Assembly: GCA_038206135.1 (NCBI GenBank)
Contig: JBBRBD010000007.1
Location: forward strand, 1 to 51,706
DNA length: 51,706 nucleotides
Source of the DNA: Patescibacteria group bacterium
GTDB taxonomy: Bacteria; Patescibacteriota; Microgenomatia; UBA8517
Direction: 5' to 3'
This document shows, one piece after another, positions 1 through 51,706 of the stretch; the stretch's first letter is position 1; every line of letters starts with the position of its first letter. The position numbers and the translations under genes were made by a program. The notes under the pieces were generated by a model. That model was not told where the DNA came from. It saw only the letters and a program-made list of their open reading frames with translations, and searched no databases.

Positions 1-100
1 ATTTTTTGCCTGACTCGTTATATGTTCCACAGTGAGGGCATTCCCATCCACCACGAACAAAGCGACGAGAACAACGTTTCTTTAACTTTACTATAACCAT
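1..100 (-). CDS. Partial small protein with RanBP2-like Zn-finger start (runs off window edge)
   Basis: Hand translation from ATG at 100: MVIVKLKKRCSRRFVRGGWECPHCGTYNESGKK...; W-x-C-x2-C-x3-N motif; SD GGAGG 5 nt upstream. Confidence 0.55.
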   Translation of the reverse strand, partial: MVIVKLKKRCSRRFVRGGWECPHCGTYNESGKK

Positions 101-182
101 ACTGACCTCCAAATAATATCTGTCTCTTTATTGAGACGTGACATTATAATGTATATCTTATAGCAGTTCAACTACTGTGGAG

Positions 183-614
183 TTATCGTTTTGGAGAAGA
201 CTTTTTGCGTCTAGACTTTCCACCAGTGCCCACCATTCGGCGTTCACGAATACGTCCATCTCGAGCCAAAAGTCCGTCGGATTTCAAAACAGCTCGATAC
301 TTTTCTGTATCAAGTGCAACAAAACTTCTTGAAATTGCATGTACTACAGCTTGCAACTGACCAACTTTTCCACCACCTGCTACTTTAGTAGTTACATAAT
401 ATTTTCCAAGATTATCTGTAAGTTCAAATGGTTTTTGCCAAATTTTAGTAGAAGCAGCTCCGGGAAAATATTGTCCAATCACAACACCGTTAACAGTGCT
501 TTCCTTGTCACCTTTGTATAGTCGTGCACGAGCTGCAGCTGTTCGACGTCGGCCACGAGCATATGTATATTCTTTCTTTGCGACCTTTTTAGGTGTGATA
601 GATTTTGCAGCCAT
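183..614 (-). CDS. rpsI: 30S ribosomal protein S9
   Basis: GRRRTAAAR, GGGKVGQ, RERR..G.GGKSRR..SSPKR C-terminus; follows rplM. Confidence 0.97.
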   Translation of the reverse strand: MAAKSITPKKVAKKEYTYARGRRRTAAARARLYKGDKESTVNGVVIGQYFPGAASTKIWQKPFELTDNLGKYYVTTKVAGGGKVGQLQAVVHAISRSFVALDTEKYRAVLKSDGLLARDGRIRERRMVGTGGKSRRKKSSPKR

Positions 615-618
615 TTGT

Positions 619-999
619 TTATTTAAAAGATAAGCGCTTCATTCTGGCATCTCGAAGACGATTTCCAGGAAGCATGTTGTATACAGCCATTTCCAAAATT
701 TTCTTTGGTTGTTCAGTTTTATATTGCATGTATTTAATTTCTCGATGTCCACCAGGGAAACCTGAGTGCTTATGATACACTTTTTTGAGCTCTTTACCAC
801 GAGTAACCGCGATCTTCTCTACATTTGTGACAACAACAAAATCCCCACTATCCATGTGAGCCGAATAATCAGCTTTGTGTTTTCCCATCAAATACATACT
901 AATTTGGGAAGCAATTCTGCCGAGGACTTTGTTGTCCACATCGACTTCATGGGTATTTCTCACTACATCTTTTTGTGTTGGTTGATATGTTCTTTCCAT
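619..999 (-). CDS. rplM: 50S ribosomal protein L13 (C-terminally short)
   Basis: VLGRIAS, LMGKHK, DSGDFVVVTN, HSGFPGG, AVYNMLP. Confidence 0.97.
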   Translation of the reverse strand: MERTYQPTQKDVVRNTHEVDVDNKVLGRIASQISMYLMGKHKADYSAHMDSGDFVVVTNVEKIAVTRGKELKKVYHKHSGFPGGHREIKYMQYKTEQPKKILEMAVYNMLPGNRLRDARMKRLSFK

Positions 1000-1049
1000 T
1001 TATTTATTTTATAAAGCTTCTTATCTTTAAAGAGAGCTGTCTGCAGGTA

Positions 1050-1472
1050 TCAAGCTTCGCTTGATACCTGTGACGGTTCACTTTCTTCTTTGGCTGACTT
1101 TGTGGAAGCTACTGTTTCCAGTGCTACCCAACTTAGTTTTGCCATTTCAGCATTGTCACCACGTCGAGTGGGAAGACGAGTAATACTCGTAAATCCACTT
1201 GGGCGAGATTTTGCTAAATCAGTTAGTGTAAAAAGTTTTTCAACTGTTGGTCGATCGTTACGGAGGAAACTTGCAGCATGCCGTCTGGCAGCTAAGTCGC
1301 CTTGTTTAACGTCTAACATCAGTCTATCGAGATCTGCTTGAACCGCTTTGGCTTTCGTCAAAGTTGTGGTCATAAAGCCTTTCTCAATTAAATTTTTAGC
1401 TAAACTTACAAAAAGTGCTTCTCGGCTTTTTCTATTTCTGCCAAGTTGTTTGCCGTAAATTTTGTTACGCAT
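1050..1472 (-). CDS. rplQ: 50S ribosomal protein L17
   Basis: QLGRNRKSR, TTTLTKAK, RPSGFTSI, RRGDNAEM; downstream of rpoA. Confidence 0.95.
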   Translation of the reverse strand: MRNKIYGKQLGRNRKSREALFVSLAKNLIEKGFMTTTLTKAKAVQADLDRLMLDVKQGDLAARRHAASFLRNDRPTVEKLFTLTDLAKSRPSGFTSITRLPTRRGDNAEMAKLSWVALETVASTKSAKEESEPSQVSSEA

Positions 1473-2382
1473 CTTGCAATTTCACTCCTTTCTCTTTGAG
1501 TAAATCGTTAATTACGTCCAAAGATTTTCCGCCAAGGTTTCGTACCTTCATCAGTTCTGGTCGAGGAGCCATTGTAAGCTTCTCAACTGTTTCAAATCCG
1601 GCTTTTGCAAGAGCATTAGATACTCTTGTTGGTAATCCGAGCTCTTCAACAGAAAGCTTTCCAACACTTCCCATAGAACTATCTACTTCAACAACAGCTT
1701 CTACAACTGCTACTGCTTTCGGATGAACAATTTGGTCAAAATAAGAAACGATTGTTGAGGCTGCTTCTTTCAAAGCAACTTCAGGATCAACTGTTCCATT
1801 TGTCCAAATTTCGAGCGTTAATTTATCATAATTGGTTACTCGTCCAACACGAGTTTCTTCAATTTTCGGAGTTACCCGAACAACTGGAGAGAAACTTGCG
1901 TCAAGTGGAATAATTCCAATCTGAGTTTGTTCTCGCTCATCTGCTGGAGCATATCCAACACCAGTTTCAATTGTCAAAGTTGCATTAAGCTTTGCGCCTT
2001 TTGCAAGATTTGCCAAAACGAGTTCTGGGTTTGCAATAACAACACCTGCTGGCAATTCAATGTCTCCGGCTTTCACTTCTCCAGCTTCTTTAGCTTTCAA
2101 AGTAGCAGTAATTGGATCTTGTCCGGTATAGCTCACTGCAACTTTTTTCAAGTTTAAGAGTAAATCGAGAACATCTTCTTGCATACCTGAAAGTGTTGTA
2201 AATTGATGCTTCACACCTTCTATTTCCACAGTTGTGATCGCAGCACCTTTCATGCTGGTTAAGAGCACGCGGCGCAACGCGACGCCCAACGTATGGCCAT
2301 AACCCGCGGCCAATGGGGTAATCACGAACTTACCGTAGGTTTTTTCGTTTTTTTCTGTTTTTAGTTCAAAAATTGGTTCCAT
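1465..2382 (-). CDS. rpoA: RNA polymerase alpha subunit
   Basis: PL..GYGHTLGVALRRVLL, LDASFSPV, alpha-CTD RNLGGKS; start moved to ATG 2382, preceded by AAGGAGGTGA. Confidence 0.98.
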   Translation of the reverse strand: MEPIFELKTEKNEKTYGKFVITPLAAGYGHTLGVALRRVLLTSMKGAAITTVEIEGVKHQFTTLSGMQEDVLDLLLNLKKVAVSYTGQDPITATLKAKEAGEVKAGDIELPAGVVIANPELVLANLAKGAKLNATLTIETGVGYAPADEREQTQIGIIPLDASFSPVVRVTPKIEETRVGRVTNYDKLTLEIWTNGTVDPEVALKEAASTIVSYFDQIVHPKAVAVVEAVVEVDSSMGSVGKLSVEELGLPTRVSNALAKAGFETVEKLTMAPRPELMKVRNLGGKSLDVINDLLKEKGVKLQDA

Positions 2383-2403
2383 ACGTATCACCTCCTTAAA
2401 AAA

Positions 2404-3006
2404 TTATCGTGAGTAAAACTCAACGACTTCCTGATCTTGAAATGGTTCTGGTACATCTTCCCTGTTCGGAAGTTTAACAATCTTGCCTGCTGCTGCTTTT
2501 CGCGTAAGCCATGCAGGAATATTTTCTCTCTCTTGTTTAATATTCATAGAAACGTTTGGCGTGGCCATAGCTTTTGCACCTAATGTAATAACGTCACCTG
2601 CGAGAACTTGGTAAGAAGCAATATTTACTTTCTTTCCATTTACCAAAACATGTCTGTGTCCAACTAATTGTCGAGCTTCAGGTCGTGTGTTTGCAAATCC
2701 TAATCGATAGACCACATTATCGAGTCGTCGCTCTAAAAGAGAAAATACAGCGTTAACAGTGTTCCCTTTTGTTTTCATAGCTTTTTCCATGTAACTTGCA
2801 AATTGCTTTTCAAGTACACCATACATACGTTTTACTTTTTGTTTTTCTCTAAGTTGTTTCCCATACTGAGATGGAGCTCGGCGTGAACCTTTTGGTCCAT
2901 GAACACCTGGAGTTATTGCAAGACGAGTAAGCTTTGCTCCTTTTCCAAAAAGGTCAAAGTTCTCACGTCTACTTAATCTGTCTTTTGGTCCTGTATATCT
3001 TGCCAT
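2404..3006 (-). CDS. rpsD: 30S ribosomal protein S4
   Basis: MARYTGP, QLREKQK, LERRLDNVVYRLG, VEFYSR. Confidence 0.98.
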   Translation of the reverse strand: MARYTGPKDRLSRRENFDLFGKGAKLTRLAITPGVHGPKGSRRAPSQYGKQLREKQKVKRMYGVLEKQFASYMEKAMKTKGNTVNAVFSLLERRLDNVVYRLGFANTRPEARQLVGHRHVLVNGKKVNIASYQVLAGDVITLGAKAMATPNVSMNIKQERENIPAWLTRKAAAGKIVKLPNREDVPEPFQDQEVVEFYSR

Positions 3007-3024
3007 ATTAGTTTTATTTAATTA

Positions 3025-3369
3025 TTAAACTCTTCGTTTCTTCTTTGGTCGCGGCCCATCGTGTGGAATGGGAGTTACATCTGCAATCATAGAGATTTTA
3101 ACACCTGCTGCGCGAATTGCACGAAGAGATGCATCTCGTCCGGGTCCTGGACCTTTAATATAAACTTCTGCTTCAGTTAAATCTTTTGTTTCACGAGCCT
3201 TGTTAACTACTGTTTCAACTGCTGTTGTTGCAGCAAAAGGAGTAGCCTTTCGTGCGCCTTTAAATCCGGAATGACCAGATGAGCCCCATGCAATGGTAGC
3301 ACCTGTTTCATCAGTAACTGTTACCAATGTGTTGTTAAAACTTGCTGAAATAAATATTTTTCCGTTCAT
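3025..3369 (-). CDS. rpsK: 30S ribosomal protein S11 (lacks N-terminal tail)
   Basis: SFNNTLVT, GFKGARKATPFAA, GPGPGR, DVTPIPHDGPRP. Confidence 0.97.
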   Translation of the reverse strand: MNGKIFISASFNNTLVTVTDETGATIAWGSSGHSGFKGARKATPFAATTAVETVVNKARETKDLTEAEVYIKGPGPGRDASLRAIRAAGVKISMIADVTPIPHDGPRPKKKRRV

Positions 3370-3375
3370 GATGTA

Positions 3376-3771
3376 TTATTTTTTCTCGGCGACCTTCGCA
3401 AGCATTTCCTTCTTGAATGCTCCAACTGTCTTTCTCTTTCCACGTTTTGTACGAGCGTTACTCTTAGTTCTTTGTCCGCGAGCTGGAAGTCCACGACTAT
3501 GTCTGACTCCTCGGTATGCTCCAATGTCTTTTAATCTTTGAATGTTTTCTCGAACCGCTCGAATCAAATCTCCTTCAACCAAATGTTTCTCCAAAGCTGC
3601 TGAAATTTTCGAGATTTGTTCATTAGTTAACTCTTTCACTCGTGTTGCAGCATCAACTCCTGAATCTTTCAATACAATACCACTCTTAGCCCATCCAATG
3701 CCTTTTAGGCGGGTGAGCGCATAATCTATGCGAGCTTTATCTTGTAATTCGATTCCTGCAATACGTGCCAT
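3376..3771 (-). CDS. rpsM: 30S ribosomal protein S13
   Basis: MARIAG, YRGVRH..GLPARGQRTKSNARTKRG. Confidence 0.98.
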   Translation of the reverse strand: MARIAGIELQDKARIDYALTRLKGIGWAKSGIVLKDSGVDAATRVKELTNEQISKISAALEKHLVEGDLIRAVRENIQRLKDIGAYRGVRHSRGLPARGQRTKSNARTKRGKRKTVGAFKKEMLAKVAEKK

Positions 3772-3776
3772 AAAAT

Positions 3777-3890
3777 TTATCCTTGTCGTTGCTTGTGCTT
3801 TGGATTTTCACAAATCACACGCACAACGCCACCTCTCTTAATCACTTTGCATTTCATGCAAATTTTTTTGACTGATGATCTAACTTTCAT
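3777..3890 (-). CDS. rpmJ: 50S ribosomal protein L36 (Zn-binding type; below ORF-track cutoff)
   Basis: Hand translation [37 protein letters not shown]; canonical position between infA and rpsM. Confidence 0.97.
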
Positions 3891-3904
3891 AATTTTACTT
3901 TGTT

Positions 3905-4126
3905 TTAGTCTGCCTTCCCAATCACTCTGCCGCGATTTTTGTCATACGGTGTCATCTCAATCCTGATATTGCTTCCAGGCATAAGACGAAAAAAACTTCG
4001 TCTCATCTTTCCTGAAGGAATACCCAATACTTCTCGTCCATCTGAGAGACGAACCTTAAACATTGTGTTTGGCAAGATTTCGAGAATCTGGCCAACGAAA
4101 ACAGTATTTCCAGTGCTTTTTGTCAT
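3905..4126 (-). CDS. infA: Translation initiation factor IF-1
   Basis: [25 protein letters not shown]. Confidence 0.95.
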
Positions 4127-4875
4127 TTTGTAAGGATAAGAGTGCCCTTTTCGGTGATTGCGACAGTCTCTTCAAAAAGCGCTGCAATTGTAGCATCCTT
4201 TGTGCGTAATGTCCAACCGTCTTTGTCGAGCTTTAGCTCTCCGGAGCCTTCAGTGTACATTACCTCTAGCGCCAAGGTCATTCCTGGCACTATTTTAACA
4301 CGTTCTTCGGGAGAATTCCCGACGAAACACGGAACGTACGGATCTTCGTGCAATTCACGCCCAACTCCGTGCCCAGTTAAGGACCGAATTGGGTTTAAAC
4401 CTCCTTTTGAAAGGGTTGATTCATAAGCAAATGCAATATCTTTTATGGTATTTCCCACTTTTGCAGCTTTGATGGCATTTTTGACAGCTTGTCTTCCAAC
4501 TGACAGTAAATGAGTTTTTTCTTCTTTTACTCCCAAATATTTAGTAACTGCAGTGTCAGTGTGAAAATCTTTAAAAAACACCCCAACATCAATACTGACG
4601 ACGTCATCTTCTTGAAAAATAATCTCTTTGTGAGGAATTCCGTGAACAGCTCCTGTGTTTACATTTATACAAGTTGCCCAATGGTATCCCGGAACTTTCT
4701 TAAATGAAGCTTCAGCTCCTTCGTTTGCGATAAGGCGAACGGCAGCAAGCTCAATGTCCCACGCAGAAACGCCTGGATTTACAAGCTTAAAGAGCTCATT
4801 GCGCACCCGTGCAAGTTTTTTACCACCTTCTGACATAATGGCTATTTGTTGTTCGCTTTTTAAATGAATTTTCAT
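4123..4875 (-). CDS. map: Methionine aminopeptidase type I
   Basis: AVHGIP, IDVG, HTDTA, TGHGVGRELHEDP, ALE, FEETV. Confidence 0.95.
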   Translation of the reverse strand: MKIHLKSEQQIAIMSEGGKKLARVRNELFKLVNPGVSAWDIELAAVRLIANEGAEASFKKVPGYHWATCINVNTGAVHGIPHKEIIFQEDDVVSIDVGVFFKDFHTDTAVTKYLGVKEEKTHLLSVGRQAVKNAIKAAKVGNTIKDIAFAYESTLSKGGLNPIRSLTGHGVGRELHEDPYVPCFVGNSPEERVKIVPGMTLALEVMYTEGSGELKLDKDGWTLRTKDATIAALFEETVAITEKGTLILTK

Positions 4876-4932
4876 GAGTGGTGCAATTATACCCTATTTT
4901 GAGGCAAAATGGGAATTTACCCATAAAACAAC

Positions 4933-4967
4933 AAAAAAAAGGGTTCGACCTGAAAAGGCGAACCCTT
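4933..4967 (-). terminator. Intrinsic terminator after orphan ORF 4979-5293
   Basis: - strand AAGGGTTCGCC-TTTTCA-GGTCGAACCCTT followed by a long T run. Confidence 0.8.
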
Positions 4968-4978
4968 GGAGCTAGAGA

Positions 4979-5293
4979 CTACTCAGTATAGGAGATAGTT
5001 CCAGAACGACCTGGCAAGTAATAGTACCCCTTAACCTTGAGAAGTAGACCTGTTTCCGTTACTTTGTATCCGGTAAAAATCCAACTTTCTCCGCCTCCAT
5101 CTTCTCTACACAGGCTCTCAATTCGTACATTCATCGAGGAATGTATTTTTATCACAGAATCTGAGTTTTTATACTCAAATTTCACCAGCCAACGACTGTT
5201 CATGTCACCATTCATTAGTGAAACCATTAGGTCAAACTTTGAGGGACCTTTGACAATGCGAAACACAAGCGTTGGACCATCTTGTTGTGCCAT
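4979..5293 (-). CDS. Hypothetical protein (104 aa, beta-rich) inserted between adk and map
   Basis: ORF with AAGGAGG SD, own TGnTATAAT promoter (~5382-5390) and own terminator. Confidence 0.75.
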   Translation of the reverse strand: MAQQDGPTLVFRIVKGPSKFDLMVSLMNGDMNSRWLVKFEYKNSDSVIKIHSSMNVRIESLCREDGGGESWIFTGYKVTETGLLLKVKGYYYLPGRSGTISYTE

Positions 5294-5303
5294 AACGACA
5301 CCT

Positions 5304-5350
5304 CCTTAAAACTATCTCTAGTAGGTGAGAAGACCTCTTACCTTTTAAGG
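5304..5350 (-). promoter_or_regulatory. Candidate structured 5' leader (three-way junction overlapping the SD)
   Basis: - strand CCTTAAA|AGGT-AA-GAG-GTCTT-CTC-ACCT|ACTA-GAGA-TAGT|TTTAAGG. Confidence 0.45.
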
Positions 5351-5412
5351 CGACCAACACATAACGCGTGGAATTCGGACAATTATATCATTTTGGGATA
5401 AAAACCAACAAA

Positions 5413-6039
5413 CTATTGGGGAGTTACATGATCGAGGATGCTTTTATGGATCTCTTCAATACTCTGTGTCCCATCAATTTCAATTAATTTACCCTCTTCT
5501 TTGAGCTTTGTAACCAGTGGCTGTGTGCTTTCGTGGTATGCCTTTAAACGCACCTGAATAGCTTCTGGCTGGTCATCTTCACGATGAATGAGTGTTGAAG
5601 GGTCGACGTCTGCCGGCGGAGGGTTTGTAATAAGATTGTAAATTGTGTCAGTTTTTGGGTCAATTCTTCGGGCTGACAAGCGTTTTACGGTTTCCTCTTC
5701 ATTTATCGTGAGTAAAATCACCTTTTGAACTCCACTTCCTCGAGACTCAAGGAAACTAGTTAAAAGTTGCCACTGAGGAAGGGACCGTGGATACCCATCA
5801 AAGATGATGTTATCGAATTGGTTTTTGGATATAAAAAAGTCTCGAACGATTTTATACATCATGTCATCAGGCAAAAGGACCCCTCGTTTGTTTACAATTT
5901 CGTCTATTTCCGGATTTGTTTTAGAAACTTCACGTAAATGAGACCCTGCGTCAAAGTAAAACATACCAGTTTTTTCTGCCAACATCTCCCCTTGAGTTCC
6001 TTTTCCAGACCCTTGAGGACCAAGTAAAACAATATTCAC
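5413..6039 (-). CDS. adk: Adenylate kinase
   Basis: IVLLGPQGSGKGTQ P-loop, FDGYPRS, RLSARR, REDD; start moved to GTG 6039, just downstream of TGtTATACT. Confidence 0.95.
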   Translation of the reverse strand: MNIVLLGPQGSGKGTQGEMLAEKTGMFYFDAGSHLREVSKTNPEIDEIVNKRGVLLPDDMMYKIVRDFFISKNQFDNIIFDGYPRSLPQWQLLTSFLESRGSGVQKVILLTINEEETVKRLSARRIDPKTDTIYNLITNPPPADVDPSTLIHREDDQPEAIQVRLKAYHESTQPLVTKLKEEGKLIEIDGTQSIEEIHKSILDHVTPQ

Positions 6040-6045
6040 ATAAAA

Positions 6046-6074
6046 AGTATAACAGGAGAGCTCCATGGTATACT
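6046..6074. promoter_or_regulatory. Back-to-back extended -10 promoters (adk on -, GNAT on +)
   Basis: - strand TGTTATACT 6046-6054; + strand TGGTATACT 6066-6074; each 6-8 nt from its start codon. Confidence 0.6.
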
Positions 6075-6082
6075 CGCCGTAG

Positions 6083-6532
6083 ATGCAGTCGGAAATCGTA
6101 ATAACCAATATTACGGACTCAGATGTCGATGAAATAATAAAAATTGGACTTTCTACCCCAGAACTTCAACTGAAAGCAGATGAACCGACATATTATTCGG
6201 AAGAAATGCTTAGTTCATTTATAAAAAGCCCACAGGACATTTATTTAGTTGCAAAAGTAAACGGCAAAATTGCAGGATATAGACTTGCGACCTTCAATCC
6301 ATTTCTTAAAGAAGCTTATTTAATAGACCTGGTCGTGAAATCTGAATATCGAGGACTGGGGGTTGCAACTAAGCTATATGAAAAAACATTTGCAACTTTA
6401 AATACCCGTGACTGTCACCGCGTATGGGTATTGGCAAAAGAAGGAAACATGAAGATACTTCCGTTCCTTTCAAAGTATAACTTCATAAAAGGGGACAACT
6501 TTACTGCATTTTTTAAAACTTCACCATTCTAA
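6083..6532 (+). CDS. GNAT family N-acetyltransferase
   Basis: Motif A LVVKSEYRGLGVATKL; YLVAKVNGKIAGY strand; N...FLSKYNF motif B. Confidence 0.88.
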   Translation: MQSEIVITNITDSDVDEIIKIGLSTPELQLKADEPTYYSEEMLSSFIKSPQDIYLVAKVNGKIAGYRLATFNPFLKEAYLIDLVVKSEYRGLGVATKLYEKTFATLNTRDCHRVWVLAKEGNMKILPFLSKYNFIKGDNFTAFFKTSPF

Positions 6533-6563
6533 AGAATTATAAGCTGTAGTACAATTTCTCATT

Positions 6564-7430
6564 ATGCATTTTATTTACGGAAACTTATTCCATAAAAACA
6601 AAATATCTTTGCTTACCGAAGTTTCTTCAACTGTCGGAATATCGAATGGTACAGATATATCAAAGAAAAAACTTCTTGAGCAATATGAAATATGGAAAAC
6701 TGACTTTGCAAAGTATTTTAATTCACCCGTTACAATAAATCTTATTTTTTACTGGAATAATTGCGCTTATTTGGACATACATGTTCTTGAAACACAAAAC
6801 GAAAGTCATATCTATTCTAAAAAAATAGGCTTGAGCCGTACACTCCAAGATAAATGGGACAAATATCAATTGTCGCTTGAAGCCGCAATGTCAAATGGTG
6901 AAGGTTCTCAAACATTTGAAGCAGGTCATTGGATCTCTCAAAATAAAAACGCGCGCGCTTTTGAAATGGAATTTATAAAAACAGTTGATGACCACTTTGA
7001 TGAACTTGAAGATATATTGAAAAATTCTGATAAATACGAATCTCGCGCCGCTGCAGCGTACCTTTTACATTGGTCTCACCAAAAAGAAAGAGTTTTTGAT
7101 ATTTTAACATTACAACTTGAATACGATCCTGAACATTTGGTGCACAACAATATTGTTAGAGCGCTATCGGCACTATGCCAAATTGTTCAGCTTTCGACAA
7201 TTAATGCAAAAACAATTTTAGATTTAATATTTCACAAGAGCTCACTTTGTATTAACAAGGGACTTATGTTTGTAGTAAATATACATCCACAGCAGCCCGA
7301 TGTGTTCTTGAATCTTCTAAGTAATAAACACTACAGAGATAGAATTGAAATACTAACAAATGCCATTCAACCTCATTTGAGTGAACCTGCTCAGAAAGTA
7401 CTAGAACTAAAAAAGATCGCATATAAATAA
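6564..7430 (+). CDS. HEAT/ARM-like helical repeat protein
   Basis: RAAAAYLL, YDPEHLVHNNIVRAL, INKGL helical-repeat pattern in C-terminal half; TACAAT 8 nt before ATG. Confidence 0.6.
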   Translation: MHFIYGNLFHKNKISLLTEVSSTVGISNGTDISKKKLLEQYEIWKTDFAKYFNSPVTINLIFYWNNCAYLDIHVLETQNESHIYSKKIGLSRTLQDKWDKYQLSLEAAMSNGEGSQTFEAGHWISQNKNARAFEMEFIKTVDDHFDELEDILKNSDKYESRAAAAYLLHWSHQKERVFDILTLQLEYDPEHLVHNNIVRALSALCQIVQLSTINAKTILDLIFHKSSLCINKGLMFVVNIHPQQPDVFLNLLSNKHYRDRIEILTNAIQPHLSEPAQKVLELKKIAYK

Positions 7431-7439
7431 TGCGATCTT
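7413..7439. terminator. Bidirectional terminator-like hairpin between convergent HEAT-like and ATP-grasp genes
   Basis: 10-bp inverted repeat AAGATCGCAT-ataaata-ATGCGATCTT with A-rich 5' and T-rich 3' flanks. Confidence 0.7.
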
Positions 7440-7453
7440 ATTTCATATACTCT

Positions 7454-8416
7454 CTATTCCGTAAGCAATGAGACCATTGCGTTTACCATAGGCTGATCGG
7501 TGGCAAGTTCCAGCCACACCCACTGTCCATTTGGATTGACCTCCAAGAAAACATACTTACCATCGGGTGTAAGAATCAAATCAATTGTCGAAAATTGCAA
7601 TCCAAGCTTCTCAGTAATTTCTAGACATTTGTTCGAAATATCACTTGGAAGTTCAAATGCTTCGTAGCGCAAACCGCTATATATTGCTTGTCGCCAATCA
7701 TTCTTTCCCAATTCGGTCTCTTGCGAGTAAATTGCAGCAGCAAACACCTGATGACCAAATACTGTAACTCGTAGCTCAAGGTCTTTGATTACACACTCTT
7801 GCAGAATAACAGGAGAATACTTTACTCCTTCTAATTGATCAAGAAACTCTGGTCCAAGCTTATTGGTGTATACAGTCTTTCTCTTTCCATCGACTACTAA
7901 ATCAATAAGGTCCAAGGGTTTCATAATGATGTTGCCACAGTGTAAATCGAAAAATGCCTTAGCTTCTATCGGATTGCTCGTAAAAAGGGTGTCAGGTATT
8001 TGAAAACCTAATTCGCGTGCAATATACATGTTGTACCCTTTTTCACGAGCTTTTCTATTCGAGTCCAATGCGTTTACCCATTTAGCATTAGTGCATAAGT
8101 ACCAGAATGTTTTCATTAAGGAAGTTGTCTCTGAGACAACAATTCGAACATGTTGGGTATCCGTTATTGCTGAATCTGGAACAGGATCCAGTGGACGCCT
8201 ATACCATACATGGGTGATTTCCTCCAATGGTAAAAACCGCTGTGCAAGTTGAATATCAGCTTTCACAGCATTTGCATTCATTCTTAAGTTGAAATTGCTA
8301 TCAACAGGAAAAGTTTCGGTGTTAACTCTGTAAAAGATAACACCCCGACGATTTAGTTCCTCAATAACCATATCCGCATGTTCATCATGTTGATTCGTTA
8401 TGATTGCGAGTGACAT
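7454..8416 (-). CDS. ATP-grasp ribosomal peptide maturase (graspetide synthetase, MvdC/MvdD/SAV_5884-like)
   Basis: D.HAD.V, VWYRRP, WVN..A.EK, IPDTL.T, IMKP, P.ILQE..K..ELRVTV, DWR, GL.FSTID, FLEVNPNGQW.WLE; SD AGGGAG. Confidence 0.9.
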   Translation of the reverse strand: MSLAIITNQHDEHADMVIEELNRRGVIFYRVNTETFPVDSNFNLRMNANAVKADIQLAQRFLPLEEITHVWYRRPLDPVPDSAITDTQHVRIVVSETTSLMKTFWYLCTNAKWVNALDSNRKAREKGYNMYIARELGFQIPDTLFTSNPIEAKAFFDLHCGNIIMKPLDLIDLVVDGKRKTVYTNKLGPEFLDQLEGVKYSPVILQECVIKDLELRVTVFGHQVFAAAIYSQETELGKNDWRQAIYSGLRYEAFELPSDISNKCLEITEKLGLQFSTIDLILTPDGKYVFLEVNPNGQWVWLELATDQPMVNAMVSLLTE

Positions 8417-8446
8417 TCAAGATTTCTCCCTATTTGATAATTTACA

Positions 8447-8473
8447 CAAAAAGAGGAAGCCAACGGCTTCCCC
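8447..8473 (-). terminator. Hairpin/terminator between precursor and ATP-grasp ligase
   Basis: - strand GGAAGCC-GTT-GGCTTCC-TCTTTTTG. Confidence 0.7.
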
Positions 8474-8496
8474 AAGTAACAGAAACGATGAATTAA

Positions 8497-8688
8497 CTAA
8501 TCTGGGCCTGAGTCGTCATTTGCACGACCGGGGCAATTTGTTGAGCCACGAGTCGGCGCACGGCGATTCGAATCTGGGCACAGCTGAGCATTGTCATCGT
8601 ATTCACCAAAGGAGTCAGGCACATCGAGTAATTCAGGCATAGGCTCGGTATACAAAACGACCAATGGTGTTGCACTTTGTGTTGGCAT
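8497..8688 (-). CDS. Putative graspetide (ATP-grasp RiPP) precursor peptide, 63 aa
   Basis: AAGGAGG SD 7 nt upstream; directly upstream of the ligase; leader PLVVLY and YDDNAQ; C-terminal T/S...D core TRGSTNCPGRANDDSGPD. Confidence 0.8.
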   Translation of the reverse strand: MPTQSATPLVVLYTEPMPELLDVPDSFGEYDDNAQLCPDSNRRAPTRGSTNCPGRANDDSGPD

Positions 8689-8719
8689 TTTTTTGCCTCC
8701 TTATAACTTGTGCTCACCT

Positions 8720-8747
8720 AGTTTAGCCCAATTAATTTCAAATGCAA
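8720..8747 (-). promoter_or_regulatory. Sigma70-type promoter for the precursor
   Basis: - strand TTGCAT-16 nt-TAAACT, ~30 nt upstream of ATG. Confidence 0.45.
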
Positions 8748-8790
8748 GAAGTAAAACATCCCATTTATGCAAAAAAAAGGTTGTGAGGAT

Positions 8791-10074
8791 CTAATTCAAA
8801 TACTTCTCATACTTGTTCATCACCATTTGAGATTCAATAGTACGAACTAAATCAAGAACAACTGAAACAACGATTAATAGTCCAGTTCCTCCAATTGCCA
8901 AGTTTGTTGTACCAATAGCGTTTTGGAAGAGTGATGGCAAAATTGCAATTGCCCCTAAAAATGCTGCTCCAAACATGGTAATTCTGTTTAAAACAAAGTT
9001 CAGGTACTTTTCGGTATTCTCCCCAGGTCTCACTCCCGGAATGAACCCGCCACTCTTCTTTAAGTTCTCTGCAATTTTTTCTGGATTGAATACGACTGTC
9101 GTATAAAAATAGGTAAAAGCAACAACAAGCAAAAAGTAAAAAATATTATAAACTGCAGACTTTGGGTTAAAAAGCTGAGTTAATGTAACAGCAAAGCTTG
9201 CAAGTTGTGGGTTTCCAGACCCACCTAAGAATTGTGAAATAAGGGTTGGCAACAGAACCAAAGAAACGGCAAAGATAATTGGAATAACTCCAGCTTGATT
9301 TACCCTGAGTGGAATATACGAGCGATCTCCTCCGACAAACTCTTTTGCACGACGAGAATAATGAATTGGAATTTGTCTCATTGCTTCATTTACGAGAACG
9401 ACAAGTGCCATGATAATGACCGCAATTGCCACGAATATAACTATTTTTATAGTGTCCTCAGGTCGAAGCGTTGACAAAGTTTGTCTAAACATTGAAGGAA
9501 AACGAGAAATAATTCCAGCGAAAATCAAAAACGAGACTCCGTTTCCGAGGCCGTATTCAGTAATAAGTTCTCCAAGCCAAACGGTGAATAGTGTACCGGC
9601 TGTCATGGTAATAATAAGGGTGATTAAACCAAGGGGACTTAAGTTAGGTAGTACTCCAGTGTTTTTCAACAGAGCATACATTCCAAATGCCTGAAACACT
9701 GAAAGTGGAAGTGTCAAAAATCGAGTATATTGATTAATTTTTTCTTGTCCGAACTCACCTTCTTTTGAAAGCTCTTCAAGGGAAGGGATCACAAAGGATA
9801 ACAGTTGAATCACAATAGAGGCATTAATATACGGGTTTAAACCAAGTGCAAGAATAGAGAAGTTTGCAAGTGTTCCACCTGAAAAAATATCAAGAAGGGA
9901 GAAGAATGCGTTACCTGACAGAAGTGAACTAAAAGAATCGCGGTTTATTCCAATTGCGGGGATATGTGCTGCAAAACGAAAGACCACCAAGATAGCGGCA
10001 GTTATAAGGAGCTTTTTCCTGACTTCGCGGATTTCAATACTCCGTTTAAAAAACGAAAAAATATCTGTAAACAT
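8791..10074 (-). CDS. secY: Preprotein translocase SecY
   Basis: SILALGLNPYINASIV, GLGNGVS, AGVIPIIFA, FIPGVRPG, GGTGLLIVV. Confidence 0.98.
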   Translation of the reverse strand: MFTDIFSFFKRSIEIREVRKKLLITAAILVVFRFAAHIPAIGINRDSFSSLLSGNAFFSLLDIFSGGTLANFSILALGLNPYINASIVIQLLSFVIPSLEELSKEGEFGQEKINQYTRFLTLPLSVFQAFGMYALLKNTGVLPNLSPLGLITLIITMTAGTLFTVWLGELITEYGLGNGVSFLIFAGIISRFPSMFRQTLSTLRPEDTIKIVIFVAIAVIIMALVVLVNEAMRQIPIHYSRRAKEFVGGDRSYIPLRVNQAGVIPIIFAVSLVLLPTLISQFLGGSGNPQLASFAVTLTQLFNPKSAVYNIFYFLLVVAFTYFYTTVVFNPEKIAENLKKSGGFIPGVRPGENTEKYLNFVLNRITMFGAAFLGAIAILPSLFQNAIGTTNLAIGGTGLLIVVSVVLDLVRTIESQMVMNKYEKYLN

Positions 10075-10077
10075 TAA

Positions 10078-10509
10078 TTAAGCAATTGTACCACCAGCTT
10101 TTTCGATCGAAGCTTTCGCGCTTTCTGAAGCTGCAACAGAAAGAACATACTTTTTTGTGACTTCTCCATTACCCAAAATTTTTGCACCGTTTGCTTTGTA
10201 TTTTCGAGGAATGAATCCATGTTCAATAAGCACTTTCATTGTTACCTCTCCAGCGGGAAGAGTATTCAGTTGTTCAATTGATACAGTAACTGGTTTTGGT
10301 CGAGCTGCATTTCTTTGCTTACCAGGAAGAACAGGTAAACGATGCAATAGAGACTTTTTAGTTTTAACACCTTCAAAAAGTACGTGAACTGTATATCGAG
10401 CTTTTTGACCTTTTTGACCACGGCCTGTTGTGTGGAAACCTTTTCCACTTCCAACACCACGGCCTACACGCTTTTTTGTTTTTTGAACGACTGTTAAATT
10501 GTTATACAT
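10078..10509 (-). CDS. rplO: 50S ribosomal protein L15
   Basis: RVGRGVGSGKG, GRGQKGQKAR, FEG, KILGNG, IEKAGG; start moved to ATG 10509 overlapping the rpsE stop. Confidence 0.95.
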   Translation of the reverse strand: MYNNLTVVQKTKKRVGRGVGSGKGFHTTGRGQKGQKARYTVHVLFEGVKTKKSLLHRLPVLPGKQRNAARPKPVTVSIEQLNTLPAGEVTMKVLIEHGFIPRKYKANGAKILGNGEVTKKYVLSVAASESAKASIEKAGGTIA

Positions 10510-10987
10510 TTTTTTGTCTTCTTTCAACGAGTTGTGTTATCTTTTCTAAAGCTTCAATAGTTGCATAAACGTTACTAATTTTATTGTTTGTTCCCAAACT
10601 TTTTCCAACAGCATCATGAATTCCAGCAAGCTCTAAAACGACTCGTACTGTTCCTCCGGCAATAATACCTGATCCTGGTGGAGCGGGCTTTAACATAACT
10701 TTTGCAGCTCCATATTTAATGTTCACTTCATATGGAATTGTTGTTCCACGTCGGGGTACAACGATCATATGTTTTTTAGCATTAGAAACTGCTTTTTGAA
10801 TCGCACCTCGTACGTCTTTTGCCTTGGCTATAGCCGCTCCAACTTTTCCATTTCGGTCTCCAACTACAACAAGAGCAGAAAACCTCATTTGGTTTCCACC
10901 TTTGGTTTTTTTGGAAACTCGATTAAGTTGTACGACTTTTTCGTCAAACTCTTTTTGATATCCGTCTTGGTATGAATCGTTTCTCAT
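10502..10987 (-). CDS. rpsE: 30S ribosomal protein S5
   Basis: RVSKKTKGG, FSALVVVGD, PAPPGSGIIAGG, KSLGTNN. Confidence 0.97.
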   Translation of the reverse strand: MRNDSYQDGYQKEFDEKVVQLNRVSKKTKGGNQMRFSALVVVGDRNGKVGAAIAKAKDVRGAIQKAVSNAKKHMIVVPRRGTTIPYEVNIKYGAAKVMLKPAPPGSGIIAGGTVRVVLELAGIHDAVGKSLGTNNKISNVYATIEALEKITQLVERRQKNV

Positions 10988-10996
10988 ATAGTTGTT

Positions 10997-11305
10997 TTAG
11001 AAAACCAAACCTCCAGCACGAGCTGCATCTGCAAGCGCTTTTATTCGACCATGATAAATATATCCATTTCTGTCAAATACTACAGCCTTCACTTTTTTAT
11101 CAATTATTTTCTTTGCAATTTCAGTTCCAACTGTTGTACTGTCTGATCCATGAGCTTCTGCAATAGTAACCCCAGTCACATCATTTACAGCCTGTGCATA
11201 CATTGTCGTATTTGATCGAAACACAGTAAGTCTAGGTCTTTCTTCAGTTCCGGAAAGACGACCTCTAATTCTCATTTTTCGTTTTAATCTGTCTTTTTTT
11301 AACAT
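10997..11305 (-). CDS. rplR: 50S ribosomal protein L18
   Basis: [26 protein letters not shown]. Confidence 0.97.
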
Positions 11306-11317
11306 ATTAGATAATTA

Positions 11318-11854
11318 TTACTTAGCTGCTTGTTTTCCTGCTTTTCTACGAATAACTTCAGTTGTGTATTTAATTCCTGAACCTTTATATGGTTCTGGTG
11401 GACGAGATGCTCTCACCAAAGCTGAGACATGTCCTACAATTTCTTTGTCAGACCCTTCGACGGTTACAATAGATTTTTCAACTTTAAAAGTCAAACCTTG
11501 TGGTGCATTGATAATAACAGGATGAGAATATCCAATTTGCATAACTAAGTCCTGACCTTTTACTTCTGCTCTGTATCCTGCTCCTACGATTTCAAGTTGT
11601 TTACTCCAGCCTGTTGTGACACCAGTCATCATATTAATTAAATGTGCGCGAGTTGTACCTTGATTTGCTGAAACCACTTTACTTTCATTTTTACCTAAGA
11701 CACTTGCTGTTAAGCCATCAACCGCAATTGATACTCCTTGTGGAAGATCTCGAGAAAGTGTTCCCTTTGGGCCATTTACAGACAACGTTTGATCAGTTAC
11801 TTGAATAGTAACTCCTGTAGGGATTGTAATTGGTAGTTTTCCAAATCGTGACAT
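11318..11854 (-). CDS. rplF: 50S ribosomal protein L6
   Basis: MSRFGKLPI, GPKGTL, GAGYRA, RPPEPYKGSGI. Confidence 0.97.
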   Translation of the reverse strand: MSRFGKLPITIPTGVTIQVTDQTLSVNGPKGTLSRDLPQGVSIAVDGLTASVLGKNESKVVSANQGTTRAHLINMMTGVTTGWSKQLEIVGAGYRAEVKGQDLVMQIGYSHPVIINAPQGLTFKVEKSIVTVEGSDKEIVGHVSALVRASRPPEPYKGSGIKYTTEVIRRKAGKQAAK

Positions 11855-11863
11855 ATATGTGTA

Positions 11864-12247
11864 TTACAGAATTTCAACAACAACTTCTCCACCGACTCCA
11901 GCTTTAAGAGCTTCTTTAGAACTTAAAATTCCTTTTGACGTTGACAGAATAAGCAAACTTGATTTTTTACGAAGATTAAGCTCAGCCGCACTCATGTACA
12001 AGTGAAGACCTGGTGTTGAAACAAGTTTCAATCCCAAAAGCATTGGTTCTTTGTTTCTATATGCCAAATGAACAATTATTTCTCTCTTTCCTTCTACAAC
12101 TTCAAAGTCTCGAACAAGTCCTGCTCGCTTTAATGCTTCAACAACATTCTTAACGAAGTTTGACTTCACAACAATAACACTCTTGTGTTTCGCAAGAGCA
12201 CCGTTCTTCATTCTAATAAGTGAATCTCCAATTGTGTATGTAACCAT
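11864..12247 (-). CDS. rpsH: 30S ribosomal protein S8
   Basis: IGDSLIRMKN, VSTPGL, ILSTSKGI, GVGGEV; start moved to ATG 12247 so it does not overlap S14. Confidence 0.95.
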   Translation of the reverse strand: MVTYTIGDSLIRMKNGALAKHKSVIVVKSNFVKNVVEALKRAGLVRDFEVVEGKREIIVHLAYRNKEPMLLGLKLVSTPGLHLYMSAAELNLRKKSSLLILSTSKGILSSKEALKAGVGGEVVVEIL

Positions 12248-12261
12248 ATTTATTTTTGTTG

Positions 12262-12447
12262 TTACCAACTAGCCTTTCTTATTCCTGGGATCTCTCCTTT
12301 GTTTACCAGTTCTCGGAAACAAATTCTACAAATTCCAAATTTTCTCATATATCCACGTGGTCTTCCGCAGATTTTGCAACGGTTTCTAAATTTCGATTTA
12401 TATTTTGGTTTTAGTGTTTGTTTAACTAATTGACTTTCTCGTGCCAT
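12262..12447 (-). CDS. rpsZ: 30S ribosomal protein S14 type Z
   Basis: [10 protein letters not shown]...CRICFRE...IPGIRKASW. Confidence 0.97.
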
Positions 12448-12459
12448 ATTTTTAAATTA

Positions 12460-13014
12460 TTATTCTGCCTTTTCAAACGGCATTCCCAATACTTCAAGCA
12501 TTCTCTTCCCTTTTTCTGGGTTTCCCGCATTTGTAACGACTGTAATTTCAAATCCTCGAACTTTATCTACTTTAGCTAAATCGATTTCAGGAAAAACTGT
12601 GTATTCAGTAATTCCATAAGTATAATTTCCTCGTCCATCAAATTTTGCTGGAATTCCTCGAAAGTCACGGAATCGTGGGAATACAACTGAAATTAATTTA
12701 TCCAAAAAGGCAAACATCCGCTCACCTCTCAAAGTCACTGTAAGACCTACCGGTTGTCCTTCACGGAGAGCAAACCCTGCAATTGATAGTCGTGCAGCTT
12801 GCACTTTTGGCTTTTGCCCTGTGATTGCTGCCATCTCATTCAAAAGTCGTGCATAAATTTCTTTATTGCGTAAATCCTGGCCTGTCCCCATGTTCACAAC
12901 AACTTTTGAAAGCCTTGGCAAGGCTGAAACGTTTTTAATACCGAATTCCTCAGCGAAAACCTTAGGAAACTCTGTATTATACTTCTCTTTTACTGAAATG
13001 TGTTTAGCGTCCAT
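12460..13014 (-). CDS. rplE: 50S ribosomal protein L5
   Basis: KVVVNMG, ITGQKP, VTLRG, PRFRDFRG, FDGRGNY. Confidence 0.97.
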   Translation of the reverse strand: MDAKHISVKEKYNTEFPKVFAEEFGIKNVSALPRLSKVVVNMGTGQDLRNKEIYARLLNEMAAITGQKPKVQAARLSIAGFALREGQPVGLTVTLRGERMFAFLDKLISVVFPRFRDFRGIPAKFDGRGNYTYGITEYTVFPEIDLAKVDKVRGFEITVVTNAGNPEKGKRMLEVLGMPFEKAE

Positions 13015-13016
13015 AA

Positions 13017-13343
13017 TTATTTAGTAACTGTGTTAATCAATTCATTGCCTTTAGCTGAAACTCTAATTTTTTTGTCTCCTGAAATTTGAAACTTAACTCG
13101 GGTTGGTTTTCCAGTTTTCGGGTCAACGATTGCGAGCTTACTCATCGCAATTGGTCGAAATAGTTCATATACGCCACCTTTGCCGTCTCGAGCAACTTGA
13201 GCCTTTACATGCTTTTTATAAAGTCCGACACCAGGAATATAAGCAGTTCCTTTTTTAGGAAAAACAATCTCAACAACACCTTCTTTACCCTTGTCACTTC
13301 CGGTGATTACTTGCACTTTGTCTCCTTTTCTAATTTTTAACAT
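13017..13343 (-). CDS. rplX: 50S ribosomal protein L24
   Basis: KIRKGDKVQVITGSDKGKEG KOW motif; KKHVK. Confidence 0.96.
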   Translation of the reverse strand: MLKIRKGDKVQVITGSDKGKEGVVEIVFPKKGTAYIPGVGLYKKHVKAQVARDGKGGVYELFRPIAMSKLAIVDPKTGKPTRVKFQISGDKKIRVSAKGNELINTVTK

Positions 13344-13348
13344 GTTTT

Positions 13349-13714
13349 TTAAAATACTTCTGGTGCCAATGAACTAATCTTTGTGTATCCTGCTTCTTTA
13401 ACTTCACGAGCGATTGGTCCAAGAACGCGAGTTCCTCGAGGCAACCCTTGTTTATCAATAACTACTCCAGCATTATCGTCAAATCTCAAAAATGTTCCAT
13501 CTTTTCGACGAATTTCTTTTCGAGTTCTAACAATTACAACCATTACCTTTTCGCGATCAGCTACAGCCCCGTTTGGATCTGCACCATGTACAACAGCCTT
13601 AACGACCTGTCCTACAGTTGCTTTTCTTCCAATTCTGTGCGAAATACCAAATACAGACAATAGCTTTGCTCCTGAATTGTCAGCTGGTTTAAGTACAGAT
13701 CTTAATTGAATCAT
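13349..13714 (-). CDS. rplN: 50S ribosomal protein L14
   Basis: ADNSGAK, FDDNA, GTRVLGPIARE, SLAPEV. Confidence 0.97.
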   Translation of the reverse strand: MIQLRSVLKPADNSGAKLLSVFGISHRIGRKATVGQVVKAVVHGADPNGAVADREKVMVVIVRTRKEIRRKDGTFLRFDDNAGVVIDKQGLPRGTRVLGPIAREVKEAGYTKISSLAPEVF

Positions 13715-13716
13715 AA

Positions 13717-14046
13717 TTATTTCTTAACTGTTTTCTTAATTGGCTTCGCTTTTGTTACTGTCTTTTTTGGTTCAACCTGAGCTTTTGGGGCCTTTGCTAC
13801 TACTGTCACTTTTTTAGCTTCAGTTTTAGTTTCAACAATCTTCCAACGTTTAAGCTTCGAAATTGGTGCGCATGCAACAAAGTTCACCATTTCTCCAACT
13901 TTGTGGCCCATTTCATCGTGAACCTGATATTTCTCTGTTCTTTTAATTCGTTTTTTATACAAAGGATGAGAAATAAATCGAGTCACAGAAATAGTGGCTG
14001 TTTTTGCCATTTTTGTACTGGTTATAACACCTGTTATGATTTTCAT
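13717..14046 (-). CDS. rpsQ: 30S ribosomal protein S17 with Lys-rich tail
   Basis: KMAKT, HPLYKK, VHDE, PISKLKRW. Confidence 0.96.
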   Translation of the reverse strand: MKIITGVITSTKMAKTATISVTRFISHPLYKKRIKRTEKYQVHDEMGHKVGEMVNFVACAPISKLKRWKIVETKTEAKKVTVVAKAPKAQVEPKKTVTKAKPIKKTVKK

Positions 14047-14047
14047 A

Positions 14048-14251
14048 TTATTTTTGATTTTGCTTTTCAGTGATCAATGTTTTAAGTTGAGCAACTTCTC
14101 TTCGAGCCGCGAGGGCTATTTTAACATTACTTTTGGTTTCTCCCAAACGTGGCATCTGTGCTTTTACTATTTGGGACTTCAAAATAGCAATGCGCTCAGT
14201 CATTTTTTCGACTGTTTCGTTTCTAGTTTCTTTGAGTTCTCGTGATTTCAT
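14048..14251 (-). CDS. rpmC: 50S ribosomal protein L29
   Basis: MKSRELK...RREVAQLKTL; canonical position; start moved to ATG 14251. Confidence 0.9.
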   Translation of the reverse strand: MKSRELKETRNETVEKMTERIAILKSQIVKAQMPRLGETKSNVKIALAARREVAQLKTLITEKQNQK

Positions 14252-14258
14252 ATATTTT

Positions 14259-14675
14259 TTATAGTTCTGTTTCTTTGTTAATAAACTTTGTTTTAAATGG
14301 CATTTTGTCACTTGCGCGAGATAGTGCAACTTTGGCGACGTCAACACTTACTCCAGAAATTTCATAAATCATGCGGCCTGGTTTAATAACTACCACATAT
14401 CTATCAATTTCTCCTTTTCCGCTTCCCATACGTTGTCCCGCAGCTCGTGCAGTAACAGGCTTATCAGGAAAGACTCGAATCCATAGGCGACCTTTTCGTT
14501 TTAAGTTATTTGTAATAGCACGTCGTCCAGCTTCAAGTTGTGCGGCAGATAGCCATGCAACTTCAAGTGCTTTTAATCCAAATTCTCCAAAACTAAGTGC
14601 TGCTCCACGATCAGCCAAACCTGCGCGGCGGCCTCGTTGTTCTTTTCGATATTTTCTGCGTGCTGGTTGTAACAT
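14259..14675 (-). CDS. rplP: 50S ribosomal protein L16
   Basis: MLQP..KYRK, QLEAGR, WIRVFPDKP, RMGSGKG. Confidence 0.98.
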   Translation of the reverse strand: MLQPARRKYRKEQRGRRAGLADRGAALSFGEFGLKALEVAWLSAAQLEAGRRAITNNLKRKGRLWIRVFPDKPVTARAAGQRMGSGKGEIDRYVVVIKPGRMIYEISGVSVDVAKVALSRASDKMPFKTKFINKETEL

Positions 14676-14679
14676 ATTA

Positions 14680-15333
14680 TTATTCTTCGTCTTTCTGGTG
14701 AATCCATACCTTTACTCCAACATAACCTTTTTTCAAAAGTGCTGGTTTCTCTGCATAATCAATTATTTTCCTCAAAGTTTGAGAAGGAACAGACCCGACG
14801 TGAAACTTCTCAACGCGAGAAATGTCTGCACCACCGATACGTCCTGACAAAACTACTTTAATTCCAACTGCTCCAGAATTCATTGCACGCTCCATTGCTT
14901 TTGTCACAACTCTTCTGTGCGGCATGCGTCGTTCGAGATCTTGAATAATACGCATTACTGTAAGTTGTGCTGAAAGATCAGGGTTCTTAACTTCTCGAAC
15001 TTGAAAATCAATTTTTAAGTTTGCAGGAACCTTACCACGAACTTCTTTGATAATGTTCATAACAAACTTCTTCACATCTTCAATTCCTGCACCTCCGCGA
15101 CCAATAACTACTCCTGGTCGAGAAACATTTAAAATAATTACCATACTTTTAGTAAGTCGCTCAATTTCAACCGAAGTTATTCCGGCACTAACTAATCGAT
15201 CCATAAGTGCTTTTCGAATTTTTGCGTCTTCAACCAAGTATTCACTAAATTGCTTTTTGTCTGCAAACCAACGAGATCTCCATGGTAGGAATGATCCGGT
15301 TCTAAAGCCAATTGGATTTATTTTTTGTCCCAT
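14680..15333 (-). CDS. rpsC: 30S ribosomal protein S3
   Basis: MGQKINPIGFR, RPGVVIGRGG, SGRIGGA, GVKVWI. Confidence 0.98.
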   Translation of the reverse strand: MGQKINPIGFRTGSFLPWRSRWFADKKQFSEYLVEDAKIRKALMDRLVSAGITSVEIERLTKSMVIILNVSRPGVVIGRGGAGIEDVKKFVMNIIKEVRGKVPANLKIDFQVREVKNPDLSAQLTVMRIIQDLERRMPHRRVVTKAMERAMNSGAVGIKVVLSGRIGGADISRVEKFHVGSVPSQTLRKIIDYAEKPALLKKGYVGVKVWIHQKDEE

Positions 15334-15336
15334 ATA

Positions 15337-15762
15337 TTATTTTGTAACTTCATTCTTAACTGTCTTTTTTAATACCTTCTTTGGCGTTTCAACTACTTCT
15401 TTTTTTTGTTTTTTAACCTTCACCTTAGGCTCTTGTTCTACTAAAACAACTCGAATGTGTGCCATTTTCTTCTTAAATGGATGCCATTGACCTCGAGAAA
15501 CTTGATATCCGCGCTTTAATGCAGGTCCTTCAGATATTTGAATCTCTGCAAAAACCAGCTTAGACTCATCCGCACCTTGCTGTCTTGCGTTTGCAACTGC
15601 ACTTTGAACAACTTTCAAAACAGGTCCTGCTGCAAATCGTGGTGAATACGGCAAAACTTCAATTGCTGCGGCTGGCGTCAGCTTTCTTACACTATCAGCA
15701 ATAAGCCTGAGCTTTCGAGGAGTCATGCGAACAAACTTCTGTGTTGAAACGTATGTATTCAT
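15337..15762 (-). CDS. rplV: 50S ribosomal protein L22
   Basis: RMTPRKLRL, SAVANA, GPALKR. Confidence 0.95.
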   Translation of the reverse strand: MNTYVSTQKFVRMTPRKLRLIADSVRKLTPAAAIEVLPYSPRFAAGPVLKVVQSAVANARQQGADESKLVFAEIQISEGPALKRGYQVSRGQWHPFKKKMAHIRVVLVEQEPKVKVKKQKKEVVETPKKVLKKTVKNEVTK

Positions 15763-15763
15763 G

Positions 15764-16045
15764 TTATGTCTTATCGCTTGTTCTCTTTACCACTTGTCCA
15801 TGTCCTCTAAAGGTTCGAGTTGCAGAGAATTCACCAAGTCTATGTCCAACCATGTCTTCAGTTACAAAGACTTCAATAAAAATTCTTCCATTGTGAACCT
15901 GAAAATATTTTCCAACAAAAGCAGGTGCAATTTGACTTGAACGAGACCAAGTCTTAATTGCTTTTCCTTTTACACCCAAGCCAGCTTCCACCTTTTTAAC
16001 AAGGCGTTCGTCGACAAATGGTCCTTTTTTATTAGATCGTGACAT
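15764..16045 (-). CDS. rpsS: 30S ribosomal protein S19
   Basis: [26 protein letters not shown]. Confidence 0.98.
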
Positions 16046-16048
16046 ATA

Positions 16049-16804
16049 TTAATAGTGACTATGCTTTCCTGGCTTTCTCTTTTGAACAATCATACCAGTT
16101 GAATATTTCTTCTTTCGGCGTGTCTTTCCAACAGCTTTCTTTCCAACGTAGGTCTTTGGATACTTAAGGCCAACACTACTTCTTCCCTCTCCTCCACCAT
16201 GTGGATGTGCACCTGGATGCATCGCAACTCCGCGTACTCGAGGTCGAACACCGAGATGTCGCATTCTCCCTGCTTTTCCAAGTCTTTCATGTCTGTGTCC
16301 AGCATTTCCAACTTGTCCAATTGTTGCCCAACAAAGTGGATTAAAACGCTTTATCTCTCCTGATGGAAGTTTGATAAGAATATGTTCTTCTTCTCTTCCC
16401 TGCAAAGTTGCTGCAGTTCCTGCGCTCTTTACAATCTGCCCCCCACGCCCTAAACGAATTTCGATATTGTGAATCGCAGTTCCGACTGGAATCTTCCCCA
16501 GTGGAAGTGCATTACCTGGCTCGACTGGAGCCGTTTCGGAAGCAATTATCTTTGCTCCAACCACAAGTCCATGAGGCGCCAAAGTATACCTTTTTTCTCC
16601 GTCTGCGTAAACAAGGAGAGCAACATCAGCAGTTCTATTAGGATCATATTCAATTGAAACCACTCTGGCTACAATGTCTCGCTTATCTCTCTTCGTATCA
16701 ATTATGCGTAAAAATCGCTTATGTCGTCCACCTTGATGCCTAACAGTAATCTTACCGTGTGAACGGCCACTTTTCTTTGGTAATATTTCGAATAAATTAT
16801 TCAT
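16049..16804 (-). CDS. rplB: 50S ribosomal protein L2 (N-terminally short)
   Basis: ITVRHQGG, IEYDPNR, RPRVRGVAM, HPHGGGEG. Confidence 0.98.
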   Translation of the reverse strand: MNNLFEILPKKSGRSHGKITVRHQGGRHKRFLRIIDTKRDKRDIVARVVSIEYDPNRTADVALLVYADGEKRYTLAPHGLVVGAKIIASETAPVEPGNALPLGKIPVGTAIHNIEIRLGRGGQIVKSAGTAATLQGREEEHILIKLPSGEIKRFNPLCWATIGQVGNAGHRHERLGKAGRMRHLGVRPRVRGVAMHPGAHPHGGGEGRSSVGLKYPKTYVGKKAVGKTRRKKKYSTGMIVQKRKPGKHSHY

Positions 16805-16809
16805 ATACG

Positions 16810-17124
16810 TTACTTCTTAGCTTCTTTTTTTGCTTTTGGTGCTGGCTTTTCAGCTTTTTTTTCTTGAGTAAAAAGCTCAATTGATTCTCCTTTTTTCAAC
16901 CAAACGATAGCCTTTTTCCAAGGAGCGGTTGTTACTTTCGTGCCTTTCATCGTACGACGAACGAGTCCTTTGTAATTCATAGTCGCAACATTAATGACAG
17001 TTACATTAAACAATTTTTCAATAACTTCCTTAATTTGATACTTCGATGAATCTCTTTGTACTTTAAAGGTATATCGACCTTTTTGTGCTTCTAAAAGTGT
17101 TTTTTCTGTAAATAATGGTTTCAT
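16810..17124 (-). CDS. rplW: 50S ribosomal protein L23
   Basis: PLFTEK, K.QIKE.IE.LF.V.V, WKKAIV. Confidence 0.95.
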   Translation of the reverse strand: MKPLFTEKTLLEAQKGRYTFKVQRDSSKYQIKEVIEKLFNVTVINVATMNYKGLVRRTMKGTKVTTAPWKKAIVWLKKGESIELFTQEKKAEKPAPKAKKEAKK

Positions 17125-17129
17125 AAATT

Positions 17130-17774
17130 TTATTTAGTTGTTTTTTTTGCTACTGCTTTTTTTGCGACTGGCTTCTTTTCAGCTTTCTCAACTTCTAAAA
17201 CACTAGAGTCGACCAGCAAAAAATGATGTGTAAGCATTGGATATGCATTCATGGTTTCCCAAGGAAATACACTTACGTTTGCAATATTTCGAAAAGCTTT
17301 TGCCTGAGCCCAATTTTTGACAGAAAGTGCAACTACTGCATTTCGAGCTCCGGTGTTTTTGATCAATAGTGATGCTTCCTTTGTTTTGTTAATTCCTTTG
17401 ATGTCAATCAATGCAAATTCATTTTGTGCAATTTTAAGTGCAATTGAACCAGATTTCGTCATTTTTCGCAAAGACTTCGTAAGTGTGTGAGTTGTCTTGA
17501 TTCCTTTTGGACCGTGAGTTACACCTCCACCAACAAAGATCGGAGCTTTTGCTGAACTATGTCGAGCGTTTCCTGTGTGCTTTTGCTTGTACATTTTTCT
17601 TGTGGTCAAAGAAACCATTCCGCGAGTTTGCACCATTGGAAGTCCAGTGTGGCTTCTCTCTCGATATACATGAAATGCTTGAGCGATAGATGAGAGTGGT
17701 GCTTCCTTTGAGAATCCGACAGGAAGTTTTACTTCACTAGAACTTTTTTGGGTATAGAGCTGTACTGTTGTCAT
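17130..17774 (-). CDS. rplD: 50S ribosomal protein L4
   Basis: TRG.V, QKHTGNARH, P.FVGGG..HGP, AFRNI. Confidence 0.95.
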   Translation of the reverse strand: MTTVQLYTQKSSSEVKLPVGFSKEAPLSSIAQAFHVYRERSHTGLPMVQTRGMVSLTTRKMYKQKHTGNARHSSAKAPIFVGGGVTHGPKGIKTTHTLTKSLRKMTKSGSIALKIAQNEFALIDIKGINKTKEASLLIKNTGARNAVVALSVKNWAQAKAFRNIANVSVFPWETMNAYPMLTHHFLLVDSSVLEVEKAEKKPVAKKAVAKKTTK

Positions 17775-18463
17775 TCTGTGGTTCCTCCTTCTTGTGGTGT
17801 TTCGATAGCGGGGGTGTCAACTACTTTATTTTCAGAAAGTCGCTTTACAATTACCAAACTACCTTTGCTTCCGGGGATTGGACCACGAATCCAAAGTTCA
17901 TTTCGTTCTGGGTTTACTGCAACAATCTGAAGATTCTTAACGGTTGTTTGGTCGACTCCCATGTGTCCTGCCATTCTCTTACCTTTATATACGCGTCCTG
18001 GTGTAGTACCTTGTCCGATTGAACCTGGAGCACGATGTCGATCACTTTGTCCATGAGTTTTTGGACCTCCTGCAAATCCATGTCGTTTTACGCCACCTGC
18101 AAATCCATGTCCTTTTGAAATCCCCGTTACCTGAACAGTATCTCCAACTGTAAATATATTCGTCACCTTAATCTCATCTCCTGCTTTCAATGATTCTCCT
18201 TCTTCTGTGTGAACTTCACGCAAAAAACGAGGCGCTTTTTTTTCTTCAATAGCGCCTTTTAAATGACCTTGCATTGGCTTTGTGATATTTTTAATTCTCT
18301 TTAAACCAAATCCAAGTTGTACAGCAAGATACCCGTGTTTTTCCGTATTTTTAACATCGGTTACAACACAAGGCCCTGCATTGACAATAGTCACAGGAGT
18401 TCTGACGTTACCTTCAAAGGTCTGCGTCATTTTAATTTTAGTACCCAGCAGTGTATTAATCAT
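17771..18463 (-). CDS. rplC: 50S ribosomal protein L3
   Basis: GYLAVQLG, SKGHGFAG, RAPGSIG, PGRVYKGKRMAG. Confidence 0.98.
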   Translation of the reverse strand: MINTLLGTKIKMTQTFEGNVRTPVTIVNAGPCVVTDVKNTEKHGYLAVQLGFGLKRIKNITKPMQGHLKGAIEEKKAPRFLREVHTEEGESLKAGDEIKVTNIFTVGDTVQVTGISKGHGFAGGVKRHGFAGGPKTHGQSDRHRAPGSIGQGTTPGRVYKGKRMAGHMGVDQTTVKNLQIVAVNPERNELWIRGPIPGSKGSLVIVKRLSENKVVDTPAIETPQEGGTTE

Positions 18464-18471
18464 AATGTGAC

Positions 18472-18496
18472 AAAAAAATAAGCGCTCGGAAGCGCC
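18472..18496 (-). terminator. Terminator-like hairpin inside the rplC leader (possible attenuator)
   Basis: - strand GGCGCT-TCCG-AGCGCT-TATTTTTTT ending 8 nt before the rplC ATG. Confidence 0.6.
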
Positions 18497-18566
18497 GCGA
18501 TGTGGCTACTTCAAAGTTTTACAAATCTATGTGATGAGCAAGAAAACACTTCATCAGTTATGTGCG

Positions 18567-18595
18567 ATTATACCAAAGCGTGAGGGAGCTTGCAA
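18567..18595 (-). promoter_or_regulatory. Sigma70 promoter of the rplC-led r-protein operon
   Basis: - strand TTGCAA-17 nt-(TGg)TATAAT. Confidence 0.75.
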
Positions 18596-18669
18596 GGCAA
18601 GGCTAAAAAGATTGGATTTACACAAGAAAACACCTATAATATATTCGGTTTATTTTAAGGAGGATTCGC

Positions 18670-18873
18670 ATGTTAGATGGGCGTGAAAAGTATAGCAAGC
18701 TTGCTGAATTATCAGCCGAAAACCTTAATAAATCGGGTAAAACAAGGTTCATGTGGATTTTTAACATATGGATTGAACAAGGCACAGAATGTAGGTCATT
18801 TCTAAGAGCCTCAAATCCACAACAGACACGATTTACTGAGTTTTTACTTACATATGCCCTGGAAAAGAAGTAA
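18670..18873 (+). CDS. Hypothetical protein (67 aa)
   Basis: AAGGAGG SD 6 nt before ATG; TATAAT upstream. Confidence 0.55.
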   Translation: MLDGREKYSKLAELSAENLNKSGKTRFMWIFNIWIEQGTECRSFLRASNPQQTRFTEFLLTYALEKK

Positions 18874-18992
18874 TAAATGATAGGAATGGCATTGTGTTTT
18901 ATAGCACAAAGCCATTTTTTAGCTTATGGGTTGAAATTAGCAAATATAATTCGTATACTATATATCCAAGAAGGGATTTTAGGAGGTTTTGT

Positions 18993-19226
18993 ATGTGCAA
19001 GGACTGCACAAGAATGACGACGAATGAAGAAGTGCAAACAGCACACAGACTCTTGGAAATGAGACAATCTGGGGAAAAGGTGACCCGGGCAGACGCTCAG
19101 CAATTGCTTCCCGGACATGAAGAAGCAGCTTGGAACCTGTATCTTTCAATTGTCTCAGACATAGGCCAAACATGGGTGACATTATATCTCTACGGTAGAA
19201 GGCCAAAGACTCAAGGCGGTGCTTAA
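18993..19226 (+). CDS. Hypothetical protein (77 aa, N-terminal CxxC)
   Basis: Start moved to ATG 18993 after AGGAGG; TATACT upstream; terminator at the stop. Confidence 0.6.
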   Translation: MCKDCTRMTTNEEVQTAHRLLEMRQSGEKVTRADAQQLLPGHEEAAWNLYLSIVSDIGQTWVTLYLYGRRPKTQGGA

Positions 19227-19246
19227 CCAAGCGCCGCTTTATTTTT
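19213..19246 (+). terminator. Intrinsic terminator
   Basis: AAGGCGGTGCTT-AACC-AAGCGCCGCTTT-ATTTTT. Confidence 0.75.
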
Positions 19247-19271
19247 GACTAAAAATTAGTGTATTATTTTC

Positions 19272-19562
19272 TTGATGATTGCTGAATATAAGAAAAAAAC
19301 TAATAAATACATTGCAATAGGACTATTTCTACAACTTTTCATGATAATTATGAGGCGACAGCTTGGTATATCTATCATTATCGGTTTCACAGGTTATATC
19401 TATCTGTCTTTAATTCTAATTAGCTCTGTCGCTTTTTTATATGGAGTTTATTGCTACGTAAAAGGCAAAGGTTATTCCGGTTGGTTTGCCTTTCTTGGGA
19501 TTTTTCACTTACTCGGGCTTCTTATCTTAGTCTTACTACCTGACCATCGTAAGCAAGGCTAA
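19272..19562 (+). CDS. Small membrane protein (about 3 TM)
   Basis: Hydrophobic segments; KGKGYSGWFAFLG...LLPD motif; 3' end overlaps tlyA. Confidence 0.7.
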   Translation: MMIAEYKKKTNKYIAIGLFLQLFMIIMRRQLGISIIIGFTGYIYLSLILISSVAFLYGVYCYVKGKGYSGWFAFLGIFHLLGLLILVLLPDHRKQG

Positions 19563-20093
19563 GAACTCTCTGTTCTTTCCCTTTTCTCCTAAAATTGGCG
19601 ACTCGACAAAACCTTCTATTTTTAGTTTTAAACTTTCAATGTCTTTTTTCACCTTCTCTAAAATTTCATCCATTTTTTCTTCCATAAGTTTTCCTTTGTG
19701 AATATACTTTGACGGCGCTTCATAATGAGGTTTAATAAGGGCAAGAATACGGCCATTTTCTTTAAGGTTTTTAATCACACTCGGAAGTATAAACGATTGC
19801 TTAGTCCAACCCGTATCTACTGAGATAATATCCATTTTTTCAGGAAGCTCGACATGTAGTGCATTTGTGCGTTCCATGACGATAACTCTTGGGTCATTCC
19901 GGAGTGTCCACGCAAGTTCTCCATATGCAGTGTCTACTGCATATACTTTCTTAGCACCATTTTGTAGCAAACAGTCGGTAAACCCACCTGTTGAACAACC
20001 AAAGTCAGCACATGTTAAGTCTTTTGGAGACACCTGAAATGAGTCAAGTGCAAATTGAAGTTTTTCTCCAGCTCTGGAAGCAAATGTTTTCAT
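19536..20093 (-). CDS. tlyA: TlyA-family rRNA 2'-O-methyltransferase lacking the N-terminal S4 domain
   Basis: FASRAGEKL, DFGCSTGGFTDCLLQNGAKKVYAVD, ERTNA, LIKPHYE, SPILG..NREF. Confidence 0.85.
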   Translation of the reverse strand: MKTFASRAGEKLQFALDSFQVSPKDLTCADFGCSTGGFTDCLLQNGAKKVYAVDTAYGELAWTLRNDPRVIVMERTNALHVELPEKMDIISVDTGWTKQSFILPSVIKNLKENGRILALIKPHYEAPSKYIHKGKLMEEKMDEILEKVKKDIESLKLKIEGFVESPILGEKGKNREFLALLTMVR

Positions 20094-20106
20094 ATATATA
20101 GTAGTA

Positions 20107-20139
20107 TAAACATCCCCTCGCTATTTTGCTGCGAGGGGA
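20107..20139 (-). terminator. Terminator-like hairpin after ORF 20146-20553
   Basis: 9-bp inverted repeat TCCCCTCGC/GCGAGGGGA, then TGTTT on - strand. Confidence 0.6.
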
Positions 20140-20145
20140 AACAAA

Positions 20146-20553
20146 TCATGACCGAAATGGCCAAAGTGACCAAAGTGGCTCATCAATATACGGACAAATG
20201 ATAAATCGGTCGATTAAAATGCCGCAGAGCCACACACATAGTCCTAGATAGCGCATATCAAAAAATGAGAGCATGGGACCTATTATAAGTACAGCTCTCC
20301 AAAGAAAGACAACATATACAATATCTGGATGTTCAGCTTTATTTTTGCATGTTTTAAGGCTCCACTTTTCCCAATCGGTGGATCCCAAGAAAACGTCAAG
20401 TACAACCACCGAGGTCAACAAATACAGTAAAATCATGAGTGATGGAATAATCGTATTGGTAGGAATATGAAAATTCACATGCCAAGCAAAGCAAAACAGA
20501 TTGATTCCTTCGAAAAGCAAAGTAAAGAGTGCTACGAATATAGCTACAATCAT
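20146..20553 (-). CDS. Hypothetical membrane protein
   Basis: About 4 hydrophobic segments; AGGAG SD. Confidence 0.65.
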   Translation of the reverse strand: MIVAIFVALFTLLFEGINLFCFAWHVNFHIPTNTIIPSLMILLYLLTSVVVLDVFLGSTDWEKWSLKTCKNKAEHPDIVYVVFLWRAVLIIGPMLSFFDMRYLGLCVWLCGILIDRFIICPYIDEPLWSLWPFRS

Positions 20554-20632
20554 AAGAGTCTCCTATTACTATCTCGAAGGCTTATAATATATGGTGGAAG
20601 AAAAATATACAAGCTAAAGTAACCTAAGACGG

Positions 20633-20941
20633 TTACATCTTGACTTCAATGGAGACACCAGCAGGAAGATCTAAGTTAGAAAGAGAGTCTATTGTTCGCT
20701 CTGAAGGGTCTACAATATCAATTAAACGTTTGTGAACAAGCATTTCATAGTGATCACGTGCATTTTTATCAATAAAAGGACCAGCGTTTACAGCGTAAAG
20801 GGTTCTTCGTGTAGGAAGTGGAATAGGGCCAACAATTTTAGCACCTGTAGCAATTGCCGAGTCCAAAATTTTGGCAGCAGCCTCGTCTATGACTCTGTGG
20901 TCATAGCTCTTAAGCTTAACTCGTATTCTACCTGTTGGCAT
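20633..20941 (-). CDS. rpsJ: 30S ribosomal protein S10
   Basis: IRVKLKSYDHR, GPIPLPT, HKRLIDI, LPAGV. Confidence 0.98.
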   Translation of the reverse strand: MPTGRIRVKLKSYDHRVIDEAAAKILDSAIATGAKIVGPIPLPTRRTLYAVNAGPFIDKNARDHYEMLVHKRLIDIVDPSERTIDSLSNLDLPAGVSIEVKM

Positions 20942-20992
20942 AATAATTGTTTAAAGTGCGGGCAGGAGGGAAAAAATAGATGGATTAAGGAG

Positions 20993-22192
20993 TTACTTGA
21001 TAATCTTGGTGACTACTCCTGCACCAACTGTCTTTCCACCTTCTCGAATTGCAAATCTCATTCCTTCTTCCATAGCTAAAGGAACAATAAGTTTTACAGT
21101 CATTTTAGCGTTATCTCCTGGCATAATCATTTCCACACCTTCTGGAAGTGTTGCTTCTCCAGTAATATCTCCTGTTCGAATAAAAAATTGTGGTTTGTAT
21201 CCACTAAAGAATGGTGTGTGACGTCCGCCTTCTTCTTTTGACAAAACATATACTTCTCCGTCAAATTCAGTGTGAGGAGTAATTGAGCCTGGTTTAGCCA
21301 AAACTTGTCCTCGTTCAACATCTTCTTTTTCAACTCCGCGAAGCAATACTCCAACGTTGTCACCAGCTTCTGTTTTATCCAAAGTCTTTCTAAACATTTC
21401 CAAACCTGTAACTACTGTTTTCTTTGTAGGCTTAATTCCAATGATTTCAATTTCTTCGTTAACTGAAAGTGTTCCACGTTCTACTCTTCCGGTAACTACT
21501 GTGCCTCGTCCTTTGATTGAGAAAACGTCCTCAACTGGCATAAGGAATGGTTTGTCTGTTTCTCGTTTTGGATCAGGAATATAATTATCTACAGCGTCCA
21601 TAAGCTCAATGATCTTCTTTTCATATTCAGCATCACCTTCAAGTGCTTTAAGAGCTGAGCCACGAATCACTGGGATTTCATCTCCAGGGAAATTATATTT
21701 CTTCAAAAGATCACGTACTTCTTGTTCAACCAAATCAATAAGTTCTGCATCATCAACCATGTCGCATTTGTTCAAGAAAACAACCAATGCTGGAACATTG
21801 ACCTGACGAGCCAAAATAACGTGTTCTCGAGTTTGAGGCATCATTCCGTCTGCTGCTGAAACTACTAGAATTGCTCCATCCATCTGAGCTGCACCAGTGA
21901 TCATGTTTTTGATATAATCTGCGTGTCCTGGAGCATCAATGTGAGCATAATGCCGTTTAGCTGTTTCGTATTCTACGTGAGTAATGTTAATGGTGACACC
22001 ACGAGCTTTTTCTTCTGGAGCATTATCAATTTGATCATAAGACATTGCTTTTGTAGTACTACCAGGCTGTTTTGAAAGCACTGTAGCAATAGCTGAAGTA
22101 AGAGTTGTTTTTCCGTGATCAACGTGACCAATAGTCCCAATGTTTACGTGGGGCTTTGTTCGTTCAAATTTCTGTTTTGTATCTGCTGCCAT
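20993..22192 (-). CDS. tuf: Elongation factor Tu
   Basis: [33 protein letters not shown]; start moved to ATG 22192. Confidence 0.99.
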
Positions 22193-22285
22193 GTGAGTGA
22201 ATTTGTATTTTAGCGCCTGTAGGCTCAATTGCAAGTGGCAATTTAACTTAAAGGCTTATTATGCATCTAATGCACAAGTGAGGCT

Positions 22286-22314
22286 ATTATGCACAAAAAA
22301 GAAATCAGTGTCAA
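22286..22314 (-). promoter_or_regulatory. Sigma70 promoter of tuf-rpsJ
   Basis: - strand TTGACA-17 nt-CATAAT. Confidence 0.75.
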
Positions 22315-22357
22315 CAGGGGAAGTTAAAAACACTGCTTAGCTTTGATAAATAGGCAC

Positions 22358-22385
22358 AAAAATTGGCTCAGGGAGTCCCTGAGCC
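22358..22385 (-). terminator. Intrinsic terminator after ClpP-like gene
   Basis: GGCTCAGGG-3 nt-CCCTGAGCC, then AATTTTT on - strand. Confidence 0.75.
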
Positions 22386-22400
22386 GTTTCATAGATTTAT

Positions 22401-22925
22401 TTATCCAACAATTTTGTGGGCAAAGCCCAATTTCAGAGCATTTTTGGCCCTGAGTGTAGTGCTTCGATCCATCATTCTTTTTAGTTTTTTACGACTAAGA
22501 TCAGATACCTGTTTCAAGATATGGCTCAGGTACGCGGATTGCCAATCTTCGAGTTGAGTGATTTGATCTGCGAGGGCAGATCCTTCAAGGCTTTTCTTCT
22601 CGGTGAAAGTACTCGCCATCGGGTGCAACGTCATCGTGCAGTTTTTCCCTATGGTTCTATTTTTGCCAAGCAAGAAAATAGGGATTGCCATTGAACTTAC
22701 TTGTCCATACGCGACAGTATCGAAAGATATGTCGTTCGCAACAACCCAGTCACAAAATGCAAACCCGGCCTCACAAATTCCTCCCCCTGAATAAATTTCA
22801 AACGTGATCGGTTTCTTTGGATCTTCGTCAACAAGTTTACTCAAGACTTGCATAAGATTCTTCGTTTCATATGCGTTGATCTCTTCATTCCAAATCCGAA
22901 TTAGTCGTTTGCTTGGGACTTCCAC
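22401..22925 (-). CDS. clpP: ClpP-family (S14) serine protease, divergent
   Basis: PITFEIYSGGG, GQVSSMA (Ser), MTLHP (His), A..ALKLGFA; start moved to GTG 22925 after AGGAGG. Confidence 0.75.
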   Translation of the reverse strand: MEVPSKRLIRIWNEEINAYETKNLMQVLSKLVDEDPKKPITFEIYSGGGICEAGFAFCDWVVANDISFDTVAYGQVSSMAIPIFLLGKNRTIGKNCTMTLHPMASTFTEKKSLEGSALADQITQLEDWQSAYLSHILKQVSDLSRKKLKRMMDRSTTLRAKNALKLGFAHKIVG

Positions 22926-22984
22926 AAAAACCTCCTGTGAGGAATACAATCTCTGGTACAGGAATTATACCATATTATGGGTTC

Positions 22985-23010
22985 AAAAAAAGAGGGCATA
23001 TTCGCCCTCT
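22985..23010 (-). terminator. Intrinsic terminator after ORF 23017-23502
   Basis: AGAGGGC-6 nt-GCCCTCT followed by a T run on - strand. Confidence 0.75.
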
Positions 23011-23016
23011 CACTAG

Positions 23017-23502
23017 TCACAATGTTACTTCCATCCATTCGCTTACTCTCAAAACAAGTAAATTTTTAAATTCAGGCTTGGGAGCGTAATTGTTTGACGC
23101 ATCCAAGAGTTTAAACATTCCAAGCAGTTGAACTGGTATGAATTCAACGGCTAGAGTCCCTGTTTCCAGTCCAATCCTGAGTCTTGATAGTGCTTCTCGA
23201 TTTAAATCGTATATAGCAGTGCTAATCGAAAATTTTAGTGCCGATTCTTTTTCCTTATTCTCAGTTAGTATCTTTCTAATAGCCCGAATAGCATGGTTTT
23301 CATATTCTTTTTTAAATTTACGAATATATGCCGGCTGACTATTCCCATTTGCTTCGGTCAAGAAAGATAGGGACAACGATTTATCTTCAAAATAACCCAA
23401 GGAATCGAATGATAGGCCTATTTCACACAAAACCTCAATTGGTATTTGCCGAAGCACTACGAGAACCATCTGAAAACATTGTTCAGCTGAATACTGATCC
23501 AC
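23017..23502 (-). CDS. Hypothetical protein (161 aa)
   Basis: AAAGGAGG SD before GTG; TATAAT upstream; own terminator. Confidence 0.65.
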   Translation of the reverse strand: MDQYSAEQCFQMVLVVLRQIPIEVLCEIGLSFDSLGYFEDKSLSLSFLTEANGNSQPAYIRKFKKEYENHAIRAIRKILTENKEKESALKFSISTAIYDLNREALSRLRIGLETGTLAVEFIPVQLLGMFKLLDASNNYAPKPEFKNLLVLRVSEWMEVTL

Positions 23503-23571
23503 AACTTCCTCCTTTGAAAGTAAAAGTCTAGCGGATTATAAAAGAAGTGACAAAAAAATACAATTTACGTA

Positions 23572-25725
23572 TTATTTCCCTTTTGCAGCAACAATTTGCG
23601 CCGTAACGTTTTGAGGCACTTCATCATAGTGAGAAGGCTCTACATACGCTGCAGCACGTCCTTGAGAGATTGAGCGAAGCTTAGTGGCATATCCGTGCAG
23701 CTCTGCCAAAGGCACAGTTCCGGTTACGATCGTAAACATACCCTTTTTCTCGGTTCCAGAGATAGAAGCTCGCTTACTTGAAAGGTCTCCGATAATATCT
23801 CCCATAAATTCGTCAGGAGTCGACACTTCAATCTTCATGATTGGCTCAAGGAGTACCATATCAGCTTTGTTAGCAGCTTCCTCAACTCCCAAACTTCCCG
23901 CGATCTTAAAGGCCATTTCAGATGAGTCAACCTCATGGAAACTTCCATCGTAAACTACAACTCGGATATCGACTAATGGGTATCCTGCCAAAATTCCATT
24001 TTCGAGCTTTTCTTTGACACCTTTTTCAATTGGACTAATATATTCCTGAGGAACTGAACCACCTTTGATTTCAGACAAGAATTCAAAACCTTCACCACGA
24101 CCTCGAGGTTCAATTCTGAGCCAACAATGTCCGTATTGTCCACGACCTCCCGTTTGACGAATATATTTACCCTCTCCTGTTGCAATCTTTTTGATAGTTT
24201 CCTTGTAAGCGACTTGAGGAGCACCGGTTTTAGCTTCTACATTGAATTCACGCTTCATGCGGTTGACCAAAACTTCCAATTGAAGTTCTCCCATTCCTGA
24301 GATAATAGTTTGTCCTGTTTCGTGATTACTTTTAATTCTAAAAGTTGGATCTTCATCTGCAAGTTTGTTCAATGCGAGTCCCATTTTCTCCTGATCTGTC
24401 TTTGTAGCTGGCTCAATTGCCAACGAGATAACAGGCTCTGGGAATGTGATTGATTCCAAAAGAATAGGATGCGCTTCATCACAAAGAGTGTTCCCTGTTG
24501 TGGTGTCTCGCAAGCCAACTACAGCCACAATTTCTCCAGCATATGCTTCTTCTACCAGTTCTCGTTGATCTGCGTGTAATAGAACGAGTTTCCCAATGCG
24601 CTCTTTTACTTTCTTTGTAATGTTATAGACCTCTTGGCCAGTCTTCAGCTTTCCAGAATAGATACGAACATACAGCAAGCGACCCACATGAGGATCTGTC
24701 ATAACTTTAAATCCAAGACCTGAAAATGGTGCTTCATTTTTGCGCTCACGTTTTTCAACTTCGCCAGTTTTTGGATTAATTCCTTCAACTGGAGGAACAT
24801 CAATTGGAGAAGGCAAATATTCAACAACGGCATTAAGTAAAAGCTGTGTTGTTGCTGTTCTGTTGTCTCCACCCAAAATTGGGAAGAATTTAACAGCTAC
24901 CACTCCTTTTCGAATAGCACGCTTAATATCAATTTCTGTTAATTCTTTGCCTTCCAAGTATTTGGTTAAAGTTTCATCGTCAAATTCTGCAACCTTTTCT
25001 ATCAATTGATTGCGATATTTTGTTGCCATTTCGAGAAGGTCTGCTGGAATTTCCTCTTCTGTTAGGACAATGTCTTCAATTGCTTTGTACGTGTAAGCCT
25101 TCATTTTGACAAGATCAATCATTCCTCGAAGTTCGTGTTCAAACCCGACTGGTATTTGAATTGGAGAAGTGTTTGCTCCCAATCGCTCATCAATTGACTT
25201 CAAACTTCCTTCAAAATCTGCTCCAATAAGATTTAACTTATTCAAAATACAAATGCGTGGAACTTTATATTTGTCTGCTTGTCTCCAAACTGTTTCAGAT
25301 TGAGATTCAACACCAGTTCTTCCATCGAAGACCATAACTGCTCCATCAAGTACTCGAAGGGAGCGCTCAACTTCAGCGGTAAAATCAATGTGACCTGGAG
25401 TATCAATAATGTTAATTCGGTAGTGACCGTCGTCAACTGAAGAACTTTCCTTTAGGTCCCAGAACGTTGTTATAGCAGCAGAGACAATTGTGATACCTCG
25501 CTCACGCTCTTCTTCCATCCAGTCAGTCGCTGTAGTTCCATCGTCAACAGAACCGAGCTTGTATGTTTTTCCTGTTTCGTACAAAATGCGCTCAGTAGTA
25601 GTTGTTTTACCGGCGTCGATGTGGGCAATAATTCCAATGTTGCGAATTTTTTCATATGAAACCAACCGATCTTTAGTAACGGTTGAAACAATTGCGGATT
25701 TCTTTTTAGCGGCTTGGGCTGCCAT
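23572..25725 (-). CDS. fusA: Elongation factor G
   Basis: RNIGIIAHIDAGKTT, ERGITI, DTPGH, EDPTF, GGRGQYGH, VDSSEMAF; start moved to ATG 25725 (TGaTACAAT 10 nt upstream). Confidence 0.98.
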   Translation of the reverse strand: MAAQAAKKKSAIVSTVTKDRLVSYEKIRNIGIIAHIDAGKTTTTERILYETGKTYKLGSVDDGTTATDWMEEERERGITIVSAAITTFWDLKESSSVDDGHYRINIIDTPGHIDFTAEVERSLRVLDGAVMVFDGRTGVESQSETVWRQADKYKVPRICILNKLNLIGADFEGSLKSIDERLGANTSPIQIPVGFEHELRGMIDLVKMKAYTYKAIEDIVLTEEEIPADLLEMATKYRNQLIEKVAEFDDETLTKYLEGKELTEIDIKRAIRKGVVAVKFFPILGGDNRTATTQLLLNAVVEYLPSPIDVPPVEGINPKTGEVEKRERKNEAPFSGLGFKVMTDPHVGRLLYVRIYSGKLKTGQEVYNITKKVKERIGKLVLLHADQRELVEEAYAGEIVAVVGLRDTTTGNTLCDEAHPILLESITFPEPVISLAIEPATKTDQEKMGLALNKLADEDPTFRIKSNHETGQTIISGMGELQLEVLVNRMKREFNVEAKTGAPQVAYKETIKKIATGEGKYIRQTGGRGQYGHCWLRIEPRGRGEGFEFLSEIKGGSVPQEYISPIEKGVKEKLENGILAGYPLVDIRVVVYDGSFHEVDSSEMAFKIAGSLGVEEAANKADMVLLEPIMKIEVSTPDEFMGDIIGDLSSKRASISGTEKKGMFTIVTGTVPLAELHGYATKLRSISQGRAAAYVEPSHYDEVPQNVTAQIVAAKGK

Positions 25726-25852
25726 AGCAGAGGTGATTGTATCAAATTGAGTGCACAAGCACAATGAGCATGAAATATCGAAATAAATATATTTCACAAA
25801 TAAAAATATAAAACTCATCCCCCAAAAGTCACCTTTTTGATATGATGCATAT

Positions 25853-27351
25853 ATGTTTGAAGGAGAATCACTGTCACAAGAACAAAAGATATTCACGCCT
25901 GATGTAGTAGACCAATTTCTTGAATCGTACTATGATGCGCTATCCATACCATTAGATGATGAGTCAAATCTCCCTTTGAACAAATAGAGCTTAAAAAGAA
26001 GCAAAATGCCTTTTTTGACTCACTCTCTGGAATCGACAAACCCTTCAATAACCCCTTAACTAAACGAATTTATCAGAGTGATGCAACGGCATTATACTTT
26101 TTATTAAGCACTGGGGAGATAGATGAAATTGTAACAAAGGAGAGGATCAATGGAGCGGCTGATTCTGAAGACAGAACAAAAACACGGGCAAGGATTGTAA
26201 ATGAATTCTTAGAAAAAGCACGGGAAAGAAATCATGAAATTCAAGCGGGAGAAACAGCGGGTGAGAATCCTTTAACGCTTGGTCTTGAGTTTGAATTTCA
26301 GGTTTCAGACGAAAATATTAACACCTATTCTCTCGTAGAAAATCTTGAGAGTTCGCGGCCACAGGCGGCAGAGACAACAATTGCCGAAATATCCGATGAG
26401 GATTTGCATAATTTCAAGCGGGAGTCAGCGCATTTAAAGGAAGGTGACGATCCATTTTGGGAACGAGTGACTGAGCCAAGTCTTACTCCTCAAACACAAC
26501 TCCGAGAACAGCTATATACGAGAAAATCGCCTGGAAGCTTGATTGAATCCGCTCCAATTTTAGGAGTTCACGAAACGTATGGAAATGTAGAAATTAGTCC
26601 AGAACACTTGGAGGTTATGGATTTACTGGCAATAGAAGTTTCCTGTGGATTAGTTGAACCAAGCATTGTCCGAAATGGAGTCTTGCAAAGAGCACTGGCC
26701 GAAGGAAAGATAAAAATTGCAACAAAGAGAGCAACAGAAGGAAAATTGTTTCGAGAAAATTACACAAAACTAACAAAGATAAACGGAGAGTATTACTACT
26801 TTCCTTTCCATAGGGGGAGAGATGCAAAAAAGGAAAATACTGCGATTCGGCCAGAAACATTAGAGTCTGTTGCAATCGACAAATTTAAAGCATATCCAAA
26901 AGAAGTTCCTAACTCATTGGTTGAAAAACGAACTGTATATGCATACGACAAAGATGATTACATTCGTATGGTAAAAGAACTTGATACCTCGTTTTTAGGT
27001 ATGAAAGGAATACAGTCAACTCAGACGAGTGAAGGTAAACGGACACCAAGTCAAGAATCTATGGCACAATCTTGGGACATGCTTACAAGCCGATGGAAGA
27101 CATTGCTCGAAGAAAATGAAATCGAATATCCTAAAGACAAAACTGAATTATTCGTTGGCCCGTACAAATCTGATCAGCAGATTGAAGATGAAGTTAACAA
27201 ACAAAAGAAAGATAGCGCATTAAGGTATAACAGATTCCTCAGTGAAATAACATTAAAGACTTTAGTGAATCCTCAGTTTAGGCAGAAATCATATGATTTG
27301 ATCGCCAATTATCGAAAGGAAATACGTGCAGCTCAAATAACAGAAGCGTAG
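25853..27351 (+). CDS. Hypothetical protein in two frames (44-aa ORF 25853-25987 plus frame open 25963-27351); -1 frameshifted gene or pseudogene
   Basis: The 26404 ORF frame is stop-free back to 25963 without a start codon; upstream ATG 25853 follows TGaTATGAT; overlap contains C_CCT_TTG. Confidence 0.6.
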
Positions 27352-27381
27352 TTCGATTGATTGATATAAACGAGAAGCAAA

Positions 27382-27861
27382 TTACCAGCGGAAATGTGCG
27401 AAAGCTTTGTTTGCTTCTGCTACTTTTTCAACGTCTTGTCTCTTTTTAACTGCCACACCTTCGCCTTTTGCAGCATCCATAATTTCTGCGGCTAATTTTT
27501 CTCCAAATGTGTGATATTCAGAATTACTTCTTGAGCGTGCTGATTCAACTAGCCAACGGATAGAAAGTGCTTCTTGTCTACGTCCTCGAACTTGAACTGG
27601 AACTTGATATGCAGCCCCACCAATTCTGCGTGCTCTAACTTCCATAGTTGGGCGAACATTCTCAAGTGCTTTTGTGAATATCGCAACTCCGGGCTCTTTT
27701 GTTTCTTCCTCGATTTGCTTAAAGGCAGCATAAACTTCTTTTTGTGCAATACTTTTCTTACCATCATACATAGCTCTATTAATAAGCTTTGTAACAAGTA
27801 CATTTCCATGTACTGGGTCTGTAGCAATTTTTCGTGATCTAACAGCTCCTGAACGTGGCAT
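27382..27861 (-). CDS. rpsG: 30S ribosomal protein S7
   Basis: DGKKSIA, EVRARRIGGAAYQVP, AEANKAFAHFRW. Confidence 0.98.
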   Translation of the reverse strand: MPRSGAVRSRKIATDPVHGNVLVTKLINRAMYDGKKSIAQKEVYAAFKQIEEETKEPGVAIFTKALENVRPTMEVRARRIGGAAYQVPVQVRGRRQEALSIRWLVESARSRSNSEYHTFGEKLAAEIMDAAKGEGVAVKKRQDVEKVAEANKAFAHFRW

Positions 27862-27865
27862 ATCT

Positions 27866-28288
27866 TTATACAGCCGCAGCTTGCCCTTTCTTAGCGCCGT
27901 ATCGTGAACGTCCGTTTACGCGGCCCACAACGCCTTTAGTATCATACTTTCCTCGAACAACTTGGTATTTTACTCCTGGCAAATCTTTAACACGACCTGC
28001 ACGAACCATAACAATTGAATGTTCTGCCAAGTCATGTCCTTCGCCGGGAATGTAAGCGGTAATTTCATATTTGTTTGAAAGACGTACACGACAAACTTTT
28101 CGAAGTGCTGAATTTGGTTTCTTTGGAGTCATTGTACGAACTGACAAAATTACCCCACGCTTAAACGGAGAGCTTACTTCACTGTAACGACGTTTTTTAC
28201 TATTAAACCATTGTTTCAGTGCAGTACTCCCCGTCTTTTTGCGTTCTGGCTTTCTACCTTTTTTTACTAATTGTGCAATTGTTGGCAT
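27866..28288 (-). CDS. rpsL: 30S ribosomal protein S12
   Basis: [38 protein letters not shown]. Confidence 0.98.
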
Positions 28289-28298
28289 GTTTTTACTC

Positions 28299-31200
28299 TT
28301 ATACCATCATTCTGGCTCGCTCTTCGTCCACTGGAATGAGGCGTCCGATGATAACATTTTCTTTGAGTCCAATCAAACGGTCGCGCTTTCCCATTAGGGC
28401 ACTGGTTGCCAATACGTCTGTTGTTTGCTCAAATGATGCTGCTGATAGCCAAGACTCAGTTAAGAGTGCACGTTTTGTGATTCCCATCAAAGTAGGTCGT
28501 GCAGTGGAAGCTTCTCCACCTGCTGCGATTACCTTTTCATTCTCTTCATCAAAGAATGATCGATCGACTGTTTCTCCTGGCAAAAGTGTGGTGTTTCCAC
28601 TTGTTGAAATTTTCACCTTATCACTCATCTTTCGTACAATTACTTCAAAATGGCGATCGTTAATTGGAATACCTTGAGATTCATAGACAGCCTGCAATTC
28701 GTTGATCAAGTATTCTTGTGCTGGAATTAAGCCTCGAATAGACAAGAGTTCTTTGATGTCCAAGTATCCGGTTGAAAGCTGTGCACCTGCTTCTACAAGC
28801 TGGCCATCTTCCACCATAAGCTTACTGGTCTTTGGAATTACAAATTCTCGTACTTCCTCTGGCTTTACATCAATACTGGTGACGAATACTTTCCAACCAT
28901 CTTCAAGTTCTTCTACTTTGATTTTCCCAGAAATATCGGTAAGTGGCGCCATGCTTTTTGGAATTCGTGCTTCAAAGAGTTCTTCGACACGTGGCAAACC
29001 TTGGGTCACGTCGACTCCAACTACTCCTCCACTGTGCTTGGTTCTCATGGTGAGCTGAGTTCCTGGTTCTCCAATTGATTGTGCTGTCAAAACTCCAACT
29101 GGTGTACCAATCTTTGCAATTTGCTTGTTCGAAAGATCCCATCCGTAACAATTTGCACAAACTCCATAGCGACTTTCACAAGAGAGTGGGGAGCGTACAT
29201 ATACTGATTCCACTTGTGCTTTCTCAATCTCTCGAGATGTTAGTTCATCGATAAGTGCGCCTTTAGCAACCAATACCTTTCCGTCTACTTCAATGTCTTC
29301 CAATGCAAGTCGTCCAACAATTCTTCGTGCGTACACACTAGGTCGGATGTTTTTACTAATTCGAATACCATCTTGTGTTCCACAATCTTCTTCTCGAACA
29401 ATAACATCGTGAGCAACGTCTACGAGACGTCGTGTTAAGTATCCAGCATCAGCTGTTTTCAAAGCTGTATCAGTCAATCCTTTTCGAGATCCACGAGAAC
29501 TTGTTACATATTCAAAGACTGAGAGTCCTTCACGGAAATTACTTTTAACTGGCAATTCAACGATCTTTCCTAGTGGGTCGACAACAAGTCCTCGCATACC
29601 AGCAAGCTGTTTGATTTGTTCCTTTGATGTACGTCCAACTTTAGCGTCGATGACAATACGAATTGAACTTGTAGGCTCAACCAAACTCCAGGTCTTTTCT
29701 GCGATTTCTTCAGTTGTCTCAATCCAAATTTCTTGAGATTTTCGGCGTCTTTCTTCAGTTGTAATTAGTCCTTGGGCAAAAGCCTCTTCGATTTCAGCCA
29801 CTTTAGCATTTGCAACATCAATCATTTCAGCTTTTTGAGGATGCACTACTGCATCTGAAATTCCGAATGAAAGTCCAGAGTAGGTACCTCCTACGAATCC
29901 AATATCTTTAATATCATCGATCATTTGAACAACTCTTTCGTGTGGAACTTTGGAAATTCCATCAACGATCAAATCTTGAATGAGTCCAGAACTCATGTTT
30001 TCATTCATATATCCAAATTCAGATGGCAAAATTTCGTTAAAGAGTACTCGACCTACAGTTGTATCAATGACTGCATCAGCGATCTTGATATGAATAAGCT
30101 GTCGCAGACTAATCTTTCCTGTTTGATAAGCAAATATTGCTTCTTCTCGTCCTGAGAAAGTTGTTACATCAGGTTCAATTCGAGTATCCAAACTAGTAAA
30201 GTAATACACTCCAAGCGCAATTTCCTTAGATGATGGAGCAGAGGTTGGTGAACCGTCTGCAGGCTTTAACAAGTTTCGATCTGAAATTACGAGTTCTTTC
30301 ACTTCTTTAATAGCACGCTCTGAGAGTGGCAAATGAACAGCCATTTGATCTCCGTCAAAGTCAGCGTTGAATGCTTTACACACTGTTGGATGCAATCGAA
30401 TAGCGTTTCCTTCAATAAGGATTGGATAAAATGCCTGGATACCCAATTTGTGCAAAGTAGGAGCGCGATTCAAAAGAACTGGATGATCTTTTGTAATCTC
30501 TTCCAAGATATCAAATACTTCTGCTGGTCGTCGTTCAAGTAAATTCTTCGCACTCTTCACGTTAGGTGCAATTCCTCGCACAATCATTTCGCGAAGTACA
30601 AATGGTTTAAAGATTTCCAATGCCATTTCCTTTGGAAGTCCACATTGGTTAAGTTTCAATTCTGGCCCGACAACGATAACTGATCGTCCTGAATAATCAA
30701 CACGCTTTCCAAGTAAGTTCTGTCGGAATCGACCTTGCTTTCCTTTTAACATATCTGAAAGTGAGCGTAGTGGCTGTTTTCCTCGGCCTCTTCGTGTTGC
30801 CTTTCGTTGTGACGCATCAATCAATGAATCAACTGACTCTTGTAACATGCGCTTTTCGTTTCTCAAAATGATCTCAGGTGCTCCCAAGTTGATGAGATGC
30901 TTCAATCGGTTGTTTCGGTTAATAACACGTCGGTACAAGTCATTCAAATCACTGGTTGCAAATCGACCTCCAGAAAGTTGAACCATTGGTCTCAAATCTG
31001 GTGGCAAGATTGGAAGAACCTTCATAACCATCCAAGTAGGGGAAATCTTTCCACTACGCATTCCATCAATCATCTTTAAGCGGCGTGTAAGCTTAATGTA
31101 TCTACTTCCTTTTCCTTTAACTGCATCAATTTCTTCTTTAACTTCCTTTGAAAGCTCATCAAGTTTCAATGCAGCAAGTGCTTCATACAAAGCTTCTGCA

Positions 31201-34200
31201 CCCATCTTTACTTCTACAAAACTGTCGACATTGTAAGCTGCAAGTTTTTCGTATTCATCTTCAGAAAGGAATCCAAACTTTCGTACATCTTTTACAATAC
31301 TAATAAGCTTGCCAAAGAGTTCATCTGTTTTTTCAAGAGTAGACTTTTCTTCTTCAGAAAGACTTGCTTCTTTCTTTCGAGTTTCGAGTTCAACTTCAGA
31401 CATTGCGAGCGCCAATTGTTCTTTTCCTTTAATTTTGTCTTCAGCTTTCTTTGCTCGAACTTCACCATCTTCTTTCACTAACGCAAGTCGCTCTTTGTAC
31501 ATTTCTTTTACTTCTTCAATCTTTTCAGCTCTTGTTTGTTCCAAAGTCTTGATTGAGTCAGTTCTACCCTTTTCATCAACTGACATAACAAGATATCGCG
31601 CAAAATACACAACTTGTTCGATTGCACGAGGTGCTAGATCAAGAAGGAGGGAAATCTTAGAAGGAGCTCCCTTAAAGAACCAAACGTGCATAACTGGAGC
31701 TGCAAGTGAAATGTGTCCCATACGCTCTCTTCGAACTCTACTTTCAGTTACTTCAACTCCACACTTGTCACAAGTGACACCCTTATAACGGATTCTTTTG
31801 TATTTTCCACAATAACATTCCCAATCTTTAGAAGGTCCAAAGATTCTTTCATCAAAAAGACCGTCTTTCTCACTCTTTAATGTTCTGTAGTTAATAGTTT
31901 CTGGTTTTGTAACTTCACCTCTACTCCAAACTCGGATTTCTTCTGGAGAGGCAAGTCGAATAACCAAACCTTTAAAGTCTTCGAGGTTGGAAAGCATAGT
32001 TAATGGATCGACAAACTGTGAAGTCTTTTTGTCTACGATCTTTTCCATAAGCTCATCAGGGTTAATATCCTCTTTTGGTTGTGGTCCTTCAATTTGAATA
32101 GAAAGTCCAAGTGAGTTAAGTTCTCGAATCAAAACTTTAAACGATTCTGGAACTTTTGCCTCTGGAATTGGTTCACCTTTTACAATTGCGCCAAATGCTT
32201 GTGCACGACCAACGATATCATCAGATTTGATGGTAAGCATTTCTTGGAGTGTGTGTGCTGCTCTATGTGCTTCAAGTGCCCAGACTTCCATTTCTCCAAG
32301 TCGCTGTCCACCCATTTGAGCTTTTCCACCAAGTGGCTGTTGTGTAACCAAAGAATATGGTCCAGTTGATCGAGCATGGGTTTTGTCCTCAATCATGTGC
32401 TTCAACTTCAAAATATATCCAATTCCGACTACAGTGTCTTCTGCGTAATTTTCTCCTGTTCGACCGTCAAAGAGACGAACTTTTCCAGTTGCAGGAAGAC
32501 CAGATTTTACAAGTTCTTTAGAAATTGCGTCATCTCCAATTTCGTCAAAAACAGGAAGTGCGCCTTTTTCACCATTCTTTACAAGTGCCCATCCAAGGTG
32601 GGCTTCCATAAGTTGTCCTAAATTCATACGAGCAAGTACTGAAAGTGGGGAAATAATAAGATCAACAGGAGTTCCATCTGGTAGATATGGCATATCAGCT
32701 GCAGGCATAATTTTCGCAATAACACCTTTGTTTCCATGTCGTCCTGCCAATTTGTCTCCGACCATAACTTTTCTGATTTGAGCAACTTTTACAATTACGG
32801 TCTTCATAACACCAGGTCCGAGTTCGTCACCTGTCAATTTGTCGAGAATTTGAACATCAACAACAATTCCTTCTTCTCCATGAGGTACTCGAAGCGAAGT
32901 GTCTCTGACTTCGCGAGCTTTTTCTCCAAAGATTGCACGTAACAATCGCTCTTCAGCGTTAAGTTCAGTTTCGCCTTTTGGAGCAATCTTTCCAACCAAA
33001 ATATCATTTGGTCCAACTTCTGCACCGAGGACTACGATTCCGTCATCAGCGAGATTTGCGAGTTCCATTTCTGAGACGTTTGGAATATCTTTTGTTAATT
33101 CCTCAGGTCCAAGCTTAGTTTCTACTACATCAGCTGTATATTCTTTAATGTGGATTGAAGTGAGAAGATCGTCTTTTACTAGTCGATCAGATACGACCAA
33201 CGCGTCTTCAAATCCATATCCATCAAATGAAGCATATGCAACAACCAAGTTGGTTCCAAGTGCAAGTTCTCCTTGTTCAGCAGAAGGACCGTCGATTAAA
33301 AGGTCTCCCTTTTTCACTTTTTGGCCAACAATTACTCGAGCTTTTTGATTGTAAGCCGTTGATTGTGTAGTTCTTTTGAACTTGGTAAGTGTATAAATTG
33401 CTCGAGTGTTATCTTCAGACATTTCAGCACTACTTCGAGTTGGCTTTGTTGTAGCCTTGTCGAGTCGAACTTCAACTCGAGTTGCATCACAATAATCAAC
33501 AACACCATCAAAATCAGATAGAACAACGTGCCCCATTGATTCTGCGATTGCGGCTTCCATTCCAGTTCCTACAACAGGACTTTGTGGTGACACCAATGGA
33601 ACAGCCTGACATTGCATGTTAGATCCCATCAAAGCACGATTTCCTTCGTCATGAGCGAGGAATGGAATCAATGAAGCAGATGCACCAAAAACCTGTCGAG
33701 GAGTCACATCTAAATATTCAATAAGGTCAGAGGCACCTTCTAAAAATGCATTGTTGAAGCGGTAAGGTACACGATCATCAAGTATTACCCCATCTTCAGC
33801 TACGTTAACACCGCTGTGTGTAATATGATATTTTGCGTCATCGTCTGCAGTCAAATATACAATTTGATCTGTAACTCTACCAAAAGATTTACCATCTTTT
33901 TCAATTTTTTCAACTTTTCTGTATGGAGTTTCCAAAAATCCAAATTCGTTTACACGAGCATAAAGAGCCAAGTAGGTAACAAGACCGATGTTTGGTCCTT
34001 CTGGGGATCTTACTGGGTCAATTCTTCCGTATTGGGAAGCGTTAATATCACGAATAGAGAAGCTCGCGCGCTCTCTATTAATACCACCGGGTCCAAGAAC
34101 TGAAACACGTCGCAAATTGTCAACTTCAGAAAGTGGGTTAGTGTTATCTAGAATTGTAGAAAGTTGATTACTTCTGAAAAATTCGTTAATAGAAGCAATC

Positions 34201-35315
34201 AATGGTCTTGCATTAATTAAATTTTGTGGCAATGGTTTGTCTTCAGAAGAGATCAAACTCATTTTCTCTTTGACACTGCGTTCAAGCTTCAAAAGTCCTG
34301 CTCGGAATGCATGAGTTGCAACTAATTCACCAACTCGTCGTAGTCTTCGGTTAGACAAATGATCAATATCATCTACATGGCCTTTTCCATTTTGAAGTCC
34401 AATCAAGTATGAAAGTGTCGCAATAATATCTTGCTTTGTGAGTACCCAATTATCTCGTTCGTTTGAAATAGTAAGATCAAGTCTCTTATTGATTTTGTAT
34501 CGTCCGACTTTACCAAGGTCATATCGACGAGTGTCTAGGAACAAACTTTCAAACAATGCTTGAGCGTTATCAATAATCGCAGGTTCGCCAGGTCTCAATT
34601 TTCGATAAATTTCCAAAAGAGACTCTTCTTGAGTTTTTGTTGGATCCTTTTCAATAGTCTTTTTGATAAAGCGATGAATTTTGTCTGTATCAACATCTGC
34701 AAATGCTTCTTGAATATCTTGATCACTTTCAATTCCCATTGCACGAAGAAGTGTTGTTGCTGAAACTTTTCGACGTTTGTCAATTCGAGCAGAGATTACA
34801 TCATTTTTACTAATTTCAAACTCAAGCCATGATCCATGAAGCGGACGAACTTCAGCCATATAAAGCATACGACCTGTTGCACGATCTCGATTTCCTGAAA
34901 AATATATACCAGGAGATCGAACGAGCTGATTAATAACTACGCGTTCAATTCCATTGACTACAAAAGTTCCAGCATTTGTCATTTGTGGAATATTTCCCAT
35001 AAACACTTCTTGCTCTACACTTTCACCAGTTTTTTTATTGATTAAAGTAGCGACCAATTTAAAAGGAGCTGCAAAAGTGATACCCTTTTCTTCAGCATAT
35101 TTAGGAGTAATTTGTGGTTCTTCAAGAGTATGGCTGCCCAAAAGTAGTTGCCAATTTTTACCAGTGAAGTCTTCAATCGGAGAAACTTGAGCAATTTCCT
35201 CTGCAATTCCTTCATTCAAAAACCATTCCCAGCTTTCGCGTTGAACCAATGATAAATCAAGTTCAGGGATGTTTTTTTCTGTTTTTCCGAAATTGCGTCG
35301 GTTAATTTTTGCCAT
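28299..35315 (-). CDS. rpoBC: Fused RNA polymerase beta-beta' subunit (2338 aa)
   Basis: Beta motifs ([36 protein letters not shown]) run in frame into beta' motifs ([36 protein letters not shown]). Confidence 0.96.
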
Positions 35316-35371
35316 TTTTTAATAAGTGTGGGTTCTTAAACGATAACGAACAGTTAACAGGTCTAACGGCG

Positions 35372-35399
35372 ATTATACCTAGATATCATGCAAAGTCAA
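35372..35399 (-). promoter_or_regulatory. Sigma70 promoter of rpoBC-rpsL-rpsG
   Basis: - strand TTGACT-16 nt-TATAAT. Confidence 0.65.
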
Positions 35400-35488
35400 G
35401 TGCAGGTTTAGGGGCATTAATCCACCGGAAGCTTTAGTTCCTTCGGATACTATATCAACAATTTACAAGAAGTTCAAGTGGGCAAGAA

Positions 35489-36460
35489 TTACCTCAAATA
35501 TTTTTGCACATTGGCCAGGTGTTCGTCGTATGTCTTTGCAAAGTGCACCACACCATTTTTGTCATGAATATAATAGAGATAGTCATTCTTAGATGGATTT
35601 GCTGCTGCCTCTAGGCTCGACAAACCTGGATTTGCAATTGGAGCAGGAGGCAGACCTGAAAATTCATAAGTGTTGTATGCACTCTTTAACTTGTAATCGT
35701 CCAGATATACAGTAGGCCACCATTCAGTGCAATTTGGCGCACACGTGGCATTTGCCTTCGCATATTGCACAGATGCATCTACTTGGAGTGGCATGCCAAG
35801 AGCAATCCTATTTTGTAAAATTCCAGCAATTATTGGTTTTTCGCTATCGGTTCTTGTTTCGCGTTCTAAAAGTGAGGCTAAGATAACTTGCTCTTTGGTA
35901 CTGTTCGGAAATTTCTTTTCAAATGTGTTTTTCAAAAATGAGATTGCCTTTTCAGGAGTAACGTCCTTGGGAACCAAATACGTTTCAGGAAATAAATATC
36001 CTTCGTCATCTTTCGTGAGCGTCAGGAAACTAGATGCGAAAGCTTTTGTCTGTGTATCTGTAAATCCAACTGCCGCTCCAATTTTTGAGGAAATTTGTTC
36101 TCTACGAAGTCCTTCAGGAAGCGTAACCCAGACTTCTTGTGGACCCTTTTGTAAAAATGCAATTACTTGAGGAACTGAAAGATTCCCGGGGATTTCAAAT
36201 TCACCTACAGGTAGATTTGCAGCTTTATGTGTAAATTTTACATAAGCACGGAACACAAAGACGCTTTTAATCACTTTTGCTTCAAAAAGTTTTGTAGCAA
36301 TTTGCTCGGCACTACTTCCCTTTATCACCAGTACCGTATGCGTTTGTGCAGAGGTTGACGGAGCTTTAAGTTCTTCTGTCCACCAAATAAATACTGTTAT
36401 GCTTAAAACAAGTGCAGAGCAGACTAAAAGACCTACAATAAAAAGAATTGTTTTCTTCAC
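35489..36460 (-). CDS. mltG: Endolytic transglycosylase MltG (YceG)
   Basis: N-terminal TM; TLPEG, EGYLFPETY, LASLLERE, LQVDAS, YNTY..GLPP.PIANPG. Confidence 0.93.
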   Translation of the reverse strand: MKKTILFIVGLLVCSALVLSITVFIWWTEELKAPSTSAQTHTVLVIKGSSAEQIATKLFEAKVIKSVFVFRAYVKFTHKAANLPVGEFEIPGNLSVPQVIAFLQKGPQEVWVTLPEGLRREQISSKIGAAVGFTDTQTKAFASSFLTLTKDDEGYLFPETYLVPKDVTPEKAISFLKNTFEKKFPNSTKEQVILASLLERETRTDSEKPIIAGILQNRIALGMPLQVDASVQYAKANATCAPNCTEWWPTVYLDDYKLKSAYNTYEFSGLPPAPIANPGLSSLEAAANPSKNDYLYYIHDKNGVVHFAKTYDEHLANVQKYLR

Positions 36461-36492
36461 GAGAATAATTGTATCAGAAGTACAGAGTTAAA

Positions 36493-36687
36493 CTACTTAG
36501 CTTCGGAAAGAAGTGCGCGACGGTAATTTTTACCATCGTTAATATAAATACGACCGCAACTACAAACAAATTTATTTCCTTTTTTGTGTTTTGACTTCTT
36601 CATATATGAAAGATCTTTTCCACAGCCCACACATCTACCTTGAGAGAGAAGCCATGCTTGAATTGGTGCAACTGCATTTTTGATCAT
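36493..36687 (-). CDS. Small Zn-ribbon protein (64 aa)
   Basis: CVGCG...CSCGRIY; start moved to ATG 36687 below TGtTATAAT. Confidence 0.7.
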   Translation of the reverse strand: MIKNAVAPIQAWLLSQGRCVGCGKDLSYMKKSKHKKGNKFVCSCGRIYINDGKNYRRALLSEAK

Positions 36688-36772
36688 ATTTTCTGTATCT
36701 ATTATAACAAGACTCGTATACATGAGAAGTAGTCAACTTTACATATCAGACCTATAGATATATAATTACAGG

Positions 36773-37231
36773 ATGAAAAAAAATGTGGGGTCTACCCTAA
36801 ATTTATGGCCGTACACACTTATAATTATCGGTGTTTGCTTGTGGATATATATTGCTACTTTTGCATCAATCCAAGCACAAGAATATTCAGTACTACCAAT
36901 TAGTTTTTTTGAAATGAACCAAAATACACTTCATCAAGTATCTGGCGTGCAAGTTCCAGTTATTCCACATGTGACCTATATATGGAGTACTCCCATTATA
37001 ATTTCTGGAACATCAGGGGACTTTGGTTTTTATATAGATGAATATGATTCAAATGGCACTTGGGTTTCTGGTCAATGGAAAGGGATAATTAACAATCCTG
37101 TGGACCAAATAGTTGAATTTGATTATGCTCCAACAAGTCGCGTTGTTTCATTTGCGGCCCCACAATACTACATGTCTAAAGATAGCAAACTTGAAGCATA
37201 CATCGGGGAAACAGAGCTGAAGCTAAAGTGA
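36773..37231 (+). CDS. Hypothetical exported/membrane-anchored beta-rich protein
   Basis: N-terminal hydrophobic helix; aromatic-rich FYIDEYD..G.W.SGQW segment; TATAAT 6 nt before ATG. Confidence 0.65.
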   Translation: MKKNVGSTLNLWPYTLIIIGVCLWIYIATFASIQAQEYSVLPISFFEMNQNTLHQVSGVQVPVIPHVTYIWSTPIIISGTSGDFGFYIDEYDSNGTWVSGQWKGIINNPVDQIVEFDYAPTSRVVSFAAPQYYMSKDSKLEAYIGETELKLK

Positions 37232-37606
37232 ATCTAGATATCTCTGTAAAATAACTGCAGCTGAGAATGCATCTTCCATGTCATGTCTCTTTTTTCGTCT
37301 CATTCCACTTGCAATAGCAAGTTGGTTTGCATCAAAGGTGGAAAGTGTTTCGTCTACAAAGCTTACTTTCGTATGAGTTAATAGTTCCAATTCACGACCA
37401 AACTCTTCTGCCTCAACAGCAATGTCATTTTCAGAAAGACCAACTATCAATCGTTCTGGCTTTTCGACTGCAATTACCTCTAATGCTTTTTTGATAAGCT
37501 CTTCTCTGCTTTCTGCACGTATTACAACCAACGGCTCAGCCAAGATTCCTTGAGTAAAAGCTACTCCAAGTTTTTTGCGACCGTAATCAAAAGATAGAAT
37601 TGTCAT
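37223..37606 (-). CDS. yqgF: YqgF/RuvX pre-16S rRNA nuclease
   Basis: ILSFDYG.KKLGVA, IVGL, VDETLST, DAFSAAVILQ. Confidence 0.92.
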   Translation of the reverse strand: MTILSFDYGRKKLGVAFTQGILAEPLVVIRAESREELIKKALEVIAVEKPERLIVGLSENDIAVEAEEFGRELELLTHTKVSFVDETLSTFDANQLAIASGMRRKKRHDMEDAFSAAVILQRYLDSL

Positions 37607-38274
37607 TGTGTGTAACTTAAGCTTTTTTCAGACGGCGGAACCAGTTTAGCACGGACAATTAGTCGTCGTGGACTTCGCGGGTCTCCAGGAGGAACGCAGG
37701 TGACCAGAGATATGTACGATTCTCCTGTTTCTTGAGAAAGAACGTCAAGGTCTTCAGGGCTTACTTCAAATAATTCTTGAACTCGATACTCATACGAAAT
37801 GCCATCGTAATCAATAGTAATCGGATCCTGCTTTTTTAGCGTAGGAAGTGTTGAGAAAATAGTTAAGTACAATTTGGGGTCATAAAAACTCGGGAGTACC
37901 GAATGACCAAACACAACTGCATTTCCTGTTTTCCCTGGCAATGCAGTTCCTGGATATTGTATTAACGAATCTGATAAATCCTCTCCACCCAAAGAAACCA
38001 CCGCATCTTTAATACCAAGTTTTGGAATGGTGAGGTTGTAGTACTTCACAACTGTACTAGCCAAAGCATCTTCTTGTTCTTTTGCAGACGGAAACCAACT
38101 GCTTGCTTTAGTAAAATCGGTAAACTCTTGTTCTGGAACTGGAGAAATATATTGTTGAAAATCAGCTTTACTTTTAATTTCGTATGAAAGAATGGGAAAA
38201 AATACTGCCAAAATTAACAGTAACCCACTCCCCGCCAGTAAAACACTCATCAAACGGGTCAGTTTTTTTTTCAT
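37603..38274 (-). CDS. Sortase family protein
   Basis: N-terminal TM; LTIPKLGI, PG..GNAVVFGHS (His), ISLVTC (Cys), RLIVRA (Arg). Confidence 0.9.
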   Translation of the reverse strand: MKKKLTRLMSVLLAGSGLLLILAVFFPILSYEIKSKADFQQYISPVPEQEFTDFTKASSWFPSAKEQEDALASTVVKYYNLTIPKLGIKDAVVSLGGEDLSDSLIQYPGTALPGKTGNAVVFGHSVLPSFYDPKLYLTIFSTLPTLKKQDPITIDYDGISYEYRVQELFEVSPEDLDVLSQETGESYISLVTCVPPGDPRSPRRLIVRAKLVPPSEKSLSYTQ

Positions 38275-40466
38275 TTTTCTGCTTCAACACTGACTGCAAT
38301 ATGTTTGGCCATAAAAGGTACAAAACGAATTGCATCAGGAAGAGCAGGATGGCTTGTAATCGCAGCCCTCACAAATCCAGGAATGGTCGCAAGATAATCA
38401 TTAGCACTTTGGAATCGCTTTCCGGCAACTGCACGTGCAATGTCATCAGGGTTCAGATTTGGTAATAAGTGTGCAGTGAAGCCAACATCAGCTGCAAGTG
38501 TTGTTGCGCCCGTTTGTACATCAAAACTCGTTTCCACTTGTTCTGGTCTAAATGAATATCCACTTGGAACTTGTGACTCTAACAACTTCTGCGCGGCTTC
38601 TGTAATTGCGCTCTTTGGCATTGCATATGCGGTAGCCTCAACTTCCATTGATAAGTTTATGGTTGCAGCTTCGTCGCCTACTTTATGGTTGAATACTTTT
38701 GAATTTGTTTTGGTTTTTACAGAATCGGCTATAAATACGTGATCATCCGGAACTTCTCCAGAGATTTCTTGGTTTGCTTGCGCCACTAACTTTGATAATG
38801 TGTCTTTCTCCAGTGCATCTAAATCGGCTTTTGAAACTGCAGTGATTTGTCTACTGGAACCTCCGGTAAAAGCAGTTGACACAATTGCATCTATTTCGCT
38901 TTGCAAAAATTTACCAACCTTCAATGTTTGGTCCTGCGAAAGATTCGAATCAGGTCCGATTACAAGCGCCGTTGCAGGAACAGTTGCCGTTCCAGGCGAG
39001 GCTGGAGATGTTGCAGCAGAAACTGAGGCTGATTGATCAATAGTAAACTGTACGTCATTCGGACCGACAATTAATGCGCCTGTGGGTAAACTCACGTTAT
39101 TTGCGGTACCGTTTCGAATAGTTACACTACCTTTTGCTTTGTCTCCCACGGTCTTGGTTCCACTAGCAGGTGCCGATGTATCGAGTGAAACTGTCTTTGT
39201 GTACACCTTCACTGGTAAAATTTTATTATCAATATCAATGCTTTCTGTCGAACCTGAAAGAGTGAATGTTTGCCTCGAAGTAAGCGTTCGTGGAGAAATG
39301 AAAATAGTAATTTCAGCTTTTGGTAAGTAATACCACGCAGCGGAACTTCCTCCGATAAGAAGCGCCAATACAAGTCCAACAAGACCTAAAAACTGTGGAA
39401 GTGAAATTCTTCTGCGCACACGAGGGTGTTGAGGAGTGTGTACATGGTTTTCAACGGGAAGCGTTGCTATTCTTTTTCTTCGAGCAAAAACAAGGGAGAG
39501 ACCTTTTGCGGCATGTTTTATCCGATTCATAGGTGAGCGCTGCACAGTGTGTAGCATCGAAGTGTTTTCAGTGTCTTCAGAGACTGGTTCTTCCGAAACA
39601 GGCGACCCTGCATTATCTTTTGGTGTAATTTTGGTAATATCAGCGTTCATTGCAAAACCTAGATCATTTAAAGATACATCTGTAGCAACTACATTTAAGT
39701 CTTCTTTCTCTGGAGGTCTCATTTCTTCAGGAGTATTAAATGAAACAACCGGTCCCATTTCAGATGAACCTGCCAAGCTGATTGCGCCTAAAACTCTGTC
39801 AGTTCCTGCAAGTTCAATTTTTGGCTCATGCAAAAATTGCAATTTTTCATTTGTTTGCTTCCAATTCACTGAAGACAAGAGATGTGTGATATCAAGCAGT
39901 TCTTCGTTTCCAGCACCAAACACAATAAAGCGAGAAGGAAGTGAATCATGTGATTGAAATCGTGAAAGCGCTTCAATCAGGTCCTCTGTCAGAGACATAC
40001 TTCTCCCTACTTCAATCGTTCCAGCAAGTGTTCCAAGTCTAAAGAGAGTTACTTCTAGTTTATCCCTGGTTACCCCAACTAAGACAGAACTGAGTGGGCC
40101 ACCTTCATTTTGTTTTACCTCGTGAGAAATAGCTTCAGGAACTACAACAAAGCCAACTGCTTCAAGTGAAAGTTTCTCACAAATCTCACGAATCAGAGTC
40201 AAGTATTCGCGTTGAATATGTCCATCAGTTACCCAAGAACTCATGACACCAAAAACGGTTTTTGCAGGTTCCCCTGCATCTTCTGGCATTTGTGATGAAA
40301 TTTCAGTAAGACTTGTGTCTACGGCAGACACTAGTTCATCTTCCTTTTCCCACAAAACTTCCGGACCAAATACTTCGACTGATGTTGTTTCTCCATCACG
40401 ACTCCACAGACAGACGGATGCAAGATGTGAGGTTATAAGTAAGGACCAAAAGTATGCTTTCGACAT
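38271..40466 (-). CDS. Membrane-anchored protein with baseplate J/gp47-like extracellular region
   Basis: Single TM near aa 358-380; KAKGSVTIRN, LPTG, VPATA..IGPDSN, FTGG resemble baseplate J; N-terminal half cytoplasmic. Confidence 0.65.
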   Translation of the reverse strand: MSKAYFWSLLITSHLASVCLWSRDGETTSVEVFGPEVLWEKEDELVSAVDTSLTEISSQMPEDAGEPAKTVFGVMSSWVTDGHIQREYLTLIREICEKLSLEAVGFVVVPEAISHEVKQNEGGPLSSVLVGVTRDKLEVTLFRLGTLAGTIEVGRSMSLTEDLIEALSRFQSHDSLPSRFIVFGAGNEELLDITHLLSSVNWKQTNEKLQFLHEPKIELAGTDRVLGAISLAGSSEMGPVVSFNTPEEMRPPEKEDLNVVATDVSLNDLGFAMNADITKITPKDNAGSPVSEEPVSEDTENTSMLHTVQRSPMNRIKHAAKGLSLVFARRKRIATLPVENHVHTPQHPRVRRRISLPQFLGLVGLVLALLIGGSSAAWYYLPKAEITIFISPRTLTSRQTFTLSGSTESIDIDNKILPVKVYTKTVSLDTSAPASGTKTVGDKAKGSVTIRNGTANNVSLPTGALIVGPNDVQFTIDQSASVSAATSPASPGTATVPATALVIGPDSNLSQDQTLKVGKFLQSEIDAIVSTAFTGGSSRQITAVSKADLDALEKDTLSKLVAQANQEISGEVPDDHVFIADSVKTKTNSKVFNHKVGDEAATINLSMEVEATAYAMPKSAITEAAQKLLESQVPSGYSFRPEQVETSFDVQTGATTLAADVGFTAHLLPNLNPDDIARAVAGKRFQSANDYLATIPGFVRAAITSHPALPDAIRFVPFMAKHIAVSVEAEK

Positions 40467-40480
40467 AGGGCAGAGTTACG

Positions 40481-42289
40481 TTATTCTATTGTCGCATATA
40501 TGCGACGAACGCCGGCACTCACGGCTTCTTCTTTATTAATTCTAACATGTCCACCGAGGTCTGACAGGTGAGTTACATGAGGTCCCCCACAAACTTCGCG
40601 GGAAAAGAAATTATCATCACTCCCAACGGTATATACTTTTACGTTCTCATCATATTTTTTATCAAAAAAATGGAGTGCACCTTTTTTGTCGGCTTCATCG
40701 ATACTCATGAGTTCGAATGAAACGGGTAAATTTTTATCAATCTGTACATTCACCAAAGTTTCTACTTCTTTGATTTCTTCTTCTGTTAATTTGGCACTAT
40801 GAACGAAATCAAATCTAAGTCTCTCGTTAGTAATATTGCTTCCTTTCTGTTGCACATGAGTACCCAAGACTTTACGCAATGCCGCATGCAGTAAATGAGT
40901 TGCTGTGTGTAACCGTGTTGTTTCTACAGAGTGATCCATAAGCCCACCTTTAAACGTACCGGCAGAAGCAGTACGTGATTTGTTTTGGTGTTCTTCGAAC
41001 GCTTTTTTAAATTGATCAACATCAATTTTTTGTCCCTTCTCTTGGAAAATTTCTATTGAAAGCTCAAGCGGAAAGCCATACGTTTGGTAGAGATCAAAAG
41101 CAACTTTACCATCAATTTCTTTTATTTTTTCTACTTCTTTCAATCCTTTTTCCAAAGTCTTTACAAACTTATCAACTTCATCTGCTATTACAGTTGTTAT
41201 TTCAAAACTTTTCTTCGCTGAAATATAAGTTCTGTATTTTTCGCAATAAATATCAATTGCGGAGTAAAAAATGTTTTTATTCGAAATATCAATTCCCAGC
41301 TTCTTAGTTTTTAAAATTGCTCGACGTAATAATCTTCGCAAAACATATCCTTGCAGTTTATTTGAAGGTAAAACACCACCAGCAATCAAAAATACAGCTG
41401 CTCTCATATGGTCAGCAAATATACGCATTCCTTTCGAATAATCTTCATATTTTTTACCTGAATGTTTTTCTATTGAAGAAATAATTTCAGCAAAAACATC
41501 AATAGTGAATACATCAGAATTGTTATTTGTTGCAGCAGACATACGTTCTAACCCTCCACCAAAATCCACGTTCTTTTGTGATAACTCCTCCAAGCTGCCG
41601 TCTGCATTCTTTTTATACTGAATAAAAACTGAGTTTCCAATTTCCATAAAACGACCACAATCACAGTTTGGATGACATTTTACATTTTTCCATTCTGAGT
41701 TCTCATGCAGTTTCAAACTCGCTCCAAAATCAAAAAATATCTCAGAATCTGGACCACCAATTTCACCTGTCGGCATTTGTTCAGGAGTTCCACTTCTACT
41801 CCACCAGTTTTTTTTCACCCCATATTCAAAAATGTGGTCCTTCGATACTCCCAATTCAGACCATCTCTTATAACTTTCAGTATCTCGAGGCACAGAATCG
41901 TTGCCTTCAAAAATCGATATATATAAACTATCTTTTGACAGTCCAAGCCCTTCATCATTACTAGTTACAAAATCCCAGATGTAAGAAAGCTGTTCTTTTT
42001 TAAAATAATCTCCAAGACTCCAATTTCCGAGCATTTCAAAAAAAGTGGTATGCCGATTGTCTCCGACTTCTTCAATGTCTTGCACCCGAATCGAAGGCTG
42101 TGAATCAACTAGTCGTTTTCCCGTTGGATGTGTTTCACCAAGAAGATATGGAACCAAGGGCTGCATGCCACTTGACGTAAAAAGAGTTGTGGGGTCATTC
42201 TCTAATACCAATGGTGCTGGGGTGATCACCGTATGGCCACGTTTTTCAAAAAATGTTAAATATCTGGAGCGAATTTCATCTACTGTCAT
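40481..42289 (-). CDS. alaS: Alanine--tRNA ligase (short, no C-Ala domain)
   Basis: DPTTLFTSSGMQP, HTTFFEMLGNWS.GDYFK, GGGLER, GYVLRRLLRR, HTATHLL, CGGPH, GVRRI. Confidence 0.96.
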   Translation of the reverse strand: MTVDEIRSRYLTFFEKRGHTVITPAPLVLENDPTTLFTSSGMQPLVPYLLGETHPTGKRLVDSQPSIRVQDIEEVGDNRHTTFFEMLGNWSLGDYFKKEQLSYIWDFVTSNDEGLGLSKDSLYISIFEGNDSVPRDTESYKRWSELGVSKDHIFEYGVKKNWWSRSGTPEQMPTGEIGGPDSEIFFDFGASLKLHENSEWKNVKCHPNCDCGRFMEIGNSVFIQYKKNADGSLEELSQKNVDFGGGLERMSAATNNNSDVFTIDVFAEIISSIEKHSGKKYEDYSKGMRIFADHMRAAVFLIAGGVLPSNKLQGYVLRRLLRRAILKTKKLGIDISNKNIFYSAIDIYCEKYRTYISAKKSFEITTVIADEVDKFVKTLEKGLKEVEKIKEIDGKVAFDLYQTYGFPLELSIEIFQEKGQKIDVDQFKKAFEEHQNKSRTASAGTFKGGLMDHSVETTRLHTATHLLHAALRKVLGTHVQQKGSNITNERLRFDFVHSAKLTEEEIKEVETLVNVQIDKNLPVSFELMSIDEADKKGALHFFDKKYDENVKVYTVGSDDNFFSREVCGGPHVTHLSDLGGHVRINKEEAVSAGVRRIYATIE

Positions 42290-42318
42290 TTGAGCTAAAG
42301 TATATCACGCAAGGACAC

Positions 42319-42348
42319 AAAAATGCCCCCTTCTCCTTACAGGGGGCA
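42319..42348 (-). terminator. Intrinsic terminator after ORF 42366-42764
   Basis: TGCCCCCT...AGGGGGCA followed by TTTTT on - strand. Confidence 0.7.
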
Positions 42349-42365
42349 ATAATAATTATCATCAA

Positions 42366-42764
42366 TTAAATTTTACGCCAATTTGAAAGCACCAGCAAAA
42401 GAGCGAGCGCAACCAGCGCATACAATACAAATGACTGCTGTTCGTTGTTTTGAATTCGAGACAAAATCCCTAAATTCGTGTGTGCATTTGCATCAATTAT
42501 CTGCAATCCTACTATTCCGATTGCAAGGGAAGCGAAACGTTCTCGATACTTGGTATTGTACGCAACGAGCAATCCGCACAACACTAAAAATGCAAATGTA
42601 AAAATTTGTACGTTCGGATCAACAGTCTTTAACGCTTTCGAAATATCTGGAATCTGCGGCACTAACACTGCAAGTGCAACACTAATTCCACAGATGACTG
42701 CGAATAAAACAAAATCGCATAAACATCCAATTGCATTACGAATTGCAATAAATACTGAGGTCAT
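42366..42764 (-). CDS. Hypothetical membrane protein (about 4 TM)
   Basis: Hydrophobic segments; AAAGGGG SD-like; own terminator. Confidence 0.65.
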   Translation of the reverse strand: MTSVFIAIRNAIGCLCDFVLFAVICGISVALAVLVPQIPDISKALKTVDPNVQIFTFAFLVLCGLLVAYNTKYRERFASLAIGIVGLQIIDANAHTNLGILSRIQNNEQQSFVLYALVALALLLVLSNWRKI

Positions 42765-42837
42765 GATATATCCCCTTTAGCTCAAAATAGATAGGACAGT
42801 AAGCCTATAATATCACAGAGTTGAAGATTTTGCAAGC

Positions 42838-43032
42838 TCAATTAGCTTGTTTTTTCTTGAGGGATTCTAAAAATGAAGTGACTCTGTCAGTTGAGTTATC
42901 GAGGATTCCGTGTACACGTTTTACCACAATGCGTATTTCGCGCACCACAAAAAAGACCTGAACACCTACGACAATCAGAAGACTTGTCAGCGAAACGATG
43001 ACTATTATTAGTAGTAATTGAATTCCATCCAT
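42838..43032 (-). CDS. Small single-TM protein
   Basis: N-terminal hydrophobic helix and basic helical tail; 1 nt after the upstream stop. Confidence 0.7.
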   Translation of the reverse strand: MDGIQLLLIIVIVSLTSLLIVVGVQVFFVVREIRIVVKRVHGILDNSTDRVTSFLESLKKKQAN

Positions 43033-43033
43033 A

Positions 43034-43663
43034 TTATTTAGATAAGCTAACTTGTATTGTACGGGATATGACAGTCTCTCGACCAGTGCGAGATAATGAA
43101 TGTACTTCTATTGTTTTTGTTTCATTGACAACTTCGACGTCTGTTGCAAAATTTCCATTTTCATCGACAAGCGCTGTTTGACCATTAACTTTCACTGTAG
43201 CCGTTGCATCTGTTGTCCCACGTACAGTTAGTTTATGTGCAGATACTAGTTCATTCTCTGCTGGAGAGATAATTGTGACAGGGGGAGGAGAAGTAAACGT
43301 TTTGTATTGAGAAAACAAATAGGTACTCATTAGAACCAATGCAATTACCCCAATCACAGCATAAATGGTTCGTTGCCCAAAACGAAATTCACGGCGAACA
43401 TCAGGTACTGGATTAATAGAAACCTTTTTAGGAGGATAATCTCGACGGAGTAATCCAACTGCTTGATCTCGATTGAGGTTTACAACATCAGAAATTGATT
43501 TCACAAACCCGACCAATACAGGAAGTTCCGGTAACTTTTCCCACTGTGCATTTTCAATTGCTTCCAAAAATTCTGGCTTAATTTTGGTTGCATGAGAAAG
43601 CTCCTTATATGTAATGTTTTGTTCTTCACGCGCAACGCGCAAATACGTTCCAATTGTCTTCAT
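43034..43663 (-). CDS. RodZ-like HTH-TM protein with C-terminal Ig-like domain
   Basis: IGTYLRVARE...TKIKPEFLEAIEN..W..LP HTH; one TM; beta-rich C-terminus; downstream of ftsK. Confidence 0.8.
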   Translation of the reverse strand: MKTIGTYLRVAREEQNITYKELSHATKIKPEFLEAIENAQWEKLPELPVLVGFVKSISDVVNLNRDQAVGLLRRDYPPKKVSINPVPDVRREFRFGQRTIYAVIGVIALVLMSTYLFSQYKTFTSPPPVTIISPAENELVSAHKLTVRGTTDATATVKVNGQTALVDENGNFATDVEVVNETKTIEVHSLSRTGRETVISRTIQVSLSK

Positions 43664-43674
43664 ATTTTAAGAGG

Positions 43675-45816
43675 TTAAGCTCCAGGTTGATCTGTGGAAG
43701 ATTCTTCTGTTTCACCGCCAAACACCTGTGCTGCATTTTTTACCAAAACTTCACGTGGCTTACTTCCTTCAGAAGCACCGACAACACCTGCTTCTTCAAG
43801 CTGGTCTAGGATACGCGCTGCTCTCGCATATCCAACAGACAATTTTCGCTGCAATAATGAGGCCGATGCTCGGTCATATTGACAGACAATTTCAACAGCC
43901 TTTTTAAACATATCGTCTGCAGCTTCAACCCCTGGCACAGAAATCACACCAGCCTTTTGTGTGTTTATAACTTCATCTGTGTATTCAGGATTAACGCCTT
44001 CTGCTTTCAAGAACTCCACTAGTTTATTTACATCTTTGTCTGAAACAAATGCCCCTTGAATACGCTTTGGACGAGCCTGCTCTGGAGAAAGATGTAGCAT
44101 GTCACCTTTTCCAAGCAGCTTCTCCGCTCCATACGCATCGAGAATAACACGAGAATCAACTTGAGAGGAAACAGCAAATGCAATTCTGTGAGGAACGTTT
44201 GCTTTGATAAGCCCGGTCAAAACGTCAACTGAAGGACGTTGCGTTGCAAGAACCATATGAATTCCAGTTGCACGGCTCATTTGAGCAAGACGAGTAATAC
44301 AATCTTCAACTTCAACAGGAGCAAACAGCATAATGTCTGCTAACTCGTCAATTACAAGAACAATATATGGCATTGCTTGAAAACCGCTCATCTCGTTGTA
44401 TCCATCGATATTTCGTACTCCAGCTTGTGCAAAGAGTTTATATCTACGGTCCATTTCTCCAACCAACCAACGAAGGGCAGAAAGTACTTTATCAGGCTCG
44501 ACAATAACTGGAGTCAGAAGATGTGGAATGCCATTGTAACCAGTCATTTCAACGCGTTTTGGATCAACTAAAATAAGTCTTAATTGAGACGGAGAAGTTC
44601 TGAACAAAAGTGACGCTAAAAATGTGTTTAAGCACACACTTTTTCCAGAACCTGTTTGACCTGCAATAAGTACATGTGGCATTTTGCCAATGTCTGCAAC
44701 CACTGCTTGCCCTGCAACGTCTAAGCCCAAAGCAACCGTAAGTTTTGAAGCACTCATTCGCATTGTGTCTGACAGAAGCATCTTCTTCAAAGGCACAAAT
44801 TCTGGAGATTTGTTTGGTAATTCAATTCCAACAAGCGAGCGTCCTGCGATTGGAGCCTCAATACGAATAGCACCAGTTGGAGACTCAAGCGAACGGGCCA
44901 AATCACGGTCGAGAGCTGTAATCTTTGAAAGTTTTGTGCCAAGTGCCACTTCAATTGCATACTGCGTAACAGCCGGACCTTGATTGATTTCTATTACACG
45001 AGCCGTGATTCCAAATGAATCAAGAGTTTCCTCTATGATTGCTGCGTTGCCTTTCAAGTCTCCTCTATCTGCTTTTCCACCACTCGAATCTGATAACAGT
45101 TCCACTGGTGGATATTTCCAAACACCATCTTCTCCAGCGTGGCTCTCAAGAGCTTTTTGAGGCTTACCTTTCGCTTCAGCTGCGTAGGTTCCTTGTCCTC
45201 CTAAAATCTTCAACTCATGGCTTTCTGGTTTTGCAAACAAGCGAGTTCCCAAAAAGCCTCTCTTCTCTTTTACTTCATCTTGTGCAATTAAGATATCTTC
45301 TTTTAATGCCTTTTTTGAAGCTTTCTTCTCAGGCTCTTTTTGCGTAGCAAATTCCACCAATTGTTCAAAGGAAACATTAAATAAAATAAGAAGTCCTGCA
45401 ACACAAAGCGCTAATAAAAGAAGAATACTTCCGGCCGGAGTTATCAGCGCGGCAACGCCGTCACCAGCTTGCGATCCAAATGAACCTGAATGCGTAAGTG
45501 TAGTCAAAGAAAAGAAAAATAAAAGAGAACCCACAATAACGTTCGCTCTACCGAGAAGAATTTTAAATTTACTTACAGCAAAGCCAAAGGAAATCATGAT
45601 GAATGGCAAAAAAATTGAGGTCCAACCAAGAAAGCTTGTTAAAAAATCATTTACCCGAATAAGGATTCTACCCTGCCGGGAAAATGAAACCAATATTAGT
45701 CCTGCCGAAGCCCAAAAAAATATTTGAAGCAAAGACTTAAGCATTGCAGGATTCACCGAAGGACCTGAATTCTTCTCCTTAATTTTCTTCCTCGTGTGCT
45801 TCTTCTTTTTTGCCAT
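43675..45816 (-). CDS. ftsK: DNA translocase FtsK
   Basis: 4 N-terminal TMs; MPHVLIAGQTGSGKS, VDPKRVE, IDELAD, ATQRPSVDV, gamma domain LLQRKLSVGYARAAR. Confidence 0.97.
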   Translation of the reverse strand: MAKKKKHTRKKIKEKNSGPSVNPAMLKSLLQIFFWASAGLILVSFSRQGRILIRVNDFLTSFLGWTSIFLPFIMISFGFAVSKFKILLGRANVIVGSLLFFFSLTTLTHSGSFGSQAGDGVAALITPAGSILLLLALCVAGLLILFNVSFEQLVEFATQKEPEKKASKKALKEDILIAQDEVKEKRGFLGTRLFAKPESHELKILGGQGTYAAEAKGKPQKALESHAGEDGVWKYPPVELLSDSSGGKADRGDLKGNAAIIEETLDSFGITARVIEINQGPAVTQYAIEVALGTKLSKITALDRDLARSLESPTGAIRIEAPIAGRSLVGIELPNKSPEFVPLKKMLLSDTMRMSASKLTVALGLDVAGQAVVADIGKMPHVLIAGQTGSGKSVCLNTFLASLLFRTSPSQLRLILVDPKRVEMTGYNGIPHLLTPVIVEPDKVLSALRWLVGEMDRRYKLFAQAGVRNIDGYNEMSGFQAMPYIVLVIDELADIMLFAPVEVEDCITRLAQMSRATGIHMVLATQRPSVDVLTGLIKANVPHRIAFAVSSQVDSRVILDAYGAEKLLGKGDMLHLSPEQARPKRIQGAFVSDKDVNKLVEFLKAEGVNPEYTDEVINTQKAGVISVPGVEAADDMFKKAVEIVCQYDRASASLLQRKLSVGYARAARILDQLEEAGVVGASEGSKPREVLVKNAAQVFGGETEESSTDQPGA

Positions 45817-45872
45817 AGTTCAAACACAGTATAGCAAAGAATGATTCTGATCAAGCATTAAGAACCAATAAT

Positions 45873-48545
45873 TTAGATTTCACTGTCACTTATTTTGGAT
45901 AGAATTTGTTTTCCTTCATTCACCAAACCTTTATACTGAGCAAGTCGATCTTTGTAAATTTCTCCTTCTGTTGTTTTTCCTAAGTCTATAGACAGCTTTT
46001 TTAATATTTTTTGCATTTCTGAATATGTTCCCAATAGAACTCTCTCGTCTGAAGTGAGATTTGATGAAAGTGCACTGTGTTGAATTCCGTACGCAAAGGC
46101 GCCTTCATTATTAAGAAAATCAATGAATTGAATTTTCTGTTCTGATTTTTCTTGAGGATCGATCGTACTTTGCTGCATAAGGCCATTCAAAACTGAAAAC
46201 TTTTTATCTTCTCTGTCCAATCGTAGTCTTAACTGTTCAGAAAAATTTTTACTTGTTACCTCATATGTTTGAACAATTTGTGGTTCCGGTTCTTCATGAC
46301 TATTTTCTTCAGGGGAAGGCACCTGTGTCGAAACCTGATTTACAGATTCAATATCGGATGACTCAACCAAAGGTTCTGAAGACTCAGTGTTCACGCTTTC
46401 TACTACGGGTTCCGAAACTGGTGAGTATCTCTTACTTAATTCTTGTTTCAAAAATCTTCGTTCATCATCAACTTTGTCTTTAAGATGCAACTGTAATTTA
46501 CTCTTACCTTCATCTGATAAATTATCAACTTGAGTCTCAGCTAAATTATTAAGTTCTTCCAATGTGAACAAGTAATCACTAAAATAATAGTACTCTATAG
46601 GTCGAGCTTTTGAATCTCCTTGCATTTCAGAAAAAATAGTCCTTACATCCATATCATTGAAAAAATCCTTCTCTTTGTTGTATATTTCTTTCCTTTGTTC
46701 GATTTCTTCTTGATAATTTTCTTTTGTTATCTCGCTTCCATTAAAAACATTTTGTACAAAATTCACGTGCGCAATAAGTGCATGTCTTAATCCGTCTGGG
46801 TTGCGTAATGCATTCTTGTTTGGTAAATCCTCATAAGTCTGATATATGTTTAATTCTGGAACTAGTTTCATAACGACCTCTTTTTCATCTAAAGCATCAA
46901 CTTCGGCTAATTCTTGCTTTAACGTCTTGTCTACATTATGAGGGATCTCAGCAGCCGAAAATTCCGTATTTGCAGGGATAGGAAGAGGGTAAGCACTCTC
47001 ATTTTCGACTTGATTCACTAAATCAATAGCTTCTTGTGGATTTAGGGGTTCTACTGACATATTCGTTTCAACACTACTCCCTTGTTGTGTTTGAATTTCC
47101 AAGGCAGGTGTGGGCTCAGAAACCGCAGATCCTGAGCTTCCATGTCTTTCATCAAAGTCTTCCCACATTTTTTTGACCCGTGCATCTATCTCCTTACGAT
47201 TTTCAGGCGAGTCTGAATCAATATTAGACTCTTCATCAAATGACGGCTTTTTTGTTGAGCGAAGACTGTTCCAAACTGTTAAGGCAGCGTTTTTTGTTCT
47301 TTTAAACAGACTTCCTTGCTTCTCGTCCGGCGCATTCAACGGAGTACTTTCAACTGATATAGGCGACTCTGGCAATACACTTTGATTCTTTTGATCAACG
47401 AATGAATCGCTCTGTATAGGTTCAGATTCAGAAATAAATTCTGTTTCAGGTTCCATAACAGTTGTTACATTTTCTCCTAAAGATGTTTCCACATTTACCT
47501 CAGGCTCTAAGTGTGAATCATCTTCCGTGGTTGGCTTATTTATAGATATTGAAGTGGTTGTATCTTCGCTTTGTCGATTGCTGAAAAGAGTTTCCATTTT
47601 GGCTATAATTTCTTCCTCACGATTAGTGAAATCTGTTCCAGAAAAGCTCCCTCCATATTTCATGAATTCAGTGTGAAGACTAATTAATTCTTTTTGAAGT
47701 AATGAGTAACTCTTGATAAACGTAATATTTTCTGGTGTGTTAGATGTGTCATACGTCACGTTCTGTGAAATCATATCCACCTCTTGCAAAATCTTCGAGG
47801 CTTGTATTGCATAATTCCCAAGTGAACCTTCAATATTTTGATCAGGAACTGAATACAAATATTCTGTAACTCTCATAGACAATCCGTTTAGCTTTGCGTT
47901 TTCAACAAGCAGCAGTCTCTCTGCATCTTCACAAGTCAAAGGTACATTACGGTATTTTTCCTTCAAATCTTTCAATCTTTGACTTGCTTGTTCCAATATC
48001 TCATCCGTGTTGTCAAACTCATCCTCACCATACTGTTCTAGCATTTCTCGAAACTCCTGATTAGTGATAAATTCATCATCAACGGACTCCTGTTCCGGTG
48101 TTTCAGCAGGCACGACATTTGCTTCAACCAAAACAGACTTTTGTGGAGAACTTATATTGGCAATTCGATCATCAATTCCTCTAATTTCATTTTGAGTATT
48201 TTCATTCGCATTAGTCAACATGTCACCCATCAGTTTTTCTCTTCTCCTTTTTAAGCCATCAAGGTCTTCATCCCCGTGCTTTTTATATAGAGGCTTTACA
48301 TCAAAACGGTTTTCCAACTGGTCATCAATATCGTAAATTTGTTGTTGGGTACTTTCATTTGGGTCAGACCACATTTTTTGCATTAGCGTGTCTCTTTTGT
48401 CTTGTAATTCCGATTGACTGAGTTCTTTTGTTTGTTTTACTTCTTCTTTTGCAGAGTTTGGGGTTGGCGTATATCTCTGAGCTTCTGGGGAAAGTCGCGA
48501 ATATAGAGCCTGTTTTTCGGCATCACTTCCATTTCCATCTCGCAT
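45873..48545 (-). CDS. Large acidic low-complexity hypothetical protein (likely the C-terminal part of frame 45873-48818)
   Basis: 890-aa E/S/P-rich ORF; same frame as 48558-48818, separated by one TAG. Confidence 0.7.
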   Translation of the reverse strand: MRDGNGSDAEKQALYSRLSPEAQRYTPTPNSAKEEVKQTKELSQSELQDKRDTLMQKMWSDPNESTQQQIYDIDDQLENRFDVKPLYKKHGDEDLDGLKRRREKLMGDMLTNANENTQNEIRGIDDRIANISSPQKSVLVEANVVPAETPEQESVDDEFITNQEFREMLEQYGEDEFDNTDEILEQASQRLKDLKEKYRNVPLTCEDAERLLLVENAKLNGLSMRVTEYLYSVPDQNIEGSLGNYAIQASKILQEVDMISQNVTYDTSNTPENITFIKSYSLLQKELISLHTEFMKYGGSFSGTDFTNREEEIIAKMETLFSNRQSEDTTTSISINKPTTEDDSHLEPEVNVETSLGENVTTVMEPETEFISESEPIQSDSFVDQKNQSVLPESPISVESTPLNAPDEKQGSLFKRTKNAALTVWNSLRSTKKPSFDEESNIDSDSPENRKEIDARVKKMWEDFDERHGSSGSAVSEPTPALEIQTQQGSSVETNMSVEPLNPQEAIDLVNQVENESAYPLPIPANTEFSAAEIPHNVDKTLKQELAEVDALDEKEVVMKLVPELNIYQTYEDLPNKNALRNPDGLRHALIAHVNFVQNVFNGSEITKENYQEEIEQRKEIYNKEKDFFNDMDVRTIFSEMQGDSKARPIEYYYFSDYLFTLEELNNLAETQVDNLSDEGKSKLQLHLKDKVDDERRFLKQELSKRYSPVSEPVVESVNTESSEPLVESSDIESVNQVSTQVPSPEENSHEEPEPQIVQTYEVTSKNFSEQLRLRLDREDKKFSVLNGLMQQSTIDPQEKSEQKIQFIDFLNNEGAFAYGIQHSALSSNLTSDERVLLGTYSEMQKILKKLSIDLGKTTEGEIYKDRLAQYKGLVNEGKQILSKISDSEI

Positions 48546-48557
48546 TTCGCGAACGAT

Positions 48558-48818
48558 CTATTGATCTATTCGTTCATCAAGATTTGCATCTGGATTGTTT
48601 TTTGACAACTTGGCTTCACGTCTGCGAATAAGGTCAACAGGGTCTTCCTGTTCTTTTGGAAATTTATGGGTTAGATTCTTTATACGATTAAGAAGTGAAG
48701 GTTTTTCTGCAGTAGATTTTAAATGTGGGTTTTCAACTGTTGCAACTTTAGTCGCATCAAAGTTGGGATTTTGAACTCTATCAAGCGGATGGATATCCCC
48801 TTTATATTCTTCCATCAC
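48558..48818 (-). CDS. Hypothetical protein (likely the N-terminal part of the downstream large ORF)
   Basis: Starts right at the rnj stop; ends in TAG four sense codons before the in-frame ATG 48545. Confidence 0.55.
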   Translation of the reverse strand: MMEEYKGDIHPLDRVQNPNFDATKVATVENPHLKSTAEKPSLLNRIKNLTHKFPKEQEDPVDLIRRREAKLSKNNPDANLDERIDQ

Positions 48819-50471
48819 TCATTCTTCCACAACTACTGGCAAAATCATAGGCCTGCGGCCTGTTTTCTCAAAGAAGTACCGTTCCAAAAAGTCTACTGCT
48901 TCACGCTTGGCAACAGCCGGGTTTACCAAATTTTTCTTATCCAATTGCTTAACCAAGCGCACTCCACTTTCTACCAAAAAGTTCTTCTTCATCTTTTCAA
49001 ACACAAATCCACGACTAATAATCTCAGGCTCTCCAACTATTTTTTTGTTTGCCGCATTAAACCCGAGCACTACAATTGCAATGCCATCACTTGCCAAAAT
49101 TTGTCGATCCCGAAGAACAACTTGTCCAACGTCACCGACTTCAAGTCCGTCAACCAAAATTTGCCGCACTGGAATTGTTTCTCCACGCTTTGCTCTGCCG
49201 CCACTAAATTCTACTGTCTCTCCACCGGTTAGCTCCAAAACGTTTTCATGCTTTATCCCCATCATCTCTCCAATATTGCCATATGCACGCATGTGTCTAA
49301 TAGTTCCTCCAATCGGGATTAGATACTTCGGCTTCACAATCGCCATTAACATTTTTATGTCTTCTATACTTCCATGTCCTGAAACGTGCAAATTCTCCTG
49401 CATATCGTAATAGTGCACATCAATATTTTCCTCTAGAAGTCGGTCTACTACAAAATCGACATTTGCTTTGGCTCCAGGAGGAGCTGGATCAGCTGAAAAA
49501 ACGACAGTGTCATTTTCTGAAACTGACAAGAAGTCGTGGTCTCCCATAGCAACTCGATAGAGTGCACTTCCAGGCTGACCATAAGAGCCTGAGATGATGT
49601 ACATGATTTTGTCTTTTGGAAGTTTTCTCGCGTCTTTGCCTTGTATTAAAATATTTTGATTATATTTCAAATAACCAAGCTTTCTTGCAACTTCAGCTTT
49701 TCGAATAATGGAGCGACCAATTAGGGCAACTTTGCGGCCAGATGCTTCTGCTGCATAAATTGCTTGCTGCATTCTAGAGATATTACTACTGATTGTGGTG
49801 AAATATACAAGGCCTGTCGCATCCATAACTATTTTTTTGATAATACCTTCGATTGTTTGTTCACTTTCAGTGTATCCAGGACTTGTGGAACCAAGTGAAT
49901 CTGAGGCAAGTGCTAAAACCCCGTCTGCAGCTAAAAGCGCTGCTTTGCCTACATCAAATGGTTTTCCGTTGACTGGAGTCCAATCAAATTTATAGTCCGG
50001 TACGTGAAATATTTTCCCTTCTGGGGTATCAATACAAATACCAGATGCATCAGGAATCGAATGGCTCACTCGAAATGGAGTAATGGTAAAAACACCAATT
50101 TTCAACACATCCGTTTCCAAATTAAATACATTTATTTTCGTATCGCGAATGCCTGAGTCAAGAAGTTTGTCTTTAATAAATCCGGCAGTTAGGGGTGACG
50201 CGTATACTGGAACTCGAACTTCTTTTAATAAAAATGGGATAGCTCCGATATGGTCCTCATGGCCATGAGTAATCACAATAGCTTTAAGCTTGTGTGCATT
50301 TTTTCTAATGTAATTAAAGTCTGGGATAACAAGATCAACTCCATACATGTCAGCATCAGGGAAACCAACACCACAATCCACAACAATCATATCGTTTTCG
50401 TATTCGTAGATATAACAGTTTTCTGTAACCCCAGTAGTACCTGACAATGCAACAAATTTTAAAGAAGGCAT
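48819..50471 (-). CDS. rnj: Ribonuclease J
   Basis: DCGVGFP, ITHGHEDHIG, HSIPD, HVSGHG, SRGFV, RRPMILPV. Confidence 0.96.
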   Translation of the reverse strand: MPSLKFVALSGTTGVTENCYIYEYENDMIVVDCGVGFPDADMYGVDLVIPDFNYIRKNAHKLKAIVITHGHEDHIGAIPFLLKEVRVPVYASPLTAGFIKDKLLDSGIRDTKINVFNLETDVLKIGVFTITPFRVSHSIPDASGICIDTPEGKIFHVPDYKFDWTPVNGKPFDVGKAALLAADGVLALASDSLGSTSPGYTESEQTIEGIIKKIVMDATGLVYFTTISSNISRMQQAIYAAEASGRKVALIGRSIIRKAEVARKLGYLKYNQNILIQGKDARKLPKDKIMYIISGSYGQPGSALYRVAMGDHDFLSVSENDTVVFSADPAPPGAKANVDFVVDRLLEENIDVHYYDMQENLHVSGHGSIEDIKMLMAIVKPKYLIPIGGTIRHMRAYGNIGEMMGIKHENVLELTGGETVEFSGGRAKRGETIPVRQILVDGLEVGDVGQVVLRDRQILASDGIAIVVLGFNAANKKIVGEPEIISRGFVFEKMKKNFLVESGVRLVKQLDKKNLVNPAVAKREAVDFLERYFFEKTGRRPMILPVVVEE

Positions 50472-50511
50472 AATTATGAAAGTAAATCTATTGTACCTTA
50501 TTTCTGAAGGA

Positions 50512-51561
50512 TTACCATGTAGGCAAGAACTGCTTCACATTCTCTTTTGTTATATGAAACTGTGTTCCTTGTCCTGTAACAATCATTTTGGCGACTTTTC
50601 TCACAACCCCTTGTATTGTACGGTCCAGTGTACGAATACCTGCGTCATATCCCAGTGGACGAGCGATACTGATCCACACATCGTCATCAAACGTAATTGT
50701 GTTTTCAGCAAGCCCTGCTTCTTTCAAAACTTTAGGTAAAATGTAGAGCTTAGAAATTTCAATTTTTTCGTTATCAGAATAACTAGGCATAGTAATTGGC
50801 TCCAAGCGATCCATTACAGCAGTTGCAATATTTGTTGTGTTATTTGCTGTGGCAATAAACAATGCATTTGAAAGATCTACCGGGTAATCAATGTAATGGT
50901 CAACAAATGATTGATTTTGCTCAGGGTCAAGAAGCTCAACTAAAACACCCATAATTGCGGCTCTGCCTTGCTCTGTTACACGATCAATTTCATCGAGTAA
51001 TATAATTGGATTTCGGCTTTGAGCAATGCGAAGCGCCTTAATAACGCGTCCAGGTTCTGCCTCTGGATGCATGCGGGATTGTCCACGAAGTTCAAGTGGA
51101 TCTCCCATCCCTCCAAAAGGAATACGTACAAACTTGCGGCCGATAGCTTCTGCAACACTCATGGCCATTGTCGTTTTTCCAGTTCCAACAAGTCCAACAA
51201 ACAGTAAAATCGGAGATCTCTTTGCAACATCTTCTCCTTTGTCCATCATAAGCTTCATTACAGATAGATATTCCAAAATGCGCTCCTTCAACGGTTCAAG
51301 CCCGTAATGATGAGAGTCGAGAATGGTCTTTGCTTTGACAAGATCTAATTGATCTGGAGTAATCGTGTTCCACGGCAAATGAGTTACCCAATCAATATAC
51401 CGATCCATACGATCAAGCTCTGGTAAAAATGTTGGCGAATTGGTTAACGCAGTCATCTGTTGCAAACGTACTTTAATGTTTTCCATCAACTCAGGAGGAA
51501 GAGTTGCCTCAGACATTCGTTTTTCAAGTGATGTCAAAATATTTGCGGCAGTGTTATCCAT
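50512..51561 (-). CDS. lon: Lon-type AAA+ ATPase without N-domain or protease domain
   Basis: LPW, HYGL..LKERILEYL, GLVGTGKT, NPIILLDEID, LLDPEQN..F.DHY, FIATAN, DRLE, GIRTL; stops before any S16 domain; start moved to ATG 51561. Confidence 0.8.
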   Translation of the reverse strand: MDNTAANILTSLEKRMSEATLPPELMENIKVRLQQMTALTNSPTFLPELDRMDRYIDWVTHLPWNTITPDQLDLVKAKTILDSHHYGLEPLKERILEYLSVMKLMMDKGEDVAKRSPILLFVGLVGTGKTTMAMSVAEAIGRKFVRIPFGGMGDPLELRGQSRMHPEAEPGRVIKALRIAQSRNPIILLDEIDRVTEQGRAAIMGVLVELLDPEQNQSFVDHYIDYPVDLSNALFIATANNTTNIATAVMDRLEPITMPSYSDNEKIEISKLYILPKVLKEAGLAENTITFDDDVWISIARPLGYDAGIRTLDRTIQGVVRKVAKMIVTGQGTQFHITKENVKQFLPTW

Positions 51562-51706
51562 ACATTCAATATAGCACGAAAAAAGGCGAGAGCATTTGCT
51601 CTCACCATACAATCGATTTGAATCAAAAAAACGAAAACAATTCAGGCAACTGTGCATACCACTCGACTAAGGCATTTGGCTCATCGCTCAGTAGAAAATG
51701 CATAGC

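Follow-up and report, generated by a model that had tools for sequence, protein, structure and literature searches.

A probable graspetide gene cluster at the secY–adk junction of a small patescibacterial genome

In the genome of a very small and probably host-dependent bacterium, four genes separate secY from adk, raising the question of whether an organism of this kind makes a macrocyclic peptide. The window, the whole stretch of 51,706 nucleotides analyzed here, had earlier been read from its letters alone as carrying a graspetide-type locus at this point, with a short peptide gene and an ATP-grasp ligase gene on one strand and genes for a GNAT and a HEAT-like protein converging on them from the other. 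Since microviridin-class graspetides inhibit serine proteases, that reading had also thought a role toward a host conceivable. We put the probability that the block is a small graspetide (omega-ester peptide) gene cluster at roughly 80%. The kind of locus is already known, because CPR graspetide clusters are in print: they were published in 2022 with the same host-interaction speculation, and by the main text of that report their functions remain to be elucidated (Makarova et al., Biol Direct 17:7, PMC8939145).

Results

The four ORFs of the proposed insert are all present, and they fill about 2.76 kb between the end of one flank's alignment and the start of the other's (Table 1). The block lies inside a ribosomal-protein operon. 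The sequence-only reading called the secY–adk junction normally contiguous, and this is true of most relatives, the spacing being below 100 nt in 15 of the 19 relatives' loci compared. The junction is not invariant, however: it spans 383 nt in a genome of the same genus (G001) and 727 and 1270 nt in two other relatives, and in one of the 19 secY is not within the locus. The G001 junction holds a different insert, an 83-aa membrane ORF, and the ligase gene was not found at this position in relatives. The starts of adk, as compared with the same-genus start, and of the GNAT gene diverge and lie 17–44 nt apart. A promoter scan gave 4 sites against 11.4 expected, none before the peptide gene or the GNAT gene. 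Pfam and NCBIfam scans of the block matched no methyltransferase, transporter, or peptidase, in agreement with the earlier statement that it has no O-methyltransferase, ABC transporter, or peptidase. The genome, at 1.09 Mb with 100% completeness and no L30 found, is CPR-like, as had been proposed.

Table 1. Features of the block and its flanks (positions in the window)
Feature	Position	Strand	Basis or remark
adk	5413 to GTG 6039 or ATG 6066	-	PF00406 1e-27; downstream flank
GNAT acetyltransferase, 149 aa	6083-6532	+	PF00583 1.5e-14
288-aa protein, N-terminal alpha/beta domain and C-terminal HEAT/ARM-like solenoid	6564-7430	+	alignment-based model; HEAT_2 in relatives
Palindromic hairpin, T-run on - strand	7413-7439	.	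between converging ligase and HEAT genes; scan
Graspetide-type ATP-grasp macrocyclase, 320 aa	7454-8416	-	TIGR models, PF21068, PDB matches, invariant residues
Hairpin with T-run, terminator- or attenuator-like (putative function)	8453-8473	-	between precursor and ligase; scan
Predicted graspetide precursor, 63 aa	8497-8688	-	ORF; published leader and core signatures fit
Shine-Dalgarno AAGGAGG	8702-8696	-	7 nt before precursor ATG; sequence read directly
secY	8791-10074	-	PF00344 6.3e-111; flank upstream of block

The 320-aa protein belongs by sequence to the graspetide-type ATP-grasp macrocyclases, as a divergent member of that family. It matched three graspetide models over its full length (TIGR04187, 1.3e-71; TIGR04185, 1.9e-68; TIGR04184, 1.8e-62), compared with 5.6e-15 for RimK and 1.3e-8 for LysX. 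Its graspetide scores fall under every curated cut-off (241.4 vs. 350, 230.9 vs. 425, and 211.4 vs. 475 bits, respectively), which counts against the cluster reading and marks the protein as divergent rather than an equivalog of MvdC, MvdD, or SAV_5884. The RimK and LysX matches reached 55.4 bits (cut-off 143.4) and 34.3 bits (cut-off 275.6), and the MvdD-type pre-ATP-grasp domain PF21068 scored 53.1 bits (cut-off 27). All six PDB matches are graspetide cyclases (MdnB 5ig8, 7e-46; MdnC 5ig9, 9e-42; AMdnB 7m4s; CdnC 7mgv; 9bou; and PsnB 7drm), with nothing else at E ≤ 1e-3. Model scores and PDB matches led us to reject a RimK/LysX identity, and the earlier assignment to the MvdC/MvdD/SAV_5884 type stands; the motif strings on which it had drawn, VWYRRP, DWR, and FLEVNPNGQWVWLE, are all in the translation. 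In a family alignment using 35 of 64 ligase ORFs, the protein carries 14 of 14 invariant columns, including K166, K211, R216, D240, R242, D279, E292, and N294; we take K166, K211, D279, E292, and N294 to bind ATP and Mg.

The 63-aa ORF shares the ligase's strand, stops 80 nt short of the ligase start, and has the perfect Shine-Dalgarno sequence claimed for it. Its leader motif begins at P8, and its core, the last 18 residues, has Thr/Ser at 46, 49, and 50 and Asp at 58, 59, and 63. There are two Cys (37 and 52) and no Lys, so the rings would be esters only, with no lactam. Two regular expressions came from the main text of PMC8939145 and not from the window peptide: TxxxTx(6-10)Dx(1-4)D for the core signature and Phhx(1,2)h for the leader motif. 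Among 5006 genome ORFs of 40–120 aa, nine carry the core signature anywhere, two carry it at the C-terminus, and one, the 63-aa ORF, has it there together with the leader motif; one of the other eight core-signature ORFs adjoins the paralogous ligase on C14. In a MAFFT alignment, the leader Pro and a second element, E-Y-D...L, line up with precursors beside homologous ligases. Of 94 homologue loci for which 400 bp or more of upstream sequence was available, some of them duplicated across collections, 78 have an upstream ORF rich in Thr/Ser and Asp/Glu; 5.3% of the genome's 8707 small ORFs satisfy the same tail rule. Both the resemblance of the adjacent ORF to a precursor and the usual presence of a peptide upstream of homologous ligases, as anticipated, were therefore borne out. 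The ORF belongs to no Pfam or NCBIfam family, and no full-length homologue of it was found (best tblastn E 0.01, to L128), which weighs against the cluster reading. The hairpin between precursor and ligase folds at -14.8 kcal/mol (z -3.0), with 1 of 200 shuffles as good.

A predicted complex of precursor and ligase scored 0.53 (runs 0.53, 0.57, and 0.53; best of three controls 0.00). Of 80 solved complexes, 58 reach the mark, as do 2 of 110 mismatches; scores of 0.60 or less come from only 7 of those 80 and from both mismatches. The partner had a pLDDT of at least 42, and at least 30% of contacts are common to the runs. Since like complexes have already been solved, the pass may reflect memorization by the predictor, and the model weakly backs the pairing.

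The 288-aa protein itself has no Pfam match, and a word-index search returned only the query; a full HMMER scan found 107 relatives. In an alignment of 50 of these, HEAT_2 is present in 38 of the 50 members scanned (the window protein and 49 relatives). An AF2 model built with the alignment (pLDDT 95.5, pTM 0.91), which replaced a single-sequence fold of pLDDT 46.5, places helical pairs at residues 128–287. Fold matches of the model are generic HEAT/ARM only and weak (best E 7.7e-3, TM ≤ 0.39), and its Atlas neighbors are HEAT_2 clusters. The label HEAT-like, given from the sequence, is upheld on these grounds. The family occurs in 3 of the 401 genomes of the phylum sample. In one of them, G206, the homologue is intact (E 2e-35, 27% identical over 288 aa) and converges on a C-terminal ligase remnant, the two lying 38 nt apart (23 nt for the window pair). 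Because this homologue is placed alike against a truncated ligase, the window protein probably belongs to the module and is probably an accessory of the ligase. The third copy, that of G228, is broken, and no ligase lies within 1.5 kb of it, which speaks against that link. The hairpin between the converging genes overlaps the last codons of the HEAT gene, and its fold energy of -14.9 kcal/mol (z -3.3) is matched by 2 of 200 shuffles.

On the + strand, 31 nt separate the GNAT gene from the HEAT gene that follows it. The GNAT product reached only 38.9 bits against the rimI model (cut-off 86.4), and its best matches in the PDB, at E 4e-5 to 8e-4, are to YpeA and to N-terminal acetyltransferases of archaea. 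The sole link of the GNAT to the module is the operon that it likely shares with the HEAT gene. No co-occurrence with the ligase was seen among 400 phylum genomes, where its four relatives are all in ligase-free genomes, and GNAT and HEAT genes flank none of the 96 ligase-homologue loci fetched first; both results count against a four-gene module.

Such a ligase is present in 13 of the 401 genomes. The genome studied here has three ligase loci of separate lineages, mutually 28–30% identical, and both paralogous loci also have an upstream peptide (3 of 3 with the window locus). Duplication within the genome was rejected as their source: besides this low identity, the C20 ligase pairs with that of another family (G393; SH-aLRT 100) and the C14 ligase falls elsewhere in the tree. 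TPR, Tiki/TraB-like, and alpha/beta-hydrolase accessory genes occur at the other two loci and in relatives. The nearest homologues of the window ligase, from Bacteroidota and Acidobacteriota, are 31–37% identical over the full length. In the tree the window ligase joins, weakly, one ligase from Acidobacteria and four further CPR ligases (SH-aLRT 83; the fork is drawn open). The trees are poorly resolved around it, a point against the cluster reading. The first tree was built from 70 of 79 extracted ligases after removal of identical ones, excluding matches below 280 aligned residues and ORFs outside 280–380 aa; the second had 46 rows, comprising all CPR and own-genome ligases and 26 chosen others, without a 606-aa fusion (L156). 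The data do not establish the G206 remnant as the nearest relative: its 43% identity concerns the conserved C-terminal part only, over which Bacteroidota ligases reach 45–47%, and the tree does not pair the two.

Discussion

If the block is a graspetide cluster, the 63-aa gene would be translated from its strong ribosome-binding site, and the precursor leader (Pro, then hydrophobic residues and Tyr) would dock on the ligase. With ATP, the enzyme would activate the side-chain carboxylates of Asp58, Asp59, or Asp63 and join them to the Thr46, Ser49, or Thr50 hydroxyls, which would make between one and three lactone rings. The T-run hairpin after the peptide gene may keep precursor in excess over enzyme. 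The converging HEAT-like protein is probably an accessory that accompanies the ligase, perhaps as partner, scaffold, or self-protection, and the GNAT may acetylate the product or may be a passenger. Leader removal and export would presumably follow; with no peptidase or exporter in the block and no C39 peptidase domain found in the genome (control rings in 7 of 14 genomes), precursor maturation and release are unaccounted for, which counts against the cluster reading.

Several other explanations deserve weight. In an independent assembly of the probable source run, two contigs of equal depth (11.1 and 11.4) cover the block, one running from adk through the GNAT and HEAT genes to the ligase 3′ end and the other from the ligase through the peptide gene to secY, so that each connects part of the insert to a conserved flank. 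The contigs share 24 nt, and the break falls at 7521–7544, within the most conserved ligase motif; this and a genome contamination of 1.72% would fit an assembly chimera, with the four genes between secY and adk in no cell. Such an artifact is nonetheless very improbable: the ligase frame stays open across the join and aligns with homologues over its full length, the same ligase–HEAT arrangement recurs in G206, and identical ligase and secY pieces are in a second run of the same study. As to population variants, no contig in the two runs joins secY to adk without the block, the uncovered parts of run X2 being uninformative. We give just as little credence to a RimK/LysX-like role, in which the enzyme would modify some protein, ribosomal or otherwise, and the 63-aa ORF would be irrelevant. 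A place among ribosomal-protein genes would suit it, as would the weak RimK and LysX matches and the graspetide scores under cut-off, but the graspetide models fit better by about 55 orders of magnitude, the pre-ATP-grasp domain belongs to the MvdD type, the PDB matches are all peptide macrocyclases, relatives were not found to have the gene at that position, and separate RimK-like genes lie on contig C8 of the same genome.

The ligase could also be a macrocyclase whose true precursor is encoded elsewhere, or whose locus is decaying, the 63-aa ORF being no substrate or no gene. The missing full-length homologue, the 16 of 94 ligase loci without a recognizable upstream peptide, the like finding for branch 2 in the main text of PMC8939145, and the decayed ligase of G206 all agree with this. 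We consider it improbable, given an intact ORF with a strong Shine-Dalgarno beside an intact ligase, two published motifs correctly placed in 1 of 5006 ORFs, a leader that aligns with other precursors, and the weak support of the complex prediction. A less distant prospect, if still an unlikely one, is that precursor and ligase alone form the cluster and that the GNAT and HEAT-like genes reached a variable secY–adk gap independently. They flank none of the 96 homologue loci, GNAT relatives are confined to ligase-free genomes, and the pair is transcribed opposite to the ligase at a G+C of 0.36 and 0.33, under the ligase (0.40) and the window (0.39). The junction accepts other inserts, as in G001, and groups 27, 28, and 35 are described in the main text of PMC13097080 as synthetase and precursor only. 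Against such independent arrivals, two of the three HEAT copies accompany a ligase, although ligases occur in 13 of 401 genomes, and the G206 homologue converges likewise on a ligase remnant; beside the metagenome ligase that branches nearest (L091), a TPR-repeat protein converges from the HEAT position, and CPR branch-1 loci are reported to contain TPR proteins (PMC8939145, main text).

The sequence-only reading did not recognize the gene set from characterized groups, but the literature does not support its novelty: beyond the CPR clusters in print since 2022, microviridin clusters are known to include, as an option, a GNAT N-acetyltransferase (PMC7823629, in the text consulted), and group 7 graspetide clusters often have an acetyltransferase (PMC13097080, main text). 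Literature searches pairing graspetide with Patescibacteria and with 'HEAT repeat' found no papers; the supplements of PMC8939145 and PMC13097080 may list the peptide type or taxon and a HEAT-like neighbor. Nor was a bench-characterized CPR graspetide found in the graspetide literature consulted for comparison. Set against the main text of PMC8939145, the locus shares with CPR branches 1 and 2 a small-genome CPR host, one ATP-grasp ligase, and a short upstream precursor; the leader motif lies within the first 30 residues, the core pattern is there, and a canonical GG site is not. The branch 1 signatures are present in the window peptide, a likeness in peptide motifs. The helical-repeat (TPR), Tiki/TraB-like, and alpha/beta-hydrolase genes at the genome's other two loci also resemble those clusters. 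Unlike them, the window peptide has no detectable full-length homologue, the locus is inside a ribosomal-protein operon, and the accessories are HEAT-like and GNAT proteins, 'HEAT' appearing 0 times in that main text.

Microviridin ligases (MdnA-E/MvdA-E systems) are the best solved relatives of the window ligase (MdnB, MdnC), and the leader motif is of their PFFARFL kind. The block, with one ligase rather than two, no ABC transporter, and a peptide without Lys, falls outside the microviridin class (group 1); its ligase is under the MvdC and MvdD equivalog cut-offs, and its GNAT has no demonstrated relation to MdnD/MvdB. The Bacteroidota/Acidobacteriota multi-core precursors, which are probably the thuringinin-related 'cluster 13' of PMC8939145, share the Pro-hydrophobic-aromatic and E-Y-D...L leader elements. 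These precursors, however, are 110–140 aa long with a core repeated three or four times, and a membrane-like protein of ~250 aa comes next, whereas the window peptide has a single C-terminal core. In the rosaritide system MirB/MirC, according to the main text of PMC13097080, a non-enzymatic neighbor is needed for synthetase activity and stability, which by analogy may be a precedent for a HEAT role; MirC is a chaperone-domain (PPIase-like) protein, the window protein HEAT-like.

The locus at this junction is a compact, complete-looking test case: its ~2.7 kb encode one ligase, the 63-aa peptide, and two candidate accessories, and it is expressible in E. coli. The ligase–HEAT arrangement, seen twice, makes the HEAT-like protein a concrete candidate for a new accessory protein. 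A bolder reading, which we think rather unlikely, makes it a dedicated partner of a CPR synthetase lineage (scaffold, chaperone, or self-protection) that, with the GNAT, would yield an N-acetylated, ester-bridged peptide, expressed with the ribosomal-protein operon and acting on proteases at the interface of the episymbiont with its host or competitors. If that were true, the protein would represent a new accessory family for graspetide biosynthesis, and the organism, with three separate graspetide lineages in 1.09 Mb, would be a specialist producer. The retention of three ligase lineages in so small a genome, each with an upstream peptide, suggests that these peptides matter to a biosynthesis-poor organism.

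The Locus Between secY and adk

ORF calls and profile matches to the flanking genes confirmed the four ORFs that had been read between secY and adk from the sequence alone (see table). The genome that carries them is 1.09 Mb in 21 contigs, of which the window is contig C7, and is 100% complete by score. Its size, the 0.6–1.3 Mb of the same-phylum genomes listed, the succession of rpsE (S5) directly by rplO (L15) without an L30 gene between them (window 10078-10987), and the lack of any L30 match in the whole genome (the control search was positive in 13 of 14 known genomes) fit a CPR (Patescibacteria-type) host, as had been supposed. To our knowledge, CPR genomes lack L30.

Coordinates of the window locus and of features at loci fetched for comparison
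Feature	Sequence	Coordinates	Strand	Remark
secY	window	8791-10074	-	flank of four-ORF block
adk	window	5413 to 6039 or 6066	-	other flank of four-ORF block
GNAT	window	6083-6532	+	ORF
288-aa protein	window	6564-7430	+	ORF
320-aa ATP-grasp protein (ligase)	window	7454-8416	-	ORF
63-aa ORF (peptide)	window	8497-8688	-	ORF
9-bp G+C-rich hairpin with T-run	window	8473-8453		scan; after peptide gene
10-bp palindrome	window	7439-7413		scan; T-run on - strand; between converging ligase and 288-aa genes
Peptide	L002	1146-1412	+	second graspetide-type locus
Ligase	L002	1498-2463	+
Converging 227-aa gene	L002	2489-3172	-
Peptide	L003	1240-1437	+	third locus
Ligase	L003	1501-2415	+
Converging 225-aa gene	L003	2450-3127	-
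Conserved precursor family	L005	982-1152		beside ligase
Conserved precursor family	L150	1090-1269		beside ligase; flipped coordinates
Conserved precursor family	L151	1109-1264		beside ligase; flipped coordinates

The secY-adk distance is ∼2.76 kb in the window. Among 19 relatives' loci, it is below 100 nt in 15. G001, from the same genus, has 383 nt, and two more loci have 727 and 1270 nt; the remaining locus has no secY within reach. The two genes are thus contiguous in most relatives, as had been assumed, but not in the three with longer gaps. The gap in G001 carries a membrane ORF of 83 aa (L061, G001:C37, 1118-1500) that has an SD and a terminator of its own, and the junction is, therefore, a recurrent site for small inserts. 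Counterparts of the four block genes were absent from the junction in the relatives. Across 60 other related genomes, ligase-type matches below 1e-20 occurred in two (G054 and G001), both away from the secY-adk site; the 288-aa protein occurred in none; and a GNAT match at E ≤ 1e-5 occurred in one, on a contig other than that of its adk. The position inside a ribosomal-protein operon is unusual. On the other side of adk, which is closely followed by map in the 19 relatives' loci, the window has a 537-nt adk-map gap containing a 104-aa ORF (4979-5293, - strand) with no Pfam or NCBIfam family and no homologue in those 19 loci or in the rest of the genome.

Both block junctions were backed, at equal depth, by an independent assembly of the probable source run. 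Its only break is at 7521-7544, in the ligase gene, and the frame stays open across it; two contigs of this assembly end there with a 24-nt overlap inside the codons of the most conserved ligase motif, with equal depth on each side. In a shuffle test of the two hairpins, only 1 or 2 of 200 shuffles folded as well. The scan from secY to the peptide gene gave no terminator-like site, and read-through from the ribosomal operon into the peptide gene is therefore possible.

The Ligase and Its Candidate Precursor

All of the ligase strings quoted in the sequence-only reading are present in the translation. Against NCBIfam, the graspetide models TIGR04187 (1.3e-71), MvdC (1.9e-68), and MvdD (1.8e-62) matched far better than RimK (5.6e-15) or LysX (1.3e-8), with grasp-with-spasm at 3e-31, although every graspetide score lies below its curated cut-off; the MvdD pre-ATP-grasp domain is above the Pfam cut-off. 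At E ≤ 1e-3, the PDB gave six matches (MdnB, AMdnB, MdnC, CdnC, an MvdD-like protein, and PsnB), all of them graspetide macrocyclases. The model scores and these graspetide-only matches rule out a RimK identity. The ligase matches every column that is invariant in a 35-row family alignment. The closest relatives from any source share just 31–41% identity with it, and its branch in the trees is long and groups weakly with other CPR ligases. Judged by its sequence, it is a divergent graspetide-type macrocyclase.

The 63-aa ORF encodes MPTQSATPLVVLYTEPMPELLDVPDSFGEYDDNAQLCPDSNRRAPTRGSTNCPGRANDDSGPD and has no Pfam or NCBIfam family match; its perfect SD, already noted, is AAGGAGG, 7 nt ahead of the ATG. 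Makarova et al. 2022 (PMC8939145) describe graspetide loci in CPR bacteria whose precursors carry Phhx(1,2)h as leader motif in the first 30 residues and, in branch 1, the core signature TxxxTx(6-10)Dx(1-4)D but no canonical GG site. The 63-aa ORF fits both patterns: its leader motif starts at Pro8, and its core signature spans Thr46 through Asp63, the last residue. When we ran them over all 5006 genome ORFs of 40–120 aa, the core pattern occurred anywhere in nine, one of the other eight being the ORF beside the paralogous ligase on contig C14, and at the C terminus in two; with the leader motif added, only the 63-aa ORF was left.

In a MAFFT alignment, the leader Pro with its hydrophobic-aromatic run and a second E-Y-D...L element align with precursors adjoining homologous ligases, one of which matched the peptide at a tblastn E of 0.01. 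Similar peptides do lie beside the ligase's homologues: a Thr/Ser- and Asp/Glu-rich small ORF ends within 500 bp upstream in 78 of 94 loci (those with at least 400 bp upstream; the counts are not independent, because several loci are duplicated), and 5.3% of the 8707 small ORFs in the genome satisfy the same tail rule. The peptide contains two Cys and no Lys, leaving ester rings as the sole possible kind. Complex prediction paired ligase and peptide with a score of 0.53 vs. 0.00 for the best of three controls (partner pLDDT at least 42; at least 30% of contacts common to runs), which lends the pairing weak support, since scores of this size are wrong more often than right unless pairing is likely beforehand and the pass may reflect memory of similar complexes already solved. 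Neither a peptidase nor an exporter was found within the block, nor a C39 peptidase domain in the genome. At the sequence level, the central proposal, a graspetide precursor paired with a macrocyclase in a CPR bacterium, has good support.

The HEAT-Like and GNAT Neighbors

A word-index search with the 288-aa protein returned only the query, and a full HMMER scan gave 107 relatives at E ≤ 1e-3, 8 of them at E ≤ 1e-10. HEAT_2 matched 38 of 50 alignment members (the window protein and 49 relatives), and AlphaFold with that alignment yielded a model (pLDDT 95.5, pTM 0.91) with an N-terminal alpha/beta domain and, from residue 128, a solenoid of helical pairs. Foldseek matched the model only to generic HEAT/ARM proteins, weakly (best E 7.7e-3, none at E ≤ 1e-3); no enzyme fold was seen, and its Atlas neighbors are HEAT_2 clusters. 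Together, these results bear out the label "HEAT-like."

The family occurs in 3 of 401 phylum-sample genomes. One of them, G206, repeats the window's geometry: an intact homologue and a shortened ligase, reduced to its C-terminal 116 residues, converge with 38 nt between them (23 nt in the window). In another (G228), a stop codon interrupts the HEAT copy, and no ligase is nearby. The ligase remnant in G206 (L154, G206:C1:283688-287032, 1495-1848, - strand) is 43% identical to the window ligase, its upstream part being replaced by an unrelated 158-aa ORF without a Pfam family. For L091, the metagenome ligase that one tree places nearest the window ligase, the converging gene at the HEAT gene's position encodes a TPR protein, a type reported from CPR branch-1 loci (PMC8939145, section 6). 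The HEAT-like protein is probably an accessory of this ligase lineage. A literature search for graspetide with "HEAT repeat" found nothing, and the main texts of PMC8939145 and PMC13097080 make no mention of such a neighbor; it is possibly a new feature of these loci.

The GNAT is a plain Acetyltransf_1 protein (1.5e-14) containing RGLGVA, which fits the acetyl-CoA loop. It scores far under the RimI cut-off, and its closest matches among solved structures are YpeA and archaeal N-terminal acetyltransferases (E 4e-5 to 8e-4). It has four relatives at E ≤ 1e-8 in 400 phylum genomes, none more than 30% identical, and the genomes that carry them lack both the ligase and the HEAT family. The sole link to the module is a shared strand and 31-nt spacing to the HEAT gene. 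Because a product-N-acetylating GNAT is a known, optional part of microviridin clusters (excerpts of PMC7823629) and group 7 clusters often carry an acetyltransferase (excerpts of PMC13097080), N-acetylation of the product would by analogy be plausible but is unsupported here.

Related Loci in the Genome and Phylum

Of 401 phylum-sample genomes, 13 have graspetide-type ligases (E ≤ 1e-20), and only the window's own genome has three. Both further loci have an upstream peptide and a converging neighbor. At L002 (G000:C14:18180-22130), the ligase matches TIGR04187 at 1.3e-74, the upstream ORF has the published core signature, and the converging protein is Tiki/ChaN-like by weak Pfam matches (3e-3); in G156, in G419, and on a Woesearchaeota contig, ligases have similar neighbors. 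At L003 (G000:C20:1396-5301), the neighbor is an alpha/beta hydrolase, and the ligase pairs with that of another genome of the phylum (L153, G393; SH-aLRT 100), a pairing that rules out the three ligases as recent copies. With a near-identical Thr/Ser-Glu-rich peptide C terminus and a hydrolase neighbor at both loci, it makes the three separate lineages.

In G001, of the same genus, a graspetide-type ligase lies ∼6 kb past the secY-adk junction, after rpsI, accompanied by a DUF6624 gene and, upstream, by a peptide of 56 aa (L005, G001:C37:16385-19996). A conserved precursor family with a Phe-rich leader and a core of two Cys and several Thr and Asp lies beside ligases in three CPR genomes (G001, G206, and G184). 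The accessory types TPR, Tiki/TraB, alpha/beta hydrolase, and DUF6624 are those listed in PMC8939145 (sections 6 and 7) and in parts of PMC13097080.

Graspetide loci in CPR bacteria are already published in PMC8939145; the locus is a new divergent member of this kind. Extrapolating from other graspetides and from that paper, we can only speculate that its product may act as a protease inhibitor or in host interaction.
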